Positions 1 to 64,000 of a stretch of DNA of 64,000 bases are shown piece by piece; the first letter of the stretch is position 1; each line of letters starts with the position of its first letter. Made by a program: the position numbers and the translations under genes. This DNA comes from Chiloscyllium plagiosum. Taxonomy: Eukaryota. Location of the stretch: assembly GCF_004010195.1 (NCBI RefSeq), contig NC_057718.1:10910325-10974324 (forward strand), given 5' to 3'. The notes under the pieces were generated by a model. That model ran no database searches. It saw nothing but the letters and a program-made list of their open reading frames with translations, and was not told the origin of the DNA.

Positions 1-158
1 CCCCTCCCCCAAGTCCCCCCTCCCTACCTTTTATCTTAGCCTGCTGGACAAACTTTCCTCATTCCTGAAGAAGGGCTTATGCCCGAAACGTCGATTCTCC
101 TGTTCCCTGGATGCTGCCTGACCTGCTGCGCTTTTCGAGCAACACATTTTCAGCTCTG
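1..158 (+). mobile_element. Penelope-like element terminal repeat (family A), truncated by window start
   Basis: Same sequence recurs at 6598-6785, 7251-7364, 8872-9012, 45345-45474 and 62200-62371; contains a hammerhead motif. Confidence 0.7.
61..96 (+). ncRNA. Minimal type-I hammerhead ribozyme motif
   Basis: attc-CTGAAGA-a-GGGC-ttat-GCCC-GAAA-cg-TC-gatt: CUGANGA core, 4-bp stem II, GAAA, palindromic ACGT stem III, UC cleavage site. Confidence 0.75.
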
Positions 159-567
159 AACTGAAAAGGTCAAGTCAGCCACTTAGTTGTACCAGCATCG
201 TATAACTTGTATTTGAATCACGGACCTACCTTCATAACAGCATTGAGGGAATACTCAAACCAGTATAGCCTGCTGCAGCAATAAAGAACTACCACCTAAA
301 GGGCAGTCAGGATGTGCAGCAGAAGCTGGTGTTGACAGTAACAGGCACATCCCATGAAAAAGTTGAAAAAAATAGCTCGCCCTCAATGTGTGACCCAACA
401 ATAACATATTATGCTGAGTACCACTGTCCATCCTTTCCTCGTATCTATTAACATTTCATAACATCTACTGATCCATATTTAAATTTGTTTCATTAGTAGT
501 TTGATGTAAGATGATTTTTGGAATTTATCCACACTAAGTGCCACACAACAATTTACTTTTCTCGTAG

Positions 568-744
568 GTGAAAGCAGAGGCTTCCTGGGATTCCAACATT
601 CATAACTGTCCATCCTTGAGCAAAGGCACTCCAGCTGATGAGCGTGTTTTCCTCATTGTAAAGACTGTGGTGCAGCTCAGCCACCCTGCTGAGATGCAGC
701 TCGTGTTACGCAAGCGCATCTGTGTGAACGTTTACAGCCGGCAG
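568..744 (+). CDS. KIF13B: Kinesin-3 KIF13B, internal coding exon (gene begins upstream of window)
   Basis: ctcgtag|GTG...CGGCAG|gtacag; 177 nt, phase 0-0; VKAEASWDSNIHNCP...HPAEMQLVLRKRICVNVYSRQ matches the recalled human KIF13B tail. Confidence 0.95.
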
Positions 745-1752
745 GTACAGTCTGAAGAGAATCCTCTGGCAATTCTGATAAAATTGAGGTCCTAAGTAAA
801 ATTAATAAAGAAAATTGGGGTGACTCAATGAAGTGAATTCAAATGGCAAGTTGATTATTTGGGATTAAAGACTGAAGACTCATCTTATTCTGTTCACAAG
901 TGTTAGTTATGCCATCTGGACTCCAAAGGTCCTGCTCTGGTGATGGTACAGTTTTAGCCAATACAACTTTGGAATTGTTACACTGGTTTCAGTGCATCTG
1001 AGACAGGGAAAGGTGAAGTCAGCTGGTTTCACTCCTGATTGCTAGCTTTTGGCCCTGCTGGAAATCATGCTGACATTTGCATTGGTTTGAAGATAGTTTT
1101 GGACATCCCTGATCCTTGAGATGGAATAGTTTATCAGCACTTATTTGAGCATTTATATGAAGAATTATTATCTGCTGGAGGGCAACTGGAATCTGCACCA
1201 CAGTATGAATTACCAGTAAGAGTATTAGGAATTTGGAGGGGGTTAGAGTTTAAGAAAGGACAATTAAACGTATTCCAGAGAAGAGTTGACTGTCATTAAC
1301 GCTGGCTAGAAAAATGGCAGGAGCTTTACCAGTGTTCCCTGCTGGAGGGTTGTGTAGTTTGAAATGGTAAAAAAATTCCCATGTTCTGACCACTACCTAT
1401 CTATGCTATCTCTTTGGATTTCGACACCTGCGTTGTTTGTAGAAGATGATTGTGTGAGCTTCCTATCAGTCAACTGACAACTCCCAGCACTCTGGCTGGG
1501 GCTTTCAGCTAGAGCTTTTACATGCACTGGACACATGGTGAAGCCAAAGTGGTGAAAGAACTGCTTGATTAAGATGCTGATTTAAGTTGTGCTGCTATAT
1601 GAATGTTTCAAGTTGGTATAAAAAACGCAGAATACAAGAGAGTACTGGAAATTCAGATGCTGATTGATACTTGGGTTAGTCCCTGATCTGGGTGGACTCT
1701 CATGAAGTTTATTAATGTCTTCATTTTAAATTATAATAAAATGTAATTTCAG

Positions 1753-1845
1753 GGTTTCGCACAAAATTTCCTGAGACGAATGTCCCACAAAAGTACATTT
1801 AATGCATGTGGAGTGACCTTTGAGATCGTCTCCAATATTCCGGAG
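1753..1845 (+). CDS. KIF13B: KIF13B coding exon
   Basis: tttcag|GGT...CCGGAG|gtatgt; 93 nt; GFAQNFLRRMSHKSTFNACGVTFEIVSNIPE. Confidence 0.95.
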
Positions 1846-3639
1846 GTATGTAAGCAATAATTATCATGGCTTGATAGTGGTTTGTGAGCTTTTTAAAGAG
1901 ATGTATCGCATTATTAGTGCTGTTTGTGGGGTTATTGACAGGTTTTCAGACAAATGATGTTCTGTGTCCTGCGAGCACTGTAAATTATAAAAAAGGAAGT
2001 TCCAGGGAAGACAGATTAACTTAAAAAGTCTAACTAATGAGGCCTGCAGGTTTTGTAACTAAAACACTACTTGCATGTAAAATGCACAATAATCAAAGAT
2101 TATTTTCGAGCAAAGTGGAAATCACTCTGGGGAACTTGAGGTTTGACGTAGCAGGTGACAAGAAACTGTATCCACTGACAGGATGGTCATTAACCAATTG
2201 GAAAATGATAAAAGATAATTGGCAAACAAGCCAAGGGGTCAACAACAACAACTTTCATTAAAGTTAATTATGACCTGGAAAGGATGCTGGAAGCAAATTC
2301 AGAATCAACTTCAAAAGGGAGTTCCTATTGTTTAAAAATTGAAAAACAAATTGCAGGGTTCTGAGCCAAGAGCAGGAGGCCACTTTCCGAGAGAGAGCGA
2401 GAACTGGTAGTGTGAGCTAAAATCCTCTTCCTGAGTTGTTAGCTTTATGCTAAAAAGTTAAATTTTTAACGTGGCATCTGCATCACATAATTTATGTGGT
2501 CATTCTTATGCTTCAAGCATAATTTCAGGAAGACTATGAGACAGGAAGTGGAGGTGAAGTGGTTAAAATAAAGGGAAATTTTAATGTGTTGTTTAATCAA
2601 CTTAAGATTATTTGAGTTAAATTTATAAAATGAATATTTATTGTTACCGGGTTCACTAACCATACTTCGGCTGATATAATTAACTTTCTGGCCCAATTTG
2701 CTATAATAGTAGCATGGTGCATCTTTATGGGCAGAGGAAATGTGTAGTTTATTTTAAAACAAACTGTTTATTTTTGGATGTGAGCTTCGCTGACAATATC
2801 AGTCTTTACGCTCCATTGCTTATTAGTGTAGGTGGCACTGAGCTGCCTACAACTGAGCAGTTTGCTTCGCCTCTTCAGAGAGCTTTTAAGGATCAACCAC
2901 AGTATGTCTGGAGTCACGTAGGACAAGTATAGTGGGGCAAAGTCAATGGATTTCCTCCCCTGAAGGAAATGAGTGGGCCAGATGGATTTTAACAACTGTC
3001 CTGTAGCTTCATAAGGCTAGCTGTTTTGTTCCAGAATTAATTAATTCATTTTAAACTGCCCCCATCTGCCATTGTGGGATTTGAACTCGTGAGTCATAGT
3101 TTTATAGCATGGAAACAGACACTTCACTCCAACCAATTCATGCTGAACATAATCCCAAACTGAAGTAGTCCCACCTGCCTGCTCCTGGTCCATATTCCTC
3201 CAAACCTTTCCCATTGATGTAGTTATCCAAATGTCTTTTAAACATTGTAATTGTGTCCACATAACTTAACTGCTGTGCTACTTGTAACAACACTGGAGCT
3301 GACTTCTGGAAGAAGAGATCCTAATTGGAAAGTATATGCACATACCTTGACAATCTATTCGAGATCAGTCATTCACCAGCAGAGAATTTTGATGCTTATC
3401 ACTATCCTATGGAGACTGGTAGAATTTCAGCAGCTATATCAATTATTTGTCATAGATTAATGATTGGTGCCAGTCTGTATTTTTAACAGCAAGATCTTTA
3501 ATTTCACAGCATAAACAAAATCCACCTAAGCTTCTGCTTTATTCTCACCTGATTTCATTTGAAAGTTACTATTGGATTGACATCTACTTCCCAAGTTGTT
3601 GTCAACAAACAAAGTAAAATATTCTCATCGTCTACCCTT

Positions 3640-3985
3640 TAACCTCACTGTTAATGCATTGTCTGAGCTGAGATGTCACCTTTTTAATTATAAAACCTTA
3701 AGTTATCACAGGAACGTGACTTGAAAGAAGTTCTGGGATTTACATATTAATGAATCAAACCTGCAACCCCGTTCTAAAAGATGAAAAACTTAACAGCAAA
3801 CTAAGTTTGTTCAATACATCGCATCAGTTGTGTGACATTTTGATCTTTTACTATAAATTCTGTGTCCTATGATCGTATCCGACGAAGGAGCAGCGTCCCG
3901 AAAGCTTGTACTTCCAAATAAACCTGTTGGACTATAACCTGTGATTGTTAACTTTGTCCACCCCAGTCCAACACTGGCACCTCCA
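3640..3985 (+). mobile_element. Penelope-like terminal repeat (family B) with degenerate hammerhead
   Basis: ccgacgaaggagcagcgtcccgaaagcttgtacttccaaataaacctgttgg is homologous to 55680-55810. Confidence 0.6.
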
Positions 3986-4600
3986 CGTAATAGTTTGTTT
4001 ATCAATTATCTCAAATCTTTGTCTTCTGGTTCACAATCCTCCTGCTAGACCAGTTTACATCTATTTGTTCCATCAAGTCTTTCCTAATGTTGAACACCTC
4101 TGCTGAATCTAGATCTACATCTTTAAGAGCTTGTCCATGCAGCTGAAGGCCCTTGGCCCTGCTACAATTCTAGTAAATGTTCACTTCAATGCCTTGATGT
4201 TTTTCCTGAAGTGTAATACTCAGAGTTGATCATATTACTCTGAGGCTTAACTTACAATTTTAAAATAAAATATTTTGTACGACTTCCTTTTGTGCTCCAT
4301 TTAATTCTTGATTGTGAAGCTAAACTTGTTAGTGATACTACCCTTCCTTTTAACCAAATCCTTTGTCATAAGGGATCAGTTAGACTGAATCTTCATGCCT
4401 AAGTGATCAGTAATGAAGATGCAGTCTGATTAAAGCAGTGGATACTTTCTCAGCCTGCCAGCTTCCACAATTAACTGACAATTACATAATCAACTGATGT
4501 ATTACAACAAAAACTGACTGCCTAATTTTTTTGCATGGTGTGCCTTCAGATACAGGATATATTGTATGAATGATCTGGCATTCTCCTTTCTGTTTCCCAG

Positions 4601-4753
4601 GATGCTCAAGCATCTGAAGACCGTGAAACACTGGCACGAATGGCAGCAGAGTTAGAAACTGCAGAGTCTGCCGAGAAGGAAGCATACATTGAGAAATATC
4701 TTCGTAGTGTATTGGCAGTGGAAAATATCCTCACTCTAGATCGTCTGCGTCAG
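4601..4753 (+). CDS. KIF13B: KIF13B coding exon
   Basis: tcccag|GAT...CGTCAG|gtgagt; 153 nt; DAQASEDRETLARMAAE...EAYIEKYLRSVLAVENILTLDRLRQ. Confidence 0.96.
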
Positions 4754-5435
4754 GTGAGTTTTATTGAGTTGGAGGAAACTGATCAGGCTGATGATTTCCC
4801 ATTTTCAATTTCTGATTTAAGACTTATGGGCGCATTATAGTTTAGTATGCATGTTCTATACATAGGTGAAGACATTTCAAGGTTACAAAAGGATGTCAAC
4901 ATTTTGAGCCAAATTTAAAACTGAGTTATTTTATAGATGTTAGTTTAGCTTGCATTGTGCATGTAGGTCAAAAATAAATGTTCTATAGGAGTAGCTGATC
5001 ACTTTAATTGCACTGAAATTTTGCTCTTCATAGTGTTGATTCCTGACATATAATTGAATTTTGTAGGTGATCCATAGTAAGTTTCAGCACACTGCTACAC
5101 TTCACCCCACCTCTTCAGCACTTCCAAATACATCTTGCCTGTGGCACCTCTGTTCAATGAGATAAACGGGAGATGTTGATCTTCCAGGTCTGGTCAACAC
5201 CCTCTTCTGTGCTTCGAGCAGTCACAGGTGCTAGATTTGGGCTGACCCAGAGGAGAAGTAATAGCTAATCATTCCAGCCATCTGCCAATGTCACCAGAGA
5301 TCCCGTCTGTTAATTTGTGAAATCCCAGTTAATCAGCGTGTATTGTCAGTTCAGTTTATTTTTAGTTCAGTTATGATGCTGAGTTAGGAGTGTAGGAAAC
5401 AGATGTGTGAATTTCTTCAGTCAGCGCAAGACTGG

Positions 5436-6012
5436 AGTATGACCCAACCATCAGTGGTTTGGACCAGACCAAACCCCTTGAAATACATTAAGAACATAGT
5501 CTTGACCCTAACTTTTTTCTTATTTTAAAGATAAATGTAAGGTGTGGCAATCCAGATGCATTTTGGTCAAACTTAAATACACTTTGTTTTGTCTGTAGTC
5601 TAAAAATAAAAATATAAGAATTGACTTAACTGTAATTCTATCGAATTGCTTAACAAAATAACGTGTATTAACTACTACTAATTAACTGTTCCACTCAAGT
5701 AGCATCCACTCAGCAAACACATCCTTGGCAAAGGTAAATTGAGTAAAGTAGATAGTCTCACATGCAATTCTAGCAGCAGGAGGAGAACCCCAGCTTTTAG
5801 CTGTAACAGAGAAGAGTAAGAGCTTCCTTAATAATCCTGGTTCTGTGGAAACTTGACCTGAGCCATTCAGACTGTTTCTGTTCCAACTCTTTTTTTTTTG
5901 AAAGCCGAAGGCCTCACAAGCTGCTTTGAGTAGACTATTGACCACATCTGTCTTAACCTTTTTTTTAAAAAAAAGGACAAAATACACCCCTTAAAGCCAT
6001 AGTGTCATCACA
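5436..6012 (-). mobile_element. Probable solo LTR
   Basis: Minus strand starts TGTGATGACAC and ends near ...ggtcatac (decayed terminus); ~575 bp; no clean TSD found. Confidence 0.4.
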
Positions 6013-6654
6013 ATAGTGAATTGGTTTTTGAGAAATGGTACATGCTACTCATTTGCAGTTGTACAGACATTTAACAAAAATGAAATCTGAAATGTATTCT
6101 TTGTCCTGTAGGTTGTTGCTGTACTGAACTTTTATGCTGCTGCTTGCTGTCACTGTCTGGGCAAATTGTTGCATTTTTTTAATGAAGTCAATCAGCAATC
6201 TCTGGTGTTTTACGTAAATATTTTCAACTGTTAGATCTTCACCAATGTGCCCTCAGCTACTGTTTCTCTCAATACATGAACTCTTTTATGATGGCACTGT
6301 GTAAATCATTCACATGTTCATTCGTGTCTGTTAACTTTGTCCTTGTGTATTAGCTTGTCCATTTCCATGATGCTGTAAAGATGGGATATTTTTATCCTGG
6401 CATAGTGTAAGCAGTTGCAAAAGCAAAAAGAACAATTTAGAACTAAAGTTGTTGAAAGCACAGCACAAAAGTCTAAGTCTTCACTGGGTCTGGTGTATTT
6501 AAATTAATTTCATCAGAAGAAATATCTGGGCCAAGATATTCCTATTTGTCTGGCACTGGGAGCCTGGTGCTGTTTTCACTGGGTGATTAATCCAGAGTTG
6601 AAACTTTATTGCTGGAACAGCACAGCAGGTCAGGCAGCATCCAGGGAACAGGAG

Positions 6655-6690
6655 ATTCGACATTTCGGGCACAGGCCCTTCTTCAGGAAT
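6655..6690 (-). ncRNA. Minimal hammerhead ribozyme motif
   Basis: attc-CTGAAGA-a-GGGC-ctgt-GCCC-GAAA-tg-TC-gaat; perfect 4-bp stem I; stem III CpG decayed to TG. Confidence 0.7.
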
Positions 6691-7250
6691 GAGCAGAGAG
6701 TGTTCAGGAGAAGATAAAAGGTAGGGAGGAGGGACTTGGAGGAGGGGCGTTGGAAATGTGATAGGTGGAAAGAGGTCAAGGTGAGGGAGCAGGACAGTAG
6801 ATGAAGTCTATGTGGATTTTAATAAGGCCTTTGATAAGATCCCACATGGTAGGCTGCTCTGGAAGGTTGGATGGCATAGAATCCAGCAGGAGCTGGCAAA
6901 TTGGACACACAATTGGCTTGATGGTAGGAAGCAGAGGGTAGTAGTGAAAGGATGCTGGCCAGACTGGAGGCCTGTGACTAGTGGAGTGCCTGAGGGGTTG
7001 GTACTGGGCCCATTACTGTTTGTTATCTATATCAATGATTTGGATCAGAACATACAAGGCATGATCAGGAAGTTTGTAGATGACACATAAAATATGTGGT
7101 ATTGTGAACAGTGAGGAAGGTTGTCAGAAACTGCAGCAGGACCTTGATCAGCTGGGTAAGTGGGCTGAGAAATGGCAAATGGAGTTTAATATAGATAAGT
7201 GTGAGGTCTTGCATTTTGGAAAAGCAAATCAAGGGGTTTCATAGTGAGTG

Positions 7251-7285
7251 TTCGACGTTTCGGGCACAGGCCCTTCTTCAGGAAT
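7251..7285 (-). ncRNA. Minimal hammerhead ribozyme motif (intact core)
   Basis: ttc-CTGAAGA-a-GGGC-ctgt-GCCC-GAAA-cg-TC-gaa. Confidence 0.75.
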
Positions 7286-8871
7286 TCCTGACCTGCTGTG
7301 CTGTTCCAGCAATGAAGTTTCAACTTTGATCTCCAGCATCTGCAGACCTCACTTTCTCCTCGAAGATTAATCCAGAGACCCAGTAAATCTTCTGGGGAAC
7401 AAGGTTCAATTCCTGCTATGGCAGATGGTGGAATTTGAATTCAATAAGTGTGGAATTAAGAGTATAATGACAATCATGAAGTTAAGATTTACAAGGATGT
7501 TGCCAGGGTTGAAGGAATTGAGCTACAGGGAGAGGCTACTTTCCCTGGAGCGTTGAAAGCTGAGGGTGACCTCATAGAGATTTATAAAATCATGAGGGGC
7601 ATGGATAAAATAAATTGACAAAGTCTGTTCCTTGGGGTGGTGGAGTCGAGAACTAAAGGGTATAGATTTAGGGTGAGAGGGAAAGACATAAAAGGGACTT
7701 AAAGGGAAACGTTTTCACACAGGGTGGTGTGTGTATGGAATTAGCTGCCAGAGGAAGTGGTGGAGGCTGGTACAATTGCATTATTTAAAAGGCATCTGGA
7801 TGGGTATATGAATAGGAAGGGTTTAGAGGGATATGGGCCAAGTGCTGGCAAATGCGATTAGATTAGGTTAGGATATCTGGTCAGCATGGACGAGTTGGAC
7901 CGAAGGGTCTGTTGCCATGCTGGACATCTCTATGACTCTATAGCCAATTGTTGGAAGAACCCACCTGGTTCACTAATGTCTTTTAGGGAAGGAAGCTGCC
8001 CTCCTTACCTGGTATGGTCTACATGTGACTCCTGACCCATAGCAGAATGGTTGTCTACCCTCTGGGCAATTAGGGATTAGCAATAAATACTGGTCTAATC
8101 AGTGACACCCAAGTACCATAAATGTTTTTTTTTTAAATGGCAATTGAAACCTTTGGTAAATTGAGCCCTTTTTTAAAGTTTATATGTGGGTTGCGAGCAT
8201 CACCTGCTGGAGCAGCATTTATTGCCCATCCCTAAATGCCCCTTGAACTGAGGGACTTTCTAAGGCCATTTCAAAAGGTGGCTAAGAGTCACAAGTGTTG
8301 TAGGTTTGGAGTCACATATAGATCATGCCAGGTAAAGACAGCAGATTTCCTTCCCCAAAAAACATTAGTGAACCGTAAGGGTTTTTATAAAGTCAACAGT
8401 GGTTACATAGTTGCTGATAGGTTAGTTTGTATTTCCAGATTGTCATTGAGTCAAATTTAACCATCTATCATGGTGTGATTTGAATCCATGACCCCAAATC
8501 GTTACCCTGGGTTTCTGGATTACTAGTCCGATGACAGAGTGCCACAGCATCAGGTGGCGTAATGTCCAAGATATAGATTTTAAAGTTAGGAACTGCACTA
8601 GACTTTCAACAGTAATAATATACATTGCAGAACAAAGTTGTTTCAGTGAGCTGCTTGAATAGAGTAAGCTTTGGGTGAGGAAATAGAATTGGGGGAGTTA
8701 AAGTTTTTAGATTGAGTGGTAGACCTAGGGAAAGTTGCATTATGGGCTGAAGCAGTTGATAAATTAAGAAGATTGGAAGACCAAATCCATTGAAGATCAG
8801 CAACGATTGATTCAAAGGAGAGAGGCAAGGGTATTAAACAATGTGAAAGAAAAATAGATAAGTTAAGATAC

Positions 8872-9012
8872 TGAGCAGGAGAAAGTGAGGACTGCACATG
8901 CTGGAGATCAGAGTTGAGAGTGTGGTGCTGGAAAAGCGCAGCAGGTCAGGCAGCATCCCACTCCTCTGATGCTGCCTGACCTGGTGTACTTTTCCAGCAC
9001 CACAATCTCGAC
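8872..9012. mobile_element. Fold-back Penelope-like mini-insert
   Basis: Arms ~8910-8957 and ~8968-9012 are reverse complements; TAAGATAC at 8864-8871 and 9013-9020. Confidence 0.75.
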
Positions 9013-9289
9013 TAAGATACCAATCAGTGTGACCTGATTGAAAAGTAGAACAGCCTGGAGGGACTGTCTGACCTCTAATTTATTTGTGATGCTCAGCGTT
9101 CTCTGAATGGAGCAGCTTTGTGTGAGCAGCTTTGGCTGCATATGGTGCTGTTCCCCTTAACCCTGAATACTCCCCATCAAAAAGCATACATGGGTAATGG
9201 ACTTGAGAAACTGATCAGGATTCATGGAATTGTACTCCAGTAGCACATTGCAATGGGGGGAGAAGAGGAATTGGCAAAACATCTATAGC

Positions 9290-9480
9290 AGTTGGAAACA
9301 AAAACAAAGTGCTGGAGAAACTTAATAGATTCTGCAGCATCAGTAGAGAGAAACAGTTACTGTTTTCTGAGCAAGAGTCATTGTACTCAGAGTTAATTCT
9401 GTTTCTTACCCCACCAATGCTGGCAGACCTGCTGAGTTTCTCCAACATTTTGTTCTTATTTCAGATCTCCAGTATTTTAC
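9290..9480. mobile_element. Older fold-back Penelope-like mini-insert
   Basis: tgctggagaaact...gcagcatc versus atgctggcagacctgctgagtttctccaaca; decayed hammerhead-like centre; related to 53520-53650. Confidence 0.5.
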
Positions 9481-9636
9481 TTTTGTTAACTATTCAAAGG
9501 CTGGCTGCTTGCTTTCTTCCAAAGTAATGAACTGTTCCGTTGTGCATTGCTGAACTGCAAATTTCTCTTTCTGTTGTTTTGTCCTTGTCCTGATTCTGTG
9601 TTGTGTTGTTTCTTTTCTGCTGTGTTTTGTGAACAG

Positions 9637-9714
9637 GAAGTTGCAGTTAAAGAACAATTAAATACAAAGCGTAAACTGACCAGAAGGTGCATCAGCTCTC
9701 CAAACGTCAACCGG
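9637..9714 (+). CDS. KIF13B: KIF13B coding exon
   Basis: gaacag|GAA...AACCGG|gtatga; 78 nt; EVAVKEQLNTKRKLTRRCISSPNVNR. Confidence 0.95.
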
Positions 9715-11678
9715 GTATGACTTCAGCAGCTGTTTTCCCTCTGCCTTTGTGCATGATGAGAATCGGAATGTGCTTTAAATCATGCAACGAACATACGAAT
9801 AAGGAGCAAGAGTAGGCCACTCACACCTCTCAGCCTGTTCTACTATTCAATAAAATCATAGCTGAATTGATTTTAACCTCAACTCTGCATTTCTGCATGC
9901 CCCTATAATCTTTTGTCATCTCAGTCATCAAGCATCTACCTCTGACTAAAAAAATAAAGATTTTGGATGTGGTGCCTTTTGAAGTAGGGAATTCCAAAGA
10001 CTTCCAACCCTTGGAATTTGTTTTCCTCATCTGTATTAAGTGGATGACCACTTATTTTTAAGCTGTGCCCCCTAGTTATTAACTTCACTTGAAATCTTTA
10101 AACATTAGGAGAAGGAAACATCTGATTGTCAAGGGTAGGTTGACTGGAAACAGCTACTTGGTTAAAAGGTAGGATTGCATTACAGAATTTTAGTTGTGAG
10201 TTGAGGGTCTTTGATGAAAAATGTTGATGACGTATTAAGGGATTAACACTTGCATTAAGTAAATGGAGGTTTGAAGGTAACTTTCTTAGTCCTTTCATGG
10301 GCTGTGAGCATTGCTGACCAAGACTACATTTGCTCCTGAAGCTTGCTGTATAAGAGGTGTACCTACACCCACAGTGCTGTTAGGGAGAGAGTGCCAATAT
10401 TTTAATGAAGTGACAATAAAGGAAGGGCAATATAGTTCCAAGTCAGGGTGGTGTGTGATGTGGAGGGGAACCTGCAGGTGGTGATGCTCTCATCTGTCTT
10501 CTGACATTGTGCATCTTTGGTGGTGAAGGGTGCAGTTTTGGAAAGTAGTGATGAAGGGTTTTTGCAGCAGTAAATCTTGCAATGTTGTGCACTGTTGCCA
10601 ATCAAGGGAGTTGCTTTGTCCTGGATGGCTTTGAGCTTCTTCAGTAGTGTTAAAACAGCATTCTTTGGATGAATGCAGAGTATTCCATCACAATAATGAT
10701 CTTTGCTTTGTAAATGATGGGTAGACTTTGGGAAGTCGGGAGGTGAGTTACTTGCCATAGAGTTCTGAGCCTTTGACCTGCTTTTATCGCCCAGTATTTC
10801 TATGGCTAGTCCAATTTAATTTCTTGTTAATGGTAACCCTCAGGATGTTGATTGGGAATTTAGTGATGATGATGGTGTCATTGAGTATTAATGTTAAATT
10901 TCTTTTTGCATGAGATAGCCATTACCTGGCTCTTCTATGGCAAAACATGTTATTACCAAGGGAATTCAGGGAGAGGCCAGGCGAAGTTATTTTCTTATAT
11001 GCTTGTAGAATGTAGAATTCACTGCTAAAAACTGATGGAAGTTGAATTCTTATCATTTCCAAGGTAAGTGAATAAATGTTTAATTTAGAAATAATAAGCT
11101 GAAAGGGAAAGGGCAGAGTACTCCGACTTTAGTTAAGAGTGGTGTTCTCACCACACCTTAGTGAAGTTGACATGAAGTGTTATCACAAAATAATGAACTG
11201 GGAGGAGTTACAGGGGAATGGAAAAGTTCTTGTTGAATGATGATAAAACAGTTATTATGAATTGAGATGTCCTGGCTGCCTTATTGAAAAACTAATAATT
11301 GTTATCTGCAGGAAATATATTGTGTGCTAATTATATTTGTGAATATAAACTCCATAAGAGAACTCCATTACCCTAGCTAAGGCTGATGTGTCAAGAATTT
11401 ATGTAAGGATTATTTTTTGTTGATTTGACTCACTTATAAAATACTTTGTTGATTCCTTTATGAAATCATGTCCCTACTCACCTTTTTGCTATTTTAATAA
11501 ACCCTTTGTTTGTTATAAATGCTGCATAATCCCCTTGATTGTTCTCACCACCACATCCAAATTTGGATGTGCTAGAGCATGGCTAGTTCTGAGTTTGCAT
11601 GCTCTGATCTATGGTAGCATCTATAATAGTTTTACTTCACTCAAGTAATGCATGTTTCTTTTGCATTTTTTAAAAAAG

Positions 11679-11732
11679 TTATCTGGAAGCCGTCATGATC
11701 TCAATGCAAGATCCAGCCTTGAACGCAACAAG
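11679..11732 (+). CDS. KIF13B: KIF13B short coding exon (54 nt, possibly cassette)
   Basis: ttttttaaaaaag|TTA...AACAAG|gtaatt; LSGSRHDLNARSSLERNK corresponds to human LSGSRQDL...SNK. Confidence 0.88.
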
Positions 11733-12160
11733 GTAATTACATTCCTGGCATGAATATATGGCAACTTAACAGTATTAAAGAGAAATAACTTCCCTGAATA
11801 ACTAACTCTGTTGATTGCTAGTTGATTCCTGTGTCACTGCTGTTTGGTGACTTGACCATTCAAGTGACACGATTCTGGTTAAATTTACCGCAGCACATGC
11901 TAACCAACCTTTAAGCACCTGGTGATGCAAGATTTTAGGGGCACGCAATTGATATCACCAGGTTTTTTGTATAAACCCCTTTGTGTTTTTGTCTTTGAAG
12001 AACAAATTGGCTAGACTGATTAATGTTATTATTAGTGCAAGTTGTAAGAGAAGCATCGAACCTAAATAGCTAAATCGCCAATTGTGTAGTATTAGTGATA
12101 TCCCCACAGGTGTTAGCCCCTACTGAAGTTCATCTGTGTTATTGCACTGGTAATCATAGT

Positions 12161-12395
12161 GGGTGGCATGGTGCCTCAGTGGTTAGCACTGCTGCCTCAC
12201 AGCACTGGGGACCCAGGTTCGATTCCACCCTTAGGCGACTGTCTGCATGGAGTTGGCACACTCTGCCTGGGGTTTGCATGGCTTTCCTCTGGGTGCTCCA
12301 GTTTCCTCCCAAGATGTGCAGGTTAGGTTAATTGTACGTGCTAAATTGTCCACAGTATCACAATGATATGTAGGTCAGATGGATTAGCCATGGAA
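12161..12395 (+). mobile_element. HE1-type V-SINE
   Basis: tRNA-like head (cagtggttagcactgctgcctcacagc...ggttcgattcc) and V-domain. Confidence 0.85.
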
Positions 12396-12603
12396 GTTGG
12401 CTGCTGTCTTGAAAAGTGAATTTGATATTTGCTTCTCAGTTTAAATTCCACATTACTTAGTAATTTAGACTGAAGAGAATTAAGACTTAATTATTGAGAA
12501 GAACCTTGCCTGGCATTCACCCCATCTATGTTCATTATATTTGCAGCTCCAGATTTCATGGTCAAGGAATAATACTACATAATTAGGGATTTGGCTGTTT
12601 AGC

Positions 12604-12922
12604 GTGGCTCATTGGTTAGCACTGCTGCCTCACAGTGCCAGGGATCTGGGTACAATTCCAGCCTCGGGTGACTCTCTGTGTGGAGTTTGCACATTCTCCC
12701 CGTGTCTGCGTGGGTTTCCTCCCACAATCCAAAACAATATGCAGATCAGGTGAATTGGCCACGCTAAATTTCCCATATGTGTAGATCAGGGGAAATGATC
12801 TAAATTACTAAGTAATTTGAAATTTAAACTGAGAATGCGTCTGGGTGGGTTATTCTTCAGAGGGTCGGTGTGGACTTGTTGGGGCAAATGGCCTGTTTCC
12901 ATAATGTAGGGATTCTGTGATG
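12604..12922 (+). mobile_element. HE1-type V-SINE
   Basis: V-domain tgtggagtttgcacattctccccgtgtctgcgtgggtttcc and CR1-like tail ggcctgtttcc. Confidence 0.85.
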
Positions 12923-13447
12923 AATCTTTAAAATGTTGAAAAATTTTCATCTACAAAGGTCCATTCTTTGAACTTAATTGAAATTAATCAAAGACATTAT
13001 CATAATTTTCATCATGTAGCCAGTTAAAATGTTGCAGTGTTTTACTTGCAATGTTTGGGATATGTAGGGGTGGAGACCCATATTGGCCCTTGCTATCACC
13101 TAGGATAGCAGTACTAGGACTTAAGTATATGCTTTTAGTTTAGGGCTGACATGTTAAATGAAGGCAAGCTTGAACCTGTTTCATGTCTCTCTCTCTCCTT
13201 TCCACCCAAACAAACATGAGCAAATGCATGCATAAGTAGGGAGTGGAATTTTTGAAGTGGCCTTTTGCAACGTGCAGGTGTGAGTCTTGGAACTTTATTC
13301 CTTATCTCGTGTGTGGTACTCAGAGACTTAAATGAAGGAAAATATTGATGTAGTTCTAACACCTTTCAGTGCCCACAGTCTCAAGTGCAGCTATCACAAA
13401 AACATAACTTGAACTGGATTTCTTTTTTTTCACCTGTTCCTGGGCAG

Positions 13448-13556
13448 AGTCGATGGGAGAGTCAGCAGGACATTTCGACAGCTGCATTGCAGTCCAACAA
13501 GAAGACTCCTCCATACCGATCCCCGGCGAGTAGGCATTCCATGCCACAAGATGCAG
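13448..13556 (+). CDS. KIF13B: KIF13B coding exon
   Basis: gggcag|AGT...GATGCAG|gtgaga; 109 nt, phase 0-1; SRWESQQDISTAALQ... Confidence 0.92.
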
Positions 13557-13559
13557 GTG

Positions 13560-13932
13560 AGAAGTGTTACAAAGATATATAAAATCATGAAGGACATAGG
13601 GTGGGTAAGAAGAAAACTTTCCCCTTGGTGGAGGGATCACTGACCATGAGGCGTAGACCTAAGGTTAGGGGCGGGTTGTTCAGAGGGAACGTGAGGAAAA
13701 TGACTTTCAACCAGAGGATACTAAAAATCTGGAACTCATTGCCGGTTAGGACGGTGATATAGAAAACCTCATAACATTTAAGAAGTGTTTAATTGTACAC
13801 TTGCAGTGCCAAGACATAAAAGTTATTGGCCAAGGGCTGAAAAATAAGATTAAAATAATGAGGTGGGCTTTTGACCAGTTCAGATTCGATGGGCTGATGG
13901 GCTTTTTTCTGTGCTGTAAACCTCTATGACAT
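13560..13932 (+). mobile_element. CR1 LINE 3' fragment
   Basis: Typical CR1 3' motifs (aaaatcatgaaggac, tggaactcattgcc, atgggctgatgggc...ctgtgctgta). Confidence 0.65.
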
Positions 13933-15355
13933 AGAATAGTTTTCTTTTTATATGGAAAGAGTGCAAAAAATTTTGAAAACAAAAGTTTAACTTATTAAAA
14001 TCACAGTCTTCCAGATGCTAGTGTAACTGTTTTAGTGCTTTCAAAAGGCATACTGTTTTTGTTTTTGGAGCCTGAATTCTTTAAGAAACGGTCATTGCGG
14101 TTAGCTTTCAAGTTTCACCTGACCTTTGAGAGAATACATTCCCTCTGAGATATTTAATCTCAATCCTAAAGTTTAATTGTTTGACACAACCTGTTACTTT
14201 CAAAAATTACTCCCATTAATTAGGGGTACCTCCTTCAGAACCTAGATCACTTAGTTTATTAATACACTTTTGATCTTCATGAATTTAAGTAATTGGAAGC
14301 AGGAAGTGACATCCTTGATCTATCTGTGGCTGCTTTCAGCATTCTCCAATCTTTCCGGTATTTGTTCTTTTAGAAAGCTTGTGGCTCATTGAGGAGATTT
14401 TAAATATCCTGCTGGTGTGATCTTTAACTGAATATTACTTGAGCAAAATGGATTGAAAATTCTGGAAAGACTTTGCGGATAATGAAGCAAGTTCACTTTA
14501 GTTTCTGTAATCTGTCTGAATACTTAACTGTAGTGGGGCTTTATGGTATGACATACTTCTAATCTTGTAAAAGAATATTAGCAAAATGTCCAACTGCTGC
14601 TTCAGACTTGTAAAATCTTTGCTTCATATCACATAATTTATATTTGCTAAAAATGCATGGTTCACTTCAAATTGCCACCTTGCACAATATCCAATGTTCT
14701 GGAAATTCTGAGCTCTTTTTGTTTGATCAACATTATGCTGTTAGTAGATGACTCACAAAGTAACTTTTGCAGTATGCCTTCTCAGGGTTTGTTAATTTTG
14801 TGTCTTAAATGAAACCTTTTTGCGAAGCATTAAGATCACCCAAAAGGCACAAAAGGAAGGAAAGAAGGGTAAAAAAAGTATGACACTCGCTTTCATGTAA
14901 TGAGAGTAGAAATCAGGCAAATTGGGAACCATGTGTTTTTGAGACCTGCCTGGACTCATAGAACATAGAACATTACAGCGCAGTACAGGCCCTTCGGCCC
15001 TCGATGTTGCGCCGACCTGTCATACCAATCTGAAGCCCATCTAACCTACACTATTCCATGTACGTCAATATGCTTGACCAATGACAACTTAAATGGCTGG
15101 GAAAATGTAGGATTCATGAGCTGGGTTTGGAAATATATGACTTGGAGAAAAAGTGCAGTTTGCAGCAAAGGCAAACACAATCCAAAAATCAATTGACTGA
15201 AATTTTAGTAGCTGTGATACAAATACGAAGGACAGTAGCATCATCTAATGACTTTCTAACAGGGCCAACTCCTTGTTTTGTTTTTTACCCCCCTTTTCAT
15301 GTCCTATCTTTGTCTGTCGGGGTTTCCAGTCATTTGCAATGCTGCCTGCTAACAG

Positions 15356-15364
15356 CTATGAATG
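15356..15364 (+). CDS. KIF13B: Candidate 9-nt KIF13B microexon (adds Ala-Met-Asn)
   Basis: tgctgcctgctaacag|CTATGAATG|gtaata; phase 1-1 matches both flanking exons; TGC cluster before the AG, pyrimidine tract upstream, TGCATG downstream. Confidence 0.5.
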
Positions 15365-17026
15365 GTAATAACTGCTGGCAGATATCCTGTCCAATAGTAC
15401 AACGCACTCATCTCTTCGCAGCTCTTCCATTAGTAAAATCTAATATTGTGATACAAAGGCTGCATGTTTTTAAAATAACCTGATTGTGTTGAGACAATTT
15501 TGTTGTAAAAAATAAAATTGCTGCCAATTTTAGAAAGAATTCCCGTGATGTAATTAATAATTTGTCATTTTTTCTTCCATTTGCACTGCCTGTGCTTATA
15601 TGATGGATAATGGTAAGAAATTCTAACAAGTGCCATTTTTTATTGTCCATCTAGATTTGCTTTCATTCCAGTATAATGGGAAACATTAGTGCATGATATT
15701 ATTGGAGTTGTAACATTTGTCTGTATTGTTCTTAATTCCTCTTTCGCACCTCTTTCTCATTGATTCACTCACTTTCTAAGGTGCATTGTTTTACTTAATG
15801 AAATGAGATCTACCAAAATAGCAGAAACTCCAGCCAGTTTTAGTGTGTGACTTAGAAGGATCATTTCATTGTGCATATATTCCCCAAAAACATCAAGTTT
15901 GCTGTCCTGTTTGGAAGAAAATGGTCAGTTGTGTGACCCAGAGCCTCAAGTTTTCATGTACCAATGTGAATTTGAAAATCAGAACATGGCTTCAAGTCAG
16001 AATGGTTCCCAGTAGACATTTCAGGAAGTGTAAATGGGTGCATGTATTCCTTTGCTATGCCATGCTCAATTATGATAATTGGGCAGTATATTAGGGAAAC
16101 ATGGGCTAATGCATGAAGATTGTACTGATAAAATCATAATGCTACTTGTTTTGCAAAGTTATCTTTACTGATGGTACAACTATTCTCCAAAGCTCTGACA
16201 AAGTGAGTAACATTGCTGAATTACTTTGAAATCCCTTGAATGAGAACTGAGACACCAGTGTGGTAGTAATGTTAGTAGACTGTATGCTCACATTCTGAGA
16301 CTGTAGTTTCAAATCCCATTTGGCAACCAGTGGAATTTAAATTCAATTAATTAAAACACATCAGTTAATTTTAAAAGTCTATAAAACTGTAATTGAATGT
16401 TAGAAATGGTGACTCTGAAGCTGTGGTTGTAATTAAAACCTATTGTTCTTGTCAGGTTTGGCAAATCTGATTTTATTTTTGTTCATTTATTGAAAAGCTT
16501 TGGGTATCCTTAGAAATGCCAAGATTTGTTTCCTTTCTGTAATTGTGCTTAAACTGAACTTCTTGATTGCGTATTTAAGAGCTGCTCCCTTGAACAGTCC
16601 ATGTGGCGTAGGTACACCCAGAGTCCTATCAGCAAAGGAGTTATAGAATTTTGACACAGTGAAGGAATGGTGACATAGTTCAAAGACAAGATAGTGTGGT
16701 TTGGAGGGGAACCTGTATTTGGAACCTGTGCCTTATGTGGATTCAAACAAACAGAAATAAAATTTGGGTCTTGTGCCTGTGTTTGTATCAAGGAAGGAGG
16801 GAAAAGGTGAGATGTTCTGGGAAAAGTAAGTGATCAGTTTGTGGTTACACCTAATGATGAATACACGTTGGAGCATTGAGCTTGTGGAGAGAACTCCTAC
16901 ATTTTCTCTGTCCTTAGTCATATGGTAAAGAAAAAAAGGGCGGTGCAAAATAGAAAGGTAAAACATATAGTACAATGAAGGAATTCATTTGCAGATTCTG
17001 CATCATTATCTACCATCTCTTATCAG

Positions 17027-17163
17027 ACTCATTCTCAGCACTAGCAGCCTCTTACTTGAATCCAGTGAAGGCCTTTGTACCTCAGATGCCCAAACTTCTC
17101 AAATCACTTTTCCCTGTACGTGATGAAGAGAAGAGAAGATCTGTCCCTGTACCAAATCAACAG
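17027..17163 (+). CDS. KIF13B: KIF13B coding exon
   Basis: tatcag|AC...CAACAG|gtgagg; 137 nt, phase 1-0; SFSALAASYLNPVKAFVPQMPKLLKSLFPVRDEEKRR. Confidence 0.95.
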
Positions 17164-17394
17164 GTGAGGACTTAACTGTTTAATGACCTTTTTTTGAAAA
17201 CAAACTAAACATATGTGGTTGGGAATGAAGACATAAGAGATGCTGTGAACCCCTTTTTTAGTTTTAAAAATCCAGAGAATTGCAGGTGCTAGAAATTGGA
17301 AGCCAAAACAGAAATTGTGGAAAGTTTCAGGTTGGGCAGCATCTGTGGAGAGAGAGCATGTTTTAACATTATCAGGTCCCGTTTGAACTATAGT

Positions 17395-17625
17395 ATCACT
17401 ACAGTGTGGAAAGAGACCATTTGATCCACTGTCTGTGCATCGACCTACCAAAGAGCATCCCACCCAGACCCAACCCCCACCCCATCCCTATCCTTGTAAC
17501 CCTGAATTTTGCCATGGATAACCCACCTAGCCTGCTCATATCTGAATATTACAGTGCAATTCTAGCATGGCCAATCCACATAACCTGTGCACCATTGGGC
17601 TGTGGGGAAAAAACCGGAGCACCCC
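17395..17625 (-). mobile_element. HE1-type SINE, 3' part
   Basis: Reverse complement of V-domain and tail (tagcatggccaatccac, tgtggg..aaaccggagcaccc). Confidence 0.65.
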
Positions 17626-19199
17626 TTGTTTTTTGTTTGCTCCTTTTTGTTTAGTCTTTAGTCTTTAGATGTAGGGATATTGTGAAAACTTTAAGTGATG
17701 ATAGTTCTCAGAAACATGGGCAGGATGAGTTGGTTAATTGACTACAGGTGAAAAAGACCAATGTGGCAAATTGAGAGAGGAGCAAGGAAGATTTCAACAA
17801 TGTCAAAGATGGTGAGCTTAATTGTCAAGAAGCAAGCAGGAATCGGAGGAAGATTGCCATCAATTTGGCAGTTCATAACAATATTTCAATAAAACTGGCC
17901 ATGGTGCTTGACAGAATCTTAAAATGCTCATTTTGTTTTTAATTGGTGTAAAACTGTATTTGTGTGTGAAAGAATTATGAAAGCAAGAAACTTTAAGGGT
18001 GCCTTTGTAATAATTCATTAAAAAGTTACCAGGCCTTTATATATTCAATGATAGCTTAAATGAACTGGCTTTTCAATATGATCTGTAACAAAGTTACTGA
18101 GGTAAGTGAAGGGGGAGCACTTATTAGCTGCAGGGAGGCATTAATGTGTGTGCAATATAAACAGGAATATTTACTCAGTTTATGGCTCTGTTGTTGTAAT
18201 CCGAAGGCACACCATTCAGTACAGAAGGTGCTGCAGTCCTGAACAAGATGTTGAATCTTTTGGGAATGCAGGCATCACCACTGTAACATCACAGGATCAC
18301 AGAATTGTTAATGGTCCAGAAAGAAGCTATTCGGCCTGTTGTGTCTAAGCCAGCTGTCTGAGTGTTTTGAATGAGTGTCACTCTCCTGCTTGTTCCCTTT
18401 AATCCTGCACACTGTTTCTATTTAAGTAATCATTTGATACCCTTCTAAATCCCTCAATTGAACCTGCCTGTATCACAGAACCAATAGTGCATTTGAAACC
18501 CAAGTGTCCACTATGCCTCGCATTAGTTTCTTCTGCAAAATGCTTTAAAATCATGTTTTCTGGTTCATGATCCTTTTATGAGCAATGTGGAAGCAGTTGA
18601 AATGGAAAGGGATCACACAAGTGACTTGTACTGTTACTGAACTCTGTGCAGGCTGGCCTGATCATTTCATTGGTTTCAGTAACTTGCAATGTGTTCTGGT
18701 TATGATGACATCACAGTTTAAACCATATTTCATTCAAAAAATGTAAAAGCGCCATTACATTTATGTAGTGCCTTTCTCAACCTTTGGGATACCTCTAAGT
18801 GCTTTACATTTAACCAAGTACCTTATTTGAAATGTCACTGATATTTTTGTGGACCAGGACTGACACTGAAGTATAATAATGATCGTGGGTTTTAAGCCAG
18901 AGCTTCTGCACGCCCTTGCATAGGATACAGAGGAAAGAGATGATGGGTTTTGAAGAGATATTCAGAAAAAGCTGAATGAACAAGCTGTGATTGGATCTGC
19001 TGTTGGTGAAAGTGCAGTGGTCCTGGTTGCACAGAATGTGGAGAACTGGGAACCTTAAATTATTTAATAGCAAATTTTTGTTAAATGTTCACAGGTAACT
19101 GAATGATAGAATAATTTAAACTGAGTCTGGGGATTTTGGGGTTTAAGCCTTATCTAAATAAATAGTGCATAGTAACTGATCAGTATTTCTTACCTTTAG

Positions 19200-19262
19200 T
19201 CTGTTCCTCGAATTGTGGTGCAGTCTGCTAAATTTGAAGATACTTTTGAACAGAATCAAGTT
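19200..19262 (+). CDS. KIF13B: KIF13B coding exon
   Basis: ctttag|TCT...CAAGTT|gtaagt; 63 nt; SVPRIVVQSAKFEDTFEQNQV (human PVPRIMVQSA). Confidence 0.88.
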
Positions 19263-20209
19263 GTAAGTATAATTTCAAGAAGTATTTGAATTCATACCTG
19301 TCTGAATAGGTATCTCGCTGCACGTGGTCAAAAAAATCAAACTTACTTCTAAAGGTCTTATGTGTTCACTTATGTATTCAGCAGCTTAAATATTTTATAG
19401 TGCTGCTGTCTTGGGAGTACTTTAAAAGGTAGAAAGGTGAACAGCATAGTCAGTTGAAAGGAGAGCAGTAAAGAGAGATGCTTCTTAAAGGTTGTGAAAG
19501 AGGTAACAAGGTCAAATGGATATGAAAGAGAGCTTTCCAATCATGGAATGGAATAATGATTCAGAATGGTGAGGACTGAGGGTAACAGCTGGGATGCAGA
19601 CTCGAGGAAGATACTATGCTGTAAGTTAATGGAGGGATTAAAAACATTTATTAACTCACTCTATTTTGCTCAGAATGTTCTTTATTGATCTTGCATTTGG
19701 ACCTGATTGTGGCTAATTGGCAGCTGGGTTTGCAATTTAAGAAAATTGACTGCATTTCAAACAAAGATTTATCGTGAAGCACTTCTGGGATGTCCCAAGG
19801 ACTCAAAATAAGTTGCTACGTAAATGCAACTTAATTTCCATTTAAATAAACTTTTGAAAAATTGATTTTCATTGCCTTCATGTTCTGTGATGTGTTACTT
19901 ATAATGTTTATTAAGTCAAGGATGGACTGAGAAATCTATTTCTTTAAAGATGTTTTTCTTTCCAGTTTTGGTCCCCGCTCTTTAGCACCTCCCTTAGAAC
20001 CTCGTTTGTCTACTGAGGTATCTTCCTTCTGCTAGAAGGATGATGAGGAACATATTTGAGATTGTTGCATGATTTCAGTATGGCATATATTTGTTGCAAA
20101 CTGTTTTTTTTTGGAGTGGTTGTGGGATGGGGTTAATGAGGAGAAGGGATAAAATGCGCTAACATAATTTGCTTTGCCAAAACGTGGTGTTTCTGTACGT
20201 TTTCATCAG

Positions 20210-21434
20210 GCTCAACAAGACAAAGTCTCTTCTGCTCCAGTGATCATGACAAAACCCACCCATCCCGTAGCCATAGCCTCAGGCACTCCAAATGCTCCAT
20301 CGAAGATCGATTCAGTGGACACAGCTGGCCATGAATCCCAAGGAGACCCTCAAAGTCCTCCAAGTGAGGCTTCAAGTGGGTATTTCTCCCATAGTGTTTC
20401 CACAGCAACACTTTCGGAAACTGCTATGGTGTCAAGTGGCGACGTTGGCACACCTCCACCAGGTTGGGTCACTACAGACAGGGACACTTGTGCCCAGCTC
20501 CAAAGTCAAAGGTCAGCCACCAGTGAGGGTTCAGCACAACTAAATGCTGATATTAAATCAGATTCCTGCTTTGCTGGACATGTGGCGAATGGATCTCTGG
20601 GCATGCAGCATCAAATCACTCAAGTAACAGGTGGTGCGCCACTGATGTCCAACGAAGGTCAATTCCAACTGCAAAGCCCAAGCAAGGATGTGGGAAAGGA
20701 TTGTGGAAAAGTTCAAAATCAATCAGTAGGTCCGGAGGTAACAGCAGAGTCTGCACATGAGACAATGGTGGCAGAGCCCATGGAAATACCTGCATCAGTT
20801 GACACGAAAAATAGCTTCTCTACTTCTCAGACAACCAAAACACCATTGGACAAAACAGTCAGTCCCGATGTGACCAACCAGAAGGTCACCCTGCATTCTC
20901 TCCAAATCGATGAGCTGGAGGACTTGTTACCGGTACAGAAGTCAACCTCAGCGCTAACTGTCTCAAAGTCTGAGCCAAAATCTGATGCAACACAGTCCAT
21001 AACCACAGCATCTAACCCCTTCAGAATACAAAAGGTGAGGACGTCCGAGTTGAAGTCGTTCACAGGCATCTTGGGGGATGAAACCACTTGGCAAGATCCT
21101 GAAGATATTCTTGAAGATAAAGAAGCGCAGTGGTCAACAGAGGAATGGGACTCTGGGCCCTCTGGCCTAGCTGCAGGTCATGTACCAGAGCCATGTGACG
21201 ATTCTGAGAGCTCTGTACCTGCAAGTACAAGGTATGATGATTATCCTGAGTTATCAAGCGAGAAACTTGAAATTATTTCAGATTCTGAGGAAGCTGTTGA
21301 CACCATTCCTGAGTGGCTAAAAGAAGGGGAGTACGTCTCAGTTGGTACAAACAAGACTGGTACAGTCAGGTATATAGGATCTACAGAATTTGCTGATGGA
21401 ATTTGGATTGGAATTGAGCTGAATGTACCAGCAG
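20210..21434 (+). CDS. KIF13B: KIF13B large penultimate exon: S/T/P-rich linker plus N-terminal half of CAP-Gly
   Basis: catcag|GCT...CCAGCAG|gtaaga; 1225 nt within ORF 20174-21496; motifs SEASSGYFSHSVSTATLS, NPFRIQKVRTSELKSF, SDSEE..IPEWLKEGEYVSVG..GTVRYIG..F..GIWIGIEL. Confidence 0.95.
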
Positions 21435-22998
21435 GTAAGAGACTTGAGAATATCTTCAATGGGATTTTGGTTCTATACTTAAAAGAATGTTGTTAATGGG
21501 CTGAAAGATAGCTTTACCTAATTTCAACCCTTTTCTCATTGACTTTATAGCTGGTTTCTTAAGGTCTTGAGTTGCAGCTTCCCACAAGAGTGGCAAGAGT
21601 TTGCTTTTCTTTCGTTTTATTTCTGCTTTGTTATTTTCCTTTCTTATTTATTCTCTTGAAGTGCTTCTTTATTTGGTGTCTTGTGTTGGATAAATAATTA
21701 AATTTGTCTCCACTATAATTCATAAATGCTGCTTGTGAATCTTGTGCAACCAAGTAACAAACAGAAATGTTAATATCATATGGTCAACAGCATCTCTAAA
21801 ATTATTTTGTTGCAACTTATTATTTGCGATAATGTTGTTGATTATCTAGTATGGAAACATTTCATTTCTGCTCCAAATTACAAACCACAACTTAAGTTCA
21901 TAAACAACTCTAGTTCTGCATGGCAAATATAGCATTTTTCGTGATGCTGTATCCTTCCAGTGTGGACCATAATAGTGTTTGGGTGATGTGAAAGCTGAAA
22001 TGGGAAGTTATACGGATGCGCAGCACAGGAGGAGTTAATGTAGCTTATCGTCTTTAAAATATCCACTGACAGAGTCATGGAGAAATACAACATGGAAACA
22101 GACCCTTTGGTCCAACTCCTCCATGCCAGCCAGATATCCAATATAAACCTAGTCCCATTTGCCAGCTTTTGGCCAATTACCCTTTGCCTTCTCCTATGAA
22201 CCTTTATCTTCCTTTTGCTTCAAATATTTATCCACTTCTCTAAGAATATACAATGATCACTGTCTATCACACTCTACAAACTAGCCCATTCCTCCAATAT
22301 TCCTTTCCACAAAAATTTGTCCCATCATGAGGAGAAGATGAAAAGAAAGATTCCTTCATCTTAATGGCCTTGCAATTTTGTACACTTTTGCTTTTAACCA
22401 ACCAGGATGTAAATCCAATGAGCTGGGGGAATGATTTGTTTTAATTCTTGAGATTAGCTCTATTGTGAGAAGTTAATCTTTTTTGTGTTTTTTTTCTCCC
22501 AGGAGTTGTAGTAAAAGATCAGGTGTACTTCTGTCCCTATGTTCCTTTTCATCATGTTCTTGGAGAGAGTGGTTGTGTCTTTGACCTGTTTGGGCCACTG
22601 CTGCCCTCAGCCAGTCATTTTGTTGTGTGAAAGTGCCTTCTGGAGAAAAGCTCCAAGTATTTTGCTGTTCTGCAGTAATGGTGGGATTTAAAGATTCACC
22701 TCTCCCTCTTCACATCATCTTTTAGACCATAAGACCATAAACAGGAGTAAGCTATTTAACTGCTTGATCGTGCTGCACTTTTCAAAAGGATCAAGGCTAA
22801 ACTGGCATTCCTTATGTCCACTTTCCTGCCTTTTCCCCATAACCCTTTTGAGAAACAGTCTAATGGGAGAAAGTTAAATATTGCATATCTTGTCATGGGG
22901 CTAGTTTATGGTTGTTCACTTACTTTGATTTGCTATCTGAATGTTTTCACAATTTGCTTTAAGTTTAAAGTTCTAAAAACACTTTTGCTATGTTTCAG

Positions 22999-23309
22999 GA
23001 AAGAATGACGGTTCAGTCGGTGGAAAGCAGTATTTCCGATGTAATCCAGGCTACGGAGTATTAGTTAGGCCAAACAGAGTTGCAAAAGCCACTGGCTCAG
23101 TGAAACGGCGTAGCACCGGCCTCCGGACTCAGTTGGCTGCAAATTCGGAGAATCGGAGGAGCGGGAACTTTTCCAAATCTAACCCAAACTTGTCAGCTCT
23201 CACTGCAATGGCCAAATCTGAAGGAGGAACAGGACTCCGATCAGGTGACAGGACTCCAAGGAAGAGTGAGCATAGGAAATCCTGGTCTGCTGAGCAAAAA
23301 CCTTCATGA
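22999..23309 (+). CDS. KIF13B: KIF13B terminal coding exon (CAP-Gly GKNDG motif to stop)
   Basis: tttcag|GA AAG AAT GAC GGT; GKNDGSVGGKQYFRCNPGYGVLVRP...RRSTGLR...HRKSWSAEQKPS*; TGA at 23307-23309. Confidence 0.96.
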
Positions 23310-24235
23310 GAAATCAGCCAGTGCATGATGTTTAGACCTAACTGGTAAGGCTTTGGAACTGGACATCCATGGCAAACTTCTTTTTAAACTGAATCCAGCG
23401 GTGCCTTTCGAGAATTAACTTGCCTGTCCCAAGGAGAACCATCCACTGGCCTATCCTGGAACTCTCTTAATTAATTATCTTTCTTCTAACTGCCATGTTC
23501 ACTTATCTTCCAACAGTAACATCATTTCATTTTCCTGCTTCAAAGTGGATGATAATCAAATGATCTGAAAATGGCTTGTGAACTACTGGACATATGCTGT
23601 AAAAGATATTTATGATTCACGTGAGGGCTTTTGTATTGTCAAAGTTTGACTTCCCAGTTCTATTGTGCTGAGCTGCCTGCAGTCCTTCTCGTTGCGAGAT
23701 GAATGTGTCCATGCCCTCTTTCACAACAGTGGAATCAAACATTGTCATAAGCACCTCTTTGAACCTGCTCAAAGAATATCCAAACACTTGAGTATTAATT
23801 TCCTGCCCCTATGACATTGTTGTAGTACTTAAGTTTTCACCTTGAATCAGGTCTGGTTTTAGTTCTGGGGTGATTTTGAGCAGAGCAGAGTTCAAGGTTT
23901 TTTCCGTGCCATATTGAGGGCATGGTCCCATTTCTTCACTCCTGTTCGGCTTCGAAAGTTTGCTGATATACCAAGTGTGGGGGAATACAGCAACTCCTCA
24001 GCAAAACAGGTAATACTTAACTGGGCGAAGACCCAATTAAGATGTCAGTAAGGGAATGTACAGTTTGCTATAATGGTCAGGATACCACCAGCGTGCTTCC
24101 ACTGGTGGAAGCTCTTCCTATTAGAACCCAGGAATCTTTTTTTTTTCCACCAGTAATGGTGGAAATTTAAGTGCTGTCCCTATGCAATGCAAGCAATGTA
24201 TTTTAACTGGTCTGTTGGGATTGTGAGGAATACTA

Positions 24236-24558
24236 GGGTGGCACGGTGGCTCAGTGGTTAGCACTGCTGCCTCACAGCACCAGGGTCCCAGGTTCGATTC
24301 CAGCCTCGGGCAACTATCTGTGTGAAGTTTGCACATTCTCCCAATGTCTGCGTGGGTTTCCTCCAGTTACTCCAGTTTCCTCCCACAGTCCAAAGATGTG
24401 CGGGTCAGATGAATTGGCCACGCCAAATTGTCCCCATAGTTTTAGGTGCATTCGTCAAAGGGAAATGGGTCTGGGTGGGTTACTCTTCGGAGGGGCGGTG
24501 TGGACAGGTTGGGCCTTTAAGGGCCTGTTCCCATGCTGTAGGGAATCTAATCTAAACT
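24236..24558 (+). mobile_element. HE1-type V-SINE within the probable KIF13B 3' UTR
   Basis: Full head-to-tail copy ending in aatctaatctaa. Confidence 0.88.
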
Positions 24559-26195
24559 AAAAAAATTTTGAAGCATTCAGTGGCTTAAATGGGTAGACTC
24601 CAAACAGGTGGGAAAGATGGGATTTCCAATCACTTGACTGTTATCAAACCTCAGAATCATGCTTGACTGTACATTTGGCAGTAAGGATTAGAATAGCAGA
24701 TGTGGAACAACAAAACAAGATTTCCGAGAGAAAGCTCTGCCTCACCAGACCATTTCTACTGTGGTGATTTTCAAAATGCATTCCGTAAACTATGCAAGTG
24801 TTGGTTTGATTAACATTAGAAGTTTTTTTTAATGTAAAGTGGGGAATGCTAATTCCCTTGGGTCTTTCACACAAAGCAGAAACTCCTGATTCAATCAAAA
24901 TTTTTAACAAGTTTGTAAGTGGCCACAATGCTGTGGCAGGCATTACTGCCACAGAAGGATGGAAAGAGCCTTCGTTTTGTGTTATCTAGCATTTCAAAGT
25001 TTCTCGAGCTTTATTTCTTGATGTATTCTGAATTATCAAATAATAATTTTGAATAATCATAGCATTAGGTGCACAATGTTGAGAAGAAACCCAAAAAGAG
25101 GAGATACGTACTTATATGGGTCAAGTATCGCACGTTTGTCAGGGGGTAGTGGATAAGTGAACAACTTTGTGGAACTGGGGAAAAGAAAGGGAATGAGAAC
25201 CAACCAGTCATAGTTAAGCCAGGAAGTTAACTATTGTTTAATATCTCTCACAGGCATTGCACTGTCTCTGGCTAGTGTTCTGTACCTGAAGGTATAACTT
25301 GTTAATTAGGATGGTGGTATACCTGCTGCATATTTCCAATTCTATGTTGTCATGTAAGCAGTTGTTTTCTCAGTTGTGATGTTTAGATTTATGTCTTGAA
25401 GTCGTGGGCAGTGGTTGCCCAATGTTTCAAATGTGGCGTATTGATGGGCAGTTCTTGCTTTACCAACCAGCAATCAGAAATTGTTGGTGTCTGCCACGGT
25501 TCTGAGATGTGCCTTGTTCTTTATCTGATTGCTTGGGATTTGAGTTTGCAGCGCATTAGGTCAACTGCAAAACAATCCAAAATGCTCAGGTTCCTTTAAG
25601 TTGATAGGGAGCAGGAACGTTGTCAGTTGGTGAGGAGCGAATTTGAGCAAGGAGGAGCCATTTTGCTTCATTTCTTGGTCATCAAAGTGGATCTCAGTGA
25701 TATCTCAGTGCAAGTCTTTTGAGATTTAGGTAGGGTGAGGTAGGTAATGCACAAGCTACAAAAGATGGATTGTGTGATCTTGTTCCAGTTTCATGTCTTT
25801 GCCTTGCGAATTATACCTGGGCATTTTTTTATTTGTTGTGTTTTTCTGTGTTATACTATTTTACTGAAATATTGAGCACCTCTTAGGCAGTGTTAGAATG
25901 TTGTAAGCATTACTTGAATGCTTAGATTGGCTGAATGTTTGGGCTTAAGTTATTCTGCCCCTCAAGTTCAAAGGTAAATATGATTATCTTATATTTTTGA
26001 TAACTTTTTTGAGAGGGGGCATACTACCCAAAGCAGACGTGTGATTTGGGCAATAATGAAAGCTCATACTGTAGATGCTGGGAATCTAAAATGAAATGCT
26101 GGAGAAACATGGCAGCTCTGTCAGCATTTGTGAAGATAGAATTAATTTCTGTAGGGAACGTATTTGCCGATTTTTCACTCTGTAAACATATAGTG

Positions 26196-26414
26196 CAGGT
26201 CGTTCTAATATAACGCATGCTTCGTTAACACGAATTCCCTGTAACATGATTGACAAATTGGGAACACTATTTCTAAAGTGTGAACTTTTAAAATGTGTGT
26301 TGGTTGTAACACGATTACATCACCAACACTTTAAGCGCTGTTTCTAAAGTGTGATTTTTCTATAACATGAGATTTCACACGAACGCAACCATCACGTTGT
26401 AGAAGAACTACCTG
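26196..26414. mobile_element. MITE of Tc1/mariner (Tigger/pogo-like) type
   Basis: Imperfect TIRs caggtcgttctaatataacg / cgttgtagaagaactacctg; TA on the right flank, TG on the left. Confidence 0.65.
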
Positions 26415-28449
26415 TAGTTGTTCTCAGAGTAATTTGCAGGTAGAAGTACTTGAGAGACCTGAATTCTGCAACTGTCCATTCTTATCTTTTACCTAATCTT
26501 TTACCTTCTTATTTCCTAGCACATGTCAGATTAAGTTGAGCTGAGCAGCTTCTGAAGAGAGTGGAGACCAAGTCTTCACGTAGCTTGTGTTTAAAAATAG
26601 ACCATTGGGTTTTTATAATGAAGTGCAGCTACATACATCTGTAACAAGGGCAAATAGTCTGGATACCTCCATGCTGATGGTGAAAGCATGGGCTTACTGG
26701 GAACCAATTTACAACAGATTATACACCTTAGTGCAGTGGTATTGTCCCCACCTGTGAGCTAGGGAATTAGGGTTCAAGTACACGCTGCTCCCAGAGATAT
26801 CATATCCGAACGGGTTAATTCAAAAATTAACTACACAAATTGTTTGATTGACGAAGTGCTTTTAATCTCTGTAAATAAAGTTGTAAATCAACTACTCCAA
26901 ATGCCTATCTCCCTTGGAGCAGGCTCTTTACCTTGTGTGGAAAGGAGAACAGTCATTGTAATACAACATAGTACAGGTCTGTATGAGTTTAGGCATCCAC
27001 AGGTATATTTTCCAGCCAATTTTCTATCCCTGAATGCAAATTGCACTAAATTCATGTGCACTATTTTAACACAGGGTTCAACTTTTTAGAGCACTTTTTT
27101 ATTTTAAAGTGCATGTGGAAAATTCCTGTATTTTAATTGTTTGTAAAAGAGGAGTGTCCTGCAGACTAATATTCTACCTGTTTTTCAAGTTAGCTCAGTG
27201 GAGGTTGCACATACCCCATGTAGCCATTTAGGTTTTTGGATGATTATGCAAAGTTTCCATTTTTTCCAGAATTACTGCTGATTTGCTGCAACCTCTTGGA
27301 GCGCATCCTACAAAGCTTTTGGACTGGTTTGCAAATTTTAACCATTAAGATAGCAATTTAACCTATACATGTGTTAATTGGGTGTACATTCAAAGTTAAA
27401 ACTTTTCTGTTAATTTTTAAAACATTTTGTATTTTTTCTCATATATTTAGTCCATTTCTTTCAAGTCAAGTCCAGATTGAAATGTCTTATGAATGGTAAT
27501 TGGGATTGTTAATTACTGTACATGTATTGGTCTGTGGACACTAGGTTGAGGTCTTAATATATCAAAAATCTATTTTATGGACATATTGTAGCAGTTATAC
27601 CATCAGAGGAGCAAAGCGTTTTAGCACTGCTCAACTGGGATTAAAAAAATATATAAATTGAGCTAAAATCATATTTTACTTTCTTGGGAGGTTGGGGAAG
27701 AGAGCTTTGGCAAGTTGGTATGGATCAAAATTATCCTGCCCACATGTTAAAAGTTTACAATGGCCAAGTTATGTCTGCCACGACAGTGTAATATTTGAGC
27801 TCACATTTCCTGAAGTTTGACTCGAGAGGAATGACCAGGTAAAATTTTGTTGCACTTGATAATCTACTATTTGGTTATTTAAAAAAATAAAATTGGGTAT
27901 TAATTAGTGACTTGTATTGTTCTAGAATATTGGTGCAACGGGAGGTATTGTTTGGCACACTGTTTTGTATGTCTATAATTGGAATTATATTAATCACATT
28001 CAATGGGTTTGTTCTGGGAGAAAATCTTCTGTGAATACTTCCCACAGAGTATGTTTCAGACTTTTGCCTGCAGCAAATAGGAAGCTCGAGTTACTTGAGA
28101 TATTTTGGCCTTACTCCTTATGATATGTCACTGAAGGAAAAGTTTTGAGTACAATACAGGAAGATGATGAGCAATGATAGCTCAAAGAACAAGTCATTTT
28201 TGTTCATCAGGCACACCTGAAATGGCTCTGGTACAAATCAGAATAATCCCCCATTTTTTTAAAATGCCAATGTAATCAGTTTTTTAAAAAGTAACAATAT
28301 AAAAATAATTTTCACAACAAATGTCAACTTCTTGGCATTTGTGCACTGCTAATTGAAAGTGTGGAGCTTTGTATCTCCTTGTGTACTACAGCACTGATAC
28401 ATCAGCAGAAAGCTTATTCAAAAAAACTCAAGAAACCAGGCTGTGTATG

Positions 28450-29258
28450 CTATAGTTGTCCCCCACACTTGACTGCTGGATAATTTGTTGATCATGTTAA
28501 CCTGCAGCAGATCATGACTGAAAACAAACTAATAACTCTTATTCATGAACGAAGCATTGACATGTTTTGACTAGAATGTCCAGAAACAATAGAGAAGCTG
28601 AAATGAAGAATAAAATGCACAAACTCATCAATTTTAACCCAAGTTTAATGTTTTGTTTTCAAGTTGAATGTTTTTTGCAAGTGTTGAAATAATGCATGAA
28701 TACAATCAGTGGAACATTTGATTACAGTGGTTGAAAGTGATTTTAATGCCTCATGTGCATTGTGTAATTCTACACTATGCACTCTTTCTGAAGTAGACCA
28801 TAAGGATAGCGGTCGTGGAAAACACACCAGTTTTACACCAATGTGGCCTCATCTGTTGGGTTTATATGATCACTTCTGAGCTGCTGTAAAGTGAGTTTTG
28901 GTGCATGTTAGAAGTGAGTGTCCCTGGAAAGTGTTCCTTTGTGGCTGACCAGATTTACTTTCTCAATGCACTTTTGGCAGTATAACAAGTTTGCTAACTG
29001 TATGTTTCTCAAAAATGCCAAGCAGAAAGGGATAGTTACACTATAGTTGTCCTCCACACTTGACTGCTGGATAATTTGTTGATCATGTTAACCTGCAGCA
29101 GATTATGACTGAAAACAAACTGATAACTCTTTATTCATGAACGAAGCATTGACATGTTTTGAATGTCCAGAAACAGTAGAGAAGCTGAAACGAAGAACAA
29201 AATGCACAAACTCAACAATTTTAACCCAAGTTTAATGTTTTTTTCCCAAGTTGAATGT
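28450..29258 (+). repeat. ~220 bp direct duplication (28450-28671 and 29041-29258)
   Basis: Copies align end to end with about a dozen substitutions or small indels. Confidence 0.92.
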
Positions 29259-30489
29259 GGTCTTCTATGCTGTACTGCCAAGGTTTGGTCTGTGTTTGCC
29301 TTACATGTATGTGAATGGTTGGTAGTAATTCACTTTCCCAATGTCACACCTGTTTCATAACATGTAAACTCTGGCTTTAATTTTTTTTAGTTGAAAGAGA
29401 ACTCAATTTTATGAAATAGAGGTTTGAAATGGTGACTGTTCAGTATGCCTGATCTTGGAGTTAACATGCAGTGTGATTATTTTAGATTGAATCAATGTTG
29501 AAAATATTATGTAAAAATTTTAAAATATTTGGGACAATACAATAGTAGGTGTTTATATACCTTTTATACTGTCATTATCAAATCTTTAACAGAATTAATA
29601 TTACTAGCTCTCAATCTGCAGAAGTGCCTAGTATGTTCATTCAAGGCCAGTACAAGAAATGTAAATGTTAATATTTAAGGATTAAATTACAAGTCTATGA
29701 GAGAAAGCATTTACTCAAAGGGTGATCAGCAGTAGAGGTAAACTGAGTCAAATGATAAGTTCAACTGGTTTATCTGGTTCGGGGCTGGACGATTCACACC
29801 ACAAGATGTTCCTATGTGGTGTCAGTGCAGTTGTGAATATGCGTATGGGTTGTACAAGCAACAGGATAATTGAACTAAGTAAATGCTTTTGTTTTGAACT
29901 GACATCTTGTGGTTTTAGAGTACTGGGTCCAGACATTGCATTTTTCTAACATTCTATTTTATTAAATATGGGAGTTATGGGATATGTAAAACAAACCAGA
30001 TATGCAATTACAGTAAATATTTGTGGCAGCCTACTTGCATCAGGATCAGTTAAAATACAATCATTTATTTATAATGTTTGCAGCTCTATGAAGCTGAAGT
30101 GTATCATATTTGTCTTGGATTTAATTGTATAACCATTTTCAAAAAAATTAAATTCTAACTACTGATTCTCATTTTATGTATGAATAAACACTGATCTGTC
30201 AGTTCTAACTGAAGCTCAGTGGTTGTAGAGCCCAGGAGAGGTTTTAACACTAATTGCTTTTTGGAGTCCAGTGGGAAGTATGCACAAGGTTCTGTAGCTG
30301 GTTGGCAATCTGTATATCTGCCGGGTTTGTATATAAAAGGCACAATGCAAAAGTTTTAATGTATGTAATTTTGAATGTCTTTTAAGGGCTTAATGAAATT
30401 CAAAGGTGCTTTGTCATCTTCGTGTCTCTTGTGTACTTAAAAAAATCTGTATAATAACACTGCTTGTTACTTTTGGCTGAAAAATGAGC

Positions 30490-30495
30490 AATAAA
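30490..30495 (+). terminator. KIF13B: Probable distal KIF13B polyadenylation signal (implies ~7.2 kb 3' UTR)
   Basis: AATAAA after an AT-rich stretch with several TGTA motifs, followed by GT-rich tttgctgtgactttctgtaatgttg; other AATAAA at ~28609 and ~30183 are alternatives. Confidence 0.55.
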
Positions 30496-31189
30496 TACAA
30501 ATTCATGTACAAACTAGGTTTGCTGTGACTTTCTGTAATGTTGCTGGAGTTAAACTTTCTGAATGGGACTTCACATAGTTATACAAATAATAACATGCAG
30601 AATAGGTAAATTTGGAGCATTGCTTCCATGTAACTCATTTGCCAAGTTCTGCAGGTGCTGTAGATCTCATTCAGAATGCTGTCCTTACTTAGTAGATGAG
30701 CTAGTATCTGTGGAGAAGGGAGGGCTAATATTTGGGTCATTGTGTTGAAAAGTGATCAGAAACATTAAGCCCCGCTCTCTTTGCAGATGCTGCCCTGACC
30801 TCTGTGCATTTTAAATTCATTTTCAAAATAAATCTTGACTGATTCAGCTGTGATAATTGAACATCCACAAATCTGGGTATCTGAATCATTAAATGAGAGC
30901 AAACTTGTTATCTTATCAACTGCTGAAATTGCAGATCACAATAATTCTAATGGGACTGCCACTGAGGTGGTATTAATCTCTTTGGAGAATATTCCATTGA
31001 GGCCATTACAGCAAGAGTGTGTTTAAAAAAAAATAAACTCCAGGAAGTTGGTCAAAGTTGGATAGCAGTAGGAATAATTTAGATGGGAGTTTGAAACAGC
31101 TGGTTCAAGAATGGATGGTTTCGACTGGGAGGGAACAGGTTCCTCCATGTCAGTGCATTAGCAAGTAAGTGTATAGGTTTAGTTTGCAC

Positions 31190-31497
31190 TAGATTAGATT
31201 CCCTACAGTATGGAAACAGGCCCTTCGGACCAACACGTCCACACCAACCCTCCAAAAAACAACCCACCCAGACCCATTCTCCAACCCTATATTTACCCCA
31301 ACTAATACACCTAACACTGCGGGCAATTTAGCATGGCCAATTCACCTGACCTACATATCTTTGGACTGTGCGAGGAAACCCACGCAGACACGGGGAGAAT
31401 GTGTGAACTCCATACAGACAGTCACCTGAGGTAGGAATTGAACCCAGGTCCCTGGCGCTGTGAGGCAACAGTGCTAACTGAGGCACCGTGCGGCCCC
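31190..31497 (-). mobile_element. HE1-type V-SINE between the two poly(A) sites
   Basis: agattagatt tail, V-domain and tRNA head on the minus strand. Confidence 0.88.
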
Positions 31498-31871
31498 TAT
31501 TATATTTCCTGTATCCACCCAACTCAAAGTAAACAGGCAAAGTGTTGGGCTTTATTCACAACTGTTACCGTGCATCCCTTCTGTTAGCCGTAAAAGAACA
31601 AAATTTGCAAAGCGAACCTTTGAAAAGGCAAACAAAAGCAGGATGTGCTATTTAGCCTCTTGAATGATACTGTTTCACACTTTGCATTTTCAACTGTTTG
31701 CATTTTATTGCCCAAACATTGCAACATTATTTTTCGGTTCTTGACTCATTTTATTTCCCTTAATTTGATGTGGAGGGTGTTCGTGATCAGCAGTCAGCAA
31801 CGTTAAAGGACACCATAAAGAAACCCCATTATAAAACAAAGATGTTGAATGCAGTGCAATTTAAATTATAG

Positions 31872-31877
31872 TTTATT
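31872..31877 (-). terminator. HMBOX1: Probable HMBOX1 polyadenylation signal (implies ~5 kb 3' UTR)
   Basis: Minus strand reads ...tgtacagttg...ctgtattgtacaagtagaagaAAATAAActata...ctttgtttt: AATAAA with upstream TGTA and a downstream U/GU-rich element. Confidence 0.6.
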
Positions 31878-34800
31878 TTCTTCTACTTGTACAATACAGA
31901 TTTAACACAAATTTTAAAAAATAATTTCTTAAAACAACTGTACAAACAGCATTTTAACTTTTTTTTGCAGAACAGTCTACTGTCCAAAAAAGGCACTAAT
32001 CCAGAATAGGGAAAAAAAACTGATACAGGACTCAAATGAAAATACACCTTCTGGTCTGTATATATTTATTTGAAGTACTCTAAGGCTTTTAAGATAGTCT
32101 GTTCACCTTCCAGTTTGGGAAACAATAGGTTATTTCAGTGCAGAACTGCCACATTTCCTGCATCATTCCCTCCACCCCATTTTCAACCCACACACCCAAA
32201 ACAAATCTGGAATGTGGGGGCTTTTGAATTTATAACTGGTCTTGTGCATCTCCTCATCCAATCTGGCTCTAACAAGAGAAGAAAACAAATTAAACAGCAA
32301 GAATTGGAGGTACACTAGAATAAACTGAATTGGAGTAGTGGGGTCCATTTGACCCCTTGAGCCTGCTCTGATAAGATCACGGTTGACTGACAGGATTGTG
32401 GCCTGACCTCCACTTTGTTGCCTACCCTTGACTCCCTTATCAATCAAAAGGCAGGCTGCAGCTTTCAACACAAGTACAGAATGCCAAAGAAACTAATGAC
32501 CTTGAGAATATTCCTCCCCCCCCCCCCCTCATGGGAGAGACTGTAACTGATCGAGTTTACCTATCAATCCTTGATCAGAACTTTGGACAACTCAATAAGA
32601 TGACCTCTAAATTTTCTAGACTCCAATGGGTATAGTAGCAATGAATGGCCACATGTTCCCTACTTGTCAAAGTCATTCACTTGTCAAAGTCATTGCAGGG
32701 GAGCAATTTTCAAGGACACTGCAAAGAAAGAATGTGCATTCTGGGATAAACGTGTCATGAAACCTCGTGACAATTTATTTGAAATATGCATCATTTTGTT
32801 CAAAATGAAGTCAACTACGTGATTGTGAGTAATTGGTTATCATTTCCAGAGTTTGCAACTGTACAGCTGAATGGGCGGCAACCGCAGGATATAAAGTGGT
32901 ATTTCTGCCACTGTATTGGAACAAAGAATGAAGAGTGATCCATTATAACCAATGCCACTTAAAAGCAGCATGATAATGGCTGCTCTTCTATTAGTGTACT
33001 GTTTTCCTTTTTAAAAGGACATCTTGCTGAAATCTCTCATTATCCTCATTGCTTAAAAAGTTGGGAAATAGGTCCCAGCAGCAGTGAGAAAAGATCTGGC
33101 TGGAACAACAGTCCAGTCTCCAGTATGAACCTGCACTCAAATACAATTTCAGGCTTGAGCGATTCTGACCAGATTCGTTGCTACAAGAGGGATGGAGGTG
33201 ATGTGGGCAAGTTGTAAGGAAAGCTGCCTCTCCTGATTTAGTTGCCCTGAGTATGAGGAGCAGGTTTCCTTATCTGTTGGTTGATGGAAGCAATGGAGTG
33301 AGCAGGACAGTGTAGTTTTCTTTTTCAATGAATGACTTAAGACATACTGAAAGATATGCTCGCTCTCTCCTGTTCTAAAATCATAGATGAAATTTAAAAA
33401 AAACAAATTGAGCATAATGTTGAAGTCAAGCTAGAAACAAACATGTCTATATAATCTGACTTATCAGCACTTGCTGTGTCCACCCCTGAAAAGAATTACA
33501 AAATTGATTTATCAGAGAAGAGCAAAGGATAAAATAAATATTTTACCTAAAATATTTACTAATGGTTGAAGCAGAGACATATACAAGGCTGAACCAACTG
33601 ATCCTGCAAGTGGGCTAGCAGACACAAACATTGTAAGCTTACTGTGGTTCCAAATTATGATATCTAATCATTGTTTCCACTATAAATTGGGAGAAATTGA
33701 TTGGGTTGAACTTATGTTATTAAAAGGGGAACAAAGTAATCAGTAGTTTGCTGATATGCCCATGTCAATTTCAGAAACTGAGTCAACACATTCTACTTCA
33801 GTTTCATCAATAGTTTGAAGTGTCGTCTCATTCTGATCCATGGGTTTCTCCACAACTCTGAAAAATACCAGGGCACGAGTTACTTTCCAACAATCCTAAC
33901 TGAAAATGAACAGATATTTTAACACTCCAATGATGAATACAAATGCTGTCTTGTTGAAGTGTGCCACAAAAGTACTCTGCAGGTATCTCCACCAGAATAA
34001 CATCCACAATCAATACTGGCCAACTTCTGTCAGTGCTTTGTACTTCTCTCTCTCACACAGGGATGTTCTTTTTGGGATTAATTCATGGAAACCTGTTTAT
34101 TACTGCCTGTAAAAATCCAGTGTGTCTCAACTGAAGAACGTGGCTCATTTAAGTTATGTGTCACACAGCACTAGTACATGGTCCAGTGTCTTCTGTGCAA
34201 AACAAAAAGAGTAACAGGAAACTAATTTTGCAAGGATCTCTGTGTGAAAAACATTTGAGGCCTGTATTAGGGGAGGCGGTGGAATTGTATTACAAATACA
34301 AGAACAGCTGCTAAAATAGCAAATACAACATCCATAATACAGGGAAGGATTATGTCAACCTGAATCCTTCATTTACTCTACAGAATATTCCTTTTCTGCT
34401 TAGCAGAAAAATACATCAACTTATTACAAGACAAATAAAACCATAAATGACTAGTGTCTCTATTCCATGTTATTTATAGGTTTGGCAGCATTAGCTCAAA
34501 GGGTGCATGGGAAGTAAACACTTATTTTGATAGCTGAACTGATCAGCCAGGAAAATTGTAGTAAATATAAAACTAAGAAATCACTTAAGTAATGGATTCA
34601 CCTATTATCCATGGGAGTGATGCTCTAAACCAATATGTCCCTACATTACCTAATAGCTATTGATAATGGTATATGAGTATTGAAACAAGAGATTTATCAT
34701 TTGGAGACTGCTTATTTCATTTCCTCCCAGCATTTTCTCATGCAAATTGTGGCATTCAAATGGCAACTCTCACTGCATGTGTTAAAAGTCAATTTGTAGC

Positions 34801-36906
34801 ATGTAGTTGCACTATTATTCTGGTTCTAGATTGGAATTCTGATGCTCCTTGATCCATCAACAACATTTGAGGTAATTGAAGATACTAGCTCCTGTTAATG
34901 TTTTTATCACCCACTCTCTATGGATGATTATATTCAGCAAGCTCAAGCCCTGGCATACAAATTATTTCAAATCCGGTAGCAGTAAGGAAGTGCAGTTTCT
35001 GTCCACCCACCCATCCATTTAAAAGAGAAGCTACTTTATACATTTTCATTTAACCCCAACATATCTAATTTTATCTCTTTTTTAAAACCGGATCTTAGTT
35101 TCAGTTTGAGATCAAGTTAGAGTGAAATAAAATCCATCACAAATGTCAATCTTTAACCACTGCACGTGGAGGGATAATTGTGCCTCAACTCCCAGGCTTT
35201 ATTTGTTCCCTCAAAGAACTTTGTTGGATAAGGTTCTATTTGGCTTCACTTAGTCATAGTCATTCTTGATTTTGCATCACAGATAACATACTTGAGGTTG
35301 TTGAGCTATAAAAGACAGCAACAGCCTGAAAAAATCCTCAACTATGATCCTCCTACCAGCTTACATGGCAAAGCTATCCAGGATCAGACTTCTTTGTCCT
35401 AAACTTCCTGTGAAAATAACCAAAGGAGGTCCTAGTGTTCTTCCCTCCCCTCAATCCTAACATTTCTATAAATCGGATATATTGCAAACTGGTTTTCCAG
35501 TTCTCAAGGTTTCAGATTGATGATCTTCCTTAACGCTGCACAGAAACAGCCCAACCGATTAGCATCTGCAGCGTCTTCTGTTGACATGAGTGGAAGGTTT
35601 GCATCTGCTGTTTCACATTCATATGGGCACTGCATAACAAAATACTACACATAATAATAGCTTTAGCTTGCCTCTGATTACTATTAAAACAGTACAGAAA
35701 TAAAATATGACTGAGACACCATGTCCCTTCAAAGTTTTTTTTGGCCAATGCAGGAACTGGAGTTAAATACAGACACCCCCCTCTGTTTAATGCAAAAGAG
35801 CTCATTAACAGCACACTGGCAACAGGGACACTCCCATCAGTCTACTGCAGAAGAGTCAAATTGAGAACATTCAAGGAAGAAATCTGGTTTGTCAGTTGTT
35901 GTGGGTACATTGTGTGTGTGTGTAACACATACGATAATCTTCTAGGCTGCAAGTGGAATCACACCCTTGCAAAAACAATTCCAATCAAATTACATGTTCC
36001 ACCAGGTTCAAGCTTAAACTTCACTTAAGTCAGTTGCATTTAGTACATTAAAGGTGCTACTGGCAGTCTTGTTACAGCAATGACCAGTTCAATACAGACT
36101 TGGGATCCAAGCACTGCCTGCACCTGTCCAAACCAACTTTATGTAACAGTATTACAGTACAGATGTCCCAACTGTCTATATTTTAGTAGCCAGTTAGCGT
36201 GAGTAGGTTGCCACTGCAACATTTTTTCCTCTGCCATGAAGCTCCGTGCAATATGGTGACATCCAATTCTAGTCTTTGTTAGCGACAATCCAACACAGAA
36301 ATAGTTTGTCTGTAATTCTGAACAAACCAGCATTTTTAATTTCCCAAACCATCACACGTAATGAAAACCAAGGTCAGATAATCAGCAAATCTGGGAGACC
36401 CAGTCCAGGAATGTGCAGTTTAAAGTGGGAATATTTAACAGCACAGGTTGAAGCCATGGTAGGAGGAATCAGTCAAGGCCAGGCATCTGTGAAAGGGTTC
36501 TGTTTGCAGGACTACTTTAAGCAGAACCTTAAACAGGAGTAGTGGGAAGAGCCCTACAAAGCTATTACACCAAAGGTTTGAGAAACATTCTTTTGAGGTT
36601 ACAGGCTGGTCAGTACATATCGCCCGGAATGCTGGACTCAGGAACACTTCATAAGAACTTCATGCTCGGACACTGCATCCTTAGGAATGTTGGACGGTAA
36701 GGGCGGAGGTGCAGTTTTGACCAGGAGAACAGAGGACTTCTGGGTGAGATGTACAACCTTTGCCCAGGTCACCTCAGGATAGTTTACTGCATCTGGATGA
36801 AGAGAACCCTATTAACTATTCAAAACAAAACACAGATATATTGAGATTATATTAAAGACAGGGCAGTCCAATGATGTACCAAATCTCAGTCCTTTCCAAC
36901 AGTGCT

Positions 36907-37047
36907 TCAGTCATCTTCAATCACCTCTCTCTTTATTTCACTCCCTCCTTGTCTGGCTAATGCCAGGATGGTGTGATTGACTGCAGCCATTTCGACAGCT
37001 AAAGAGATAGGATCTTGCTGGGGATCACTATGGCTCGTGTTGTCATC
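36907..37047 (-). CDS. HMBOX1: HMBOX1 terminal coding exon
   Basis: aacaaag|GAT GAC...GAT GAC TGA; DDNTSHSDPQQDPISLAVEMAAVNHTILALARQGGSEIKREVIEDD*, close to the recalled human C-terminus. Confidence 0.95.
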   Translation of the reverse strand, partial: DDNTSHSDPQQDPISLAVEMAAVNHTILALARQGGSEIKREVIEDD

Positions 37048-38029
37048 CTTTGTTCAGGGGAGAAGAGAAAAGATTTAGATTCACAAGGAGAATTATGAAC
37101 CTGTCATAAATGCACCTCTGCCTCTCTCTCTCTCCTTACTTCCCTCCTCTCCTCTATCCTGATGGCCCTGAGCGAATCATCAGATCACCTAAATGACCAT
37201 CCCAGTCAAGAGCCTGCACTCGGACCATTGATGTTCTGACTGCTCTTGTTGATCGACTGTCCCATTCCAACCAAGTTAAAAGATGGTGAGAAGGAATCCC
37301 CACGGATATCCCACCCTGCTCAAAAATGTTAAGACTATTTTAATAACTTAGATGGGGTCAAAATGAGAACCTTTCTAGACTGTCCAGCTCACTTACTTGG
37401 GCAGCTCTCCTCCTGGTCAATTACACCAGAATTTCTTTTGTTGGTGCTGTGATCCACCACTTTTACCTGAAGTGTGAAATCATGCAACAAGATAATGTAG
37501 ACTGGAGTGCAGTGTACAGTTAGTGCAGGTATTATTAATGTACAGCATCAGAGATCACTGATCCTGGGACAGTTCAAAGGCAGAAGCATTTGATCCTAAA
37601 TATCCCAGGACAACAGAGGTGCAATCAGCCAGCGGTTCTCTTGTAGATAACTAGCAACATCACAAGTTTTGCACACCCATAGCTTCCCTGTCAATCGTGA
37701 CGGATCATTTTTGACTCGAGGTTGGTTTGCTAAACCACCTCACAGGCTCATTAAAAGCTAACTTACAGACTGGATTAAAATCAAGCAAGGGGAAGCCATG
37801 TTCTTACAGTGGGACCAATGAAGTGCTGTCTTTACAGATAAAGTTTCGCGATCTCCTGGACTGATTTCTGTTGTGTAAGGTACTTTGGAATTGCTCCACC
37901 TACTGATACAAAGACTAATCTCTGGGAGGAGGAAGTCGGTTCAGTTGGTTTCAGTTTGTTGTTAGTTCTATCTTCTATTGCTACTTAGCCTTGACCTGGC
38001 TACTATCACTTCGGCGATAGCCACAAACT

Positions 38030-38930
38030 GGATGAAAGTTTGCTCACTGAGCTGGAAGATTAGTTTTCAGACATTTCATCACCATATTAGGTAACATCTT
38101 CAGTGAGCCTCTAAATGAAACACTAGTGCTGGAGCCCGCTTTCTATTTATATGTTTGAGTTTCCTAGGGTTGATATTATTTTCTGTGTGACATCATTTCC
38201 TATGGTGATGTAATTTCCTTTTCTTTGTCTCGGGGGTAGTAAATGGGATCCAAGTCAATGTGTTTGTTGATAGAGTTCTGGTTGGAATGCCATGTTTCTA
38301 GTAATTCTCATGCGTGTCTTTGTTTGGCTTGCCCTCGGATGGATGTGTTGTCCCAGTCGAAGTGGTGTCCTTCATCATCCATATGTAAGGATACTAGAGA
38401 GAGTGGGTCATGTCATTTTGTGGCTAGTTGATGTTCATGTATCCGTATCCTGGTGGCTAGTTTTCTGCTGTTTGTCCAATGTAGTGTTTGTTACAGTCCT
38501 TGCAAGTATTTTGTACATGACATTAGTTTTGCTTGTTGTCTGTTTCAAGTTCATTAGCTGCTGTTTTAGTGTGTTGGTGGGTTTGTGGGCTACCAGCATG
38601 CCAAGGAGTCTGAGTAGTGTCTAGTATCTCACTAGTACCCTTACATATGGATGAGGAAGGACACCACTTTGACTGTGGACAACACATCCATCCTAGGACA
38701 AGCCAAACATGACACAAATGAGAATTCCTAGAAACATGGCATTCCAACCAGAACGCTATCAACAAACACAATGACTTGGATCTCATTTACCATCCCCTGA
38801 GAAAAACACCAGGAAATGACATCACCGTAGAAAAAGACGTCACCACAGGAAATGACATTGCCAACCCTAGGAAACGCAAACATATAAACAGGAAGCAGGC
38901 TACACTACCAGAGCTTCATTCAGAGGCCAC
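38030..38930. mobile_element. Penelope-like element remnant (GIY-YIG endonuclease) with inverted partial copy
   Basis: Minus strand encodes frameshifted VMYKI..CKDCNKHYIGQT; 38630-38928 is an inverted copy of ~38105-38398 (REFLETWHSNQNAINKHNDLD); hammerhead at 38067-38107. Confidence 0.85.
38067..38107 (-). ncRNA. Hammerhead ribozyme motif (family C, somewhat decayed)
   Basis: ctca-CTGAAGA-t-GTTACC-taatat-GGTGAT-GAAA-tg-TC-tga. Confidence 0.6.
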
Positions 38931-39659
38931 CTAGTAATCATGACTAATATTTCACTTAATACTAGAGAATACAATAGATCAGTATGGCTGCCCTCACCCC
39001 TTCTTGTAAACCTACCCAAAGACCTGACTAGAAGCAGGCACCTCCCAACTGTTTCAATAGCATAACGACGTCACAGGCAAATAGTTTGGAGAATTATTTA
39101 CTAGCTCTATTTTCATCTGTTCCTTTTTGACTATCAGAAGAGATGACTTGGTGGCGGGAGATGTCCGGTTGTGATATTCTAACATCAAGAGTTGGAGGGA
39201 AGTTTGAGGAGCCTGTGCTTTCCCTTCTCAGGAAGGCACAAGATGAATAAATTGAAGACTTTGCAACTTTCCACAATCATGATTTTCCATGGTATATATT
39301 TGCAATTTGCCAGATTTGACGAACAACTCATGATGTTTACAAAACACCGGTTCAGTTTCAACTGGAAAGCTGTTTCCCAGTTCTGGGCACCACACTAAGG
39401 AAGCTGGAAGGCCACGGAGGGGTTCGAAAGAGGTTCTACCAGAACGGTACGTCAATGTCGTCCATTTTGGTCCAGGGTAAGCAGCTGAAACCTGTGGGTG
39501 TTAACTAATTTGTTTTTAAAAATGTATTTTCAGACAGAAGACAGCAAAGGCAGTGTCCCTGCCTCTGGGCCAGATGGTCCAGATTTAAGTACCACCTCAA
39601 GATGCAACGGCCAAACTGAGGTGTTATAATATCTTTTCTTAAATAACATGTTATTTCAT

Positions 39660-40030
39660 TGAAGGTAGTTCAAAGAAGTTCACTAAGATGATTCCCAGTA
39701 TGGAGGGATTACTCTGTGAGCAAAGATTAAACAGGTTGGGACTCTATTCACAGGAGTTTATAAGAAGGAGAGGTGATCTCACAGAAACATAGGATGCTTA
39801 AGGGGCTTGACAGGGTAAATGCTGAGACGATCTTCCCTCTCATGGGAAAAGGGTAGGACCAGTGGGCATAGTCTCAGAACAAAGGGATGCCAATTCAAGA
39901 CGGAGATAAGGAGGAATCTCTTCTCTCAGAGGGTTGAGCCATGGAACTCCTTGCCACAGAAGTGGGGGCAGAGTCCTTGTGTACACTTAAGCCGAGCTAG
40001 ATTCCTGACCAGTAGGGGAATCTAGGATTG
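39660..40030 (+). mobile_element. CR1 LINE 3' fragment
   Basis: RTSGHSLR..FKTEIRRNLFSQRV..WNSLPQ. Confidence 0.75.
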
Positions 40031-40697
40031 TGGGCGAAATGCAAGATCTGAACAGGTTGATTGAGAAAAAAAGATAAAACTGAAAAGGGCACAGCTGGAA
40101 CTTGAGTCAAGAGATCAGCGAGATTACATACATGTAAGTAATATTATTATAAAGAAAAGCTCTATCTTCATTCCCAATTCAATTACAGACTGGGATCCAC
40201 TTATCAGCTAACAGGGACTTCAATGATGTGGACACACTTGCAGGAGTTTCCTTCAGAACAGAAAAGATTGAGAGAGAATTTGATACTGTGAATAATGACA
40301 AACTGTTTCCACTTGTAAGGGTCATTAAACAGTGGGTAAAGACTTCTAAAGCTGATTTATTAAAGACCCAGAAATGATGCGGAAAAGAAATTGTCCTGCC
40401 CATTATTTTTATAAACTTTCTTTTGAAAAGTCAGGGTGCCCCGAATTGGACACAAAAGCCCAGCTGAAAGGAACCAGTGTTTTGGTTTTGTGATCTAAAA
40501 TGCGCTGATTGAAAGGGGATGGAAACAGGTTTGATTGTAATGTTCAAAAGAAAACTGGAGATGTCCCCCATATAGAATTTGTGGAAAAAAGGTGGCTGCA
40601 GTTCACTGACAGGGTTTTTGTTTTCAAAAAGCAGCAAATATTTCTGAAGTTTCCACATGGGTTGACAATCTAACAGAATATAAAGAACATTGTCTAC

Positions 40698-40792
40698 CTG
40701 CTCCAGGAAATCACTCCCATCGATATCGTCACTATTGGAATGTCCACCAGGGCTTTGCACATCGATGCCATGAGTTTCTAGGATTGCTGCTT
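40698..40792 (-). CDS. HMBOX1: HMBOX1 coding exon
   Basis: ttcaaag|AA GCA...GAG CAG|gtagac; EAAILETHGIDVQSPGGHSNSDDIDGSDFLEQ. Confidence 0.95.
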
Positions 40793-42655
40793 CTTTGAAA
40801 AAGCAAAATTCTCCATAAGAAAATAATCTTGCTACACCAAAAATAAATGCTACACTGAGGGAATAATGGGATAAAAAGTTACAGGGAGAAGGCAGAAAAA
40901 TGGGGTTAAGAAACATATCAGCCATAATTGAATGGCAGAGCACATTCGATGGACTGAATGACCAACCTCTGCTCCTATATCTTATGGAGTGACCCAGAAA
41001 GCCCCACAGTTTGTTCCAGTGTCTGTCACTGAAATTGATGATTGGTTGGGTGTGGGGTGCTGGTCGGCTGAATAAATGTAAGCGAAAGCAGCTACAAATG
41101 GTTAGCAGCAGGAACAGAAACAAATGCACCTAACACTTGCAGGCCACTTTTAAAAGAAAAGGGACCATCTCCGGTGCTTTGTGTAGGCTGTATCCACAGA
41201 CAGCTGGGACTGAGATCTGCAGGAACATGCAAAGCACTTCGCTGTGTTTTCAGGCACGTGATGTCAGCTATTGTCCCAATTTGGCCTGGATTAGTAAACA
41301 CATTTTCGCACATCATCTAAAGTGATGATTTAACATGACTTTAAACATAGTGCTGACAGATCGTTTAGACTAATGGCATCAGATTGAAGACTGGCTTATA
41401 TGCACAAAAAGGTTAATTCCCACCAGAAGTGGAAGACACAGTTTTGATAAGAAAATTTTCTTGATTTCCTAGGACAGCTGGAGCAGAATAGCGCAGATGG
41501 TGCTAGCAAATTGCAGCACTATTACAACCAGCAATCAGTTCTGTTACAACATCCTGGAAAGTGAACTGCATTGGTTCAAGAAGGAAACTCACCACCAAAA
41601 GTAACTAGGGATGGGCAATAAATACTGAATGCCCACATCCAATAAACGAACATTTGAAAATAAAAGTTATTGCTCTCGAGATGGTGTAAGCGATTGTGAG
41701 GCATGCAATGTCAAAAAAAATTCTAAACCCATGTTTCAATTTATTCGGAGCAGCAGAAGGGGTGATATTATTGACCTTAACTCTCCTAGGTTCGAAGGAA
41801 GGTGATGTGCATCAAAAGGTTCTTGCTCTTAACCACAACGTTCATGCTCATACTGAATAGTGTGCATGCGTGAACACTGGATAGGGTCTGCAAAAGCCCA
41901 GACTGGGCTCACACGTCAAGTGGACCGTGAAGCACAGCCATTATTCTGCAGGTGTATGTTGTACCTCAATGAAAGGATAAGATTATCACAGGGCATGTTG
42001 AAAAGAAATGGAAACCAAAAATTAACCAATGCTATTATCCACAATACAAACGTAAAGGAAGAAAAAAAGAGAGAAGGTGCAGGGAAGATTCAAAGTTGGT
42101 ACCAGATAAAGGATTTTACAGCTATCGGTAAAGATTGAAAAAGTTAGCACTTCTCTCTTCAAAAAATAGAGAACTTCTGAGACTTTTAACATTTTGAATG
42201 TGTTGGAGAGGACATGGAACGAATGTTTACACTTGAGAGAATACAAAACTTAGGTCCATAAATATAGGCTAGTTGCAAATAAATCCAACAGGAAAGTAAG
42301 AAACTTCAAGTAGATAAAACATAGACCTTGTCAACTCAGGAAATGCTGAGGCAAATACTTTGAAGTGTTTCGAAAGGAAATTAGGAGTACATGGAAGAGA
42401 ATAAAAAAAAATGGTGAAAGGCTGAAATGTGGGCAATGGAATGGGAGCAGGCTGATGCATGAGGATGAAAACTGGCAAAGACTATTTGGGTCAAATAGTC
42501 AGTTTCTGCCCTATATATTCTGCATAATTCTACTGTAACACCAAGCTAAAACACTGACATTATAACCTCCTTGCAGGTTTTACTGCAAATCAGGAGCTTT
42601 CTTTCCGACATGCTATTTTACTAAATCCTCTCCACATCATCTTCAACAACATTAC

Positions 42656-42751
42656 CAATATTTGCCCTCCTCTTGATCTCCTTCCTGCGATTGGCAAACC
42701 AGTTGTAGACTTTGAGAGGGGTCACTCGCTCGGACTCAGTCAGCTTCCTAC
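42656..42751 (-). CDS. HMBOX1: HMBOX1 exon, homeodomain helix 3
   Basis: ttgtag|GT AGG...AAT ATT G|gtaatg; GRKLTESERVTPLKVYNWFANRRKEIKRRANI. Confidence 0.96.
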
Positions 42752-43525
42752 CTACAACAATAGCAAAACATATTACTCCAGTCACCATAAAACAAACAGC
42801 TGCTTTCTAATTAACTGAGGAGAACGGGACAGGGAGGCATCCTAAATTCTGAGCTAAAAGACGTTGACTACAAAATGTATACCACAACAGCGATAACTCA
42901 TATTGGTATAACAAAACTTCCCAGGTGCTTTATAGGAGCGGTACTATTCAAACTCAGACACCAAGCACATGAGGAGGAGAAATGAAAACAGATGGTCTAA
43001 ACTTTGATTAAAGTAGTTTTTTACTAGCGTCTTAGGAAGGAGCAGAGAGAGAATTTATGGGGAACCTTCTAAGTGGAGGTCCTTGGCGCTGAAATACAAA
43101 ATATCCCGGAATGTCTAGCAGCAGTCACCAGGTTTCTGTCCAAAATTAGCAAGCTGCCTTAGGTACTGAAAGATTTGTATTTTTACAGCATTATTGGTTT
43201 TTGTTCCTTTTTGTATAACATGTTATTAAAACCTCAATGCGCTTTACAGCTCACTAAAGCCTTCTGAAGTGTAGAAAACATGGCTCCACAACCAGAACTG
43301 AGATAGTACCGATTTCTGATGTTAATAAATATTGGCCAGGATAACTCTTGTGCTCTCCTATGAAGAAATGGCCATGGATCTTTTATGTCTGCCTGAAAGC
43401 ACTGGGTTGGGGGATAGGATTTGTTTAATCTCTCTGAACAGTAATAACTCTGAAACTGTAGCATTCATTCAGTATGTGCTGGAGTATCAACCAGAAAATC
43501 TGTGTTTAAATCTCTGGAGCGGGTT

Positions 43526-43845
43526 ATTAGATTAGATTAGATTCCCTACAGTATGGAAACAGGCCCTTCGGCCCAACAACTCTACACCGACCCTCCGAAG
43601 TGAAACCCACCCAGACCCATTTCCTTACCCTATATTTACCGGACTAATGCACCTAACACTATGGGCAATTTAGCACAGCCAATTCACCTAATCTGCACAT
43701 TTTTGGATTGTGGGAGGAAATTGGAGCATGCAGACATGGGGAGAAACGTCTCTAAAGTCTACGTAGACAGCTGCTCAAGGCAGGAATCGAACCTGGGTCC
43801 CTGGCGCTGTGAGGCAGCACTGCTAACCACTGATCCACCGTGCCA
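43526..43845 (-). mobile_element. HE1-type V-SINE
   Basis: (ttaga)n tail, V-domain and tRNA head. Confidence 0.88.
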
Positions 43846-43958
43846 CTCCAAACCCAGAACCTTTTGAATCAGAGTGATAACAGCATAATCTACCGAGCCT
43901 TAAGTGACATTAATTCGAAGGTCTAAATCATCAACATCTTGAAGACACAGCTCTTTAC

Positions 43959-44041
43959 CTGGTTTCTGTATGACTGCATTACAAGCATTTGAAATCTCCT
44001 CTCTCTTGGCTTCATCTGGGTACTGGTTGTCATTGAAGTAA
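43959..44041 (-). CDS. HMBOX1: HMBOX1 exon, homeodomain
   Basis: atttag|T TAC...CCA G|gtaaag; SYFNDNQYPDEAKREEISNACNAVIQKP. Confidence 0.96.
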
Positions 44042-44681
44042 CTAAATAAAGTAAAGAACGTTACAGTTACATAATATTATGGCTAGACTTTACTCAATGT
44101 GTTTTAAATTTTAAATGTGGGTTTCTTAACTGTGCAACTGTTGCAGTGATGCACCTAGCTCCTGTCACTCAGAGAGCCTGCTTCAAGTGCCAAGACTCAG
44201 CTGGATGTTGGAGTAACAGAAACTGTGACACCGCAGCAGGGGAACTGGGAACAATGCAAATTAACAGGCTATTGTGTAGTTTGTGTACAGCACAAATGAA
44301 ATGAGATGCTGGATGTGACAGGAACAATGAGAATTCAGTGAAGTTTGCCTACAGTAGCAAGAATTATGCTGAGCATTTTAAAACACACTACCACGCAATC
44401 AGTGCAATCATTGCAATATTGTCAAGGAGTAGTGTTGAGGAAAGATTCAGCTAAGCAGCTGTGCTGTGCTGTGCTATGCTATATTCAGCAGCGTACAGCT
44501 TCTACACGCTCAGCACTTATGCTGTCAAAACACTCTGGATGTGTTTGCACTCCAACTACAGCAACTGCCCAACTGTTTAATGTCAAACTCACACACTATC
44601 ATAGTGCACCACATGCACGTGGATGAGCATCAATGCAATGATAACCACAACGGAACAGGGAGCTCAGGCAGCAGCAGGTAC

Positions 44682-44835
44682 CTCTCCATGACAGTTAGGC
44701 ACTCCTTCCGCCAGGTGAATCGGCTGCCCCTTCGGAGACGAAAGTTGCCCGATGTGGCACCAGTGGGTGGTGTTGATTGTTTCCACTCTGGTTCCTCCGT
44801 GGTGGATGAGGCTGGCCTCATGTTGAGGGTAGCTC
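44682..44835 (-). CDS. HMBOX1: HMBOX1 exon, linker and homeodomain start
   Basis: tttggag|GA GCT...GAG AG|gtacct; GATLNMRPASSTTEEPEWKQSTPP...FRLRRGSRFTWRKECLTVME. Confidence 0.94.
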
Positions 44836-45344
44836 CTCCAAACAAGAAGAAAAAAAGACACTCAACCAAAATACTAGCTTGAAGGACTACAGAAAGACTT
44901 TTAGTTTGAGCAACAAGTCTCTCATTCCCTTTATTGGCTGCAATATCTAAAACATTCTCAGCTTTACCTTTGACATTTCAGATCTATACTTTTATAAAAT
45001 GTGAAATAACCATCTTCTAGAAGTCAGCCAATTGAAGGGATACTCAAAGCCATGAAATTCTCATGGTAGCAGGATTACGGCCAATTTGTCGCAAATAGCC
45101 CACCTTCTGTTTTAATGCACTGGTGCCCAAAACTGGAACTTTTCACCTCCCTAAGTTTTTATTTCCTGCTAAAATCCATAGTCTATAAACCCAGGTTTGT
45201 TGTCACATGGTTACTACTTCTGACCCTTTGACTTCTTTCCCAGTCTTGGAGGAGTCCTGCACACCGTAACTCAATTCATTACCTTGTCTCAAAAAAGGAA
45301 AACTGGAATCAAGTTCCACTCAGCTTTCTTTGTTGATGGGATGT

Positions 45345-45474
45345 GGGAGAAAGTGAGGACGGCAGATGCTGGAGATCAGAGCTGAAAAATGTGTTGCTGG
45401 AAAAGCGCAGCAGGTCAGGCAGCATCCAAGAAGCAGGAGAATCGACATTTCGGGCATTAGCCTTTCTTCAGGAA
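45345..45474 (-). mobile_element. Penelope-like terminal fragment (family A) ending at the hammerhead motif
   Basis: Reverse complement of ~62-158 plus extension; hammerhead 45440-45474 has a stem II mismatch. Confidence 0.7.
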
Positions 45475-45656
45475 ATGGGTGTTACTGGCTAAGCCACCAG
45501 TTATTGCCTATTCTTAATCACCTTGGGGGATGGTGGTGTTGGTGAGCTGCCTTCTTGAGCCTTAGGGTAGTCCTCGTGGTACCGAAACATACTCGGTTAG
45601 GGTGAGAGTGATGGAACAGTGACTTAGTTTCAAGTTAGGATAGTGTTCAGGTTTTT

Positions 45657-45947
45657 TAGATAACTTAGTGTGGAAACAGGCCCTTCAACCCAACAAGTCT
45701 ACACCAACCCGCCGAAGAGTAACCCACCCACACCCATTCCCTTACATTTACCCCTTCACCTAACACTATGGACAATTTAGCATGGCCAATTCACCTAATC
45801 TGCACATTATTGGATTGTGGGAGGAAACCGGAGCATCCAGAGGAAACCCACGCAGACACGGGGGGAAACGTACAAACTCCACACACAGTTGCCTGAGGCA
45901 GGAATAGAACCCGGGTCTCTGGCACTGAGGCAGCCGTGCTAACCACT
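45657..45947 (-). mobile_element. HE1-type V-SINE
   Basis: Tail, V-domain and most of the head on the minus strand. Confidence 0.85.
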
Positions 45948-46249
45948 CTGGAGATGGTGGTGTTCCCATTCAATTGCTGGACTTGTCCTTCCAGGTGGTA
46001 GCAGTCACAGGGTTGGAAAGTACTGTTGAAGGAACCTTACTGAGTTAGTGCAGATGATCCAGTCTGCTACCACTGTGCATAGCTAATGGAGGAAGTGAAT
46101 GCTGAACGTGGTGGATGGGGTATAAGAATGCTTTGTCCTGGATGGTGTCAACCTTCATGGTTGGTGGAGCTCCACAGGCAGAAGGGAAAACAGGAGGCAA
46201 GCTTCTTGCTTCAGAATACCTGACCTCAAACCTGTTCTTGAACTTCAGC

Positions 46250-48050
46250 ATTTATATAGAACATTACAGCGCAGGACAGGCCCTTGGGCCCTCAATGTTG
46301 CGCCAATCTGTTGAACCAATCGGAAGTCCATCTAACCGACACTATTCCATTCTTGTCCACATGCCTATCCAATGACTATTTAAATACCCTTAAAGTTGGC
46401 AAGTCTACTACCATTACAAGCAGTGCGTTCCACATCGCTACTACTCGGAGTAAAGAAACTACCTCTGACATCTGTCCTATGTCTATCACCCCACAATTTA
46501 AAGGTTTGTTCCCTCGTGCTAGCCATCACCATCAGAGGAAAAAGGCTTTCACTGTCCACCCTATCTAACCCTCTGATTATCTTGTATGTCTTAATTAAGT
46601 CACCTCTCAACCTTCTTCTCTCTAACAAAAAACAGCCTCAGGTCCCGCAGCCTATCATAAGACCTTCCCTCCATACCAGGCAACATCCTAGTAAACCTCC
46701 TCTGAACCCTTTCCAAAGCTTCCACATCCTTCCTATAATGCGGTGACCAAAACTGTACACAACAGTCCAAGTGCGGCCACACCAGAATTTTGTACAGCTG
46801 CAGTATAATTCATGGTTCTGAAACGCAATCCCTCTACTAATAAAAGCTAACACACCGTATGCTTTCTTAACAACCCTATCATCTTGGGTGGCAACTTTCT
46901 GTACCTGGTCACAGAGATCTCTCTGCTCATCTACACGACCAAGAATCTTACCATTAGTCCAGTACTCTGGAGGTTGTCCATTTTGGAAAGACAAATAAGA
47001 ATGCGGAATACAGGGTTAACGGTAGGGTTCTTAGTGAGGTGGAGGAACAGAGAGATCTTGGGGTCTATGTTCATAGATCTTTGAAAGTTGCCACTCAGGT
47101 GGATAGAGCTTGTAAGAAGGCCTATGGTGTATTAGCGTTCATTAGCAGAGGGATTGAATTCAAGAGTCGTGAAGTGATGTTGCAACTGTACAGGACTTTG
47201 GTTAGGCCACATTTGGAGTACTGTGTGCAGTTCTGGTGGCCTCACTTCAGGAAAGGGGGCATGGAATGCGCTGTCTGTGGGAGTGGCAGAGTGAGAATCA
47301 TTGGCGAACTTTAAGTGGCAATTGGATACGTACATGGATGGGTGCTTAAGCCAGGATAAATGTTCGGCACAACATCGTGGGCCGAAGGGCCTGTTCTGTG
47401 CTGTATTGTTCTATGTTCTGCATTCCTGTTACTCCTTCCAAAGTTAACCACCTCACACTTTTCTGTATTAAACTCCATTTGGCACCTCTCAGCCCAGCTC
47501 TGCAGCTTATCTAGGTCTCTCTGTAACCTGCAACATCCTTTGGCACTATCCACAACCCTACTGACCTTAGAGTCATCTGTAAATTTACTAACCCATCCTT
47601 CTATGCCCTCGTCCAGGTCGTTTATAAAAATGACAAACAACAATAGACCCAAAACAGATCCTTGCTGTACCGCACTAGTAACTGAACTCCAGGATTAATA
47701 TTTCCCAACAACTACCACCCTCTGTCTTCTTTCAGCTAGCCAATTTCTGATCCAAACTACTAAATCACCCTCAATCCCATGCCTTCGTATTTTGTGCAAT
47801 AGCCTACCATGGGGGACCTTATCAAATGCTTTAGTGAAATCCATATACACCATATCAACTGCTTTACCCTCACCCGCCTGTTTGATTACCTTCTCAAAGA
47901 ACTCAATAAGGTTTGTGAGGCACGACCTACCCTTCACAAAACCATGTTGATTATCCAGAATCAACTTATGATTCCTAATCATCTGTAGATGATTATAAAT
48001 CCCATCTCTTATAAGCCTTTCCAACACAACTAACCCACAACCAAAGTAAG
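46250..48050 (-). mobile_element. CR1/HER1-like LINE ORF2 3' region, interrupted by an opposite-strand CR1 fragment (~46970-47418)
   Basis: ORF fragments QHGFVKGRSCLTNLIEFFE, YMDFTKAFDKVPHGRL, LLFVIFINDLD..SKFTDDSK, RPHLEYCVQFW, RRRLRGDLIKTYKI. Confidence 0.92.
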
Positions 48051-48302
48051 CTCTCAGGTCTTGAATGGCCCAAATCAGTTCCTGATCACTGAAATTGTGT
48101 AATTGTGTTCCCCTTGGGAAATGAAATGTAAAATCTCAATTGAGCATTGTTAACAGCCTCTTTACCCTGCAACCAAATGTCTACTGCATTTGACTGAACC
48201 CTGGGGGATAAGTCTCTGCTGAGGGCCCCAATTTACACCTGGTCTGAGACCAGAAAGTCTTGACAATGGTGTGCTTAAAACTAAACTTGAGTTATGCAAT
48301 AC

Positions 48303-48413
48303 CTGGATTAATCTTCTCCAGGAGGTACCATCTGTACAAAGTCCGCTTCTTGGGTTCACTCATGTCGAGTCCTTGCTGCAACAGCCACTGGGAAATAAAG
48401 CTTCGACTCATGC
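48303..48413 (-). CDS. HMBOX1: HMBOX1 exon, POU-specific-like (HNF1-type) domain, second part
   Basis: ttgtag|GC ATG...CCA G|gtattg; GMSRSFISQWLLQQGLDMSEPKKRTLYRWYLLEKINP; 111 nt, phase 1-1. Confidence 0.93.
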
Positions 48414-49335
48414 CTACAACCACAGAAAAGGTACCATCCAGTTACTGCTCTGCACACTTGGTACCACTGGCTGGCTTTTTATTTCTCAAAATGAATTTGG
48501 TTCCATCTTTCTCTGTCTCTTCCAGGATTAGTCCCACGGGACCCATGGCAGCATCTTGGCACCTCAGCTGAGTAACCATTGCTGTTGATTCCCAAATACG
48601 GTGTAGGGTTACTATAACAACCATTAACAGAGAGCTTTATAGCCAAGCTCAAACCGGTCTCATCATCCAACGGATCTGATGAAAGGGAAAAGGAGCGAAA
48701 GGGAAAGGCCATTTTTCCTTTCCCCAAGCCAGAAGTCAGGTATTGCTGGAGCTAACTTGAAGTTGCTAAGGAGAAAAGGACAATGTATTTCTTGGGCAAA
48801 TGAAATCAAAAACTCCACAGCTAGCTGACGTGAACAGGAATTAATCAGGTATGGTTAAGATTGGATTCCAAAGAGTGAATTCAGAGAAAAAGGCTAATTT
48901 ACATGGCAGTATATCACAAATTATTTCATTTGACAACGTAATAGCCATTTTGACACCAGTAACATCCGACGAACAGCAATGAGATGAAAGACAAATTAGT
49001 GTTTTAATTGGTGAATGCACTGCGAAACAAATAAGTCTTAAATTGTCATCTACAAAGCACTTCTGCATATATAAAAGTTTTTGTTTGTTTGGTCAGCACG
49101 GCCTTCCAGCTGCTACGTTTAGGCCAAACTCCATCCATGATGGCACCTTCCTCTTGTTACGTGGCCACAAATATATAGGGAGTTTTACATTTTTAACTTC
49201 AAACTCTAAGGAGGTTCTCAGTTGAAATGTAGCTGCAATTCTAACATACTGGTTAGTAACACCCTGAACAGGAAGGACATTTCTTCTTAAAAAGCACATC
49301 AATCTCAAGCCCAGGTTAGCTGGCTGCCTCCTCAC

Positions 49336-49421
49336 CTGTGACCTGGCCCACGATAGTCTGGGAGATCATCCGATTAGAGAGAAAGCTCTTTATCTCTTCT
49401 TTAACAGTAGTGCTGTCCCTC
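49336..49421 (-). CDS. HMBOX1: HMBOX1 exon, POU-specific-like domain, first part
   Basis: ctgtag|G AGG GAC...ACA G|gtgagg; RDSTTVKEEIKSFLSNRMISQTIVGQVT; 86 nt, phase 2-1. Confidence 0.93.
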
Positions 49422-50172
49422 CTACAGAATGTAAACAAGAGGAGGGAAAAAAACACATTAAAAGATTTCTATGTAATGTTCCAGAGTTTGGAGAGCGAAT
49501 TTCTTTCCATCTCCATTTCCAAACAACAAGTGGTTTGGTCAATGAATGCATCAAAACAAAGCTACCTTTTGATTAGTAAGAGGTATTTCACTGTGTAAAG
49601 ACTCAAAGTTTGTAACAGAGAGGAGCACCCCACTCAAATCCTACTTTTCCATTCAAACAGCCATTTGGTTGGTTCTTTTTCATGCCTCTCAGGCTTTTTA
49701 GTGTTTCACCATTACATTACTGCCCCCCCAATGCTGGGAGACGTACCAATAATAAAACTAACCAAATATCAGCCAAATTTCAGAGGACAGAATCTACTGT
49801 CCTGTTGCATGTTTAAGTAGAGCTGTACACATCTGTTGCAGTGGAACCTCAATAAGGGTGTTACGGAGGAACAGGAAGAGGCTGTTCAGCCTCTCGAGCT
49901 TGTTCTGCCATTGAAATAATGGTGGCTCCATATCTTCGCTCCACAATCTGCTCTACCATCGGCCTGCAAAATCTACTGCTCTTGGATTTAAATGAAGGTG
50001 CTGATTACTTTCCTAGTTTTGAATATAGGAAATCATGCCATAGGTGGGGCTCCTGAGCTGCAGCAGGCAATGCCCAACACAGTTGGCTAACATCATCCTA
50101 CAAAAGATGGAAGACAGCCTTTGGTAAATTAAACCTCAACAGTGAAGCAACTGAATTGTCATTTCAACCAAC

Positions 50173-50657
50173 CTCATGAGCTCTTCAACCCTTTCTTCCA
50201 GGTCTGTCTCTTCTTCCATGGCATGGAAACTTCCCATCCTCTGGCTATTGGTAGTGTGGAAACGGTTGGGTGACAGCCTGCCATTGGCCACTGACAGTTT
50301 CTCGTTGCTGCAGCTCTCCCGTCCATTCAGGTTAGTGCTGCACGGTGGCGGCGAGGTGTCATAGCTGTTACTCGGAGACGGTGACGCCCCACTGTACTGC
50401 GTCTGTGTGGCGGCTGTGACTGTCGAGGATGAAGCAGGGACATTGTTGCTGTTGCCGTAGGAACTGTTGCTGTTGCCGTAGGAACTGTTGCTGTAGCTGT
50501 GCCGTTTGCCAAATTTCTCGGTGTGTTCCTGGTCGAGCCGGTCCAACGTCTCCAGCGCATGGATTATGTCACGTTTCGTCATCCCGCTCCTCCGAAGTCG
50601 CTGCAGCAAGTCAATCTGTTCGATTGTAAACCTGGGCTCATCCGTGTAGTGTGACAT
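50173..50657 (-). CDS. HMBOX1: HMBOX1 first recognisable coding exon (exon starts at 50667 or 50664; ATG 50657)
   Basis: MSHYTDEPRFTIEQIDLLQRLRRSGMTKRDIIHALETLDRLDQEH...VEELMR|gttggt; upstream exons not securely identified. Confidence 0.96.
50444..50494 (-). repeat. HMBOX1: Perfect 21-nt coding tandem repeat (2.4 copies) in HMBOX1
   Basis: tgttgctgttgccgtaggaac x2 plus partial copy; encodes SNSSYGN twice. Confidence 0.95.
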
Positions 50658-51969
50658 TGTGTTACTGCTAAATGGAGCACAGGAAAAAGGAATTAATTAA
50701 GTCCCCAAATGAAGAACAGTCAGACCAACATCAATTGCCTCCTATTTGGTAACTGCTATCCCACTTTATAATGGAATATAAAAAATGTGGTTCAATTAAC
50801 AACCCAACATCACCAATGCCCAGGGGTTATCATTGAGTTCACCTAGGCACAGTTTCAACATACTACAAAAAGCAGAATCAAAAAGTATCCACACTTGGTG
50901 TAACTTGGTGTTGCTATAGTTATGCACACTATTCATTATTTCAAATTTCTTCCACCGAATGACAGCCTTGTCACTAGCAATTTAATGAATTGTTACAACA
51001 GTGTCTTAGCACGACAAGTTCTGAAAGACAAAATGCTTAACAAGTATTTTGTGGATTTCCTATGGATATAATGCAAGATTTTCACTGCATTCACACCCAA
51101 GCAACTATTATTCAGAATGCGAGCCAAAAAAGTTGTATTCAGATATTTACTTCCTTGTAAAGATACCATGTTATAACAGAAAAGACAACTTCTCCAGTTT
51201 GGCAGCTGAATTCTGCAAAAAAAACAAGGGGCCACTAAAATCAGCCCTTGTAGGGATTGTCGTTATGATGATAATTCATTTCACTTCAGGTCATTTACCA
51301 CCAACGTCATCCTTCCCTCTGACAGGAGGCCAGAACACTGACTGTCACAACCTCTAACATTCCTGACCACAAGATAAGCTTTTTACCACAAACAGCACCA
51401 GACCAGGATTGCTATGGAGGTGAAAATGGATAATGACCCAACTTCACTTCTGACTCAGCTCTTCTGCTAAAACACTTGGTTTTACATTTCTTGCCTCCAG
51501 CCTTGGCCATTTTAACTAACTCTGGCTATCTTGCACATTCAATCTTCTAAGACTTTAAAGATCATTGAAAAATCTTGTCAGCTAGTCCTAGGTTATACCA
51601 AATCGCATTCACCCATCTCACCTGAGCTCTACGGCCTACACTGGCACATGCTCACCAGTGATGCAATTTTAATCTATGTATCCTTGATCTCAAATCTTTA
51701 AATGGCCTCCAACCTCTCCAGCTCTTTTCCTATCTATGGAACTTTCTCCAACACTCCAAAATCTATGCTTGTCCAATTTTGGTTTCATAATATTAATGCT
51801 TCGCTGCTGGTATTCATGCAGTTACCTTCACCCTAAGCTAGGAAATTCCCTTCCAAGACATCCGTGTCTATCCCTCACTTTTCTCCTTTGAGATCCTTAA
51901 TCGATAGTCTTATTTTGTTTTATAATCTTTCTGCAAAGAAACATGGGATGTTTTATTACAAATAATTGA

Positions 51970-53425
51970 GTTATAGAGCACAGAAACAGGCCCTTCGGCC
52001 GACCATGTCTATGCAGACTAACAAACACCAAACTCAACTAATCCCATTTACCTGCACTTGGTCCATAGCCTGCTTTACCTCAGCATTTTAAGCGCTCATC
52101 CAGATGCTTAAGTGTTGTAAGAGCACCTGCCTCCACTAACTTGTCAGACAACACATCCCAACTATCTACCACCCTCTGGGTGAAAAAAGGAATTTTCTCA
52201 AATGTCTTCTAAACCACTTGCCACTTACTTAACCTTCTGTCATCAGGTCTTAGATACATCTACCATGGGGGAAAAGAGATTCTCACACACTATTCTGTTT
52301 GTGCCTGTCAATTTTGTATCTCTCAATTAGATCCCCCCCTCAATCTCCTCTGTTCCATGGAAAACAAACCCAGTCCATCCAGTCTCTCTTCTCAGTGGGC
52401 GGCACAGTGGTTAGCACTGCTGCCTCACAGCGCCAGAGACCCGGGTTCAATTCCCGCCTCAGGCGACTGACTGTGTGGAGTTTGCACATTCTCCCTGTAT
52501 CTGCGTGGGTTTCCTCTGGGTGCTCCGGTTTCCTCCCACAGTCCAAAAATGTGCAGTCAGGTGAATTGGCCATGCTAAATTGCTCGTAGTGTTAGGTGCA
52601 GGGGTAAATGTAGGGGAATGGGTCTGGATGGGTTGCGCTTCGGCGGGTTGGTGTGGACTTGTTGGGCCGAAGGGCCTGTTTCCACACTGTAAGTAATCTA
52701 ATCTAATCTAATCTTAACTGAAACTTGTCATCTCAGACAACATCCTGATAAATCTCCTGTGCACCCTCTCCAGTGCGATCACATTCTTCTGATAGTATGG
52801 CGACCAGAAGTGCATACATTATAAAACATTGCTTACGCCACAAGTAAAGTTGTAACACAACTTCCTTGCTCCTACATTCTACGCCTTGGCTAATGTCGGC
52901 AAGCATCCCAAATGCCTTCTCCACCACCCTGTCTACATGTGCTGACACCTACAATAGCCTTCTACACTGAGGATGCCTTGTTTCTCAGTACTCCCAAGGG
53001 ACCCACCATTGTGTATATCCTTGCCTTTTTTAGATCTCCCAAAACGCATCACCTCACATTTATTGGGACTGAATTCCATCTGTCATTGGTCTGCCCAATT
53101 TTCGGGTTGATCAATATTAGACTGTAGCCTGAGACCATCCTCCTCACTGTCAACAGCACTCCCAATTTTCATGTAATCTGTAAATATACTAATTAAACCT
53201 CCTACATTCACATCCAAGTAGTTAATTAACATAACAAACAGCAAGGTCCCAGCACTGATCCCTGTGGTACACCACTGGTTACAGGCTTCCAAGCACAAAA
53301 ACAACCCTCCATCATCCTTCGCCTATTTGTTAGCCAGTTTTTGAATCTAACAGGCTCTTAACTTTTGTACTAGTCTTCCAAGTGGAACCTTGTCGAAATC
53401 CATGTAAACCACATTAACTACACTA
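51970..53425 (-). mobile_element. Decayed CR1 LINE 3' region
   Basis: Frameshifted RT motifs (LLFVMLINYLD..ISIFTDYMKIG, VVEKAFGMLA) and CR1 tail. Confidence 0.8.
52397..52713 (+). mobile_element. Young HE1-type V-SINE inserted in CR1
   Basis: Complete gggcggcacagtggttagcac head, CpG-rich, (taatc)n tail. Confidence 0.92.
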
Positions 53426-53725
53426 CTCTCATCAATATACTCGGTATATTTAGCAAATAATTAAATGTGCTATATTAAAACAAGATTGCTGTTAAATCCA
53501 TCTCAATTGATGACAACCATTCTGAAGAGGAGTCATTGGAGTTCAAACATTAACTTGGTTTATCTTTCCACAGATGCTGCCAGACCTGGTGGGTTTCTCC
53601 TGCATTTTGTTTTTATTTCAGTTTTTCAGCATTTGTAATACTTCGCTTTTACTTGTGACAAGACAGCTGTTTATTATGTTGACAGACTGTTTGACCCAGT
53701 CTGTGGAAAGTTCATATCGCGATAC

Positions 53726-54203
53726 TGTTGTCCCGTTTTCCTGTCCCCGTATCAGTCAAAGCAAACACTCAGAGACACAGTATGGCTTTACCTTCTCCAA
53801 CTTTATTCTGCATCCTGGAGGGAGGGACAGAATGATTGCCCATGTGCACAGAGGTATGAGTTCTTGGTCTTCTCTCAAACAGCAGATTCTTAATGAATTA
53901 TATTGCACTTACAGGGAGCAGCATCCAAATAAGGCAACATCGATATTGATTGTAACAGTCACCCAATCAGTGAGCAAAGGTAAAGATTAAGCCATCTGGC
54001 ATTATATAATGAATGTTCTTAACCTTGTTAACTGGCTTCACATAATGAATGCTTTTTCACCACGTTAACCCATTACCCTTGCTTCCAGCACCTCATTGTT
54101 TACTGCAAGGTCTTATCTGGTCAAAGTCATGCTCGCTGAGCCTTTGTTACACAACCCAAAACCTAACCCTTCCTTACCTGCTCATACCTTATACACTTTC
54201 TCA
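53726..54203 (-). mobile_element. Solo LTR (family X)
   Basis: Minus strand TGAGAA...GACAACA with internal AATAAA; flanks ATAC/ATAT; homologous to 57292-57808. Confidence 0.75.
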
Positions 54204-55717
54204 ATATGAAGGTATTTCCCATAATTGAACACAGCAGTTATGACACGGGGTCTCTTGTCACCTTTGCATTAGTGTGTGCGGAGAGAGGACCATTTCCGCT
54301 TGAATCCACATACACAGGATTGTGCATTTACACTCATTGCTGGCATAACAGCTCTAAGGATATCAATAGAATGACGACACCAAGTTTGAAAATCCAATAA
54401 ATCCAATTCTTAAAACTACATAGACAGTTTTGCCCTACCAGGCAGTGTCAAAGTAATCTTCTGACTAGTAAAGTCCAATCCCATTCTTATTTGTCCATTT
54501 ATCTAATCGGATTTTGACAGATTTGGGATCAGTAGCTGAGGCAGAAACTGGATTACTTAACCTCATAATTTGCAGCATAAAGAAACATCTCTAGCCCTCT
54601 GTTCTATACTGCTTGTATTTAATCTTGGACCTTTGCTCCAAACCCCTCAACTATAGTCTAAACTGTATTACATTATCTGTAAATGGCTGTTAAAGCCTCA
54701 GTATTTCCAACTGCCTATTGGCATTTCTTCATAACATGCAGCAATGTAGTGAATCTGTAATGTATCGGATTTAAAGCCTAATTCTGCACAAAGTATTCTA
54801 ACTAAGGTTGTCACTTTTGTTAAAGCTCACCTTCACTGGTATTCTATACAGCAATAAACTCCATTCCTTTTTCGAAAACAAACTGCCTTCCCTATCTAAC
54901 TTTACCATCCCATGAAGTAACCGCACCAAAACAAAAGAAATCTCAAGCTCTTGCATAGCCCCCATGTGCATGACAGTACTTGCATGTCTGCTACATCCTG
55001 AAAGAACTACCAAGTTTGTCAAGCTCAGTTGAGTACTGTGCTGAGTGCTTCTAATTTCATTTTTAAGATAAGTGGCAACTTTGTCTTTACTTAGAGACAT
55101 TAACATTTTCCCAAACAGCTCTGCAATTAACCACATCAACACCCTTCCTAAAAATTGCATACAACACTGGCAACTCTCAGGTCTTTTAACACACAAGTGC
55201 CATTTTGGTGGGTTCTGTAATTTCCTCCTTTAGAATACTAGAGTGTATTCCATCTAGTCCTGCAAAGTTTGCTCACTTTCCCCAATTAATCAAAGGGCTT
55301 TCTCAGTGCAGTGATACTGTCAAAAGCATTTGAAACCCTGGTCAGAAGGTTCAAGTTCCACCTGACATGCTGCATTACGTATCTGAACAGGTTGATTAAA
55401 AACATTTACCTTTCCTTTCATCCTCCTTCATATCACTCAGTTTCCTCTCAACCAACTAAAAAATCAAGTCAACTGGCACTTCAAATTCTAAAGAACAGTC
55501 ATAATAGAGTCAAAATGTTTCTCTCCCCTCTGCTGGCAGAGCTTAGAATTTCTAGCACTGCTTTTAATTCAGATTTCCATTATGCATTGTATTTTGCTTT
55601 TATTTCTGGATTCACTTTCTCCTGGATTTTTCAGGTCTTTTTTCATGTAAAATTTCAGTTGCATCACACTAAACTTTTGGCATAAATTCTGTGTCTTACG
55701 ATCTTATACTCCACAAC

Positions 55718-55752
55718 CACCTGATGAAGGAACAGCGCTCCGAAAGCTAGTG
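55718..55752 (+). ncRNA. Minimal hammerhead ribozyme motif (family B)
   Basis: cac-CTGATGA-a-GGAAC-agc-GCTCC-GAAA-gc-TA-gtg; stem I cac/gtg, palindromic AGCT stem III, one stem II mismatch. Confidence 0.72.
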
Positions 55753-57053
55753 CTTCCAAATAAACCTGTGGGACCAAAACGTGGTGTTGTGAGATTTTAA
55801 TCTTTGTACTGTGTTCTCGTCTTTCCATTAGACCATAAGATGTACGAGCAGAATTAGGTCATACAGCCCATCAGGTCTTCTCTGCCATTTGGTCATGAGT
55901 GAAATGTTTCTCAAGCCCATTCTCCTGTCATCTCCCCATAACTCTTAATCTCTTATTAGTCAAACACCTATCTCTGTCTTAAATACATTCAATCACTTGG
56001 CCTCCATAGCCCTCTGTGATAATGAATTCCACAGATTAACTGTGGAATTGCTCTGGCTGAAGAAATTACTCATTTCCGTTCTAAACGGTCAACCCTTCAC
56101 TCTCAGGCTGTGCCCTTGGGTCCTAGTCTCTCGTCCTACTGGTGGAAATATCTTCTCCACATCCACTCTATCCAATTCTCTCAGTATTCTCTAAGTATTC
56201 TCTAAGTTTAATTGCGATCTTTCCCTCATCCTTCTCAACTTAGTGTCCTCAACTCCTTGTATGACAAGCTCTTCATTCCTGGAAACATTCTTAGGACCCT
56301 CCTGTGGACCCCTTCCAAAACCAGTACATCCTTAGATAGGGCCCAGGATTACCCACAACATTCTAAATTCTGTCTGAGTACAGTCCTGTACAGTCTCAGC
56401 AGTACATCCTCCTCTTGTATTTCAGCCCTTTTGAAATGAATAAATTTGCCTTCATAAGTGCCAACTGAACCTGCATGTTAATCGTAGAAATTAACAAGTC
56501 CCTTTTTGCTTCAGATGTACAAAGCCTTTTCCCATTTAGACAATTGTCTGCACCTCTATTCTTCTCAAAGTGTATAATGTCACACTTTCCCATATTTTAT
56601 TCCGTCTGCCAATTCACTCTCCCAGCCTGTCCAAGCCCTTTTGCAGCATTCACGCTTCCTCACCACAGTCTGTCCACCTGTGTGTCATTTGCAAACTTAG
56701 CAAGAATGCCCCTGGTTTCTTCATCCAGATTGTTAATGTATAACGTGAGGAGCTATGGTCCCAACAATAACTTCTGCAGAGCTCCAACAGTCACTGGCTG
56801 CCATCCTGACAACGACCTCATTGTCCCCATTCTGTCTTCTGCCAGTCAGACAATCCTCATCCATACTAGTATATTGCCCCTCATACCATGGGCTCTTATT
56901 TGCCAGACTCTCGTGCAACACCTTGTCAAAGACCTTCTGGAAATCCAAATCAATTACATCCACTGGCTCTCCTTTGTCTGACTTACTATTACCTCCTCAA
57001 AGAATTCTAACAGATCACGCTGTAGATTTGCTCGCTGAGCTGGTAGATTTGCT

Positions 57054-57095
57054 CTCAGACATTTCGTCACCATGTTAGGTAACGTCATCAGTGAG
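57054..57095 (-). ncRNA. Minimal hammerhead ribozyme motif (family C, beside GIY-YIG remnant)
   Basis: ctca-CTGATGA-c-GTTACC-taacat-GGTGAC-GAAA-tg-TC-tgag; 4-bp stem I, 6-bp stem II. Confidence 0.75.
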
Positions 57096-57291
57096 CCTCT
57101 GATGAAACACTGGTGTACTGTCCCACGTTCTATTTATGTGTCTTGGTTTGTTGTGTTGGGTGATATCACTTCCAGTTCTTTTTCTGAAAGGTTGGTAAAC
57201 GGAGTCCAAATCGACGTGTTTGTTGGAGGAGTTCCAGTTTGAATGCAAGGCCTCTAAGAATTCTCGCGCGTCTTTGTTTAGCACGTCCTCG

Positions 57292-57808
57292 TGAGAATGT
57301 GTGTAGGTTGTGAGCAGGTAGGGAAAGAGTTACGTTGAGTTTTGTGAAACAAGAAGTTCAGCTGAGCATGACTCAGATCAGATAAAAACTTGCAGTTAAC
57401 AATGTGGTACTGGAGGCAAGGGTAATGGGTTAATGTGGAAAAGCATTCATTACGTACAGCCATTTAACAATGTTGGAAGCATTCAGTATGTGAGGTCAGT
57501 TTAACAAGGTGAAAAGTATTCATTATGTGAAGCCAGTTATTCATTGTGTAACAGCAGATGGCTTAATTTTACTATTGACACTCACTGATTGTAATGGTTA
57601 CCCAATCAATGTGTGTGTTGCTCCTCCCTGCAAAATGACTATATGATTCATTAAGAAACTGCTGTTCGAGAGAAGACCGAGAATTCGTGCTCTTGGCATA
57701 TGGGCGATCATTCTCTCTTCCTCCAGGGCCCGGAATAAAGATGAAGGAGGTAAAACTATACGGTCTCTGAGCGTTTTGCTTCGACTATGAGGGGGAAACT
57801 GGACGACA
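57292..57808 (+). mobile_element. Solo LTR (family X) inserted in the Penelope-like element
   Basis: TGAGAA...GACGACA, AATAAA ~57733, flanks CTCG/CCCG; Penelope sequence resumes across the junction. Confidence 0.8.
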
Positions 57809-59039
57809 CCCGGACGCATGTCTCATCCCAGTTGATTTGCGTCCCTCTTCGGCTACGTCTAAGGACAGTTGGTCATATTGTTTGGTGGCTAGTTTCCTGC
57901 CAATCTGTCCAATGTAACGTTTGTTGCAGTCCTTGCAGGTCCAAACACATTGACAAAGAGGAACACCAGCTCGGCTGAGACAATACATCCATCCAGGGAC
58001 AGGCTAAACAAAGGCATGCACAGGAATTCCAAGAGGCCTGGCATTCAAACTGGAACAGCATTAACAAATCTACCAGTTCAGCGAGCAAACTTACAATCTG
58101 ATCCACAACCTGAGTTACAAATCTTCTCCAAAAGCACAAATTTCTTACAGATCTTCAGGCATTACCTCCCCTTGACAAGCTGTGCTAACTTTCACCCTAT
58201 TTTACCATGTAATTCCAAGTACTCCGCAATCTCATCCTTAATAATGAACTCTAAAATCTTATCAATGACTGAGGTTGGACTATCCAACCCATCATCATTT
58301 CCCATCTTCTGCCTCTGGCCATTCTTAAACAGGGGTGCTACATTAGCTATTTTCCAGTCCTCTGGGATCCTGACTCCAGTGGTTCTTGAAAGATCACCAC
58401 CAATGCCTCCACAATCTCCTCAGCTATCTCCCTCAGAACCCACAAGAGTAGTCGGTCTGATCTTGGTAATTTATCCACAGTCAGATTTTTCAGCTTCCTC
58501 AGCACATTCTCCTTAGTGATGGCCCACGACACTCACCTCTGACTCCACCTCTCGAAGTCCTGGTATGCTGCTGGTATCTTCCACAGTGGAAGTTGATGCA
58601 AAGTACCTATTCAGCTCCTCCGCCATTTCTTTGCTCCCCATTACTACTTCTCCAGCCTCATTTTCCAACAGTCCAATGTGTACTCTTGCCTCTCCCTTAC
58701 CTTTATACATCTAAAGAAACTCTTGCAATCTTCTTTTATGTTACTAGCTGGTTTACCCTCCACTATTGCTACTTTAGTAACCCTGTTTTTTTTTTTTAAA
58801 TATAGACCTCCCAATACTCTCTCTCTGAACATTAAAAGAGTTCCACTGCACTGACTGAACATCCTGGACATGGGTGGGAACGACGTTCATGCAGGAATGT
58901 GAATGACTCCCACTCCATTTAGACAGTAATTTGCTACTACTCCCCTACTATTTATCAAATTAAATGATCATTCAATCTTTTCCATTCAGAAATGCTTTCT
59001 AGTTATCCCCTGAAGCTAGGCATATCACACATGTTCTCT

Positions 59040-59408
59040 TGGGGAAATCACTGAGTCAGGAAATCGTCTGCATAATGATTTCCCAGATTAGGGCATTTCC
59101 ATTTGTATTATCTCAAGGATGATCGCATCTGATCACTGTACCTGGGTTAACATGTGACTGTGAGGGAGTGGCTAGGGGTTGTCTTGAGTAGCATGTGGTT
59201 ATTTGGGGGGAGCGGCCAGAGTATCTGTGAGCATGACCAACTGACCTGTATAAAGGGGATGTGTTTTCTTTGTTCAGGGTCTCTCTTCTGACTTGACTTT
59301 GCATGCCTGCGAAGAGTATCAGAGGGGTCACCTCGCTCGTACAAGCTTTAATAAACTTTAACTTTGCAGAAGTTGGTGTGAGAGAAACCTCAGGAAAAGA
59401 ACCTAACA
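59040..59408 (+). mobile_element. Solo LTR (family Y)
   Basis: TG...CA termini, perfect 4-bp TSD CTCT (59036-59039 / 59409-59412), TATAAA ~59249, AATAAA ~59350. Confidence 0.7.
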
Positions 59409-61159
59409 CTCTAACATTCGGATATAAAATAAACAGTGTGATTGAGCCAGTGTCATATAACACTGAAAAATATAAGAACTTATCTAACTGAATTAATATA
59501 TCGTACAACAGTCACATTTGTTTCTGCTGCGAATAGGGTTGGGAGACAGTGTCGACTAACTTATCTAAACATGTATACAATCAAACACAAACCAAACTTC
59601 AATGCAAGTGACTTACTGACGGGAGTGTCATGTTGTAATTGATTCGTGAAGCTAAAGTTTGAAAATGAAATATAATGAAAGTTATCAGCATCTTATTGTT
59701 TAAAAATGCAAGCCGAACTTGGAATCGACATAGTTACACACTTATTCTCAGCAACCAATGCAACCGTCACTGCTTAATAAACACTCAGATTTTTAACCTA
59801 TTGACGACTGGTCATTGTAAGAGGAAAAAGAGCGTATCCAACATCATTTATCTTCAACATACATTTTTTTCTTTTGCCTTTACTGTCCTTGACTTCCCTT
59901 GTCAGCCAAGGTTGCCTCTTCCTCCCGTTAGAATGTTTATTTTACTACCTTGGGGTGAATTTCTGCTGTGTCTCCTGAATTACCCTCAGAAATTCCTGTT
60001 GTTGCTCCATGCTCTTCCCTACTAGGCTCCCCTTCCAATCAATTCTGGCCAGCTCCTCTCTCGTGTCTTTGTAGTTATCTTCACTTGAACTGTCACACAG
60101 TGACATCCAATTCCAGCTTGAGTCACAAATTGCAGGTCAATTCTATTTTATTACGGTCACTGCCCCCTAGGGGTTCCTTCACCTGAAGCTCCCTCATCAA
60201 ACATCACCAAATCCTATTGGACTCTTCCACAAGCTGCATTTAAAGTACATACCCTCAGTCCTATGTCGACCACCTCGTTCTCATCATTGTCCCCTTATCT
60301 ACTGTTCCTGAAGTTAGATTCCTGACCCTTGCCATTATATCTGCCCAATACTAGTTCTGGAAACTTTAATAACCTCTCCTGAGCCTTTCCTACTGTGAAC
60401 CCACTAAATGTTCACAATCTCCTCTACTTTTCTTCTTATTTTACAGCCTCTTTTTCTAATTGTAACTACAAGCCAATTTCTGGTTTACTCATCTCTCTCT
60501 AATCTGCTGGCATCCAAGCAGCTGCTCTAGGTGTTAAGTTTTCACTTTTACAGTATTTAAATCTTAAACCATTTTACATTGAGTTACAATTTTCAAGATA
60601 ATCATCTCCCTGATCTATTTCTTACCTATACCGAATCTATAGAAACACTCCTGCCTCACAGATGTAGTTACATACTGCTCAAGGAAGGAATCCTATAAAT
60701 TTAGAAATTTTGCACAAATTTCATGTTTACATAGAACGTTACAGTGCAATACAGGTCCTTCGGCTCTCTATGTTGCACCGACCTGTGAAAATAATCTGAT
60801 ACCCATTTAACCTACACCTTTCTGTTTTTCTCCATATATCCAATGCTCATTTAAATACCCTTAACATGGGCGAGTCTACTACTGTTGCAGGCAGGCCATT
60901 TCACGCCCTTTCTCCGTGAGTGAAGAAACTATCCCTCATATCTGTCCTAAATCTATCGCCCCTCAATTTAAAGCTATGTCCCTTTGTGTTAGCCTTCACC
61001 ATCTGAGGAAAAAGGCTCTCACTCTCCACCCTATCTAACCCGATGACCTTATACGTCTCAATTAAGTTACATCTCAACCTTCTTCTCTTCAACGAAAACA
61101 GCCTCAGTTCCCTCAGCCTTTTGTCTTAAGACCTCCCTTCCATAGCAGGCAACATCCAG

Positions 61160-62090
61160 GGGGGAATTGAATTGAATTTATTGTCATGTGAATTGAGGCA
61201 CAGTGAAAAGCTTTGTCTTGCAGGCAAGCTAGGCAGATCACACAGTTAAGTAGCATAGATAGTAAATAATAGGTAAACAAACAGCAGCAAAAACAAAAGC
61301 ACAGGTACAAGCAAATGTTAAGAGTTTGAGAGTCCATTCAGTATTCTAACAACAGTAGGATAGAAACTGTTGCAAAACCAGCTAGTGCATATGCTCAGGC
61401 TTCTGTACCTTTTCCCTGATGGTAGGGGGTCATAGAAAAACATTGTCAGGGAGGGATGGATCTTTAAGAACGCTGGCTGCCTTTCCTGGACAGCGGGCCT
61501 GGTAGATGGATTCGACAGATGGAAGGTTGGTCTTTGTGACTGTCCGGGCAGAGTCCACCACTCTCTGTAACCGGCTCCGACCTTGAATGGTATAGTTGCC
61601 ATACCAGGTAGTGATACATCCAGATAGAATGCTCTTGATGGTGCACCTAAACACGTTGGCAAGGGTATTCACCATCATGTCAAAATTTCCTCAGCTGCCT
61701 GAGGATGAAGAGATGTTGTTGGGCCTTTGTAACCAGTGCGTCCACATGAAGAGTCCAAGAAAGCTTGTTGTGGATGACCACTCCCAGGAGCTTGACACTC
61801 TCCACTTATTCCACCTCTGTGCTGTTAACGTATTGGGGTGGTGGTGGGGGGTGCGGCACAAGTAACATCCTACCAAAAGTTAATAATGAGTTTCTTGATT
61901 TTGTCAGCATTGAGAGAGAGGTTGTTCTCGGTGCACCATTTTTCCAGGTCTTCCACCTCCTGTCTGCAACCTGTTTCGTCGCCATCTGAGATTCAACCAA
62001 CTATGGTGGTGTCATCAGTGAACTTGTAAATGGCATTAGTCTGGTATTTGGTGACACAGTCAAGGGTATTACAGTGAGTACAGTAGAGGG
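61160..62090 (-). mobile_element. Rex1/Babar-type non-LTR retrotransposon 3' fragment
   Basis: IYKFTDDTTIVG, FRCTIKSILSGCITTWYGN, LPSGKRYRS..FCNSFYPTVVRILNG; (caatt)n tail; host CR1 catcc duplicated at both junctions. Confidence 0.8.
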
Positions 62091-62199
62091 TCATCCTAGT
62101 AAATTTCCTCTGAACCATTCCCAAAGCTTCCACATCCTTCCTATAATACGGTGACCAGAACTGCTCGCAATACTTTAGGTGGGACCTCACTAGTGTCTT

Positions 62200-62371
62200 C
62201 GAGGAGAAAGTGAGGGCTGCAGATGCTGGAGATCAAAGCTGAAAATGTGTTGCTGTAAAAGCGCAGCAGGTCAGGCAGCATCTTCAGGAAGGGCTTATGC
62301 CCGAAACGTCGATTCTCCTGTTCCTTGGATGCTGCCTGACCTGCTGCGCTTTTCCAGCAACACATTTTCAG
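62200..62371. mobile_element. Fold-back Penelope-like mini-insert with 14-bp flanking duplication
   Basis: CTCACTAGTGTCTT at 62186-62199 and 62372-62385; near-perfect ~46-bp arms around a rearranged hammerhead. Confidence 0.88.
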
Positions 62372-64000
62372 CTCACTAGTGTCTTGCAGAGCTGAAGCAT
62401 GATCTTGTGGCTCTGAAAATCAATTCCCCTTCCAATAAACGCCAACACACCATATGCCTTCTTAACACCCCTATCAATCTGGATGGCAATTTTCAGGGAT
62501 TTATGCACCTGGACACCGAGATCTCTGTTTATCTACACTGTCAAGGATTTACCATTAGCTCAGTACACTGCATTCCTGTTATTTCTTCCAAAGTAAACTA
62601 TCTCACACTTTTCCACATTAGACTCCATTTGCCACTTTTCTGCTCAGCTCTGCATCTTATCTATGTCCTTCTGTAACCCACAACATCCTTCAGCACTATC
62701 CACAAATCTGCCTAAGTGTCATTCGCACATTTACTAACCCATCCTTCTAAGCCCACATCCAGGTCATTTATGAAAATGACAAACAGCAGTGGCCCCAAAA
62801 CAGATCAGTGTGTGGCACACCACTGGTAACGGAGCTCCTGGATGAACATTTCCCATCAACGACCATCCTCTGTCTTCTTTCAGCTAGCCAATTTCTGATC
62901 CAAACCACTAAATCACCTTCAATCACGAAACTCCATATTTTGTGCAATAACCTACCGGGTGGAAACTTATCAAATGCCTTACTGAAGTCCATATACAACC
63001 ACTTTACCTTCATCCACCTGTTTTGTCCTTTCTCGAATTCAATAAAGGTTAGAAAGACACGATCTACCCTTCTAAAAACTGTGTTGACTATCCCTAATCA
63101 AATTATTCTTTACCAAATGCTTATAAATCCTAACTCTTATAATCTTTTCCAACACCTTACCCACAACCGAAGTAAGGCTCACTGGCCAATAATTACCAGG
63201 GCTGTCCCAACTCCCCGTCTTAAACAAGGGAACAACATTTGCTATCCTCCAGTCTTCCAGCACTACTCCGGTCAACAATGATGACAAAAAAGATCGAAGC
63301 CAAAGGCTCTGCAATCTCCTCCCTGGCTTCCCAGAGAATCTGAGTATAAATCCCATCCGGCCCAGAGATCTTATCTATTTTCAGATCTTCCAAAATTGCT
63401 AAAACCTCCTCTTTGTCAACCTCAATCCCATCTAATCTTGTAAGCTGTCTCTCCATATCCTCACTAACATTGCCCATTTCCAATGTGAATACTGATGAAC
63501 AATATTCATTATGTCCTCAGATTCCACACAGAACTTTCCATTACTATCTTTGATTGGCCCTAATCTTACTCTAGTCAGTCATTCTTTTATTCCTGATATA
63601 CTTATTGAAGGCCTTAAAGGTTTTTCTTCACCCTATCCACCAACAACTTCTCATGTCCCCTCCTAGCTCTTCTTAGCCCTCTCTTTAGATCTTTTCTGGC
63701 TAACTTATAACACAAGCCACCTAACTGAAACTGGACACCCCTCACCCTCACATAAGTCGTCTTCTTCCCCTTGACAAGACTTAGCAGATTATTCTGTCCT
63801 AATAGACAGGTAGGTATTTAAAATCCCCTATATCTATAGCTTTGTCATGCCTGCTCATTTTTGTAGTACAACTACAAAGCTTTATTTGATGATGAAAAGA
63901 AACATGCTGCCAATGCATTTTGTCTTGCATTCAATCAGGGACAAATGCAAGAATGCCAAATAATGACATTTTATACTGCAAATCAAACTCTGATTAGTTG

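Follow-up and report, generated by a model that had tools for sequence, protein, structure and literature searches.

A fragment of a CR1 reverse transcriptase gene enclosed by ends of a putative Penelope-like element

How does an internal piece of one retrotransposon come to lie between the ends of another? The question is raised by a locus in the window, that is the whole 64,000-nucleotide stretch of Chiloscyllium plagiosum DNA analysed here, in which two identical copies of GATTAATCCAGAG (6585-6597 and 7365-7377) enclose a unit of 767 bp. An earlier note, made from the letters of this DNA, had read the unit as ends of a Penelope-like repeat family (hereafter family A) around a fragment of CR1 reverse transcriptase (RT), captured as foreign RNA in one event with several template switches. 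Its claim of a 13-bp duplication around a 767-bp chimeric unit is borne out: the duplication is exact, has no further copy on either strand of the 64-kb window, and is the sole repeat of at least 6 nt common to both unit ends, with a chance of about 1e-5 when 20x20 positions are allowed.

Layout of the unit and of family A

The flanks of the unit belong to an older repeat (Table 1). More specifically, 6545-6596, 7366-7480 and 7936-8039 align collinearly to a single SINE-like paralog at 8575-8301, which holds the target word TAATCCAG once; because the flanks are collinear with one paralogous SINE, the 767-bp unit interrupts that repeat. Alignment scores equal to those of the SINE head and of its continuation were reached by 4 of 300 and 0 of 300 shuffles, respectively, and a tRNA scan of the head returned 0 genes. 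The copies of the SINE-like repeat at 7955-8100 and 8210-8540 are oppositely oriented, and a third, partial match (3051-3086) is found beside another CR1 tail.

Table 1. Features of the 767-bp unit, its target and its surroundings (positions in the window)
Feature	Position	Strand	Basis or remark
Head of old SINE-like target repeat, up to left duplication	6545..6597	+	Alignment to paralog 8575-8514 (minus)
Left target-site duplication	6585..6597	+	Last 5 nt (CAGAG) match family A sequence at the tail-less end
Left arm: tail-less direct terminal repeat and pyrimidine-rich family sequence from upstream of it (about 100 nt)	6598..6787	-	Alignment; read depth
Minimal hammerhead motif 1 (sequence motif)	6654..6690	-	Stem-III palindrome altered by CpG-type substitution
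Junction 1 (family arm to CR1)	6780..6789	+	Placement ambiguous over this range; alignment to CR1 paralog 47800-47905
Cargo: internal piece of CR1-type RT gene, about 465 nt	6788..7250	+	RVT_1
Second direct terminal repeat, 35-nt stub (hammerhead motif 2)	7251..7285	-	97% to 6656-6690
Perfect 14-bp palindrome at head-to-head junction	7278..7291	.	Sequence
Inverted terminal repeat with 53-nt CCTGA-to-CCTGA deletion and 38-nt tail (7323-7360)	7284..7364	+	Family alignment
Right target-site duplication	7365..7377	+	Exact copy of 6585-6597
Target SINE-like repeat, continued	7378..7483	+	Alignment to paralog 8524-8404
Separate 5'-truncated CR1 3' end with tail, outside the unit, in the same SINE	7484..7941	+	Loose ends before 7484 and behind 7941

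Read along the plus strand, the unit consists of family A antisense (6598 to about 6787), CR1 RT sense (about 6788 to 7250), a hammerhead antisense (7251-7285) and a family A end sense (7284-7364). Read along the minus strand, it starts with an inverted terminal repeat carrying the 38-nt tail and continues with the 14-bp palindrome, the 35-nt direct-repeat/hammerhead stub, the cargo and, finally, upstream sequence with a tail-less direct repeat. This minus-strand layout is the textbook Penelope arrangement. The left arm is 86% like the family copy at 1-158 (6593-6747, minus strand), and read depth at 6738-6798 is at the level of family A. At the right, a family A end in plus orientation is present as the earlier note had described (7287-7366), though without the 53 nt between two CCTGA words. 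The second hammerhead of that note is likewise found as a minus-strand motif at 7251-7285, but it is not isolated, since the palindrome fuses it head to head to the right end. The two arms differ from each other at 1 of 37 positions (plus one junction letter) and at 1 of 35, and they have in common subfamily letters that are absent from the other window copies of family A.

Those other copies occupy four places. Two are cargo-free head-to-head fold-backs, at 62200-62371 and 8877-9012 within the wider intervals 62186-62385 and 8864-9020, with duplications of 14 bp and 8 bp, respectively; 45346-45474 is a single family A end and 1-158 is cut by the window edge. Target-site duplications (13, 14 and 8 bp) are thus found in three of the four family A copies tested, the one at 45346-45474 having none. 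A head-to-head inverted repeat with a palindromic junction is common to the focal unit and both fold-backs, and the junction of the 62200-62371 copy and the 5' end of the 45346-45474 copy also lie at the hammerhead front edge. Because the fold-back and its palindromic junction are normal for family A, as the two cargo-free copies illustrate, only two of the three inner junctions of the focal unit are unusual.

The 3' ends of family A fall into two classes 33-38 nt apart: among eight aligned ends, four are tail-less near 7322-7328 (on the axis of the right arm) and four are tailed near 7360, the latter position being the commonest family end, as judged by loose ends, in all four sequencing runs. 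Purified Penelope protein primed without target-RNA homology (PMC11167929), and here three ends (focal left, focal right and that of the 62200-62371 copy) have an apparent match of 2-5 nt. A terminal-repeat frame starting M-L-P-D-L-L is open through the tail in three copies (62281-62198, minus; 8956-8876, minus; 7287-7370, plus), as would be the case if the element ORF began within the repeat. A domain scan of 50 of the 146 window ORFs returned no ORF with a telomerase-like RT and a GIY-YIG endonuclease, and a protein search with the terminal-repeat frame, a weak search, gave three candidates, none of them scored. Family A is therefore placed by its structure as a putative endonuclease-bearing Penelope-like element; such elements have a 30-40-nt tail (PMC8557442).

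The name hammerhead rests here on a sequence motif. Cores of the form CTGAAGA..GAAA occur on the minus strand at 6686 and 7281. Motif 2 is broken 3 nt past the predicted cut site. A core with helices I and II was recognized in four of the five stretches parsed, the fifth, in the 62200-62371 copy, having a broken core. An Rfam scan gave 0 matches at gathering score, and free folding of the hammerhead stretches was no better than that of shuffles (z +0.1 to +1.4, 4/4 stretches); both null results are expected because the motif is thought to work as a dimer. Compared with the minimal hammerheads described for Penelope-like elements (PMC4209133), the motifs are alike in their conserved core, 4-bp helix I, helix II after an unpaired base and almost absent helix III, as well as in forming opposite-orientation pairs, which in truncated copies lie 100-700 bp apart. 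Unlike those hammerheads, motif 1 has a changed stem-III palindrome, helix I of motif 2 is reduced to 3 bp, and the assignment is sequence-based. Hammerhead-like motifs of two further repeat families occur at 38103 (minus), 57091 (minus) and 55721 (plus); near the first of these, 38107-38927 forms a large inverted pair.

Reads and contigs of relatives

Four of 24 listed DNA runs, from three organisms (A, B and C), were aligned to 6250-8050 at 85% likeness, those with small shares being left out. A contig of organism A, which may derive from the assembled sample and may thus not be independent, agrees with 6250-6620 at all 371 nt (0 differences) and reads through the left junction. Organisms B and C contribute one contig each, matching 6250-6584 with 17 differences in 321 and 16 in 335, respectively, and each extends exactly 76 letters past 6584. 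With left-aligned joints, a site holding the 13-mer once should yield a piece that stops at 6584 and continues from 7365. Counted from 7365, 76 letters reach 7440, which is 30 nt after 7410, a site at which this SINE copy departs from its family. Since the letter at 7410 is private to this SINE copy, a contig break is expected shortly beyond it. From these contig ends we infer an empty site in both relatives (2/2); the 6584-to-7365 joint itself is absent from the 15 joints listed of 3285.

The earlier note had expected related sharks to have an empty site with a single GATTAATCCAGAG, and the contigs of B and C appear to end as that expectation predicts. It had also named Penelope ends lacking the CR1 piece in relatives as contrary to its reading; both relatives (2/2) instead appear to lack the whole unit. 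A cargo-free intermediate was seen in neither of the two, and two relatives leave room for one inside the lineage of organism A. Among the displayed reads and contigs, none runs across both cargo junctions, the inner junctions or the whole unit.

Reads from other copies of the family that fit the repeated arms were taken to account for the joints linking 6593-6610 to 7315-7329 and 6647 to 7252, which were therefore disregarded. Two further joints, 7359-7801 and 7360-7922, connect the family A 3' end to CR1 3' sequence with sides of only 21-42 letters, and the former reaches up to about 10-15 times the single-copy contig depth in all three organisms; these may represent a multi-copy Penelope-in-CR1 junction elsewhere.

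The cargo, its junctions and its age

The RVT_1 domain matches the cargo with E 8e-13 for 6791-7087 and 0.008 for the next frame. The frame is broken by a 1-nt insertion at 7087, an extra base that is absent from 126 of 153 reads. The cargo ends within the RT gene, in agreement with the description of about 460 bp of CR1 RT lacking the CR1 3' tail. Its RT homologues, which we take to be CR1 proteins, number 800 at E<=1e-20; the best 120 are 45-71% identical and mostly bird proteins, and the best of these 120 (71% over 99 aa) is too distant to give a subfamily sequence. The closest homologue and another (P0050 and P0077) bear bacterial species labels on contigs of 1.6-1.7 kb, yet are vertebrate-CR1-like; the labels probably reflect contamination of those records.

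Microhomology at the junctions, to which the earlier note had pointed, is apparent at one and not clear at the other. Junction 1 has an apparent 8-nt match, GGTGAGGG, in register with CR1 paralog 47800-47905, its family side being assigned from read depth. At junction 2 (7250/7251), no clear microhomology is present, and the joint lies 3 nt past the predicted ribozyme cut site, or 0-1 nt from it if a short internal deletion is assumed among the final CR1 letters. A junction exactly at the cut site was rejected, given the three further family letters.

That note had regarded a target-site duplication belonging to the CR1 piece as speaking against its reading. We looked for one and found no significant duplication: the only end repeat of the cargo is the 5-nt GTGAG (6781 and 7244), a match no better than chance (about 1 expected in 41x41 positions), and the same end-match test on the neighbouring CR1 also yields a 5-mer. 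A donor for the cargo was not found in the window: over 6.5 kb upstream and 56 kb downstream, similarity reaches at best 66-67% and no word of more than 16 nt is shared. This lack of a local donor points to capture in trans. The neighbouring CR1 (7484-7941) lies on the strand of the cargo and collinear with it, starting 87 codons on from the cargo end; it has no clear duplication and contains 6 CpG. Derivation of the cargo from this neighbour is unlikely, since the SINE is interrupted without loss and the neighbour's start is a normal 5' truncation (the contigs of the relatives end before 7484).

Host divergence between the organisms is about 5%, or about 2.5% per lineage, so a clock would put the age of the insertion at no more than about 2.5% per lineage. 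Relative to family reads, at least 14 near-fixed differences fall in the cargo, as counted in the 40 difference rows listed (of 324); 0 of these are CpG-type and 12 of 14 change an amino acid. Conserved RT columns are broken at 9 of 53 positions in the first frame, with P 0.004, 0.023 and 0.14 at 1.9, 2.5 and 3.6% divergence; the single break among 19 columns of the second frame is shared with the closest homologues and was left out of the count. Comparison of the arms and duplications with the cargo gives p 0.26, 0.12 and 0.036 for 14, 17 and 22 changes, of which the figure of 14 is read-based and that of 22 assumed. CpG is absent from the 465-nt cargo (0 vs 7 in 300 nt of arms, p 0.0014); far more diverged CR1 copies in the window retain CpG at 0.20-0.32 of expectation, so zero CpG is no simple clock. 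Taken together, these comparisons give moderate support to a cargo that is older than the insertion and was already decayed at capture. An older-looking cargo is evidence against later CR1 retrotransposition; age does not separate an RNA from a DNA template.

Routes to the unit and known systems

We hypothesize, at about even confidence, that the unit results from a single Penelope-like integration that was primed on both strands of the target and in which synthesis switched to a CR1 copy that had already decayed. The integration would have taken place in the lineage of organism A, after its split from organisms B and C. An endonuclease would have nicked the old SINE with a stagger of 13 bp, the duplication being seen and the enzyme presumed. 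Both free 3' ends would have primed reverse transcription on element RNA at the two start sites of the family, 33-38 nt apart. The positions of these ends are observed; two-strand priming is proposed because of in-vitro work on another Penelope, whose purified protein cuts and extends both strands, with two start sites defining the tail (PMC11167929). The top-strand copy would have begun at the tail-less site, covered about 190 nt, and used a TGAGGG-type short match to jump to a CR1 template, of which about 465 nt of decayed sequence from elsewhere in the genome would have been read; it would next have jumped back to the element RNA near the hammerhead and run to the front edge. The bottom-strand copy would have started at the tail site, slipped over 53 nt between two CCTGA words and reached the same front edge, and the two copy ends could have annealed through AT to give the palindrome. 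The CR1 template would most likely have been a cellular transcript with CR1 antisense. The exact duplication, the published layout, the contig ends of the relatives, the two end classes, the similar arms and the older cargo argue for a single integration, a case we judge evenly poised.

The capture could instead predate this insertion, having occurred in a source element (either a non-autonomous derivative of Penelope or a fold-back that lay within an old CR1 and was read through), one RNA of which was copied here in a single event. We consider this unlikely but deserving of weight: the same single duplication and layout would be expected, and an old cargo would be explained without two jumps at this site, whereas the two cargo junctions must still have formed once and there is no sign of an amplified family. 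At position 6804, the family-majority letter is absent in 11 of 237 raw reads, which by a rough estimate limits an amplified composite to about 20 copies or fewer, and the depth of non-majority contigs amounts to 5.6 single-copy units in organism A vs 6.5 and 19 in B and C, again a rough measure and one of depth, not copy number. Slightly less likely again is an ordinary Penelope unit that was later broken at or near its hairpin and repaired by a DNA polymerase copying an old CR1 locus, or patched from a DNA template during sealing. The arms can indeed pair into a long hairpin, the microhomology at junction 1 suits repair as well as RT jumping, and repair accounts for the old cargo, the missing tail and the missing duplication of its own; against this stand the lack of a local donor in the window, the lack of an intermediate in the two relatives, and the position of the cargo between two direct repeats, away from the palindrome centre.

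The age of the cargo bears on the alternative raised in the earlier note, that a CR1 inserted by retrotransposition into a fold-back already in place and later lost its 3' end, tail and duplication to a deletion. Such a CR1 would have to postdate the arms, but the cargo has more changes than they do, and two extra events would be required within about 2.5% divergence; CR1 is very abundant here by read depth and GTGAG stands at both cargo ends, but that match is at chance level and its right copy lies inside CR1 coding sequence. We regard this history as improbable. An assembly artefact affecting the cargo or its junctions is very improbable: while no displayed piece spans the whole unit or its inner junctions, the duplication is exact at both ends, the left junction is present in a contig (perhaps of the assembled sample), and the contigs of the relatives end where the right flank predicts. 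Among these readings, a single integration is best supported, in line with the one event of the earlier note; of the several template switches it had envisaged, only two involve the cargo. Capture of foreign sequence by Penelope machinery is of a kind already published (PMC3846280), but the RNA of that claim is less firm, as a DNA template or a pre-formed source element also fits.

That published case concerns Adineta vaga, in which captures by Penelope pLTRs, including an NRPS gene, place the cargo between direct repeats and one inverted repeat; the same paper also mentions non-coding sequences caught between solo pLTRs with duplications (PMC3846280). The present unit resembles these captures in having two direct repeats and one inverted repeat, a palindrome at the inverted junction and one duplication of 8-13 bp, and in that the site is empty in an allele or a relative, here as deduced from contig ends. 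It differs from what is described there in its 465-nt CR1 cargo, its vertebrate host and the cutting of one direct repeat to 35 nt. It is therefore a new example of cargo capture between Penelope repeats and not a new mechanism. CR1 cargo in a Penelope unit, or such a capture in cartilaginous fish, was not found in a literature search covering main texts and few subscription papers.

Comparison with other systems places the unit further. Ordinary Penelope-like insertions likewise comprise an inverted 5'-truncated copy, a tail at one end only, a hammerhead in the terminal repeat and two end positions, but the middle of this unit is foreign and not the element ORF (PMC8557442, PMC11167929). Bipartite and tripartite LINE template-switch chimeras also join unrelated pieces under one duplication and are read as double template jumps; unlike these, which end in the 3' end of the mobilising LINE, both ends here are Penelope-type and the LINE is the passenger (PMC2104539). 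Animal non-LTR retrozymes are similar in being non-coding units with two same-strand type I hammerheads, here motifs 595 nt apart, derived from Penelope terminal repeats; in contrast to them, the unit has no tandem units, only 35 nt are repeated and copy number is low (10.64898/2026.07.22.740005). Classification as a retrozyme was rejected, as the unit has neither the tandem units of the definition given in that text nor a complete hammerhead in each repeat unit (10.64898/2026.07.22.740005).

The unit is a dead, low-copy vertebrate fossil, datable and resolved to the nucleotide, whose site appears to be empty in two relatives. It bears on how Penelope-like elements finish insertion and pick up foreign sequence; a single case proves little. 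A broader speculation, which we think improbable, is that Penelope RT routinely switches to unrelated cellular RNAs and returns to its own RNA at the end left by hammerhead cutting, so that cleavage would serve as a handle for remobilisable, cargo-carrying units with two hammerheads, the route to animal retrozymes being caught at birth. If true, this would lead directly from Penelope elements to such retrozymes, here with another retrotransposon as cargo.

Elsewhere in the window, CAP-Gly domains and an HNF-1 N-terminal domain are encoded by exons at 20168-21496 (plus), 22977-23309 (plus) and 50136-50696 (minus).
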